The position numbers and the translations under genes are program-made. Below the pieces are notes generated by a model, which saw only the letters and a program-made list of their open reading frames with translations, was not told where the DNA came from and did no database searches. A DNA stretch of 32,000 nt from Promethearchaeota archaeon (GTDB lineage: Archaea > Asgardarchaeota > Lokiarchaeia > Sigyniarchaeales > Promethearchaeaceae): positions 120,001-152,000 of the forward strand of contig JAFGBS010000009.1 of the NCBI GenBank assembly GCA_016933055.1. The letters are read 5' to 3'. Positions 1 through 32,000 of the stretch are shown here, piece after piece; the stretch's first letter is position 1, and the number at the start of each line of letters is the position of its first letter.

Positions 1-1093
1 GACTTTTTCTTCCACGCAATCCGCTTCCAAAACCATTCGTGCACCCCTCATGCCATGGCCCATTATCTGATGCAAAAAATATAAGTGTATTTTCATACAT
101 TCCCTCCTCTTTGAGAGTTTTTATTATTTCTCCGACGGACCAATCTAACTCCTGAACTGCATCCCCGTACAACCCTGCTTCCGAGGAACCTCGAAAATCT
201 TCCGAAGCATGGAGGGGATCGTGAGGAAATGGTTGACAATAATGCAAGAACATTGGTTTCTTTTCTTTCTTACAGGTCTTAATAAATTCAATTCCTTTTT
301 CGGTGAGTTTTTTTGTGAGAGTATTTTGATCTACGGGAGAGGGTATCTCAATCTCTTTATTTAACCACAGATCATACGGTTCCATGTCGTTGCTATAAAG
401 GGCACCATAAAAAAATTCAAAACCTTTGTCATTCGGAAGATGGGGGCTATGATTTCCAAGATGCCATTTTCCCAATAAGCCTGTTTTATAGCCTATCTTT
501 CCCAAGACTTCTGAAATGGTGATCTCGTCTTTAGGTAGACCTTTTACACCGTATCTCCACCACCCAATCCATGTTAAAACTCTATTCCAAAAAGTTTTTT
601 CTGGGAAAAACACATGCGGTGTTAAACACCGGTTTGGATATCTTCCAGTAAGCAATCCTGCTCGAGATGGCGTACAAAGGGGAGCAGATGTATAGAATTG
701 CGTGAAAGTTACACCATTCTCTGCCAGATTATCGATATTGGGGGTTCTTATCGTTGTAGCACCAAATTTAGATATATCCCCATACCCAAGATCATCACAG
801 AGAATGATGAGAATATTGGGTTTATCCACAATGTCGGCATTTTCAATCGATTCAAGATACTCTCTGTGTTCTTTTAAGTGTAATTGCTGACGCTGTCGAT
901 TTATCAATTGTTGTAAAGTATAATAATATATAATGTATAGTGTGATAATAACTCCTATTGAGATTAATGCAATCCAACCACCTTTCATGTTATTTCCCAA
1001 TAGAACTTTGATGTTCGGATTTAAAATTTTATTTGATTCAATTATTCTAAAAACAGAGGATTGCTTCAGAATTGAATTAACTATATTTTCCAT
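1..1093 (-). CDS. Cys-type sulfatase (arylsulfatase A-like) with N-terminal transmembrane anchor; C-terminus runs off the window edge; start is ATG 1093 or ATG 988
   Basis: Not in the ORF track. Manual translation of the minus strand is open from ATG 1093 to base 1 and contains PNILIILCDDLGYGD, TPNIDNLAENG, the formylglycine motif CTPSRAGLLTGRYP (Cys codon 676-674), GKWHLG, PHDPLH, YGDAVQELDWSVGEI and FASDNGPW..LRGRK. The hydrophobic stretch GGWIALISIGVIITLYIIYYYTL precedes the catalytic domain. Confidence 0.93.
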   Translation of the reverse strand, partial: MENIVNSILKQSSVFRIIESNKILNPNIKVLLGNNMKGGWIALISIGVIITLYIIYYYTLQQLINRQRQQLHLKEHREYLESIENADIVDKPNILIILCDDLGYGDISKFGATTIRTPNIDNLAENGVTFTQFYTSAPLCTPSRAGLLTGRYPNRCLTPHVFFPEKTFWNRVLTWIGWWRYGVKGLPKDEITISEVLGKIGYKTGLLGKWHLGNHSPHLPNDKGFEFFYGALYSNDMEPYDLWLNKEIEIPSPVDQNTLTKKLTEKGIEFIKTCKKEKKPMFLHYCQPFPHDPLHASEDFRGSSEAGLYGDAVQELDWSVGEIIKTLKEEGMYENTLIFFASDNGPWHEGCTNGFGSGLRGRKS

Positions 1094-2198
1094 AATTATG
1101 TGTTGCGCGGATGAATGTGGTTACATTTTCCAGTGGAATTCCCTTATACATCACGGTACTCGGCCCAATAATGAAATGACGATTTTGTTTTAATGCATCC
1201 ATAAGATCTTTTACATGTGCTATCACCTCACTAGCTGTGCCAAATGGAAGTACTTGGGATACGTCCCCAAATCCGATTACCACAAAATCGGGGAAATTTT
1301 CATTAATAAACGCAGGATCCGTCCCCCCCTCCCATCCTTGCAGTCCTAAAAATCCTGCTTCTTGAAACAAAGAAACTAATTGGGTCACATCCCCGTCGGT
1401 ATGCACTTGGGGAATCAGATTCGCATCCGATATCATTGCGGTGATTTTTTTGTAATAGGAAAGATAATCTTCCCTCCAGCGAGTGGGAGATATCATAGAT
1501 CGACCTTTGTATGCAACATCATCTAATAGGGTAATAACTTTAATTTTACATTTTTTTCCCAAAGATAAAATGGCATCAATAATCCCTTGTGTGTTAATCT
1601 CTGCAATTTCTGCGTAGAATCGCACTAGTTCCCGATAGAGTTTGGTATTCTTTTTAAAATGTCGGGAAAACAGTTCCATACCCATTGCTCGCCAGACCCT
1701 GTCAAATATCCCCTCAACTTGTAATATCGGATAGACAAAATTGGATATAGCATTATATTGTCTAAACAATTCACGATTTCCAATGACCATATTTCTAACT
1801 TTCATATTAGATCGTAATCGATCGAGTACTTCTAGTGAATCCACGTATCCTCTTTTATAATACCCACCTGATTGGAATTCTTGACCGGATTCTCCTATCA
1901 GTGTACTTTTTCCATGGTTATCCTGAACTTTAATCCGTTTAATCCGTACACTCGGGATAGTAGATGCAAAAAAGGAGTCGAATCCTATCAACGCTGGCAT
2001 ATTAAATCGGGTAAACCACATTATCGGTGGCCATATTTTCGAGATTTTTTGTTTTCCAACAAAATTGGTGTTCAATATTCGTCTATTTTGTTTAACAAAA
2101 TCTTCTCTCACATATTGAATGAAAGTGGGAACTCGATCCAAATTTTTTCTGTTATTATCAAATACAGCCAAGTAACGCTCATATGCTTTCATATTCAA
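1077..2198 (-). CDS. Uroporphyrinogen decarboxylase (URO-D)/MtaA-CmuA superfamily protein, function uncertain
   Basis: 373 aa with TIM-barrel family motifs DDVAYKGRSMISP, QVHTDGDV, FIIGPS and a C-terminal IPLENVTTFI. It lacks the HemE Arg-rich N-terminal motif. Confidence 0.8.
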   Translation of the reverse strand: MNMKAYERYLAVFDNNRKNLDRVPTFIQYVREDFVKQNRRILNTNFVGKQKISKIWPPIMWFTRFNMPALIGFDSFFASTIPSVRIKRIKVQDNHGKSTLIGESGQEFQSGGYYKRGYVDSLEVLDRLRSNMKVRNMVIGNRELFRQYNAISNFVYPILQVEGIFDRVWRAMGMELFSRHFKKNTKLYRELVRFYAEIAEINTQGIIDAILSLGKKCKIKVITLLDDVAYKGRSMISPTRWREDYLSYYKKITAMISDANLIPQVHTDGDVTQLVSLFQEAGFLGLQGWEGGTDPAFINENFPDFVVIGFGDVSQVLPFGTASEVIAHVKDLMDALKQNRHFIIGPSTVMYKGIPLENVTTFIRATHNYGKYS

Positions 2199-2351
2199 TC
2201 TCCTCGGAATTTAGTGAAAAATTAGTCAATAATTCGACGTGTTTCGCAGATTTTTCCTTATTATGCTGTGGTTGTATAGAAATCAATCTGAATTTTAAGA
2301 ATTATTGAAATGACTAATTTTTTCCCAATCTTATGAATAATAGATTAGCAC

Positions 2352-2374
2352 AGAAAAACAAGAAAAACAAGAAA
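2352..2374 (-). terminator. Oligo-T terminator candidate downstream of tRNA-Ile
   Basis: The minus strand reads TTTCTTGTTTTTCTTGTTTTTCT directly after the discriminator base (two tandem T5 runs). Confidence 0.55.
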
Positions 2375-2500
2375 TGGGAATGGGGGGCTTCGAACCCCCG
2401 CCCTCCGGTTATCCTAGCATATTTTTGGGGCTCTATTGTTTAGAATACCCGCAAAATGTCATATAAGACCGGCGCTATAACCAGGCTAAGCTACACTCCC
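2375..2500 (-). tRNA. tRNA-Ile(UAU) with a 51-nt intron at position 37/38; CCA not encoded
   Basis: Minus strand: acceptor GGGAGTG/CATTCCC plus A73; D arm GCTT-AGCCTGGTTA-TAGC; anticodon stem CCGGT/ACCGG with loop CT-TAT-A|A; variable AGGGC; T arm GGGGG-TTCGAAG-CCCCC. The anticodon TAT is at 2465-2463. Confidence 0.92.
2411..2461 (-). other. tRNA intron with bulge-helix-bulge splice motif
   Basis: Exon bases 32-35 (CTTA) pair with TAGG near the intron 3' end to form the 4-bp central helix. It is flanked by the 3-nt bulges TA|T and AT|A, the canonical archaeal BHB geometry. Confidence 0.88.
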
Positions 2501-2537
2501 TTGACAGAACCGTCAACAAAACACTTTATTGATAAGG

Positions 2538-2545
2538 TTTTATAG
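2538..2545 (-). promoter_or_regulatory. TATA box candidate for tRNA-Ile
   Basis: CTATAAAA on the minus strand about 40 nt upstream of the mature tRNA 5' end. A TTGAC-N6-GTCAA hairpin (2501-2516) lies between them. Confidence 0.45.
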
Positions 2546-2555
2546 ATGGGTGGTA

Positions 2556-2675
2556 TTGCAACCTAAATCACCTTAGGTTGTTTCTCTTTATCCGACCAAA
2601 ATTTTAAACTTTTTTAGAGCATGATCTCTAGGAATCTCCGTAAGGTTCACCATCCTCAGAATTTGCAACCTAAAT
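2556..2675. promoter_or_regulatory. Candidate transcription-factor sites: inverted repeat CAACCTAA-N6-TTAGGTTG (2559-2580) and 13-bp direct repeat TTGCAACCTAAAT (2556-2568, 2663-2675)
   Basis: Exact repeats read from the sequence in the divergent intergenic region between tRNA-Ile and the 2729 gene cluster. Confidence 0.45.
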
Positions 2676-2728
2676 AAAACATATAGGGAATCTTAGCGAT
2701 ATAATCCATATTGTAAAGGTGGGAACTA

Positions 2729-3226
2729 ATGTCTCAAATGATCACTGATTTGATGAATAATATCTATACTCGCATTTCCCAGATGGGATCGGCTATTTCG
2801 AAACTCCAGAAAAGTCTAGACGGCTTAAACTCCCTTATTAATACAAAAATCGAAGAATTGGTACAAACTACTGTATCCATGAAAGAAAACAATGAAAAAG
2901 AAAGTAAAACTTTTGAACTAATATTGCGAGGATATGGGGATGCTTTTTTACAAGAAATTAACCGACTAAAATCAAATATCGGTCTCAAAGATTTGGATGA
3001 ACTCGTCCAAAAATTAAAAAAAATCTCGGAAGCAAGCGAAGAACCACTCAAACCAGAAAATGTAGACCTTCTATTGGATGAAGTACTTGTGGGTATCAAA
3101 AAATTGATGGGACCTTCAGGAGAAGATCCTAAAACAGATGCACCCACCGCAGAAAAGAAACAAGGTATAAAAGGACAATCTATTCAACCAGAGGGATTCA
3201 ATCAAGCATCCCCACCATCGAAATAG
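2729..3226 (+). CDS. Hypothetical all-alpha/coiled-coil protein (A of a tandem pair)
   Basis: 165 aa with heptad-like hydrophobic periodicity and a Pro-rich disordered tail. Purine-rich RBS AAAGGTGGG precedes the ATG. Confidence 0.8.
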   Translation: MSQMITDLMNNIYTRISQMGSAISKLQKSLDGLNSLINTKIEELVQTTVSMKENNEKESKTFELILRGYGDAFLQEINRLKSNIGLKDLDELVQKLKKISEASEEPLKPENVDLLLDEVLVGIKKLMGPSGEDPKTDAPTAEKKQGIKGQSIQPEGFNQASPPSK

Positions 3227-3238
3227 GAGGAAAAGAAT

Positions 3239-3664
3239 ATGGCAGTAGATCAAAATCAAATTGTTAATCAGCTTAATTTAATCCAGCAATACTTAGATGG
3301 AACTATCGCTCAAATCCAAGCAATGGCTACTAATATTGATAATATGGGGAAAAAAATCGCCGAATCCATTGCAGCACTGAATGAGAACCTCCGATTGATC
3401 ATTGAAGTCGTGAAGAAGGGCAGATCCAATCTAACTGAGAGATTAGACGATGTAACAGGGCAAATGAATGACGAGATAAAGAAATTGTGGGAAGAAAAAA
3501 CACTAGAATCTATAACAAAAGAAGAAATGAAAGCGATAGACAAGATTAAAGAAATCAATAAAGTGGTTTCGGATAATCTGTATTCTATTCAACTGCTAAA
3601 TGTAGTGCAAAGTATTCGTGAAATTGTGGGAAGCGCCTTAGCAGTAAAAACTAAAAAGAATTAG
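3239..3664 (+). CDS. Hypothetical all-alpha/coiled-coil protein (B of a tandem pair)
   Basis: 141 aa with heptad periodicity. SD GGAGG lies upstream, 12 nt after the previous stop. Confidence 0.82.
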   Translation: MAVDQNQIVNQLNLIQQYLDGTIAQIQAMATNIDNMGKKIAESIAALNENLRLIIEVVKKGRSNLTERLDDVTGQMNDEIKKLWEEKTLESITKEEMKAIDKIKEINKVVSDNLYSIQLLNVVQSIREIVGSALAVKTKKN

Positions 3665-3672
3665 ATTGTTCC

Positions 3673-5019
3673 GTGCTGAAGGTGCCAAGGCAAATCCATT
3701 CAATTCCATCCAAAAGACGATTAGGAGTAATTTTCCTATTTTTATTACCCTCACTTGGATTATTAATGGGATCGTTTCTCCTTTCCTTTTATACAACTCT
3801 TTCTCCACCTGAACTCCAAGTATCGGATCACAACGCAACCCAAAATACCAAAGATCTATTCTTTCATCTAGCAGATCTAACCGATCAAGTATTATTTGGA
3901 CATCAAGACACAAATTTTTATGGATTAGATGCAACCGATCCCGATAACTTGACTATATGGTCGGATTGGGACAATTTTACAAGGTCAGATGTATTTACTT
4001 TAACGGGTTTCTATCCAGCAGTATATGGTTTTGATATATTTAACTCTACCACCCATATAATTCCCGGTATTAAAGCCGCATTTGAAAGAGGAGGGGTGAT
4101 TACTGTATCATGGCATGCAACAAATTTTGTAACGGGAGGAAGTTTTTATGACACTACTGGAAATGTGGTTTCGAACATTCTTCCCGGTGGTAGTCATCAT
4201 ATCAATTTTACACAAGTTTTAGATAATATTGCAGAAAATCTGGGGAATTTAGAGCACCTCGGTGAATCTGTACCCATTATTTTCCGACCTTGGCACGAAT
4301 ATAATGGCGACTGGTTCTGGTGGTGTCAACCTTTTTGCGCTGTAGATGAATTTAAGGCATTATATCGATTCACCGTAGAATACCTGAGAGATCTGAAAGG
4401 TGTACATAATTTTCTTTATTGTATCTCTCCAAATCAACCTCTTATTCCTTTTTCATCTAATATGTATTTTGAAAGGTATCCTGGAAATGACGTAATCGAT
4501 ATCTTTGCATTGGATGCATACCATTCAGGGGAATCTGTATGGAAAGAAAGTATTTCTTCCTCATTACGAACCATTATTCGGTTGGCATTTGAACGCGGAA
4601 AAATAGCAGCGTTTTCGGAAACAGGTTTAGGAGGAGGTCTGAGTGAAACTCATATTCCAAATTGGTATTCCGATATACTCTTGGATGTGTTTCTAAATGA
4701 TCCCCTATTGAGGAATGTCGCATATGTAATGGTATGGCGAAATGCAAATTTCGGTCATTTTTGGGTCCCCTATCCGGATCATAATCAATCTCTCGGATTC
4801 ATTCAATTCTATTTAAATGAACATACCATATTTAGTAATAACCTACCCGATATGTACTCAAGTAATCCGATTGCACTAAATTACAACACAATAGCACAAA
4901 AGACACTTATATGTCATAACCTTGGTGCATTTATCGGTTTAGTAGTGGTATCTGGCTTATTGGTCACCCCTGCTTTTCTCATGAAAACATTTTCTAGGAG
5001 GGAATTAAATGATGAATAA
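3673..5019 (+). CDS. Glycoside hydrolase family 26 (beta-mannanase-like) with N- and C-terminal transmembrane segments
   Basis: Motifs GGVITVSWHATN, IIFRPWHEYNGDWFWW (acid/base Glu), YPGNDVIDIFALDAY, AFSETG (nucleophile Glu) and YVMVWRN. Hydrophobic segments are LGVIFLFLLPSLGLLMGSFLLSFY and LGAFIGLVVVSGLLVTPAFLM. Confidence 0.9.
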   Translation: MLKVPRQIHSIPSKRRLGVIFLFLLPSLGLLMGSFLLSFYTTLSPPELQVSDHNATQNTKDLFFHLADLTDQVLFGHQDTNFYGLDATDPDNLTIWSDWDNFTRSDVFTLTGFYPAVYGFDIFNSTTHIIPGIKAAFERGGVITVSWHATNFVTGGSFYDTTGNVVSNILPGGSHHINFTQVLDNIAENLGNLEHLGESVPIIFRPWHEYNGDWFWWCQPFCAVDEFKALYRFTVEYLRDLKGVHNFLYCISPNQPLIPFSSNMYFERYPGNDVIDIFALDAYHSGESVWKESISSSLRTIIRLAFERGKIAAFSETGLGGGLSETHIPNWYSDILLDVFLNDPLLRNVAYVMVWRNANFGHFWVPYPDHNQSLGFIQFYLNEHTIFSNNLPDMYSSNPIALNYNTIAQKTLICHNLGAFIGLVVVSGLLVTPAFLMKTFSRRELNDE

Positions 5020-5914
5020 AATCAAATATATTGAACTTGACACCCATATAAGCATATATTGGATACTTTTTGCATTCACGTATCAAAATTTTCTCTTTCT
5101 TGAGGTATGGACAGTCAATGGATGGACGATTGTCTATGATAGCTTATATATAGTCATTCCCTTTATCATTTCACTGACTTTGGGTATCATTTTTTCGTAC
5201 ATCCAGGTTGATATTCGAATTTTAGTTCTCCCCATTCTTATACTGATCACTTCCATGCTAATATTAGTAGGTAACTTGTTTCAAAGACTAAAAATGTTAA
5301 ACTATATCGGATGTTATGCGGTGACTGGGTGGATATGCTCTATGAATTACCATGAAAGGAGCAACTGGTTGTCTTATTTATATCCACAACATATCCTCAT
5401 CATTTCATTCATCTTAATTTTATTTTTACCTATGATAAGAGTGTTTGATGGACTTTTAAACTGGATAATTCTTGTTCCTTTTATAATTTTAGGCGTACTC
5501 TTAATTATCAATTATACACTTCGAATAAAGCTATATCCCATCAATAAAGCAGAAGATTTACGTCCTAAAAAATATAAGGGCTTCCAACCACTAATTCGAA
5601 TCGTATTACTAGTTGTGTTAAATTTTCTATGCATTTACTCGACAATTACAATCAATATTTATGCACAGAGTATATGGAGAATGATTCTCTCCTCTTGTAT
5701 TCTTATTGCATTTTTGATCGCCTTGTTTCTTTTCCCCCGACGTTCTAATAAAATTTTGATAATACTGTTGTTTATCTTATTTATTTGGTTAGGTTTAGCC
5801 CAATCTTTAATATTAGATGGGACATTCAGATTATCGATTATTCTTAGCCAGACTTTATTGCTTTTTATCCTCTGGATTGATTATTCTTTTGATGAATTAT
5901 TGCAGATTGCATAG
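5009..5914 (+). CDS. Polytopic membrane protein of unknown function
   Basis: 301 aa with about 9-10 hydrophobic segments. It overlaps the GH26 stop by 11 nt and has SD GGAGG upstream. Confidence 0.75.
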   Translation: MMNKIKYIELDTHISIYWILFAFTYQNFLFLEVWTVNGWTIVYDSLYIVIPFIISLTLGIIFSYIQVDIRILVLPILILITSMLILVGNLFQRLKMLNYIGCYAVTGWICSMNYHERSNWLSYLYPQHILIISFILILFLPMIRVFDGLLNWIILVPFIILGVLLIINYTLRIKLYPINKAEDLRPKKYKGFQPLIRIVLLVVLNFLCIYSTITINIYAQSIWRMILSSCILIAFLIALFLFPRRSNKILIILLFILFIWLGLAQSLILDGTFRLSIILSQTLLLFILWIDYSFDELLQIA

Positions 5915-6525
5915 AAATTGCGAAAAATTACTTGATTAATCACTCGGGAACATTTTTCTGGATGAAGTTGGATCCCAAATATTGGTAATGGTTTATCCTC
6001 TAAAACCATCTGAATAGCTCCGTATTGAGTTTTATCGGTTTTTCCGAAGTTTTGAAAGAGGCAATTGGGCGGTAATTGTTCGATCACGTCGTAGTGGTGC
6101 ATTTTTACCTTAAATTGTTTGGGTAAATCTTTAAAGAGCGGGTAATTGGAACGAGTTTGCGAAAAAACTAAATGTCCTTTTTCTAACCCAAGCGGATTTT
6201 TAACAATTTTTCCTCCGCAAAGATAAACAATAATTTGATGTCCATAACAAATTCCCATTGTAGGAATTTTGGTCGCAATCAAGTAGGGAATAAATTCATG
6301 AGGTAATCTTCGGGCTTTGGGTTCATATAAATTATCATGACTACCAGATAAGATAATTCCTATTTTGGGTTGAGCTTGGATTTCTTTGAATAATTCATCT
6401 CCCTCGGGTTTTTCTTTATTTGCACTGAGCATAACATATCTTATTGTTAGCCTCTCTAGACTGCGAATAATATATTTTGTATACTTAGAGCCGAAATCTA
6501 CAAGAATTATAGGAGGTTTTACCAT
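5881..6525 (-). CDS. Class I glutamine amidotransferase (GMP synthase subunit A-like); probable start ATG 6525
   Basis: IILVDFGSKYT, nucleophile-elbow GICYGHQ and QLHPE give an intact Cys-His-Glu triad. It overlaps the convergent 5009..5914 gene by 34 nt. Confidence 0.88.
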   Translation of the reverse strand: MVKPPIILVDFGSKYTKYIIRSLERLTIRYVMLSANKEKPEGDELFKEIQAQPKIGIILSGSHDNLYEPKARRLPHEFIPYLIATKIPTMGICYGHQIIVYLCGGKIVKNPLGLEKGHLVFSQTRSNYPLFKDLPKQFKVKMHHYDVIEQLPPNCLFQNFGKTDKTQYGAIQMVLEDKPLPIFGIQLHPEKCSRVINQVIFRNFYAICNNSSKE

Positions 6526-6591
6526 GCCATATTTCGTATATTGAGTATAAAATAAAAATAGTGAGAATAACTTCCCCTTGTCCAGAACCAT

Positions 6592-7428
6592 CTATTCACG
6601 TGAAAACATCGGCTTTTTCTGAATGAATGGTTCCGCTTCAACCAAAGAAAACTTTTGCTTCATTAAATCGGTTAATCTCGAAATAAATCGATTCACAACG
6701 GTACCGCTTACTATCTTTTGGTTGAATAACACAGAGATCCTTAAAACATCCCGCAATCCAACTGCCCCATTTACTTCATCCAGTTTTTTCATCGTTCCCC
6801 CCAATGCAAAATCGATGGTGTGCATACCTACTGTTAAAGGATTAAGTCGGATTTTACCAAACAAGTCTTTCCCCGTGATGCCTATGGTTCCTGCTTTCTT
6901 TTTACAATATAACGGGTTCATTCTATATCGTAAGAAGAATAGACGACGAAAAGAAATGGGTAGAGCATAGAAAAACGAAAAAAAACTTTTATTTCTGAAT
7001 TTTTTTTGGATAGAATTCTCCACATTTGAATCCGTAGCTGTGAGAATTTCTGCTTGAATTTCATCTACAGATTTATAATTTGCTGCTCGAATAATATAAG
7101 GAAATACTCGATAAGATTTCAGTTTTCCTTTTTCGATCACAATATATATATCAACTTCATCAAAAATCAGTAATTTGTGGGGTCTTTTTCGAAATGCATG
7201 TACTTTTTTGGTATCTTCAACCGCTTTTGCAAAGCATTTAACAATCCACCCTTGTAGCATTCCATCCATTGTATCTTCATCAGAAAATTCCTGAATGATG
7301 CTAAATGCGTCGGTAATATCCACTTCAAATACCCCATACACAGAATGTGTAGAGGGGGCGATATCATATAAATCCACTAAATAATCATGATTTGAGTTTC
7401 GAATTACCTCAAACGTATGGGGTTTCAT
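6592..7428 (-). CDS. Stand-alone 2-oxoacid dehydrogenase E2-type acyltransferase catalytic domain, catalytic residues degenerate
   Basis: EVDITDA, VDIYIVIE, PYIIRAANYKSVDEIQAEI, GTIGIT and C-terminal LRISVLFNQKIVSGTVVNRFISRL align by eye to the E2 core (canonical LSLSFDHRVIDG). There is no lipoyl or E3-binding domain. Confidence 0.75.
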   Translation of the reverse strand: MKPHTFEVIRNSNHDYLVDLYDIAPSTHSVYGVFEVDITDAFSIIQEFSDEDTMDGMLQGWIVKCFAKAVEDTKKVHAFRKRPHKLLIFDEVDIYIVIEKGKLKSYRVFPYIIRAANYKSVDEIQAEILTATDSNVENSIQKKFRNKSFFSFFYALPISFRRLFFLRYRMNPLYCKKKAGTIGITGKDLFGKIRLNPLTVGMHTIDFALGGTMKKLDEVNGAVGLRDVLRISVLFNQKIVSGTVVNRFISRLTDLMKQKFSLVEAEPFIQKKPMFSRE

Positions 7429-7503
7429 TGCATATCAATATAATCCTTTGTTTCTGTAGTGCTGTAGAAGTATCATTTGAATCTTTAGGAGATCGAGGTG
7501 ATT

Positions 7504-7594
7504 TGGCGGTCCTGATGGAGAGTCGAACTCCAATCTATCCGCTAGATGCTCAGTTTTGAAGACTGAGGTGCTGACCGCAACACTGATCAGGACC
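7504..7594 (-). tRNA. selC: tRNA-Sec (anticodon UCA), 9/4 fold, CCA encoded
   Basis: Minus strand: GGTCCTGAT CA GTGTTG CGGT CAGCAC CTCAGT CTTCAAA ACTGAG C ATCTA GCGGA TAGAT T GGAG TTCGACT CTCC ATCAGGACC G CCA. This gives a 9-bp acceptor, 6-bp D stem with 4-nt loop, 6-bp anticodon stem, long variable arm, 4-bp T stem and G73. The anticodon is at 7559-7557. Confidence 0.96.
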
Positions 7595-7712
7595 ATTGTT
7601 GAGGATTTCATTACTGGGTGTGTGCTGTGCACCACTCTACGTAACGATAGAACTATATATCCCATCAAGTTTAATAAGCTTAGCTATTAATAGCCTATAG
7701 TGGAGATAGGTA

Positions 7713-8312
7713 TTGATGAATCTTAAACATCGTGCTGAGGAAATATTAGCAATCCAACAAGATGCGATTGCAAACTTAAAAATTGATGAGTCATGGTCGA
7801 AATGCATTGAGTTTATTACATTAACTGCAAAGAAACATGAAAAAATTATCACGACGGGTATTGGAAAAGCAGGAATAATTGCCCAAAAAATGAGTGCAAC
7901 TCTTGCTAGTATTGGCGTTCCTTCATTTTATGTCCACCCAGCGGAGGCTTTGCATGGAGATATTGGACGGATCACTCCCAATGAACTTATAATTATCTTT
8001 TCTCATTCCGGAAATACAAAAGAAATTCATGACATGATTACAAATGTACATACATTAAATGATCGGAAAAATACAATCATTCTCATATCCGGTAATAATA
8101 AGCCAATAATTCCCCATACATTCGTTCTTTGCTATGGAGATATTCAAGAATCCTCTAGCGTAATGAAAGTACCATCCACATCCACTACGATTATGCTGAT
8201 AATTGCGGATGTGTTAGCAATCACAGCTGCAGAATCGTTGGGATTTAATGATGAATGGTTTAAGAAAAGGCATCCCGCAGGAGCCATCGGACAGTCTTAT
8301 AAGAATTCATGA
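7713..8312 (+). CDS. SIS-domain sugar-phosphate isomerase, KpsF/GutQ/KdsD (arabinose-5-phosphate isomerase) family, without CBS domains
   Basis: TGIGKAGIIAQKMSATLASIG, HPAEALHGDIG, FSHSGNT, VPSTSTT and HPAGAIG. Confidence 0.88.
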   Translation: MMNLKHRAEEILAIQQDAIANLKIDESWSKCIEFITLTAKKHEKIITTGIGKAGIIAQKMSATLASIGVPSFYVHPAEALHGDIGRITPNELIIIFSHSGNTKEIHDMITNVHTLNDRKNTIILISGNNKPIIPHTFVLCYGDIQESSSVMKVPSTSTTIMLIIADVLAITAAESLGFNDEWFKKRHPAGAIGQSYKNS

Positions 8313-8358
8313 AAGCTATTAGGGAAGTCTTTATTTTTTTTAATACTGATAAGACATC

Positions 8359-8907
8359 ATGCCAGTATATCAGTTTAAAGATAGAACCCCCGAAGTGGAT
8401 CCCTCAGCATGGATATTTCCCAATGCGGTTATTATTGGAAAAGTTCACATTGGGAAAAATGTGTACATTGGTGCCGGAGCTATAATTAGGGGGGATTACG
8501 GAGAAGTCTTCATTGGAGATGGAACTTCGATCGAAGAAAACGTGACTATTCACGCGCGACCTCAAGATAGGACTATTATTGAAAAACATGTCACTTTAGG
8601 TCATGGTTGCATTATCCACAATGCCACACTCCATGATTATGTGGTGGTAGGAATGGGAGCGATAGTTTCTGACTATTCGGATGTAGGAGAATATGCAATT
8701 GTGGGAGAAGGTGCTGTTGTAAAGAGTAAAACCGTGATACCTCCGAGAAAAATAGCCGTGGGTGTTCCTGCAACCGTGAAAATGGACGTTCCAAATCACA
8801 CTACCACATTTTGGGTAGAAATCAACAAAATCTATATGCAACTAGCAAAAGATTATAAAACAGAATTAAAACTTTTAGATGGCTATTATAACGAAAAAAT
8901 AAAATAA
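8359..8907 (+). CDS. Gamma-class carbonic anhydrase family / hexapeptide-repeat (PaaY/CaiE/YrdA-like) protein
   Basis: Left-handed beta-helix repeats, IRGDYG, metal-ligand His motifs VTIHA and GHGCIIHNA, and GVPA. Confidence 0.9.
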   Translation: MPVYQFKDRTPEVDPSAWIFPNAVIIGKVHIGKNVYIGAGAIIRGDYGEVFIGDGTSIEENVTIHARPQDRTIIEKHVTLGHGCIIHNATLHDYVVVGMGAIVSDYSDVGEYAIVGEGAVVKSKTVIPPRKIAVGVPATVKMDVPNHTTTFWVEINKIYMQLAKDYKTELKLLDGYYNEKIK

Positions 8908-8992
8908 ATAAAATTGAAGAAGGAATGATCCAGCGAAAACTTCCTGTCATAAATCAGATAAAATTGCTGAGACCATCCAGAATCTTGACTTT

Positions 8993-9307
8993 TTAACCAA
9001 ATAAAGCTCCGATTCCAGTGGGTTCCTCTTCTTCCTTCTTCTCTTCTTTCTTGTCTTTCTTTTTTTCTTCTTTGGGCTTTACTTCTTTACCGGAAGCAGC
9101 AGCAGGAGCAGCGGAGACCGCTACAGGAGCAGTTGCTACAGAAGAAATGATTTCATCAAGATTTTTTCCCTCGAGTCCGGCAACCAATGCTTTTACCTGA
9201 TTTTTATCAGCTTTAACACCAGCTGCATCCAAGATCTTCTCGATGTTAGTTTCATTGATCTTCTTGCTTGCGGAATGAAGGATTAATGCCGCATATACGG
9301 ATTCCAT
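8993..9307 (-). CDS. rpl12: Archaeal ribosomal stalk protein P1 (L12)
   Basis: MESVYAALILHSA, Ala-rich hinge, acidic tail ending GIGALFG. SD GGAG lies upstream. Confidence 0.97.
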   Translation of the reverse strand: MESVYAALILHSASKKINETNIEKILDAAGVKADKNQVKALVAGLEGKNLDEIISSVATAPVAVSAAPAAASGKEVKPKEEKKKDKKEEKKEEEEPTGIGALFG

Positions 9308-9374
9308 TTTAGTTTTCCTCCAATTTGTTTAGTTATGTTCTCTATATTACTTTTTAAAAAAATCATATTTTTAC

Positions 9375-10349
9375 TCACCCAAAAAGATCTCCAAGCCCTG
9401 CTGGCTCTTCCTTCTCTTTTTTTTCTTCTTTCTTTTCTTTGGGCGCTTTTTCTTCGGTGGGTGCTGGACCTTGTTCAGGTTCAGGCTCAATACCGTGTGC
9501 TATATTATTCACTTGTGAAGCAATTCTATAGGCTTTCGCTAGATATTGTGGGATCATACTTGGGATGAATAATCCAGGAATGTTCATCGCAAGTGCGTTC
9601 GCAGATTGTGCAGCTCGAGCAATAAGTGGGATTACGGTTGCTTTCGTAATCATTTTTAGTGCTAAAGCAACATTTAAGCCGTGCTGTGCACCAGATGCGA
9701 AATCATTAAGTATTTTTTCTTGATTCAGATGTAAAACTTCCCGTGGTAATATTTCTCCATTTTCCCACGCGCTGTAAAAATCCAAGCTAATTGTCATCGG
9801 TTCGACACCAAGTCTCTTAAGCAAAAGAGCTTGTTTAAGATCAATGGGATCTCCTTTCTCGTGGGTAACAGTATCCTCTCGAATGTTAATAGTACCATCT
9901 TTAATCATAGTAGGAAGTTTCAAAATACTGCTAAATTCGCTGATGATGGGTCCAGGAGGTATTCTTGTATCCCCCGCAGGTACAACTATATCTTCCGGGG
10001 CAATATCTCCTGCCTTTGCGGGGCCTTTAGTCGCATTGGATTCAAGAAACTGAGACAACTCGATTGGATTCATGTTTGTGAAAATTAATGCAGAGGATCC
10101 CTTGATTTCATCTGCTAATTTTTCCAAATTAGGTTTGTTACTATCGGATAATGCTCTTTTGATCAATCGTTTTTTGCTCATACGCATTACCACTTTTCCC
10201 CGCAAGGCTTTCCGGAGTTTGGTAATTGATCGAGCATCAATTTTTTCCATAGAAACTAAACCAATGACATCGTATTTCTGGATGTTTTCTTTGAGGTATA
10301 GAACTTCTTTTAGCTTCTTCGATGCAATTTTTCTATCTGACATCGCCAT
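9375..10349 (-). CDS. rpl10: Ribosomal protein P0 (uL10)
   Basis: AKAGDIAPEDIVVPAGDTRIPPGP, LLKRLGVEP and a C-terminus ending GLGDLFG. Confidence 0.97.
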   Translation of the reverse strand: MAMSDRKIASKKLKEVLYLKENIQKYDVIGLVSMEKIDARSITKLRKALRGKVVMRMSKKRLIKRALSDSNKPNLEKLADEIKGSSALIFTNMNPIELSQFLESNATKGPAKAGDIAPEDIVVPAGDTRIPPGPIISEFSSILKLPTMIKDGTINIREDTVTHEKGDPIDLKQALLLKRLGVEPMTISLDFYSAWENGEILPREVLHLNQEKILNDFASGAQHGLNVALALKMITKATVIPLIARAAQSANALAMNIPGLFIPSMIPQYLAKAYRIASQVNNIAHGIEPEPEQGPAPTEEKAPKEKKEEKKEKEEPAGLGDLFG

Positions 10350-11089
10350 TATCGTCTACCTCCTCTCTTGGTTTTTTTGAGTTCTCCTTCCTTCACTTTC
10401 ACAGGTTGACCCATAGTGCTCTTAAGGATTATCGATTTAATATTCCCATGTCCATTAGGTAATTGACCTTCGAGAAATTTCAGAAGTGCATCTAAATTCT
10501 CATAATTTTTCTTAAAATCTAAGGATTTTTTACCGAATTTGGTTTGGATTATTGGGGCACGTTTGGTTTGAACTACAATTCTGCGCATGAAGTTTGATGA
10601 AACTCTTTCAACTGAATCATTTGGATTTATAATACCATATCCTTTGGGCATCGGTTTGGGCATCTTACCTGTTTGTCCAAGATTTCTTCCCAATACTCGT
10701 GCTACATCACGCATCATATCAGCGCGGGCAATAAATGAATCGTATTTATTCACAAACTTCTTTTTTGCTTTTGCATCTTGCTTATTCAAGTCATTGAGTC
10801 GATCGGGATCGCAAACTTCAAATCCCAGTTCTTTTGCTTCAACAAGTTGGTCTTCACGGGAAAAGAAACACAATTTATGGCTTTCTGGAGTCTGAATCTG
10901 ATGCGGTAAGAGGAATTCAGAATTTACACGATTATTCGGGTTCTTTATATCTATGTCTCGTAAATTAATGATGATGTCCAAAGTTTCGTCGAATTTTCTC
11001 ACTTTATCTGGTTTTCCTTCCTTTGTCCATATGGAATTTTCGATAGATTTTGTTAATGCATCGCGAAGGTTTTTTTCTGTGATTATCAT
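10349..11089 (-). CDS. rpl1: Ribosomal protein uL1; probable start ATG 11089
   Basis: RKFDETLDIIINLRDID, LGQTGKMPKP and LKSTMGQPVKV. SD GGAGTG overlaps the rpl11 stop, and its own stop overlaps the P0 ATG (TAATG). Confidence 0.95.
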   Translation of the reverse strand: MIITEKNLRDALTKSIENSIWTKEGKPDKVRKFDETLDIIINLRDIDIKNPNNRVNSEFLLPHQIQTPESHKLCFFSREDQLVEAKELGFEVCDPDRLNDLNKQDAKAKKKFVNKYDSFIARADMMRDVARVLGRNLGQTGKMPKPMPKGYGIINPNDSVERVSSNFMRRIVVQTKRAPIIQTKFGKKSLDFKKNYENLDALLKFLEGQLPNGHGNIKSIILKSTMGQPVKVKEGELKKTKRGGRR

Positions 11090-11094
11090 GGAAT

Positions 11095-11580
11095 TCACTC
11101 CTTAACAGTAATCTCTCCTGATTTGATCTTATCTGCCACATCTTTTGGGTCCATTCCATCTACTGTTAGTCCACAAGACTGAGCGGTTCCCAAGACAGTT
11201 CGAACGGTATCTTTGAAATCTATTGCAGTAATGTCATCTCTCTTCATTTTTGCGATTTTGATGACCTGATCCATAGTCATATCTGCTACTTTTTTTTCAT
11301 TAGGTTCTCCAGATCCTTTGTCCAATCCCGCTTCTCGGAATAAAAGTGCACTGGTCATGGGAGTTCGAACTTTAATTTCATATGAACGGTCTTCAGGGTT
11401 TACAATAATAGTGACTGGCACCTTTATACCCTTGAAACCTTCTGTCTTATCATTTATCTCCTTGATAACCGCTCCGATATTCACACCTGTTGGTCCTAAT
11501 GAAGGTCCAATTGGAGGTCCGGCTGAGGCTTTCCCTCCATCAACTAACGCATCCACCGTGATCGAAGTTTTCTTTGCCAA
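11095..11580 (-). CDS. rpl11: Ribosomal protein uL11; probable start TTG 11580
   Basis: VDGGKASAGPPIGPSLGPTGVN and VLGTAQSCGLTVDG. SD GGAGA lies upstream of the TTG. Confidence 0.96.
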   Translation of the reverse strand: MAKKTSITVDALVDGGKASAGPPIGPSLGPTGVNIGAVIKEINDKTEGFKGIKVPVTIIVNPEDRSYEIKVRTPMTSALLFREAGLDKGSGEPNEKKVADMTMDQVIKIAKMKRDDITAIDFKDTVRTVLGTAQSCGLTVDGMDPKDVADKIKSGEITVKE

Positions 11581-12305
11581 CTTATTTCGTCTCCAAAGTT
11601 GAATGTGCAACTTAACGGAAGGAGGAAAAACACGTTAATATTTTATGATTTAGCCTATTGGGGACAAAATCATAATGTTTACTAATTGTAGATTCCTATT
11701 CGATTTACATATTATCTGATGTACCGTTCAATCGAATCCGCTAAGTAGCTACTAATCCGCTAGAATTAGGGATTAGTGATCCAACGGTATTAAGGGTTTA
11801 ATTAAAATTTTTCGGAATACTTGCGATGGATAACCTACTAAGAAACGATACCTATTGACATCTTTTGTTTGTTGATGGAGGGATTTTGAATGATATAAAT
11901 ATCCGAGAGATGAGATAGAAAAACCATCCATAATATTTTTGACCTCACGATTTGGGAGAATACACCACGTTGGTCTTAAGCCAGTCATTGCATGATCAAT
12001 GAATTAAAGCAAAAATTAGAACAAATCTGAATTATACTGAACACACCATCGTATTTTAACACATTTTGGAATAATCAGATAATTGATTAGGTTCATGAAA
12101 TGTTCCAACATTCTGAGATTCCATTACCGAAAAAAAAATCCTTCCATATATTTAAAGAAGTTTCCTACTTGTTCTTTCCCTAAATTTGCAAACGGATTTT
12201 AAAAAAACTAGCATCTAATATTGTCCATGCTCTCAAACCATTTTAGAAATTATCGAAAAAATAACTAAACCTACTTAAATCTAATATAAATTATAATAAA
12301 AAAAA

Positions 12306-12770
12306 TCAGTTTTTCTTCAATTCCTTTGCTTTTCTCACCAATTCCGAGCTAGATTGTGCTTTATCTCCTCCGGCACCTGTAATTATTTCACACCCCACCC
12401 TCTCACATGTATCCCATTCGGGGATATTTTCTTTAGCATTCCTATCTCCCCCTTTTATGAAATAAGTAGGTCGTAAAATTTCGATCATTTCATCCACAGT
12501 ATCATCTTCTGAGTTAAAGATAACCGTGTAATCTACTCCTTTGATATTATCTACAATATATGCTCGTTCATCTGCACTCATGAATTTATATCCTTTTTTA
12601 CGTATAAGGAAAGAATCTCCATTGACCACTGCGACTAAGCAATGTGTTATTTTTGAAGCAGCACGAATATAGGCAACATGTCCCTTGTGAATCGGGTCAA
12701 ATCCTCCTGATATCATTCCAAAGTCTTTTTTTCTAAGCTGTTTTTTTAATTCATCTACATCCACGATCAT
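12306..12770 (-). CDS. Cytidylyltransferase-family (HxGH) nucleotidyltransferase (TagD/RfaE-II/RibL-like)
   Basis: SGGFDPIHKGH, ERAYIV, KGGDR and SSSELV. Confidence 0.88.
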   Translation of the reverse strand: MIVDVDELKKQLRKKDFGMISGGFDPIHKGHVAYIRAASKITHCLVAVVNGDSFLIRKKGYKFMSADERAYIVDNIKGVDYTVIFNSEDDTVDEMIEILRPTYFIKGGDRNAKENIPEWDTCERVGCEIITGAGGDKAQSSSELVRKAKELKKN

Positions 12771-12853
12771 AATAGAATCATTGTTCCACGTACTAAAAAG
12801 ATGATTTATTGGATGAGCATTAATTTTTACCTTCTACCTATTCCACATTCAAT

Positions 12854-13039
12854 TTACGAAGTTTTAGGCGGTGGAGGTGGTTGGGGATTTCCTTCACAAC
12901 TATGATTTTCTGGAAGTCGATGCTTACGACAAAACTTCTTACCACAATATTGACACGTATGGGGTAAGAATGTTAACACTTTATTACAATAACTACAACG
13001 ACCTAATTTGCTATTTTTAATATTTTTATCGTCTATCAT
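12854..13039 (-). CDS. Stand-alone AN1-type zinc-finger protein
   Basis: C-x2-C...C-x2-C-x4-C-x2-H-x5-H-x-C pattern ([25 protein letters not shown]) followed by a poly-Pro tail. Confidence 0.85.
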
Positions 13040-13041
13040 TT

Positions 13042-13548
13042 TTACTCAAGTATATTGTTTCTTTTAAGGGAATTATCTAGAATTTCGATTTTTTCCGTGT
13101 ATGGATTAATTTTTTCTTCTTTGATCTCTTCCTCGAGTTGTTTAATATATTCTCGTTGGGAAAGAAATTCTTGAGTTAACGTATCTATAACTTCATCAAT
13201 TAACTGTTGATCAGCTTTATTTGTATTGAAATATTTACTCTTAAAATTTTGTAATTCCTTGATATATTTACGGAAAATTCGATCCTTCTGGAGATTTTGT
13301 TTATACGTGTATGTATTGAAATAATATTTTAAAACTTCACATAGTTTTTTTATACAAATATTGAGAATACGTTGTTGAACTTGATTTACTTTAATATCTA
13401 TTTTCTTAATTTGATTCAATAAGCTTGTCAATTCTTCAATTTTCTCATCATATTCTGCTTGACTATGTGAATGGACAAATGTTGGCTTCTTTTTGATTTT
13501 AATTTTGCCCATTTTTTCTAATTGACTTAATTTATAATTCTTTCTCAT
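13042..13548 (-). CDS. Hypothetical Lys/Glu-rich helical protein
   Basis: 168-aa ORF with SD AAGGAGG. Its stop lies 2 nt before the AN1 ATG. Confidence 0.7.
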
Positions 13549-13611
13549 CTTTTAGCCTCCTTTCTATAATTGAAAATTTTAAAACATAATTCTGTTTTTA
13601 TCAACTTCTTT

Positions 13612-14058
13612 TTATGCTTCTAAAATTACTTTTAAGGAGAACAAATTGTTATTTATGGCCTTTCGAACCATTTTGTTTATTACAAACTTGGGAATTACTT
13701 TAATTTTTGGACCTAATAAACTAAGTACCCCTTCTTCATCCACATCAGCATTTAAAATTAAATTTGTTGTTCCCCGAAATGGAACTAATTTATATTTGTA
13801 AAGAAAAGGTGTAGGTCCTGATACAGTTTCAATTTGAATAGTATTTTCATCTTCATTATCAGAGATTTTTACAATATTTTCTACGATTTTATCAGGTAAT
13901 TTTCTTATCATTTGGTACTCGTTATCTTTACCATCAAAATTTAAATGTGAAACTTCCTTAACAGCACTGTTCCATTTAACCAATTTGTTTCCATCTTTAA
14001 TATAACTAAAAACCTTCTCAATCGGACTATTTATTTTAACTTCTGTTCTAAATTTCAT
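13612..14058 (-). CDS. SRPBCC (START/polyketide cyclase-like) family protein
   Basis: N-terminal EVKINSPIEKVFSYI..N..KWN pattern and a C-terminal helix ending LKVILEA. Confidence 0.8.
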   Translation of the reverse strand: MKFRTEVKINSPIEKVFSYIKDGNKLVKWNSAVKEVSHLNFDGKDNEYQMIRKLPDKIVENIVKISDNEDENTIQIETVSGPTPFLYKYKLVPFRGTTNLILNADVDEEGVLSLLGPKIKVIPKFVINKMVRKAINNNLFSLKVILEA

Positions 14059-14083
14059 TTTTTCAACCTATAAAAAAAAATAA

Positions 14084-14596
14084 TTATTTAATATCGATTT
14101 TTGTGGATTCTTCCACCGTTGGTTCTTTTTTCGGAAGAACCAAGTGCATTACTCCATTTTTTAGAGTCGCTTCGATGCTGTTTCTATTGACATTATCCGG
14201 TAAAGGGATCTTACGATAAAATACAGTTTTACCTCGTTCTTTACGGATGTAATTTTTCTCTTCTTCTTCTTTTTCTTCCGTATGTTTTGCTATGATTTCT
14301 ACCATATCCTTTTTGAGGTTAATATCAATATCCTCCTTATTCAATCCAGGCATCTCTGCAGTTATTTCGTATTTGTTATCATCCTCGGAGATGTCCATTG
14401 CTGGAATACGCGTAGTAGGCATATCAATCAAGCGATAGGGTTTATAGAAGAAGTCATCAAAACTACTTCGAAATCCACTAAACCATCGATCTAACTCTGT
14501 CATCCATTCAAATGGACGAAAAACTGTAGGGGTAATAGCTTCTTTATGTATGGATAAGTCGTCTTTCTCGTGTTTTTCAACGTTTTCTTTCCTCAT
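14084..14596 (-). CDS. hsp20: Small heat-shock protein (Hsp20/alpha-crystallin family); probable start ATG 14596
   Basis: PAMDISEDDNKYEITAEMPGLNKEDI, YIRKERG..FYRKIPLP and ATLKNGVMHLVLPK, with C-terminal IDI (IXI motif). SD GGAGG precedes ATG 14596. Confidence 0.95.
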   Translation of the reverse strand: MRKENVEKHEKDDLSIHKEAITPTVFRPFEWMTELDRWFSGFRSSFDDFFYKPYRLIDMPTTRIPAMDISEDDNKYEITAEMPGLNKEDIDINLKKDMVEIIAKHTEEKEEEEKNYIRKERGKTVFYRKIPLPDNVNRNSIEATLKNGVMHLVLPKKEPTVEESTKIDIK

Positions 14597-14632
14597 CAAA
14601 TAACCTCCTATGTTATTCATTATCGCTACAGT

Positions 14633-14664
14633 ATATATGGGCAGTTTTAACCTCTAAACTGTCC
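14633..14664. promoter_or_regulatory. hsp20 promoter: TATA box plus abutting inverted repeat (operator candidate)
   Basis: TATATA on the minus strand at 14638-14633, immediately next to CAGTTT-N8-AAACTG (14642-14661). Confidence 0.45.
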
Positions 14665-14700
14665 TGAAAGGGTTCTTTTTCATTTTTAGAAATGTTTTCA

Positions 14701-15174
14701 TTATTTAACTATCATTACGTCACATTTTGCTTCATATAGCACTTTTTCTGCAACAGAACCAATCAATCTTTCTAATATATTATGATCTCCTTTTTGGCCC
14801 ATCATAATTAAATCAAAATTCTCTTTTTCAGCAACAGTAATTGCATAATCTTCAGGTTTTAATTCTGTTATTAACCTGGTTTCGACTTTTGGTTCATCTG
14901 TACCCACAATTTTGGCAGCTTTTTCCAGTATTTTTTTTCCTCTATCGATATATTCTTGTCGTAATTTATTATAATCAACCTGAGGTATTCTATATACACT
15001 TGCCGGACCAAATGGTGGGCGTGGTAATGTAAGTGATTTAGGTATCATTTTGTGCTCAATTGAATGAAACACAACCAATTCACTACCTAAATTCTTCTGT
15101 AATTCACGAGCTCGCCTTAACATTTTTTCAGCGTGCTCTGAATCATCAATACCAACTAAAATTTTATTAATCAA
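14701..15174 (-). CDS. Universal stress protein (USP)
   Basis: KILVGIDDSEHA, DLIMMGQKG..LIGSVAEKVLYEAKCDVMIVK (G-2x-G-9x-GS-like ATP-binding motif). TTG start with GGAGG upstream. Confidence 0.93.
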   Translation of the reverse strand: MINKILVGIDDSEHAEKMLRRARELQKNLGSELVVFHSIEHKMIPKSLTLPRPPFGPASVYRIPQVDYNKLRQEYIDRGKKILEKAAKIVGTDEPKVETRLITELKPEDYAITVAEKENFDLIMMGQKGDHNILERLIGSVAEKVLYEAKCDVMIVK

Positions 15175-15203
15175 GGTCTATCAAACCTCCTTATAACCTT
15201 GTC

Positions 15204-15230
15204 GTGTTGACTGTATACAGTTTACAACAC
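15204..15230. promoter_or_regulatory. Palindromic operator candidate in the usp / regulator divergent promoter
   Basis: GTGTTG-ACTGTATACAGT-TTA-CAACAC: a perfect 12-bp palindrome (15210-15221) nested inside a 6-bp inverted repeat. Confidence 0.55.
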
Positions 15231-15288
15231 TCTATTGTATACTAATGATTGGTAACTTATAAATGTTATCTCAACTTATTTGTATTGT

Positions 15289-16002
15289 ATGATGACATCT
15301 CCAGAGAGTCCGAATCTAAAAGACATCTTAAAGGCATTAGGAAGCACACTAAGAACAAAAATACTATCAGAATTAGCAACTGGTGATAAGTATGTCCTCC
15401 AATTAGTACGAACCTTAGGGAAAACTCAACAAGACATTCATCGAAATCTAAATTATTTGGAAAAACTGGGCTTAGTTAGTTCTTATACTCTTTCTTATCG
15501 TGATTATAAAACTACCTCGACCAAACCGTCTAAAGGACGGAGATACTTCCGAATTAATCATTCTTTTATACTCCAAATTAATCTTTCTCCCGCTTTCTTT
15601 AATTTATATTTTAAATCAATACCGATTGAGCAATTCCAGTTTCAAAACATTGAAAATCATATGAAAACCATTGATATACAAAATCTCCAGACAAAATCTA
15701 TATCGGAACTTTCTCGAGAGATACGCTCAGAAAATGAAAGATTAGAGAGATTACAGGAAAAACAAGAGGGAATTTTCGTCAAACAAACTCAATTGCAAAA
15801 TCAGATCATAAACCAAATCAATCAATTTGATCTTGTTCCATTAGAATCAGTGATATTGACAAAACTAATCGGAAAACAATCTATTTCAATTGAAGATCTA
15901 GCATTTGAATTAAATTTGCATCCAAATAGCTGCCGTAGTATCCTCGAATCTCTAAGTGATCATATTCCACTAAAACATACAAATAATCACTGGTCTTTGT
16001 AA
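15289..16002 (+). CDS. ArsR-like winged-helix transcriptional regulator, Phr/HSR1 heat-shock-regulator type; probable start ATG 15289
   Basis: N-terminal wHTH (ILKALGSTLRTKILSEL..YVLQLVRTLGKTQQDIHRNLNYLEKLGLVSS..RRYFRI), then LQINLSPAFF, a coiled coil and a C-terminal HTH. TTATAAAT at 15257-15264 lies about 25 nt upstream of the ATG, suggesting a leaderless transcript. Confidence 0.8.
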   Translation: MMTSPESPNLKDILKALGSTLRTKILSELATGDKYVLQLVRTLGKTQQDIHRNLNYLEKLGLVSSYTLSYRDYKTTSTKPSKGRRYFRINHSFILQINLSPAFFNLYFKSIPIEQFQFQNIENHMKTIDIQNLQTKSISELSREIRSENERLERLQEKQEGIFVKQTQLQNQIINQINQFDLVPLESVILTKLIGKQSISIEDLAFELNLHPNSCRSILESLSDHIPLKHTNNHWSL

Positions 16003-16176
16003 TTAATCTAATCGTCTGATGGTATCATATCCCACATTAAAATAATCAATTGGACTTATGCATTTTCAAACAAGGTGTGAAACAATAGTATTCCTACTCT
16101 TCTTTACGCTATAAATTATATAGTCTTTTATTCTCGAAAAAAAGCGAAGTGGATTAATTCATATTAACTTTTTGTT

Positions 16177-17700
16177 TTAGTAGGTCCAAACTCCAGTACG
16201 AGGAAGGTTTTCAACAAAATCTTGCTCAGGTTGAAAAAGAGAGGAAAAAATCTGCCAGTAATATAATTCTTCCTTATTTTTTACGAAAATACTCGGATAA
16301 ATTTCTCGATGATTTTTAAACTCTTCATCGGATATTTTTTGATTGAAATAATCCCTTAAGAAAAATTGAGATCCCACACCCTTGGAAAATTTCGCTTTTT
16401 TCCTCAAATATACGCTTTCGGGTATCAATTCTTTAAAAGACTCTCGGATTATCCATTTTTCTATTGTAGAATCTTCCCTCTTTCGAAGTTTAAGATCTAG
16501 CGGCAAGGAAAATGAGAAATTAATCAAACTGGAGTCAAACCAAGGTGCACGTGCTTCTAAACTAAACGCATAGGGAATCCTATCAACGCGCTGTAATCCA
16601 GTCGCATGTTCGATTTTCAGCATCTGAACCATTTCGAGTTTCAATTGAGAGGTTGACAAATTTTTTAGATATTCATATCCACCAAATAATTCATCTCCTC
16701 CTTCACCTGTCAATAAAACTCCTGTCTCTTCATCCACTTTTGAAGACACATAATACATGGGTAACGCACTCCGAATCAATGCTGCATCAAATGTCTCCAA
16801 ATGGTAAATCACTTCAGGCACAATTTCTAACAATTCACTAAGAGTTACATTGAAAATATGATGATTAGTGTTCGGATACATTTTTGCAAAGTTGAGTGCA
16901 TGAGGTAAATCTGGGGAATTTTTCGTAACCACGGTATATATATCAAGATCAGGTATAAATTTCTGAGTTAGTGCACAAATCACTGTGGAATCAATTCCAC
17001 CACTCAATAAAGCACCCACTTTACATGGAACATTGATTGAATGTCGCACAGCTTTTTCTACTAAGGAATATAACTGTTGTTTAATATTCCCAACCTCGAT
17101 TTTTTGAGAACTTGGTTTTTCCAATAGTCTTTCAGGATCGAAAAAGTTGGTGTATGTGATTTCATCGGTGATAAAATTGTAAACACATACGGTTCCTGGT
17201 TCTAAAAAGATAGGAGTTCCTGAAAAACCAGATAAAGCTTTCAATTCTGATGCCACCACAAATGCAGAAACCGTATTTAAGATGTATAAAGGTTTATTTC
17301 CTATCGGATCCTTTGCTAAAATGATTTCAGAATTGGATTTCAACAATATCGCATATATTCCCTTGATTTCCTTGAAGACATTAATTCCATGTTTATTGAA
17401 TGCATCCAATAGGAGCATTTGGGGCGAATTTTTTCCCGTCATCTTAAGTAAAGAACTCTTGTTATAGATGGATCCATCCACCACTTCAAAAAGAAGATGT
17501 CCATTTCGAGTGATATTTGTATGAAATTGCTTATAATTCTCTCGTTGGGCATAGTTGATAAAGAATTTTCCAAAAAATTCGGAATTTTGAACCGTTTCTA
17601 CATGTTCATCCCCTCGATGTTTCAATTTATTCGCAATTTTTCGTATGTTCTTAGGCCATTTTGTATGATTTTTTCGATAATACAGAAAAATACCGGTCAT
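16177..17700 (-). CDS. asnB: Asparagine synthetase B-like ATP-dependent amide ligase with degenerate glutaminase domain
   Basis: Synthetase motifs LLSGGIDST, LTGEGGDELFGGY and LEARAPWFD are intact. The N-terminus is MTGIF rather than MCGI, and DGSIYN replaces NGEIYN. Confidence 0.85.
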   Translation of the reverse strand: MTGIFLYYRKNHTKWPKNIRKIANKLKHRGDEHVETVQNSEFFGKFFINYAQRENYKQFHTNITRNGHLLFEVVDGSIYNKSSLLKMTGKNSPQMLLLDAFNKHGINVFKEIKGIYAILLKSNSEIILAKDPIGNKPLYILNTVSAFVVASELKALSGFSGTPIFLEPGTVCVYNFITDEITYTNFFDPERLLEKPSSQKIEVGNIKQQLYSLVEKAVRHSINVPCKVGALLSGGIDSTVICALTQKFIPDLDIYTVVTKNSPDLPHALNFAKMYPNTNHHIFNVTLSELLEIVPEVIYHLETFDAALIRSALPMYYVSSKVDEETGVLLTGEGGDELFGGYEYLKNLSTSQLKLEMVQMLKIEHATGLQRVDRIPYAFSLEARAPWFDSSLINFSFSLPLDLKLRKREDSTIEKWIIRESFKELIPESVYLRKKAKFSKGVGSQFFLRDYFNQKISDEEFKNHREIYPSIFVKNKEELYYWQIFSSLFQPEQDFVENLPRTGVWTY

Positions 17701-18050
17701 ATATATTCATCTAATTTTATATTATTCTTAGGATCTCTTCTCTTCCAATTTGTCTTCAAGTATCTAAAACTTATTCCATTCGAACTATATTCTTATTTAA
17801 TAAGAAATTTTACTGTATTTGTCAACCATGTTTGAGATTCTGTATCTTTATTATACATCCTAATTCATAAACTACTACCATCGATTTACACGAATGTTTT
17901 GAATAAATTTGGTAGTTAAAGTAACTGATTTAGAAGATCCGAGTTAATTATTTGATTTTTAACATAATGTAACTAATAACACCTTATATATCTTTTCCCC
18001 TTTAGCATTTTACGCCCCATATCTGTAAATCTTCTAAAATAATAATATAT

Positions 18051-18437
18051 CTAATTATATTCTAACTCACTTTTATCCATATCGATAAGATCTTCAAGTT
18101 TATTCAAATATTTCTGTATAGGACGAATGTTCACCTCATCGACTTGAGTATTATCAAAAAATAACGCAATGTTACTATCTTCTCCCAGTTTCAAGATTAT
18201 AATTATATGGGTTGTAGATTCAAAGATAATTTTTTGATAATCTGTGGATGAAACACCATAACAGACTAAACTTTGTCTAAATGTGTTAATTACCTCATTT
18301 AAATTAGCACAGATAACCGGAACATTAGCTTTTTCTGAGAATGAGGATTGAAACACTATTCCCGTATTGTAAAACATAATATAATCAATTAAACCTGGAA
18401 GTTCATTCTTTACTTTGTTCAGAATTTTCATTACCAT
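18051..18437 (-). CDS. Roadblock/LC7 (MglB/LAMTOR-like) domain protein
   Basis: 128 aa following the roadblock pattern: helix, PGLIDYIMFYNTGIVFQS hairpin, long helix, QKIIFES..HIIIILKLGEDSNIALFF three-strand sheet, C-terminal helix. Confidence 0.7.
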   Translation of the reverse strand: MVMKILNKVKNELPGLIDYIMFYNTGIVFQSSFSEKANVPVICANLNEVINTFRQSLVCYGVSSTDYQKIIFESTTHIIIILKLGEDSNIALFFDNTQVDEVNIRPIQKYLNKLEDLIDMDKSELEYN

Positions 18438-18438
18438 T

Positions 18439-19872
18439 TTAAATTTTCAACTTCTTTTTTTCTTGACGGATTTTATATTTCTTTAAAATATGGGGATTAA
18501 ATTTTATCAATATTAATGCAGTACATCCCAGTAAAAACACTACCAAAGCTACTATTCCAAAAATCCAGTTCAACAGAAAACCATAAAAAATTGTGATCAT
18601 ACAGAGTTGATAAAACGTTGTTATGAATCCAATTCTCCAGAACTCTTTAATTCGGATAGGACGCTTATTTTTGCTAGCGATATTCATTACTAGGATATTA
18701 TCTCCCATCGGGGTAAAATTGTCCCCCCAATTTGCCCCAATTGCCAGAGAGTAATAAGCTAATTTGCGATAATTCTCTGGATATCCTATTGTTATGCTAG
18801 AAATGGCAGGAATTAGAACTTTAGTTATGGGAATATTATCTATCGTAGCACTTAGTATTCCTGATATCCATAAAATAGCCAGAATTGCAATAAGAATATT
18901 ATCTCCGCTTAACCGACCCAATAATCCTCCTAAATTTTGTAATATATTGGTGTACTCAATCGAGCCTGCAATTACAAAAATCCCCATAAGATAGAGAAGT
19001 AATCCCATATCAATTTCGGAGATAATACGATCTACATCCTCCCAAGATATGATCAATAAAATCATTGCTCCAGATAATGCAATCACATCTGGTGAAAGCA
19101 TAGTTGATGGAATCGATATGAAGAGGATAAAGACGATTCCCAGAATAAGGGAAGATTTCATCAATAATGATTTATTTGTAATCATAATAGATGGGCTTAA
19201 CTCTTTTAAGATATTGATGTTTTCAGTAGGAATTTTCATGGATTTTCTATATATTATATAAAACAAACCTACTGTTAGGAGATAACAAAGTATTGAAATA
19301 AAACCTACATTTACAAAAAATTCATTGAAACCGATCCCGCTAGCACCTGTAATTAAAATGTTGGGAATAGATGATATTGCAAAGAATGTTCCCCCGATAT
19401 TCACCAAAACTGCTTGGGTGATAATGAAAGGTTCGGGATCTATGTTTAAAATACGTGTAACTGTGATAGTGAGAGGTATGATAATCATTACAGTTAAAAT
19501 ATTATTGATTACTGCCGATATTAAGACTGTTATTGTACATAATATAAACAATAGCATATTGGGACGATTTGCGGTACCCAAAATTAATCTTAATGATATA
19601 TAACTGAATAATCCCGCTTTATGGCAAATTTGCACGATTATAGAGATTCCAAAAATAAGAATCAATGAATGGGTGTTTACGAAACCATCTGCAGGGGTTC
19701 CAAAAATAAATCCTACGAATAGTGAATAATCTTCTTTTTCTATAAATGTGAGTGTAAAAAAACACAGAAGAGCTCCACTTATTGATAATAGTATTCGGTT
19801 GGCTTTATCTAGCATTAACAGTGTTACAATTGCAATAAATATAGTAATTATAATTGCCGTTGAAATCCACAA
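18439..19872 (-). CDS. Ion-transporter superfamily permease (ArsB/NhaD/SLC13/P-protein-like)
   Basis: Multiple TMs with ISAVINNILTV, VNIGGTFFAISSIPN, LSATIDNIPIT and GANWGDNFTPMG..N. Confidence 0.88.
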   Translation of the reverse strand: MWISTAIIITIFIAIVTLLMLDKANRILLSISGALLCFFTLTFIEKEDYSLFVGFIFGTPADGFVNTHSLILIFGISIIVQICHKAGLFSYISLRLILGTANRPNMLLFILCTITVLISAVINNILTVMIIIPLTITVTRILNIDPEPFIITQAVLVNIGGTFFAISSIPNILITGASGIGFNEFFVNVGFISILCYLLTVGLFYIIYRKSMKIPTENINILKELSPSIMITNKSLLMKSSLILGIVFILFISIPSTMLSPDVIALSGAMILLIISWEDVDRIISEIDMGLLLYLMGIFVIAGSIEYTNILQNLGGLLGRLSGDNILIAILAILWISGILSATIDNIPITKVLIPAISSITIGYPENYRKLAYYSLAIGANWGDNFTPMGDNILVMNIASKNKRPIRIKEFWRIGFITTFYQLCMITIFYGFLLNWIFGIVALVVFLLGCTALILIKFNPHILKKYKIRQEKKKLKI

Positions 19873-19896
19873 TTATCTCTCCACCAGAATCTTAAT

Positions 19897-20976
19897 TTAT
19901 ATCCATTTTTTTCTACGGAAGTATATGACCAATCCAATCGAGATCAAAATCATGATTACCCAGACTATAGGATAACCCCATGGAGAATTGAGTTCGGGCA
20001 TGAATTTAAAGTTCATCCCGTACACTCCTGCAATAAAAGTTAAGGGTATAAAGATGGTCGATATTATTGTTAGAACTTTCATAATCTCATTAGTTTTATT
20101 GCCAATACTGGTTAAATAAAGATCCATCAAGCCTGTGAGCAGTTCTCGATAGTTATCTATGGTGTCGATCACTTGATGGATATGATCACTAAGATCTCTA
20201 AAATAAATATAGATCGATTGATCAATATAATCGTTCTCTGACCTAAGAATTGTGTTTACAACATCTCGTAACGGCCATGTGGATTTTCTCATGAAGGTTA
20301 TTGAACTTTTTAACCGGTGTATTTCCCGCATTATTTTCGGATTATTTTTTTCTGAAATATTAGATTCTAAAGTTTCAATTACATCTCCGATGTTTTCTAA
20401 GGTTATAAAATATCTGTCTACAACTGAATCTAGTAAGGCGTACAGTAAATAAGAAGAATCCATAGTGCGAATTCTTCCTTTTGCTGTTTTAATTCGATTT
20501 TGAATGGGTAAAAATACATTCTCTTCACTCTCTTGAAAAGACAAAAGAATCCCCGGTTTCAGAACAAACGATAGCTGCTCATAAATTAAATTATACTGTT
20601 CTTGATTCCAATCGATATGTTTGACTGTGATAAACAAACCATCATCATATACCTCATATTTCGGTCTTTGATTTGGGTGGGGATTAAGAATATCTTCTAA
20701 TGTTAATGGATGCAAGTTAAAAGCAGTTCCTAACTTCTCTAGAATGAGGGGTTCTGACAATCCATCTACGTTTAACCAAAAAACACCCTTATTCGTATCA
20801 ATGTTAGGCAATATTTCCTCCAATTTTGATTGGTCATTTATTTTTTTCTCTTCATAATGTCTATTTGAATATGAAATCAAAGTAATCTCGGGTTTTTTAC
20901 TAGTCTTTGTTCCTGTATAGACAAGACTCCCTGGAGGGGAGTTAATTTTTTTCTTGTAGGAGTAAGTTCTGTTCAT
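19897..20976 (-). CDS. corA: Magnesium/cobalt transporter CorA
   Basis: FWLNVDGL, LHPLTLEDI, QRPKYE and NEIMKVLTIISTIFIPLTFIAGVYGMNF (GMN signature) followed by MPEL. Confidence 0.97.
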   Translation of the reverse strand: MNRTYSYKKKINSPPGSLVYTGTKTSKKPEITLISYSNRHYEEKKINDQSKLEEILPNIDTNKGVFWLNVDGLSEPLILEKLGTAFNLHPLTLEDILNPHPNQRPKYEVYDDGLFITVKHIDWNQEQYNLIYEQLSFVLKPGILLSFQESEENVFLPIQNRIKTAKGRIRTMDSSYLLYALLDSVVDRYFITLENIGDVIETLESNISEKNNPKIMREIHRLKSSITFMRKSTWPLRDVVNTILRSENDYIDQSIYIYFRDLSDHIHQVIDTIDNYRELLTGLMDLYLTSIGNKTNEIMKVLTIISTIFIPLTFIAGVYGMNFKFMPELNSPWGYPIVWVIMILISIGLVIYFRRKKWI

Positions 20977-21155
20977 CGTCCTTCCTCAGTTCAGATTTAA
21001 TATTTCAAAGGATAAAGCAAATAAAAATATACTTACCATGAGAATTTATACTAAAAAAACGGGTATTTGTTTGGAAAGAAGAATTCTATCTATTTAACCA
21101 CTGTAGAACATATTAACCAAAAATATTTCAATTGCTAATTCTAAACTAGCTCAGC

Positions 21156-22832
21156 ATGGATTATACTTTAGAAAAACTCTCGTCGTTTTCTGGTCCACAA
21201 GGCCCCTTACTTCTGATCATTATGGACGGATTGGGTATTGGCAAGAAAGATCAAGGAGACGCAGTATTTCTTGCAAATCCTCAAAATCTGATTAAATTGG
21301 AAAAAGAATGCAAGGAGAGAGCATTATTTACCACAATTAAAGCACACGGTCCTGCTGTGGGATTACCATCGGAAGAAGATCAAGGAAATAGTGAAGTTGG
21401 TCATAATGCTATAGGTGCAGGTCGGATTTATAACCAAGGTGCAAAACTGGTAAATGAAGACTTAAAGACAGGTCGAATATTCGGAACAAGATTATGGGAA
21501 AAATTAACCTCGAAAGTGAAAGGTACTGATAACTGCGTTCATCTCATCGGTTTATTATCAGATGGGAATGTGCATAGTAATATACATCAGTTATATGGTA
21601 TTTTAGATGGACTTGTTGAGTCCGGAGTGAATAAAGTACGCATTCATATTCTTTTAGATGGTCGAGATGTTCCTGAAAAATCTGCATTGAGTTATGTTCA
21701 CCCATTAGAGAATAAACTAAAACTTATTCAAGAAACATATAATTATGATTATCGAATTGCATCAGGTGGGGGGCGAATGTATGTGACAATGGACAGATAC
21801 GAATCCGATTGGAATGTAGTTAAACGAGGTTGGTATACACATGTATTAGGTATTGTACAAGAAATAGATCTCGTAAAAGGATACAAAGGATATTACCAAA
21901 GTACGGAAGAAGCGATAACACATGGGCGTGATTGTTTCCCTGAAACAAATGATCAAACCGCACGCCCCTTTGTTGTAGTAGATGAGCAGGGACAACCTGT
22001 CGGAAAAATATATGATGGGGATGTGGTTATTAATTTCAATTTTCGAGGGGATCGAGCTATTCAGATTTCAAAGGCATTTGAAGAAGAAGAATTTGACAAG
22101 TTTGATCGAATATATTACCCGGATGTGGAATATGCAGGATTATTAGAATATGATGATGAAGCTCATATTCCGGAGCAGTATTTGGTTCAACCACCAGATA
22201 TTAAACACACATTGAGTGATTTCCTTTGTGCTCAAAAAGTCTCGCAATTCGCCATAGCTGAAACTCATAAGTTTGGTCATGTCACTTATTTTTGGAATGG
22301 AAATCGAACGGGTTACGTGTGTCCAGATCTAGAAAAATATATGGAAATAAAATCAGATCCCAGTGAAATGATTCCCAAGCAACCGAAGATGAAAGCATAT
22401 GAAGTCCTCAAAAAAACGTTGGAAGTGTTGGATTCCTTAGAATATAAGTTTATTCGGGTGAATTTTGCCAATCCGGACATGGTTGGACACACTGGTCTTA
22501 TTGATGCTACCATAATCGCAGTCCAAACAGTTGATGAATGTGTTGCGGAATTAGTAAAGAAAGTTAATGAGTTAAATGGTATCACTATTATTACTGCAGA
22601 TCATGGTAATGCTGAGGAGATGTTACAAAAAGATGGTAGCAGCTCCAAAACTTCCCATACAACTAATCCTGTAGGCTTTTGGATCATTGATAAAAATTGG
22701 GATGGAGAGTATAAACTTAATTTCGAATTGGAGGACCCCGGATTAACTAATATTACCTCTACAATTATTAATTTACTAGGGTACAATACACCCGAAATCT
22801 ATCGGAAAAGTTTGGTTCGGTTTCGAGAATAA
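21156..22832 (+). CDS. gpmI: 2,3-bisphosphoglycerate-independent phosphoglycerate mutase (GpmI type)
   Basis: IIMDGLG, GNSEVGH (catalytic Ser), LLSDGNVHS, LDGRDV, GGRMYVTMDRYE, NFANPDMVGHTG and TADHGNAE..HT. Confidence 0.96.
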   Translation: MDYTLEKLSSFSGPQGPLLLIIMDGLGIGKKDQGDAVFLANPQNLIKLEKECKERALFTTIKAHGPAVGLPSEEDQGNSEVGHNAIGAGRIYNQGAKLVNEDLKTGRIFGTRLWEKLTSKVKGTDNCVHLIGLLSDGNVHSNIHQLYGILDGLVESGVNKVRIHILLDGRDVPEKSALSYVHPLENKLKLIQETYNYDYRIASGGGRMYVTMDRYESDWNVVKRGWYTHVLGIVQEIDLVKGYKGYYQSTEEAITHGRDCFPETNDQTARPFVVVDEQGQPVGKIYDGDVVINFNFRGDRAIQISKAFEEEEFDKFDRIYYPDVEYAGLLEYDDEAHIPEQYLVQPPDIKHTLSDFLCAQKVSQFAIAETHKFGHVTYFWNGNRTGYVCPDLEKYMEIKSDPSEMIPKQPKMKAYEVLKKTLEVLDSLEYKFIRVNFANPDMVGHTGLIDATIIAVQTVDECVAELVKKVNELNGITIITADHGNAEEMLQKDGSSSKTSHTTNPVGFWIIDKNWDGEYKLNFELEDPGLTNITSTIINLLGYNTPEIYRKSLVRFRE

Positions 22833-22838
22833 ATACAG

Positions 22839-22858
22839 TTTTTTTTAATTCTTTTTTG
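22839..22858 (+). terminator. Oligo-T terminator candidate after gpmI
   Basis: TTTTTTTTAATTCTTTTTT immediately after the stop codon. Confidence 0.5.
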
Positions 22859-23023
22859 GTTAATATTTGTGGGTAGTGGTTTACGATTTAAATTGGGAAG
22901 ATTATAAGTTCTACTCTTTGATTGAACACTTATAATTGGGAGTTTAATGTTTAAACCAAAAAAACAATCGGGTTCAACTCTGGTCTCATAAAGCTATATA
23001 TAGCAACCTTTCATCTTCCCCTT

Positions 23024-24376
23024 ATGTCAACAGAATCAAACATTTCGCCAACTAGTGCAAATAAAATTACCATGTTCCATTTTCTATCATTTTGGATCGG
23101 GCAACTGTTTTCTGTATTTGGTTCTTCTGTAGTGTTCTTTTCCGTATTGTGGTACTTCACTGATATTACAAAAGAATTCCCAAATCAAGGCACAATATTC
23201 ACATCCGTTTCTGCTCTTGTTACGATTCCGTGGACCATTGTATTATTTTTTAGCGGAGTCTTCATTGACCGTTGGAACCGTAAAAAAATAATCCTAGTTT
23301 CCGACGCAGTGCAAGCTTTTATGACTATTGTCTTAGTAGTCCTGTTTATGTTTGGTTTTGATTTCTGGCCGGTAAATTTATGGATCGTCACAGCTATTTT
23401 TATGATCCGGCAAACTGCACAAGGATTTCATCAACCCAGTATCCAAGCTATCATTCCTCTCATGATCCCGAAAGATAAAATATCAAGATTTAATGGACTT
23501 AATACATTTGTCAGTAGCACGATACAAATTGCTGGTCCTATTTTTTCGGGTTTTTTGATTGGACTCGGATTATCTTTCACTCAAATTCTATGGATTGATG
23601 TAATAACTTTTTGTATTGCATTAATCCCTACTATCTTTATCAAGATTCCCCCCCATAAAATTGAATCTTTAGAAAATTCAAAAGAGAAATCTTCATATTT
23701 TCAAGAATTTAAAGAGGGATTTAGAACTATTATGGATATTCGGGGAATGCCTGCTCTGTTTTTAGTCATAATAGTTCTCAATTTCATAACTCAGCCTTTT
23801 AATGCATTACAACCCATATATTTCCAACAAATTATTGGTTCAGAGTTCTACACTCCATTAGCTATCAATGGAATATTTTTTCAGGTTGCCGTATTTATTG
23901 GAGCGGGATTAATGATGCTACGAAAGAAATGGAAGAAAAAATCTCTATTAATTATTGGTACGCAATTTTTGGGTATTGGAGCATGGTATTTGGTAAGTCT
24001 TGCTGGATTTGGTTTTCCGATCTACTTTATATATATAGCCAGTTCGATGGTTGGACTGTATGCGTCCATCTATAATACAACTTACCAGACAATCTTTCAT
24101 GAAACTATTCCTGCTGATAAATTAGGACGAGTATTTTCAGTGGACTATGCTATATCCTTCTTCTTAGGACCGATCGCAACGTTAATTTCGGGACCGCTAT
24201 CAGATTGGCTTGGTTTAGAGAATTTATATCTAGGAATAGCCATCTTCGCAACAATTTTCTTGACAGTGGTTGTGATATTTAGCGATTATCGATATGTGGG
24301 CGTAGATACTCCCGAGCCATTATCAGATAAAAAGTTAGAAAGAAAACAAATGTTGGAAACTCCCGAATCTCTTTAA
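23024..24376 (+). CDS. MFS transporter (Mef/DHA3 macrolide-efflux-like family)
   Basis: FWIGQLFSVFGS, motif A GVFIDRWNRKKI, C-terminal ETIPADKLGRV and about 12 hydrophobic segments. Confidence 0.9.
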   Translation: MSTESNISPTSANKITMFHFLSFWIGQLFSVFGSSVVFFSVLWYFTDITKEFPNQGTIFTSVSALVTIPWTIVLFFSGVFIDRWNRKKIILVSDAVQAFMTIVLVVLFMFGFDFWPVNLWIVTAIFMIRQTAQGFHQPSIQAIIPLMIPKDKISRFNGLNTFVSSTIQIAGPIFSGFLIGLGLSFTQILWIDVITFCIALIPTIFIKIPPHKIESLENSKEKSSYFQEFKEGFRTIMDIRGMPALFLVIIVLNFITQPFNALQPIYFQQIIGSEFYTPLAINGIFFQVAVFIGAGLMMLRKKWKKKSLLIIGTQFLGIGAWYLVSLAGFGFPIYFIYIASSMVGLYASIYNTTYQTIFHETIPADKLGRVFSVDYAISFFLGPIATLISGPLSDWLGLENLYLGIAIFATIFLTVVVIFSDYRYVGVDTPEPLSDKKLERKQMLETPESL

Positions 24377-25579
24377 TTAAATTTTCATGGTTACCCATTC
24401 TCCGATTGGGGGTGTAACTTTTTTTGATTCTGCAAAAAAGTCCATACAAATGTTTTTAAAAGTCTGTGCGGCAAGAGGATGAAACATCATAGCTAAATCC
24501 AAGCCGCATAAAGCCATAGCAAGTGCTGTAGTGACTTCCCAAAGAGGACCCCGTTTAAAAATGTCTCCCCACTGAGGAGCTTTCTTATTACTCATCCAAG
24601 CCTCTCGTGCACCCCACGCGTTCGTTGTACCTGCGCTGGTTGGAAAGTTGAGCGTCTTGTCTCCTAGTAAACCAGAAATTCGATATCTTTGATAAATTGA
24701 GTAGGAATACTCTAATCCATAGCCTAAAGTAGCACATGTAGGATCGATTACAGTGTGGTTTCTCGGAAGACCCGCATCTAAAGCGTCTTTATTGAGTTTG
24801 ATCTGGTCATTAATATCCAACTGTGTCCACAGCAGCACATTTTGATCATACTTTAAAGAAAGCGGAATCACTTGTTCCCATGTCTCTTTATCTGCGCTAC
24901 TAAACATGGTGCGAGTGTTATCATTCGCTGCAATCTTTCCAAGGGCATCATATAGTTGGGGGTCCATTGTTTTATTTCCCGAACCTCCAATAATTACTGG
25001 GATTTTCACTGCATCGAGTATTTTTTCATACATCGCGGCGTCTTCTTTAATAGGACGATTCAATAAGAGGGGGTCGGTAGCTAAACAATGAAAGGTTAGC
25101 AAATCTGCTCCAAACTTTTCTGCACGCCTAGCCCATGCGACTGTATCATCATAAACATCTTTATAGATAGCTTTTATGGGTTTGGGAAAACTTCTTCCAT
25201 AATCAAACACATCTAATGATACTACGGGACGATGGGGGTTCTTTTCTCCAAAGAATGACAAGAATGGAGGAACTGTTTCTCCTCCTATAACCACTTTCGA
25301 CTTGTTTTTATTCCGATAAAACGTTACTTCCTCGATTTTCCCTTTGTATTCGTTTTTAATTTCAGGAAATTTGGTTTCAATCCATTCTGCTGGTTTTAAT
25401 TGTTGCTGCATGGATACTTGGGATATCATTTGTTGAGTGGATTGAGTAACTGATTTTACAATTCCCGGTAGAACAGAAAATTCTAAATGCTCCCCCATTA
25501 ACTCTAAATCTTTTAGGGTCACTTCATCTGTTTCTTCCAGCATTTTCAGAAGTTTTTCGGTAATCTTTTCGAAACTCAT
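24377..25579 (-). CDS. cdhD: Acetyl-CoA decarbonylase/synthase delta subunit (corrinoid Fe-S protein small subunit) with N-terminal extension
   Basis: VVIGGETVPPF, PVVSLDVFD, IIGGSGNKTMDP, IDPTCATLGYGLEYSYS, AWGAREAW, RGPLWE and MFHPLA. SD GAGGA lies upstream. Confidence 0.93.
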   Translation of the reverse strand: MSFEKITEKLLKMLEETDEVTLKDLELMGEHLEFSVLPGIVKSVTQSTQQMISQVSMQQQLKPAEWIETKFPEIKNEYKGKIEEVTFYRNKNKSKVVIGGETVPPFLSFFGEKNPHRPVVSLDVFDYGRSFPKPIKAIYKDVYDDTVAWARRAEKFGADLLTFHCLATDPLLLNRPIKEDAAMYEKILDAVKIPVIIGGSGNKTMDPQLYDALGKIAANDNTRTMFSSADKETWEQVIPLSLKYDQNVLLWTQLDINDQIKLNKDALDAGLPRNHTVIDPTCATLGYGLEYSYSIYQRYRISGLLGDKTLNFPTSAGTTNAWGAREAWMSNKKAPQWGDIFKRGPLWEVTTALAMALCGLDLAMMFHPLAAQTFKNICMDFFAESKKVTPPIGEWVTMKI

Positions 25580-25594
25580 GATGTTTTTCCTCGT

Positions 25595-25756
25595 CTATTT
25601 TTCTTTCGTAGATTTTTTAATTAAGGACTTAATCAGATTAGGATCTCCGACCAATAGTTCTAATTGCTCACTGGTTATCTCTACATCATTTAAAGTAATC
25701 TCATCGACTTTTTCGAGGAGTTTTTCTATCACTTCAGTAAAATCCTCAAGGGACAT
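25595..25756 (-). CDS. 53-aa micro-protein paralogous to the CdhD N-terminal module
   Basis: Not in the ORF track (under 60 aa). Translation: MSLEDFTEVIEKLLEKVDEITLNDVEITSEQLELLVGDPNLIKSLIKKSTKEK, stop TAG at 25597-25595. The first 36 aa align ungapped to CdhD residues 1-36 with 18 identities. Confidence 0.9.
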   Translation of the reverse strand: MSLEDFTEVIEKLLEKVDEITLNDVEITSEQLELLVGDPNLIKSLIKKSTKEK

Positions 25757-25778
25757 ATCAAAAATTTACTTAATGTAG

Positions 25779-25798
25779 GATATAAAACTTTTTTCCCG
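25779..25798 (-). promoter_or_regulatory. BRE-TATA promoter for the micro-protein-cdhD unit (leaderless start)
   Basis: Minus strand CGGGAAAAAAG-TTTTATAT, with the TATA centre about 27 nt upstream of ATG 25756. Confidence 0.6.
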
Positions 25799-25844
25799 TT
25801 CTGCAAGAAAAAGTAGAAATTAATAGAGAAAAAAGTAAAAAAAA

Positions 25845-27521
25845 TTAGTGAGCGATAAATTCCCGATCACGTAACGACTTTCTATCTATCTTCCCAATTC
25901 CAGTTTTGGGTAAAGTGTCCAAAAATTCAAATTTCCTGGGAATTTTATAAGATGCAATCTTGGTTTCCAAATGTTCAACAATCTGTTTAGGTGCCAACAT
26001 CATTCCTTCGTTTAAAACTGCATAGAGTTTCACAGTCTCTCCACGATATTCATCAGGAGACGCGACAACTACAGCTTCTGCTATCTGGGGGAAATCACTA
26101 GTGATAATCTCTTCAATCTCTCGGGGATACACTTTGTATCCTGATGCATTTATCATATCCTTCTTACGGTTCACTAAATAGAGAAATCCATCTTCATCAA
26201 AATATCCCAAATCGCCTGTATAGAACCAACCATTTCGTATTATTTCTGCTGTTGCTTCGGGATCTTTGTAATACCCTTTCATGATCTGGGGGCCCTTGAT
26301 AACTAATTCTCCAATCTCGCCTTGTGGAACCAATTCATTCGTTTCAGAATCTCGTATTTGTACATCCGTACCAATGAATGGGATACCAATAGAACCAATT
26401 TTTCTATTATCCTTCTCGAGGGGATTCGCTGAAACTATAGGTGCAGTTTCGGTTAAACCATATACCTCCATCACTAGACCCCCTATGTTAGATTCTAATT
26501 CTTCTGCTAGGGATGTAGGGAGAGCTGCTGCTCCTGAAAATGCTAATTCTAGAGAAGATAAATCGTATTTCTTAAATTTAGGATGTCGCAATAATGCTCT
26601 GTACAGAGTTGGTACCCCGTGCATGTAATTTATACGTTCTTTGCTCAAAATTTTTAGAACATCTTCAAATTTTCGCGGATCGGGGACAAGATAAATGGTA
26701 CTTTCTAGAACAATGCATGATAACATCACACCAGTCAATCCGATGACATGGAAGAAGGGGACTACCCCGATATACTTCTTGTGCATTCCTGGGGGGTGAA
26801 TCATTACCGGCCATTCTTTTAACCATATCATATTCGCCACAAGATTGCGATGGGTCAACATTGCAGCTTTAGGAACACCGGTTGTTCCTCCTGTGCTACC
26901 AATTGTACTAACATCATCGGGATCTATAGGTATTGGTTCTTGCAAGGGCTCATGGGATTTTATTAATTCATATAAATTCTTTTCACCAGAAATCTTCGGA
27001 CTTTTTGGGATTTTTCCAATTAATTTAGCTATAAATCGCATTACAGGTGAGAGAATATCACCTAAAGCAGTAGTGATTATGAGAGGAATTTGGACCTTGG
27101 TTTCCTCCACTTTTTCATACAAGAAATCCAGCGCCACTATTCCTTTCAGATCTACTTTTTTAAGAACCGCTTCTAAATCACTGGGACCATAGAGAGGAGA
27201 TAAAGGCACAGCTATCGCTCCCGTTTTCAAAATTCCGAAATAACTGATAGGGAATTGATGAAGATTAGGCATTAAAATGCCCATCCTATCTCCTTTCTTC
27301 ACACCAAGTTCGATCAGAGCTTGGGCAAATCGATTTGCCATATCATTTACTCGTGCATAAGTATAATCAATTCCCAGTAAAGATAAGTACACTATATCCG
27401 GATTGATTTTTGCATACTCCTCAAAAATTCCATGTACGGTCGTATTAGGTATTTCTACTACTTTTCTTACTCCTTTTGGCCATGACTTATACCATAATTT
27501 TTCTTCTGCTGTCATCCACAC
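25845..27521 (-). CDS. fadD: Long-chain fatty-acid--CoA ligase (ANL adenylate-forming family)
   Basis: STGGTTGVPKAAMLTH, YGLTETAP, GELVIKGPQIMKGY, TGDLG, RKKDMINASGYKVYPREIE and PKTGIGKIDR. Confidence 0.93.
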   Translation of the reverse strand: MWMTAEEKLWYKSWPKGVRKVVEIPNTTVHGIFEEYAKINPDIVYLSLLGIDYTYARVNDMANRFAQALIELGVKKGDRMGILMPNLHQFPISYFGILKTGAIAVPLSPLYGPSDLEAVLKKVDLKGIVALDFLYEKVEETKVQIPLIITTALGDILSPVMRFIAKLIGKIPKSPKISGEKNLYELIKSHEPLQEPIPIDPDDVSTIGSTGGTTGVPKAAMLTHRNLVANMIWLKEWPVMIHPPGMHKKYIGVVPFFHVIGLTGVMLSCIVLESTIYLVPDPRKFEDVLKILSKERINYMHGVPTLYRALLRHPKFKKYDLSSLELAFSGAAALPTSLAEELESNIGGLVMEVYGLTETAPIVSANPLEKDNRKIGSIGIPFIGTDVQIRDSETNELVPQGEIGELVIKGPQIMKGYYKDPEATAEIIRNGWFYTGDLGYFDEDGFLYLVNRKKDMINASGYKVYPREIEEIITSDFPQIAEAVVVASPDEYRGETVKLYAVLNEGMMLAPKQIVEHLETKIASYKIPRKFEFLDTLPKTGIGKIDRKSLRDREFIAH

Positions 27522-27593
27522 TACACCATTTACATTATTTGTTGAAATAGGTTATTACTCTTATGTAGAACTAACAACTATATCAAAGTATAG

Positions 27594-28157
27594 CTAATCC
27601 TTTATCATCCTTTTTCTTATATGAAAAAAGATCGCACTCAAAGTGAGAAAACTCACTCCACTCACCAGAAAAATGGAATATCCAGGAATAAATGGAATAA
27701 AATACAATTCCATTATATGATTGGCTTCCAGAATATATGAATCCGGCCCATGATCAATCAGTACCACTTGAATATAATACAGAGCTACTGGATATTCTGG
27801 GTTACTAGGTGTGTAATTGATCATTGAGACCGGTCCTAGAGAATTGTCATAAGCCAGTGTAGTTCCAGTAACTGTATTGAATATCTCGGGATCATATCCC
27901 TCTCGGGAAATATAGCTCTGTTTTGGGCGTGTACTAAATAGAAATAGATCAAATTCCCCATCCGCAACGCTAGTCACATTGACTATGAGGGTGTCATTGA
28001 TTTCTAATGAAACTACATACATTCGAAAATCGTAGGTTTGTAAAGGGAAAGAATCGGTATAATAATCTGTTCCGCCAGAAGCAAACACTATCGAAGAAAT
28101 CGAAGAAACTAATAAGAAACTAACCAGAATCATATAATTTAACTTATTTCGTTTCAT
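27594..28157 (-). CDS. Secreted/surface protein with signal peptide and Loki-CTERM/PGF-CTERM-like C-terminal sorting signal
   Basis: N-terminal basic-hydrophobic signal. The C-terminus is IPGY plus a TM helix plus the basic tail RKRMIKD. Confidence 0.75.
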   Translation of the reverse strand: MKRNKLNYMILVSFLLVSSISSIVFASGGTDYYTDSFPLQTYDFRMYVVSLEINDTLIVNVTSVADGEFDLFLFSTRPKQSYISREGYDPEIFNTVTGTTLAYDNSLGPVSMINYTPSNPEYPVALYYIQVVLIDHGPDSYILEANHIMELYFIPFIPGYSIFLVSGVSFLTLSAIFFHIRKRMIKD

Positions 28158-28255
28158 ATCGAAGTCACATAAAACATGATTTTTACTGTAAAAAAATGTT
28201 TCTACCTAACGATAAGTTTTAGATTCATACATAATAGTATAGTGTAGGTGAACTT

Positions 28256-28591
28256 ATGAGGCGTAAAGGAAAACGAATTATATTTCCCGCATATTTTGAT
28301 GTAAATCGATCTGTTCGACTAGGTCGACGTCTCCCCGTTTCAAAAGCTATTCCCTTACCCTCCATTCAGGAACTTGCTGAAGCTGCAGTGAGGTCAAATT
28401 ACCAAGCAGATATTGATCCCAATGCAAAATATCCACGTACCTGGTCCGATCCTCCCGGGATGTTATTAATTGATACAACGGGTCAAAAAAAGGTCAAAGT
28501 GATGGAGAAACTTGCAGCTGAAATCGTGGTAATGCGTTTACATAAAAGAACTGAAGAAATTTCTAAAAAGAAGAAGAAAAAAAAGAAATGA
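28256..28591 (+). CDS. srp19: Signal recognition particle protein SRP19
   Basis: IIFPAYFD..RS...GRRLP, P.IQEL.EA, AKYPRTW and KVKVMEKLA, with a poly-Lys tail. Confidence 0.92.
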   Translation: MRRKGKRIIFPAYFDVNRSVRLGRRLPVSKAIPLPSIQELAEAAVRSNYQADIDPNAKYPRTWSDPPGMLLIDTTGQKKVKVMEKLAAEIVVMRLHKRTEEISKKKKKKKK

Positions 28592-28608
28592 ACTACGAAT
28601 GACCTAAA

Positions 28609-29052
28609 ATGCATGAATTCGCTGTAGCTAATCAAATTTACCAATCCTCTCTTGAGACTGCTATTCATCATAAGGCAGCAAAAATACTAGAAATTAAGGT
28701 AGAGCTTGGGGACTTCACTTTGGTTGTAGAAGAACTCCTTATTTTTTCCTTTAACGTATTAAAAAAACAATCCCCCATAATAGAAGAAGCAGAATTGTAT
28801 ATCACCCGTTCTCCTGGAGAAATACTCTGCAATGATTGCAAAAAAACCAGTGAAATTTGGTTTAATGAAGAACAGGAAATATCAGAAGAAAACGCGGATG
28901 AATTGGACTTATTCACCCAAAAAGTACATCAAAGTAAGGATCTTCGATTGATGAGTGTAAACTTATTCAAATGTAGACATTGTAACAGCCGAAATACAGA
29001 CCTCTTATCTGGCAAAGATATTGTAGTAAAAAACATAAAAGTGCAAGATTAG
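28609..29052 (+). CDS. hypA: Hydrogenase maturation nickel metallochaperone HypA
   Basis: MHEFAVA N-terminus, LGDFT, two CxxC pairs (CNDC, CRHC) and a C-terminal SGKDIVVKNI. Confidence 0.93.
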   Translation: MHEFAVANQIYQSSLETAIHHKAAKILEIKVELGDFTLVVEELLIFSFNVLKKQSPIIEEAELYITRSPGEILCNDCKKTSEIWFNEEQEISEENADELDLFTQKVHQSKDLRLMSVNLFKCRHCNSRNTDLLSGKDIVVKNIKVQD

Positions 29053-29102
29053 TTATGCTCAATAAGCAGAAAGATTATAGTAAATCTACTAAAATTTAAA
29101 AT

Positions 29103-29372
29103 GTGAGCAAAATGCGAACTCGAAAAGATTTAGAAGAAATTGCAAAACAGCATGGATGGATACTTAATCCTAATGATCGAGTGGTAGAAGGAAATTTAAG
29201 AGTCCAAAATAAGAATTTTGAGAAATATGGGGAATATTATTGTCCATGCAAACCAGAAAAGATTGAAGAGAATATATGTAGACCTTGCATAGATAGTCCC
29301 GAAGAAATTAAAGAGATGGGCCATTGCACGTGTAATTTATACTTTGATGCAAACTGGAAAGAGAATAATTAA
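29103..29372 (+). CDS. Ferredoxin:thioredoxin reductase catalytic (beta) subunit-like protein
   Basis: WILNPNDRVVEG, KYGEYYCPC, CRPC and GHCTCNLYF. Confidence 0.85.
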   Translation: MSKMRTRKDLEEIAKQHGWILNPNDRVVEGNLRVQNKNFEKYGEYYCPCKPEKIEENICRPCIDSPEEIKEMGHCTCNLYFDANWKENN

Positions 29373-29551
29373 ACCGTTTTCTAAGTGGATTTCCTATTTC
29401 TTTTCACTAGTAAACACGATTTTTGGAATTTAAGGGGAACCAAACGAATTTGGAAAAATACTAAATATATATCAACGCCGTACAGAAAAAAAAACGATAA
29501 ATAGCAGGATGGATATAGCCTATATTAAAATCTTTGAACGGATGATTGTAA

Positions 29552-30262
29552 ATGGATCTTTTAATTATTATTCCGATAATAATCGCAAGTTTAACGCTAT
29601 CAACGGTTTTAATGGCGCTATATGTACGTAAATACAATAGTTCTGAAGCCATTACGGCAATTTATGTAATTTATTTAGCTTTGAGTCAGATTCTTGCATT
29701 GAAAGTGGCAGATTTCTATGGATTACCAGCCCCTGCTGCCGTTATAATTTTTCCATTCATTTTCCAATTAACAGATACGATGAACGAGCACTTTGGGGTG
29801 AAATCAACTTACAAAATGATATTCATCGGTTTTATTACTCAAGTTTTGATGACCTTTTTTATCGCAATTGGAAATGTGTTAGATCCCAGTCCCTTTTGGG
29901 GGTTTGACAATTCTACTTGGGTAACATTATTTGGTCAACAATTTGGGATTATTGGAGCCAGTTGGATTGCTTTTCTGATTTCCAATTTCTTTGATTCCTG
30001 GTTTTATGCATGGATTAAACGGAAAACTGGTAGCAGGGCTCTCTGGGTTCGATCAGTTGTCACCGATATCCCGAGCTTGGCTATTGATAGTTGTATTTTC
30101 GTAACTCTTGCTTTTGGAGTGTTTACCACGACCCCGAATTGGGCTATGGTAGGTCCTACAATACTGGGACAATTAATTACAAAATGGATCTTAGGGATTG
30201 TTGATACTCCATTTCTCTACTTAGATAGATGGATTGTAAATTACAAAAAAAAAGAAAAATAG
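29552..30262 (+). CDS. Queuosine/archaeosine precursor (preQ0/preQ1) transporter, YhhQ/VUT family
   Basis: FPFIFQLTDTMNEHFG, ASWIAFLISNFFD and LWVRSVVTD...IDSCIFVTLAF. Confidence 0.85.
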   Translation: MDLLIIIPIIIASLTLSTVLMALYVRKYNSSEAITAIYVIYLALSQILALKVADFYGLPAPAAVIIFPFIFQLTDTMNEHFGVKSTYKMIFIGFITQVLMTFFIAIGNVLDPSPFWGFDNSTWVTLFGQQFGIIGASWIAFLISNFFDSWFYAWIKRKTGSRALWVRSVVTDIPSLAIDSCIFVTLAFGVFTTTPNWAMVGPTILGQLITKWILGIVDTPFLYLDRWIVNYKKKEK

Positions 30263-30293
30263 CCCAAATTTCATAGTTAAATTGAAGTAGATT

Positions 30294-30941
30294 TTATCTA
30301 CTTCGTGCTTCTTTCCTATAAGCATCCATTTTACTTTGTTCAAAGATGTTACCCATTCCCCCCCCACTAACGGGTACCATTTTAAACAACCTTTGGAGGA
30401 TCATGCTAACAGTAAACGAACAAAGGAAGTAAAATGCTGTATAATTTATCCATCCCCAAGCCCCCCATTCTCCGGCTGCTAGCATCATGTTATTCAAGAA
30501 GTTTAATGGTATGGTTGATGGGTTCATGGGAGGTAATGCTATTGGAGGTTGGATCACCGATCCTCCGGTTCCAGAGACTCCAAAAAATCTTCGTATCAAA
30601 GTAAATATCAAAATCATAGGAAGGAATGTAATACATGTAGGTTTCAATCTTTCTAGAGACATTTTTTGTTGCATCTTCTGGATACTTTTGTCCCTTCTTT
30701 CCCATTTTACTACTTCTTTTTCATATTTTTTGGGACTCTCCTCCTGCAATTCATCCAACCGTTTTCTTTCTGCTTGATGATCTTTAATCCTTTGTTGCTT
30801 AACCAACATCGCTTTGGGATCAAGAAGTAGTTTATTTAAGCCTATGCTAATCAATGTAACGCATATACTAATGAAAAGTATAAAAAACATTGCACCTGGT
30901 GGTACTCTTAGCCATTCTATAAATTCATTCCATGTAACCAT
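30294..30941 (-). CDS. DUF106 / EMC3-TMCO1 (Oxa1 superfamily) membrane insertase
   Basis: TM1, cytosolic coiled coil, KPTCITFLPMILIF and a C-terminal FYFLCSFTVSMIL TM; located directly after secY. Confidence 0.88.
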   Translation of the reverse strand: MVTWNEFIEWLRVPPGAMFFILFISICVTLISIGLNKLLLDPKAMLVKQQRIKDHQAERKRLDELQEESPKKYEKEVVKWERRDKSIQKMQQKMSLERLKPTCITFLPMILIFTLIRRFFGVSGTGGSVIQPPIALPPMNPSTIPLNFLNNMMLAAGEWGAWGWINYTAFYFLCSFTVSMILQRLFKMVPVSGGGMGNIFEQSKMDAYRKEARSR

Positions 30942-31018
30942 TATATTGACCTATGATAAATTCAATGCTACTAGTTATTACACAATAAGAGAAAATAAAT
31001 AAAGTATAGGATCCTCAC

Positions 31019-32000
31019 CTATTTTCCAAGGAATCCGGAAAGCGTGGGGTATTGCTCTGACGCAGCTTCTTTAGCAATGGTTTCGGCGAAATTCTGCATA
31101 ATACCCACCATTAATAGTAATCCTGTACCAGAACCTAACGCCCCCAAGAAATCCGCGGCAAAGCTTAGTGCAGCAACTATTATTCCATTAATTACGGTTA
31201 AGGCGGGAATATATCGTTCCAAGATTTTCTCAATGACTTTTTCAGAGGATCTAAAGCCATCAATCTGCATTTTGCTACCCAGTATCTGACGCGCAATATC
31301 TCGAGGAGCTAAACCGGACACTTCTACCCAAATTTTCCCCAAAAGAATACACAATACCAGAAAGATTGCTAAATAGATGATCGAATGAAGCACTATAAAA
31401 TCTCCCGCTTCCCCGTACACGATCGAACTGATTCCTTGGGGTGGGGTAAGATAATAGGCTAATCCTCTTATGGGACGCAGTTGATTACTATCAGGCACTT
31501 CCACAAATACACCAATCAAATCCAGGAATGGATCGTTTCCATCACGGAACCTACTATTAGGTCCTGCAAGTAATTGTGCAAAAAATAAGACATTTGCATA
31601 CAATGCTTGCACCAAAATAACTGGAATGTTACTAACATACATCAATTTCATGGGATATTTTCCCTTGAAACCACTATACCCTTTGTAAGATAAAGGGATT
31701 TCAATCCGCATGGATTCGAAATATACGACGACTAAAAATATGATTATTGTGGTAAACACTCCCAGCATACTGGGGAGACTATTCTCTCGAATAAACACCT
31801 CCCCCATCGTGATATCTTTCCTGCCAAGTAATGCCTCAAAAAACGCGATGATTGCTCCTCGACTTGGTGGATTATCACCGGATTGATCGGGGAAGAATGA
31901 AAACGCATTCCATAAAATCTGCCCGGCAACATTCGCCCCGATAAAAAGACTGACACCAGAACCGATTCCCCAGCCTTTTTGCAGCATTTCATCCATCATC
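31019..32000 (-). CDS. secY: Protein translocase subunit SecY/Sec61alpha (C-terminal part; 5' end outside the window)
   Basis: DEMLQKGWGIGSGVSLFI, YPMKLMYVSNIPVIL, WVEVSGLAPRDIARQI, IDGFR and LGALGSGTGLLLMVGI. Confidence 0.97.
   Translation of the reverse strand, partial: MMDEMLQKGWGIGSGVSLFIGANVAGQILWNAFSFFPDQSGDNPPSRGAIIAFFEALLGRKDITMGEVFIRENSLPSMLGVFTTIIIFLVVVYFESMRIEIPLSYKGYSGFKGKYPMKLMYVSNIPVILVQALYANVLFFAQLLAGPNSRFRDGNDPFLDLIGVFVEVPDSNQLRPIRGLAYYLTPPQGISSIVYGEAGDFIVLHSIIYLAIFLVLCILLGKIWVEVSGLAPRDIARQILGSKMQIDGFRSSEKVIEKILERYIPALTVINGIIVAALSFAADFLGALGSGTGLLLMVGIMQNFAETIAKEAASEQYPTLSGFLGK

Follow-up and report, generated by a model that had tools for sequence, protein, structure and literature searches.

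A gene at positions 2375-2500 on the minus strand of the window (the whole 32,000-nucleotide stretch of DNA analysed here) specifies an intron-containing tRNA-Ile with the anticodon UAU, and homologous genes recur throughout those Asgard families that lack TiaS, with one ambiguous case. We read the product as a spliced tRNA that decodes AUA and replaces the TiaS/tRNA-Ile2(CAU) route, which the lineage lacks, and put the probability of this reading at roughly 0.88. The separation of AUA (Ile) from AUG (Met) is among the hardest problems of decoding, and each domain is usually claimed to have its own answer; in archaea, AUA is usually read by tRNA-Ile2(CAU), which is converted to its agmatidine form by TiaS.

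Structure and conservation of the tRNA-Ile(UAU) gene

The Rfam tRNA model RF00005 aligns to window positions 2375-2500 (-) over model positions 1-71 with 53.2 bits (gathering score, 29), leaving a 52-nt insertion after tRNA position 37. ARAGORN, run in intron mode, reports tRNA-Ile(tat) with a 51-nt intron at the same place; in its default mode the gene is not called. These two results confirm the initial annotation as to a complete cloverleaf with TAT at 2465-2463, A73 and a 51-nt BHB intron. Apart from tRNA, no Rfam family matched the region at E-values up to 10. The features of the locus, including two conserved neighbour genes, are as follows.

2375-2500, minus strand: tRNA-Ile(UAU) gene, 126 nt, no encoded CCA (RF00005, ARAGORN -i, covariation over 16 orthologues)
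2462-2500, minus strand: 5' exon, tRNA positions 1-37, with the acceptor 5' strand, the D arm, the anticodon stem 5' strand and loop bases C32-A37 (sequence against the Rfam alignment)
2463-2465, minus strand: anticodon T34 A35 T36 (UAU), T34 being position 2465 (sequence, Rfam, ARAGORN)
2411-2461, minus strand: 51-nt intron at 37/38, a long hairpin forming a BHB with the anticodon loop (sequence, ARAGORN, folds; position kept in every orthologue)
2375-2410, minus strand: 3' exon, with A38, the anticodon stem 3' strand, the variable loop, the T arm, the acceptor 3' strand and A73 at 2375 (sequence, Rfam)
2524-2530, minus strand: AATAAAG, A/T-rich, at -30 to -24 counted from the start of the tRNA, perhaps an archaeal TATA box (from the sequence)
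2351-2374, minus strand: T-rich tract TTTCTTGTTTTTCTTGTTTTTCTG directly after A73, a likely transcription stop (from the sequence)
2729-3226, plus strand: 165-aa helical protein of no recognised family, the divergent conserved neighbour (synteny in families f1 and f3; Pfam matches sub-threshold only)
3239-3664, plus strand: 141-aa helical protein without a Pfam family, the second conserved neighbour (anchor for the search in f3)

All four stems can be written out from the exons. The acceptor stem is GGGAGTG/CATTCCC, the D arm GCTT-AGCCTGGTTA-TAGC, the anticodon stem CCGGT/ACCGG around a loop that reads C-T-T-A-T-A-intron-A, and the T arm GGGGG-TTCGAAG-CCCCC, followed by the discriminator A73 at 2375. 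Compared with the tRNA-Ile(GAU) of its own genome, the tRNA has an identical D-loop (AGCCTGGTT) and an identical T stem (GGGGG/CCCCC), and the two acceptor strands differ in a single base (GGGAGTG in the UAU gene, GGGCGTG in the GAU gene); A73 and A37 are both present in tRNA-Ile(UAU). Five kilobases from the gene, at window positions 7508-7594 (-), lies a selenocysteine tRNA gene (Rfam tRNA-Sec, 66.1 bits; ARAGORN, tRNA-SeC (tca)).

An orthologous tRNA-Ile(UAU) gene was found in 48 Asgard genomes of eleven families, among them 12 of the 14 genomes of the source's own family (f1), three of these 12 being single-contig genomes, and all 20 genomes examined in family f3, where the gene occupies one site beside the same two neighbour genes. 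When loci of f3 were sampled through their 141-aa neighbour gene, all 19 carried the tRNA arm GCGC(A/G)GGTCTTATAA, and the UAU tRNA of the twentieth genome was recovered by a custom covariance model (R1). Both neighbours keep their place beside the tRNA throughout the order Lokiarchaeales, of whose 51 genomes 45 encode the 141-aa protein; the 165-aa neighbour is, as far as known, not part of tRNA function. The remaining families with the gene (f2, f4, f6, f7, f9, f19, f26, f27 and f28) were reached with the covariance model and a looser pattern.

Sensitivity differed greatly between search methods. Fixed DNA patterns running from the D arm to the anticodon recovered only 5 of the 14 members of f1 and almost none in f3, whole-gene BLAST was effective within f1 and not in f3, and the Rfam tRNA model recovered 31 tRNAs from a complete f3 genome, the UAU tRNA not among them. 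Simple patterns, BLAST and Rfam missed the f3 copies because in many of these the D loop or T arm is interrupted by a further intron; the failures of the fixed patterns thus reflect such extra introns, together with variants at U8/G9, and not absence of the gene.

The cloverleaf is under evident constraint. In an alignment of 16 orthologues, pairing is kept in 96.7% of cells and 14 of 21 pairs have changed on both sides, a figure that none of 500 shuffles reached; controls with slid positions were 37-55% paired. The anticodon loop CTTATA is invariant across this alignment and all 48 genomes. Conservation together with compensatory change effectively excludes both a sequencing error and a pseudogene.

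TiaS, CAU tRNAs and the reading of AUA

Searches with the two TiaS domains TiaS_FLD and TiaS_TCKD (PF08489, PF22641) gave no match in the 91%-complete, 3.76-Mb source genome, the same searches detecting both domains in four archaeal control genomes. A 455-aa, four-domain Asgard TiaS used as a query found no match in the 14 genomes of f1 save a trivial zinc-ribbon match. Over 400 genomes of the phylum, TiaS_FLD was absent from every one of the 195 genomes that make up twelve families (f1-f7, f9, f19, f26-f28) and present in 184 of the 205 genomes of the remaining Asgard families. The presence or absence of tiaS, named beforehand as a check on the idea of replacement, comes out as absence, both in this genome and in all twelve families.

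The second part of that check, a count of CAU tRNAs, bears on the question less firmly. By ARAGORN and a custom stem scan, only two were found in the genome: an initiator, with A1-U72, three G-C pairs (GGG/CCC) beside the loop and an encoded CCA, and an elongator with a 51-nt intron. The tRNA census of this genome is itself incomplete, with about ten expected isoacceptors, including Phe, Tyr and Trp, undetected, probably on account of multiple or non-canonical introns. The case against a third CAU tRNA thus depends more on TiaS being absent than on gene counts: two methods agree in finding none, and a census of this completeness leaves room for a third copy.

A survey of Asgard genomes for UAU tRNAs, likewise suggested in the initial annotation, gave the 48 genomes and eleven families described above, so that every TiaS-less family except f5 has a clear tRNA-Ile(UAU). 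The f5 candidate (G123) was not accepted as a clear case; it can be read either as UAU with two introns or as GAU with one long intron. Four of the families could be tied to named lineages.

f27: Odinarchaeota (exact match to named records)
f19: Hermodarchaeota (exact match to named records)
f28: Borrarchaeota (exact match to named records)
f9: Atabeyarchaeia (the tRNA coordinates of G002 equal those of 'Atabeyarchaeia-2' in the supplementary table of PMC11291895)

That supplementary table lists the Atabeyarchaeia gene, without comment, as 'Ile TAT, 2 introns, possible pseudo' (PMC11291895). A search of named records also returned UAU tRNA matches in Thermoprotei, Bathyarchaeota, Nanoarchaeota and Woesearchaeota. 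In TiaS-positive genomes searched in the same way, with patterns that are narrow, no normal UAU tRNA was found. One TiaS-positive, single-contig genome (G067) has an intron-less TAT tRNA-like gene with a poorly paired T stem (L008 c[1465,1537]), which may be a mobile-element tRNA or a pseudogene. In another TiaS-positive genome (G005), about 1.3 kb separates the genes for TiaS and tRNA-Ile(GAU) (L002, G005:C67:62841-66182). A possible origin of the UAU tRNA from tRNA-Ile2(CAU) by a C34-to-T change was looked into by seeking the Ile2 gene: the pattern GCRCNNRYCTCATA, applied to TiaS-positive Asgards, matched non-tRNAs only, and model R1, run on G005, recovered the GAU and initiator tRNAs and no Ile2 among the best 30.

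In the genomes searched, a normal UAU tRNA and TiaS were thus not found together, the pattern expected from replacement. The central inference of the initial annotation, that a UAU tRNA stands in place of TiaS and agmatidine, is sustained by the absence of TiaS, by the failure to find a third CAU tRNA and by the conservation of UAU across families. The steps that we propose run from a predicted transcript to a decoded codon. A 126-nt precursor would be transcribed from the gene; the splicing endonuclease would cut both 3-nt BHB bulges at 37/38 and the halves would be joined; addition of CCA would then give a 75-nt tRNA with the anticodon UAU, which IleRS would be expected to charge and whose U34 would pair with the A of AUA. 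Some restriction would have to keep U34 off AUG, most likely a modification of U34 and/or U36 introduced on the intron-containing precursor; otherwise an unmodified U34 may be tolerated, as in Mycoplasma mobile.

The UAU tRNA might instead be accessory, most AUA being decoded by a tRNA-Ile2(CAU) that escaped detection and owes its C34 modification to an enzyme with no relation to TiaS. Gaps in the census and in the genome (about ten isoacceptors undetected, 91% completeness) would give such a tRNA somewhere to hide, and more than one bacterial chemistry at C34 is in use for AUA (PMC11938285). We nevertheless consider this improbable, as the two CAU tRNAs that two methods found are exactly what initiator and elongator Met require, the UAU gene occurs in all twelve TiaS-less families but one (the one with the ambiguous candidate), and no normal UAU tRNA came to light in TiaS-positive genomes searched likewise.

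Codon usage bears on a second alternative, in which the UAU tRNA is charged with Met, or reads AUA and AUG together, and AUA has been recoded as in many mitochondria. Among 1,626 long ORFs, ATA accounts for 25.8 per 1000 codons (2.6%) and for 27% of Ile codons, and is commoner than ATG. In codon alignments of the two neighbour proteins over 30 genomes, the columns at ATA hold 55% Ile, 15% Leu, 10% Val and 4% Met, a profile that is the same as that of ATT/ATC and unlike that of ATG; judged from these alignments, AUA means isoleucine here. An unrestricted U34 can wobble to G, which would suit recoding, but ATA aligns with the Ile codons of relatives just as ATT and ATC do, and the body of the tRNA is like that of tRNA-Ile(GAU) and unlike those of Met tRNAs, so that we hold recoding to be very unlikely. 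Least credible of all is that T34 arose through an error in sequencing or assembly, or through a recent mutation inactivating a tRNA-Ile2(CAU): a single C-to-T change would suffice for either, yet T34 stands unchanged within the invariant CTTATA of 48 genomes that were assembled independently and span eleven families, compensatory changes preserve all four stems and the TiaS that a CAU version would need is absent, which upholds the earlier judgement that a CAT-to-TAT error is unlikely and leaves this alternative next to no probability.

The intron and a proposed discrimination against AUG

Returning to the reading of the gene as a spliced, AUA-decoding tRNA, a canonical hBHBh' can be drawn from the sequence with the intron at 37/38. 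The central 4-bp helix consists of C32-G, U33-G, U34-A and A35-U, formed with intron 5'-UAGG-3', and is bordered by two bulges of 3 nt, U36 A37|U and A U|A38, each with its splice site behind the second base. Minimum-energy folds yield close variants of this structure, with the long intron hairpin following the bulges. The pairing of T34 with an intron A had been put forward as an argument against a C at position 34. It holds in the window gene, but as a general argument it fails, the partner being G in relatives such as G136 and G137; nor is it needed, because T34 is invariant across the independently assembled genomes. The genome has two EndA-family genes (G000:C2:269466-269690 (-) and G000:C15:75364-75618 (+), within ORFs of 189 and 244 aa), which is consistent with an enzyme of two subunits that can cleave the lineage's numerous non-canonical tRNA introns.

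The UAU intron measures 51 nt in the window gene and 45-61 nt in its relatives, and by eye contains no box C/D motifs. ARAGORN places introns in about half of the tRNA genes detected in the genome, so the presence of an intron is not special by itself. Its persistence is more suggestive: an intron directly after the anticodon loop is kept in every UAU gene found in the 48 genomes, and none of about ten tRNA-Ile(GAU) genes from the same genomes has a 37/38 intron. An intron that is never lost would favour a role as a modification determinant.

Other introns of these genomes have features of their own. In f3, the tRNA-Ile(GAU) gene (L026/L135; G148, G146) has a 20-nt intron within the anticodon (CTGA|...|TAA), a non-canonical position. 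The elongator tRNA-Met(CAU) (G000:C15:178323-178447 (-); L038, L123, L128, L131, L141) has a 37/38 intron with a common motif, GGGTCA, found in TiaS-positive and TiaS-negative Asgards alike, and this intron may also be under sequence constraint. In UAU introns from outside Lokiarchaeales, the 5' portion (GGYC-NN-GCTCY) shows complementarity to the exon sequence running from the 3' strand of the D stem to position 32. Covariation between intron and D stem (Odin AAGAGCG/CGCTCTT, Woesearchaeota TTAGAGC/GCTCTAA; L181-L201) was looked at and is not claimed, the per-sequence shuffling statistics being weak.

In yeast, Psi34 and Psi36 are introduced before the precursor is spliced. Our genome has a single gene of the TruA/Pus1/Pus3 family (PF01416), as ordinary archaea do, and one Cbf5 gene, and a PF01416 search of the genome found no extra Pus1-like paralogue. 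With one TruA/Pus1-family gene, a dedicated Pus1-like enzyme is not evident, which argues against a Pus1 route of the yeast kind; a different enzyme, for example Cbf5, would be compatible with the single PF01416 gene. Eukaryotes read AUA with Psi34 (PMC3575796, PMC8879553).

A recurrent ACA in the UAU introns offers a tentative lead. The introns surveyed were that at window positions 2411-2461 (-) and those of L010-L013, L049-L054, L096-L121, L147, L173-L179 and L181-L201. Of 41 distinct UAU introns, 32 have an ACA that begins at intron position 15, 16 or 17, and two further cases at 15-17 were seen by eye where the script-derived intron fell short; 34 of the 41 have an ACA within intron positions 12-28, against 14.6 expected from shuffles. 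Among named records, all 14 introns of at least 24 nt, from four phyla (Odin, Borr, Hermod, Thermoprotei, Bathyarchaeota and Woesearchaeota records), have the ACA at position 15 exactly; this set was chosen by a common 21-nt pattern, so that its members are perhaps closely related. As a comparison, none of the 10 canonical introns of at least 25 nt in the source genome has an ACA at positions 13-18. These 10 include the window's own UAU intron, where the ACA is at position 23; the motif is missing from the expected place throughout the window's genus and in a few other lineages, and short DPANN introns are without any ACA. Introns that do have it, the majority of UAU introns with at least 24 nt, come from Lokiarchaeia, from Asgards of the Odin, Hermod, Borr and Atabey types, and from Thermoprotei and Bathyarchaeota, and have diverged in the rest of their sequence. 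The structural context of the ACA varies, from the 5' end of a loop in Loki to the 3' end in Thermoprotei, whereas its distance is kept.

That distance places the ACA 15 nt after U36 and 17 nt after U34. It matches the n+15 spacing between a target uridine and an ACA box bound by Cbf5, as well as a described 17/19 case in which one guide serves both U's of a UNUN target (PMC7075261); the PUA domain of Cbf5 also anchors on the CCA end of tRNA without a guide (PMC2018633). By analogy, the intron ACA could recruit Cbf5 in cis and give Psi36 and/or Psi34 before splicing, a proposal that we regard as rather unlikely. If true, the cis-ACA would account for the UAU intron never being lost, and would be the archaeal counterpart of the intron-dependent Psi-A-Psi of eukaryotes.

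Relation to known UAU tRNAs and meaning for Asgard archaea

The gene is a further case of a strategy for AUA that has been known since 2005-2011, and not a new kind. The statement that UAU tRNAs are exceptional, with known examples in Nanoarchaeum and Korarchaeum, matches a 2018 survey of 167 archaeal genomes in which these two alone had tRNA-Ile(UAU) (PMC6000648). Fujishima et al. (2011) described tRNA-Ile(UAU) in three ARMAN lineages, 'as occurs in Eukaryotes' (PMC3239211). The ARMAN genes are the closest in kind: ARMAN-2, -4 and -5 (Micrarchaeota/Parvarchaeota) share with the present gene an encoded UAU and a 37/38 intron with a strict hBHBh'; in ARMAN, TiaS and tRNA-Ile(CAU) have been lost together, and cleavage of the ARMAN pre-tRNA by the endonuclease was shown in vitro (PMC3239211). 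They differ in intron length, with 25 nt where the window gene has 51 nt and its relatives have 45-61 nt, and in setting, ARMAN being a tiny DPANN archaeon, whereas the trait here belongs to a 3.76-Mb Asgard genome and is common to several Asgard classes.

Candidatus Korarchaeum cryptofilum and Nanoarchaeum equitans belong to other phyla than the source (PMC6000648, PMC3575796). In the former, the UAU gene has an intron and its GAU paralogue has none, and the spliced forms are very alike, the same relation as is seen here (PMC6000648). The literature searched reports no wobble modification for the tRNA-Ile(UAU) of either organism. Among bacteria, Mycoplasma mobile is a prokaryote without the C34-modifying TilS in which AUA is read by a tRNA-Ile2(UAU) (Taniguchi et al. 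2013, PMC3575796); unlike the present tRNA, it is bacterial and intron-less, and its U34 is unmodified, with adaptations elsewhere in the system (PMC3575796).

The description of this gene as 'eukaryote-style' is overstated. A UAU tRNA is in all likelihood used for AUA, but the same arrangement, with the intron at 37/38, was already known in ARMAN, Korarchaeum and Nanoarchaeum. The cytosolic tRNA-Ile(UAU) of eukaryotes, with its Psi-A-Psi, shares with the present gene both the use of UAU for AUA and an intron beside the anticodon in every gene; it differs in that the intron here has an archaeal BHB and the genome a single TruA/Pus1-family gene. As most genomes of the other Asgard families (184 of 205) keep TiaS, these results do not show that the eukaryotic system is connected with it by direct ancestry. 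A full-text search combining TiaS or agmatidine with Asgard names found no paper making the point of UAU use and TiaS loss for Asgards.

What emerges is that a large part of the Asgards, namely all sampled Lokiarchaeia and the Odin-, Hermod-, Borr- and Atabey-type lineages, has dropped agmatidine and TiaS. These TiaS-less Asgards use the anticodon of eukaryotes, always with an adjoining intron, and other Asgard families keep TiaS. Cultured relatives exist, so that the chemistry of U34 and U36 is open to direct measurement. If the intron directs a modification, the mechanism would be one common to eukaryotes and archaea.

Follow-up and report, generated by a model that had tools for sequence, protein, structure and literature searches.

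A conserved small gene directly upstream of cdhD in two Asgard lineages and its relation to the N-terminal module of CdhD

The cdhD locus and its small gene

The window, that is the whole stretch of 32,000 nucleotides that was analysed, comes from a 3.76-Mb Promethearchaeota (Loki-type Asgard) MAG. It carries cdhD, which encodes a subunit of ACDS, the core enzyme of the archaeal Wood-Ljungdahl pathway, and a small gene located directly upstream of it. The following features were assigned.

24377..25579, minus strand: cdhD, delta (small) subunit of the ACDS corrinoid iron-sulfur protein, 400 aa (PF03599, 155 bits)
25430..25579, minus strand: parental N-terminal module in CdhD, residues 1-50 (alignment A4)
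25580..25594, minus strand: spacer between the small gene and cdhD, 15 nt, with an SD-like GAGG at 25589-25592
25595..25756, minus strand: small-protein gene, ATG-started ORF of 53 aa plus stop
25780..25813, minus strand: conserved promoter block, about 30 of 34 positions identical in five lineages
25780-25787, minus strand: TATA-like TTTTATAT within the promoter block; the box ends 23 nt before the small-gene ATG
25788-25797, minus strand: BRE-like GGGAAAAAAG within the promoter block
25798-25813, minus strand: upstream invariant segment CTTTTTCTTGCAGAA, adjoining the BRE/TATA elements
25837..25844, minus strand: eight consecutive T immediately behind the stop codon of the upstream gene for an AMP-binding (acyl-CoA synthetase-like) protein

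The TAG stop of the small gene occupies positions 25595-25597 and the cdhD ATG positions 25577-25579, which confirms the gap of 15 nt noted earlier. The only delta subunit in the genome is encoded by this cdhD. The cdhE gene was located approximately 45 kb away on the same contig (C17), cdhB-cdhC on contig C6 and cdhA on contig C22; a complete ACDS is encoded, scattered over at least four places and not arranged in one cdh operon. Bacterial homologues with solved structures begin at CdhD residue 74, so residues 1-73 represent an archaeal N-terminal extension. The N-terminal module within it consists of an acidic helix and a segment of the pattern 'LK[DN]-x-x-[IL]-x-AE-x-L', and it is this part of which the small gene holds a copy.

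The small protein is composed of an acidic head (residues 1-39, net charge -10), which is homologous to CdhD 1-38, and a short Lys-rich tail (+4). Counted by hand, residues 1-36 of both proteins shared 18 of 36 identities in an ungapped alignment, as had been noted. With BLASTP the match was extended to CdhD 1-50 (23/52 identities, 35/52 positives, two one-residue gaps, E 9e-10); the similarity was significant, and the two proteins are in register starting with the initiator Met. At the DNA level, the small gene was 51-57% identical to the first 50 cdhD codons, with pS of about 0.8 and pN of 0.34-0.40. Because the DNA identity is this low and synonymous sites are saturated, the similarity is kept at the protein level, and the claim that no recent DNA duplication is involved holds.

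No Pfam family was found above threshold in the small protein. PF03599 gave no match; its Pfam model begins at approximately CdhD residue 92, and the N-terminal module therefore lies outside the domain. A profile of the small proteins matched CdhD N-termini in other families with 13-33 bits, always within residues 1-50. By these alignments, the small protein is classified as a paralogue of the CdhD N-terminal module and not as a member of the PF03599 domain family. DUF5100 (PF17029) reached at best 20.3 bits at a gathering cut-off of 27, and only over the final third of the model; sub-threshold matches to it were seen in 13 of 56 module sequences, and no DUF5100 match above the cut-off was obtained in the source genome or the control genomes. 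The sub-threshold matches of DUF5100 and RPAP1_N were set aside as compositional. Weak matches of 161-aa V4R-like proteins, encoded beside small GTPases, to the small protein (E 0.03-0.5) were judged to be due to chance.

A plus-strand frame of 66 aa overlaps the small gene. It is open in the source genome only and is interrupted by one or two stops in five related lineages, in agreement with its earlier dismissal as spurious. The small protein had also been described as hidden, which was not the case: it is already annotated, as a hypothetical protein, in public MAGs. Eighteen clusters of proteins of 52-66 aa, 77-100% identical to the small protein, are on record, and their named members carry the label 'hypothetical protein'. 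A literature search did not yield a description of this small-protein family.

Selection, promoter and transcription unit

Six related lineages of Promethearchaeota have the small ORF in the same position. When five lineages were compared in ten pairs, pS was 0.74-0.94, pN 0.08-0.17 and pN/pS 0.10-0.21, values that also cover the range of the first 50 cdhD codons. The frame of the small gene was the only one open in all lineages, the other frames being broken by stops in most of them, and 28 of the 53 positions of the protein were invariant. The small gene is a real protein-coding gene under purifying selection; the proposed selection at the protein level was borne out by the low pN/pS at saturated pS and by the orthologues in six lineages.

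In a genome of the same genus (G001), an ORF encoding a protein 73% identical to the small protein of the window was present in the same place, and the neighbouring genes matched those of the window (AMP-binding gene, small ORF, cdhD, convergent MFS gene). Three further contigs showed the order HypA-SRP19-x-AMP-binding-small ORF-cdhD-MFS. The order AMP-binding gene, small gene, cdhD and MFS gene was found in every contig examined, with a spacer of 10-15 nt before cdhD. Two metatranscriptome runs of the source study contained nearly no matching words and provided no usable cover of the locus.

Two side observations were made on locus L046. In comparison with the cdhD locus of G001 (L005), pS was 0.32 in the body of cdhD and approximately 0.8 in the small gene plus the first 50 cdhD codons, a difference that suggests a breakpoint of recombination close to the 5' end of cdhD. 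The reading frame of the L046 cdhD is also shifted by one base around codon 350, probably through an error of assembly.

The 34-nt promoter block is near-invariant despite saturated synonymous sites, whereas the stretch of 22-23 nt between the TATA-like box and the ATG varies among the lineages. Conservation of the block in five lineages supports the BRE-TATA originally assigned to the small gene. The CTTTTTCTTGCAGAA segment is conserved beyond the need of a core promoter and may be the binding site of a regulator. At the usual archaeal TATA-to-start spacing, transcription would start at or next to the ATG, so that the mRNA of the small gene and cdhD is probably leaderless.

The GAGG is located 9 nt before the cdhD ATG, so the predicted SD of cdhD is present. 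A purine-rich GGA, GAG or AGG stretch was found in the 10-15-nt spacer in all five compared lineages. The spacer before cdhD is too short for a separate promoter. The conserved BRE/TATA ahead of the small gene and the short spacer support the predicted two-gene operon, and translation of cdhD would be coupled to that of the small gene, judging from this arrangement. Oligo-T is a known termination signal of archaeal RNA polymerase. The run of 8 T is likely a terminator that parts the AMP-binding gene from the unit of the small gene and cdhD.

Occurrence in Asgard archaea and origin of the free copies

The CdhD N-terminal module is present across many Asgard families. Two profile scans covering 400 Asgard genomes revealed clear free copies in two of two genomes of the source genus, in five of seven Helarchaeota genomes, and nowhere else; Helarchaeota is the label of the NCBI records and denotes a second order in the same class as the source. 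The family of free copies was the top match of the 400-genome scan (E 1e-11 to 1e-25) and was located solely directly upstream of cdhD, and four more short frames gave weak matches to the profile (E 0.003-0.005). A set of 80 species-level Asgard cdhD loci, taken with flanks of 2.5 kb, contained a free copy in the same-genus MAG only. About 83 of 90 module-bearing Asgard genomes were without a free copy. Since most ACDS-bearing Asgard lineages are without a free copy, the complex does not depend on the small protein. The survey covered Asgard archaea, with methanogens and Bathyarchaeia outside it; the sole locus labelled 'Bathyarchaeota' (L126) comes from a genome that the Asgard set already contained. 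A search of 1.84 billion representatives with the profile A1 returned only its own cluster and one spurious repeat protein, and missed the Helarchaeota copies, being too insensitive at the length of the small protein. A word-based search with CdhD 1-60 gave one match only.

The gene order in Helarchaeota is cdhC, small ORF, cdhD and cdhE, contiguously. The small ORFs have 35-65 codons, and existing annotations list them as called genes too; one genome has an overlap (ATGA) between the stop of the small ORF and the start of cdhD. A conserved open frame upstream of cdhD, expected in related genomes by the original prediction, is present in this second lineage, and the finding is broader than first noted: two Asgard lineages carry genes of one small-protein family immediately ahead of cdhD. 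In alignment A7, which combines the members from both, the conserved core spans residues 1-35. Neither the third helix of the window's protein nor its Lys-rich tail is common to the family, and the two shortest Helarchaeota copies stop where the conserved core ends.

In the nearest lineages without the small ORF (CdhD 67-73% identical), cdhD is preceded by approximately 150 nt of stop-rich, AT-rich DNA and by a TATA-like element about 20-30 nt before its ATG. In the simplest history of the small gene, the first ~50 codons of cdhD were duplicated in tandem, after which the upstream copy would have kept the promoter and the start and the full-length copy would have become the second cistron. In a tree of 40 columns, a single clade of all small proteins was marginally rejected (AU p 0.04), and a recent in-lineage origin for the source genus was not rejected (p 0.084). 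The Helarchaeota copies grouped with the Helarchaeota CdhD modules, and the small protein of the source genus stood apart, on a long branch, from every CdhD module of its order. On this phylogeny two independent origins of the free copies are somewhat favoured, which, if true, would be an argument for an adaptive role.

Other irregularities were observed in Asgard cdh genes during the survey. Eleven of 104 Asgard cdhD loci, that of the window not being among them, are interrupted by a structured insert of 30-36 nt containing stop codons. In 10 of the 11 loci the insert lies inside the invariant DPTCATLGYG motif. It was found at cdhD HMM position ~277-279 in L086 (3329-3364), L068, L112, L113, L125, L128, L013 and L018, at position ~276 in L095 and L127, and at position ~233 in L122; its length is 36 nt in L086 and L068. 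The insert in L013 shifts the frame and thus cannot be read through. The hairpin of the insert shows three compensatory pairs and flanking exon-exon pairing, and the deduced cuts fall in opposite-strand bulges (relaxed BHB-like). The cdhD inserts are candidate mRNA mini-introns of the tRNA type, which would be spliced by an endonuclease. In four related genomes, cdhA is broken near residue 70-75 (L193 in G039, L195 in G033, L196 in G023 and L197 in G038), by an in-frame stop or a split into two frames at one place; these breaks are probably mini-inserts of the same kind.

In the neighbouring family f3, cdhD starts with ATT in ten loci (L006, L007, L010, L013, L020, L022, L027, L028, L030 and L032) and with ATA in L029, at the position occupied by ATG elsewhere. 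These codons are located 6 nt after a conserved SD-like AGTGA motif and directly after an in-frame TGA. As a result of the non-ATG starts, many CdhD entries in databases are 13 residues too short (383-384 aa).

Structure, candidate partners and proposed role of the module

The AF2 model of the small protein had a pLDDT of 76.5 overall and of 82-88 for residues 1-30, with a helix at residues 3-16, an extended stretch at 17-28, and helices at 29-36 and 39-51. In the monomer model of full-length CdhD, the N-terminal region had low pLDDT values of 49-60, as expected for a part that may fold on binding. A fold search of the 53-aa model against the PDB gave a best match with an E-value of only 4.8, and no usable match was obtained in the ESM Atlas. 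A complex prediction of the small protein with CdhD 1-75 resulted in a score of 0.01; it was run without controls and is evidence neither way.

Experimental work on the assembly of the approximately 2-MDa ACDS complex appeared only in 2026, and pointed to the N-terminal region of CdhD. In Methanosarcina acetivorans this region drives hexa- to octameric assembly of CoFeSP (PMC13370988, preprint, July 2026). The oligomerising Leu-zipper helix or coiled coil comprises residues 45-68, the tested fragment residues 43-88, and residues 1-43 are without an assigned function; AlphaFold2 applied to the terminal regions yielded nothing beyond the coiled coil, and the CdhD region is proposed to be bound by two disordered ends, the C-terminus of CdhC and the N-terminus of CdhA (PMC13370988). 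The scaffold function that had been suggested for the CdhD N-terminal extension agrees with this preprint. Judged by position only, the small protein would be equivalent to the first ~42 residues of M. acetivorans CdhD plus at most two helix turns. M. acetivorans CdhD 43-88 gave no significant sequence alignment with Asgard CdhD, and the transfer of that experiment to the Asgard protein consequently goes by position.

The CdhC tail was compared with the module. The last ~30 residues of CdhC are basic and highly conserved across the source order and Helarchaeota (L134-L153, L166-L171). They have the form GGFK-IILKNCKIHAESIIIKK-I-x-P-K-rich (source genome copy L034:2890-2970), and 'GGFK-I-I-L-K-N-C-K-I-H-A-E-S-I-I-I-K-K' is conserved across the order. 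The tail lies outside the Pfam domains, after an acidic or Pro/Gly-rich linker, and looks like a putative docking element. A profile-profile comparison of fused and free N-modules with CdhC tails revealed a common motif of 13 columns, i-x-L-K-N-v-x-I-x-A-E-x-L (score 20.6, P 1.2e-4). Column-shuffled tails scored 6.8 +/- 1.5 with a maximum of 12.5, and 0 of 200 reached 20.6; an earlier comparison without Helarchaeota rows had been weak. The hhalign probability for CdhC tail and module was 55%, homology and convergence being both possible. The tail resembles the small protein in the 13-residue motif i-x-L-K-N-x-x-I-x-A-E-x-i and in ending in a Lys run. It differs in net charge, which is +9 in the tail, -7 to -10 in the small-protein heads and -5 or -6 in the CdhD module, and in lacking an amphipathic acidic helix in front of the motif. 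Conservation was also seen at the N-terminus of CdhA, but this had no motif in common with the module or the CdhC tail (scores of about 9, within noise).

In genus g5 of the same family (L041, L042), a CdhD-like protein of 47-48% identity has a divergent, non-acidic N-module, and the sole CdhC relative is very distant (23-25% identity). The joint lack of a canonical CdhC and of the acidic CdhD pattern is a single and weak case of co-variation, and the CdhD-like protein may be a corrinoid protein working outside canonical ACDS.

The motif comparison favours the CdhC tail as the probable contact of the CdhD module and its free copy, and points to the CdhC C-terminal tail at least as much as to the CdhD N-terminus as partner of the small protein. 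Together with the M. acetivorans work (PMC13370988), it makes the retained module a candidate for protein-protein interaction. Judged by genomic linkage, the small protein is probably an undescribed accessory piece of ACDS.

The preferred reading, to which a probability of about 0.45 is given, is that the small protein acts in trans within ACDS as a free copy of the CdhD docking module and binds most likely at the CdhC tail. With one conserved promoter and a bicistronic mRNA, it would be made whenever CdhD is made. It keeps the amphipathic acidic helix and the subsequent h-x-L-K-[ND]-h-x-I-x-[AS]-E-x-L segment, retains no TIM barrel and almost nothing of the linker helix, and would bind whatever the CdhD N-module binds. 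The likeliest contact would be the strongly basic, conserved tail of CdhC (the acetyl-CoA synthase subunit), with the same motif and opposite charge. Once bound there, it could cap the tethers between ACS and the CoFeSP scaffold or raise their valency, and ACDS would be tuned in its stoichiometry or dynamics. Against this reading, the 13-residue motif could reflect a common third partner or similar structural needs, and constitutive co-expression with CdhD at a roughly fixed ratio would be odd for a pure competitor. A more far-reaching version, in which pairing of the acidic CdhD N-module with the basic CdhC tail tethers ACS and two lineages independently freed the acidic half as a sixth polypeptide, is considered doubtful; this co-translated polypeptide would set the number of ACS units tethered, and a primordial carbon-fixation machine would then be under the control of a prokaryotic microProtein.

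Alternatively, as originally proposed, the small protein may co-assemble with the CdhD N-terminal region; it would form mixed oligomers, as a spacer or a dominant-negative component setting the number of CoFeSP units on the central hub. Paralogues of self-associating modules commonly go on binding their parent, the window's protein retains the Pro hinge and about two turns of the next helix, and fixed co-expression with CdhD fits a stoichiometric structural partner. The hexamers to octamers of the M. acetivorans region point in the same direction; however, the oligomerising helix (residues 45-68; PMC13370988) follows the hinge, and the core of the small family ends before the equivalent position. 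Two Helarchaeota members end right before this helix, self-association of the 1-36 module is without a report, and the CdhD N-terminal region is of low confidence in the monomer model. Mixed oligomers are therefore held to be a tentative option, on the unlikely side.

Less probable is a function unrelated to ACDS, in which the small protein would merely share the transcript and bind another partner, or nucleic acid via its Lys-rich tail. Its strong divergence from the parent (pN 0.34-0.40), its long branch outside the CdhD modules of its order and the basic tail would be compatible with such a job. The strict adjacency to cdhD in two orders, which differ in the layout of the other cdh genes, argues against it, as does the tail itself, which is not conserved in the family and is of a type common in the AT-rich source genome.

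The ORF might also act in cis as a translated leader that feeds ribosomes to cdhD, the peptide being of little weight. This would suit the TATA box 22-23 nt from the ATG, the spacer of 10-15 nt, the ATGA overlap in one Helarchaeota genome, and the sister lineages without the ORF, in which cdhD follows ~20-30 nt behind a TATA-like element. Coupling requires no particular peptide, yet 28 of 53 positions are invariant at saturated synonymous change, the peptide still matches the CdhD module in its hydrophobic pattern, and a second order has a peptide like it; a mere leader is accordingly regarded as quite improbable. The view that the ORF arose by chance, or was left without function by a tandem duplication, for which the short length and the lack of a Pfam family above threshold could be put forward, is effectively refuted by the selection data (pN/pS 0.10-0.21 at saturated pS, an intact frame throughout where other frames are broken by stops), the conserved promoter and the Helarchaeota homologues.

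With regard to known systems, the closest is the ACDS of M. acetivorans. The small protein is homologous to the very N-terminus of the Asgard CdhD extension, which precedes the TIM barrel, is absent from bacterial AcsD and organises the 2-MDa complex in M. acetivorans (PMC13370988). It differs in being a separate polypeptide without a barrel, and the tested fragment 43-88 lies after the duplicated core. As a selected free copy, the small protein is a ready-made probe, and its target is very likely that of the first ~40 residues of CdhD; with the motif of the CdhC tail, the tethers that have been proposed can be put in terms of one concrete pairing. Small proteins are also known to bind large metabolic enzymes of archaea, for example MtrR of Methanosarcina mazei, likewise a protein of less than 70 aa on a central complex of C1 metabolism, the Mtr complex (PMC13370731). 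This likeness is an analogy only, the origin from a subunit being claimed for the ACDS small protein alone.

The eukaryotic microProteins (Id, LITTLE ZIPPER, miP1a/b) are likewise small single modules duplicated from a larger protein (PMC9638782, PMC4807768). The 53-aa small protein corresponds to such a single module, the N-terminal one of the 400-aa multi-domain CdhD, and by analogy would be expected to act post-translationally on the complex of its parent protein. Known microProteins are eukaryotic, act mostly on transcription factors and are usually regulated apart from their targets (PMC9638782, PMC4807768), whereas the small protein has an archaeal host and a metabolic mega-complex as its putative target, and is probably co-transcribed with its parent. 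If the preferred reading is true, it would be a clear prokaryotic microProtein, a regulator cut from its own target in the archaea closest to eukaryotes, which may have evolved twice.
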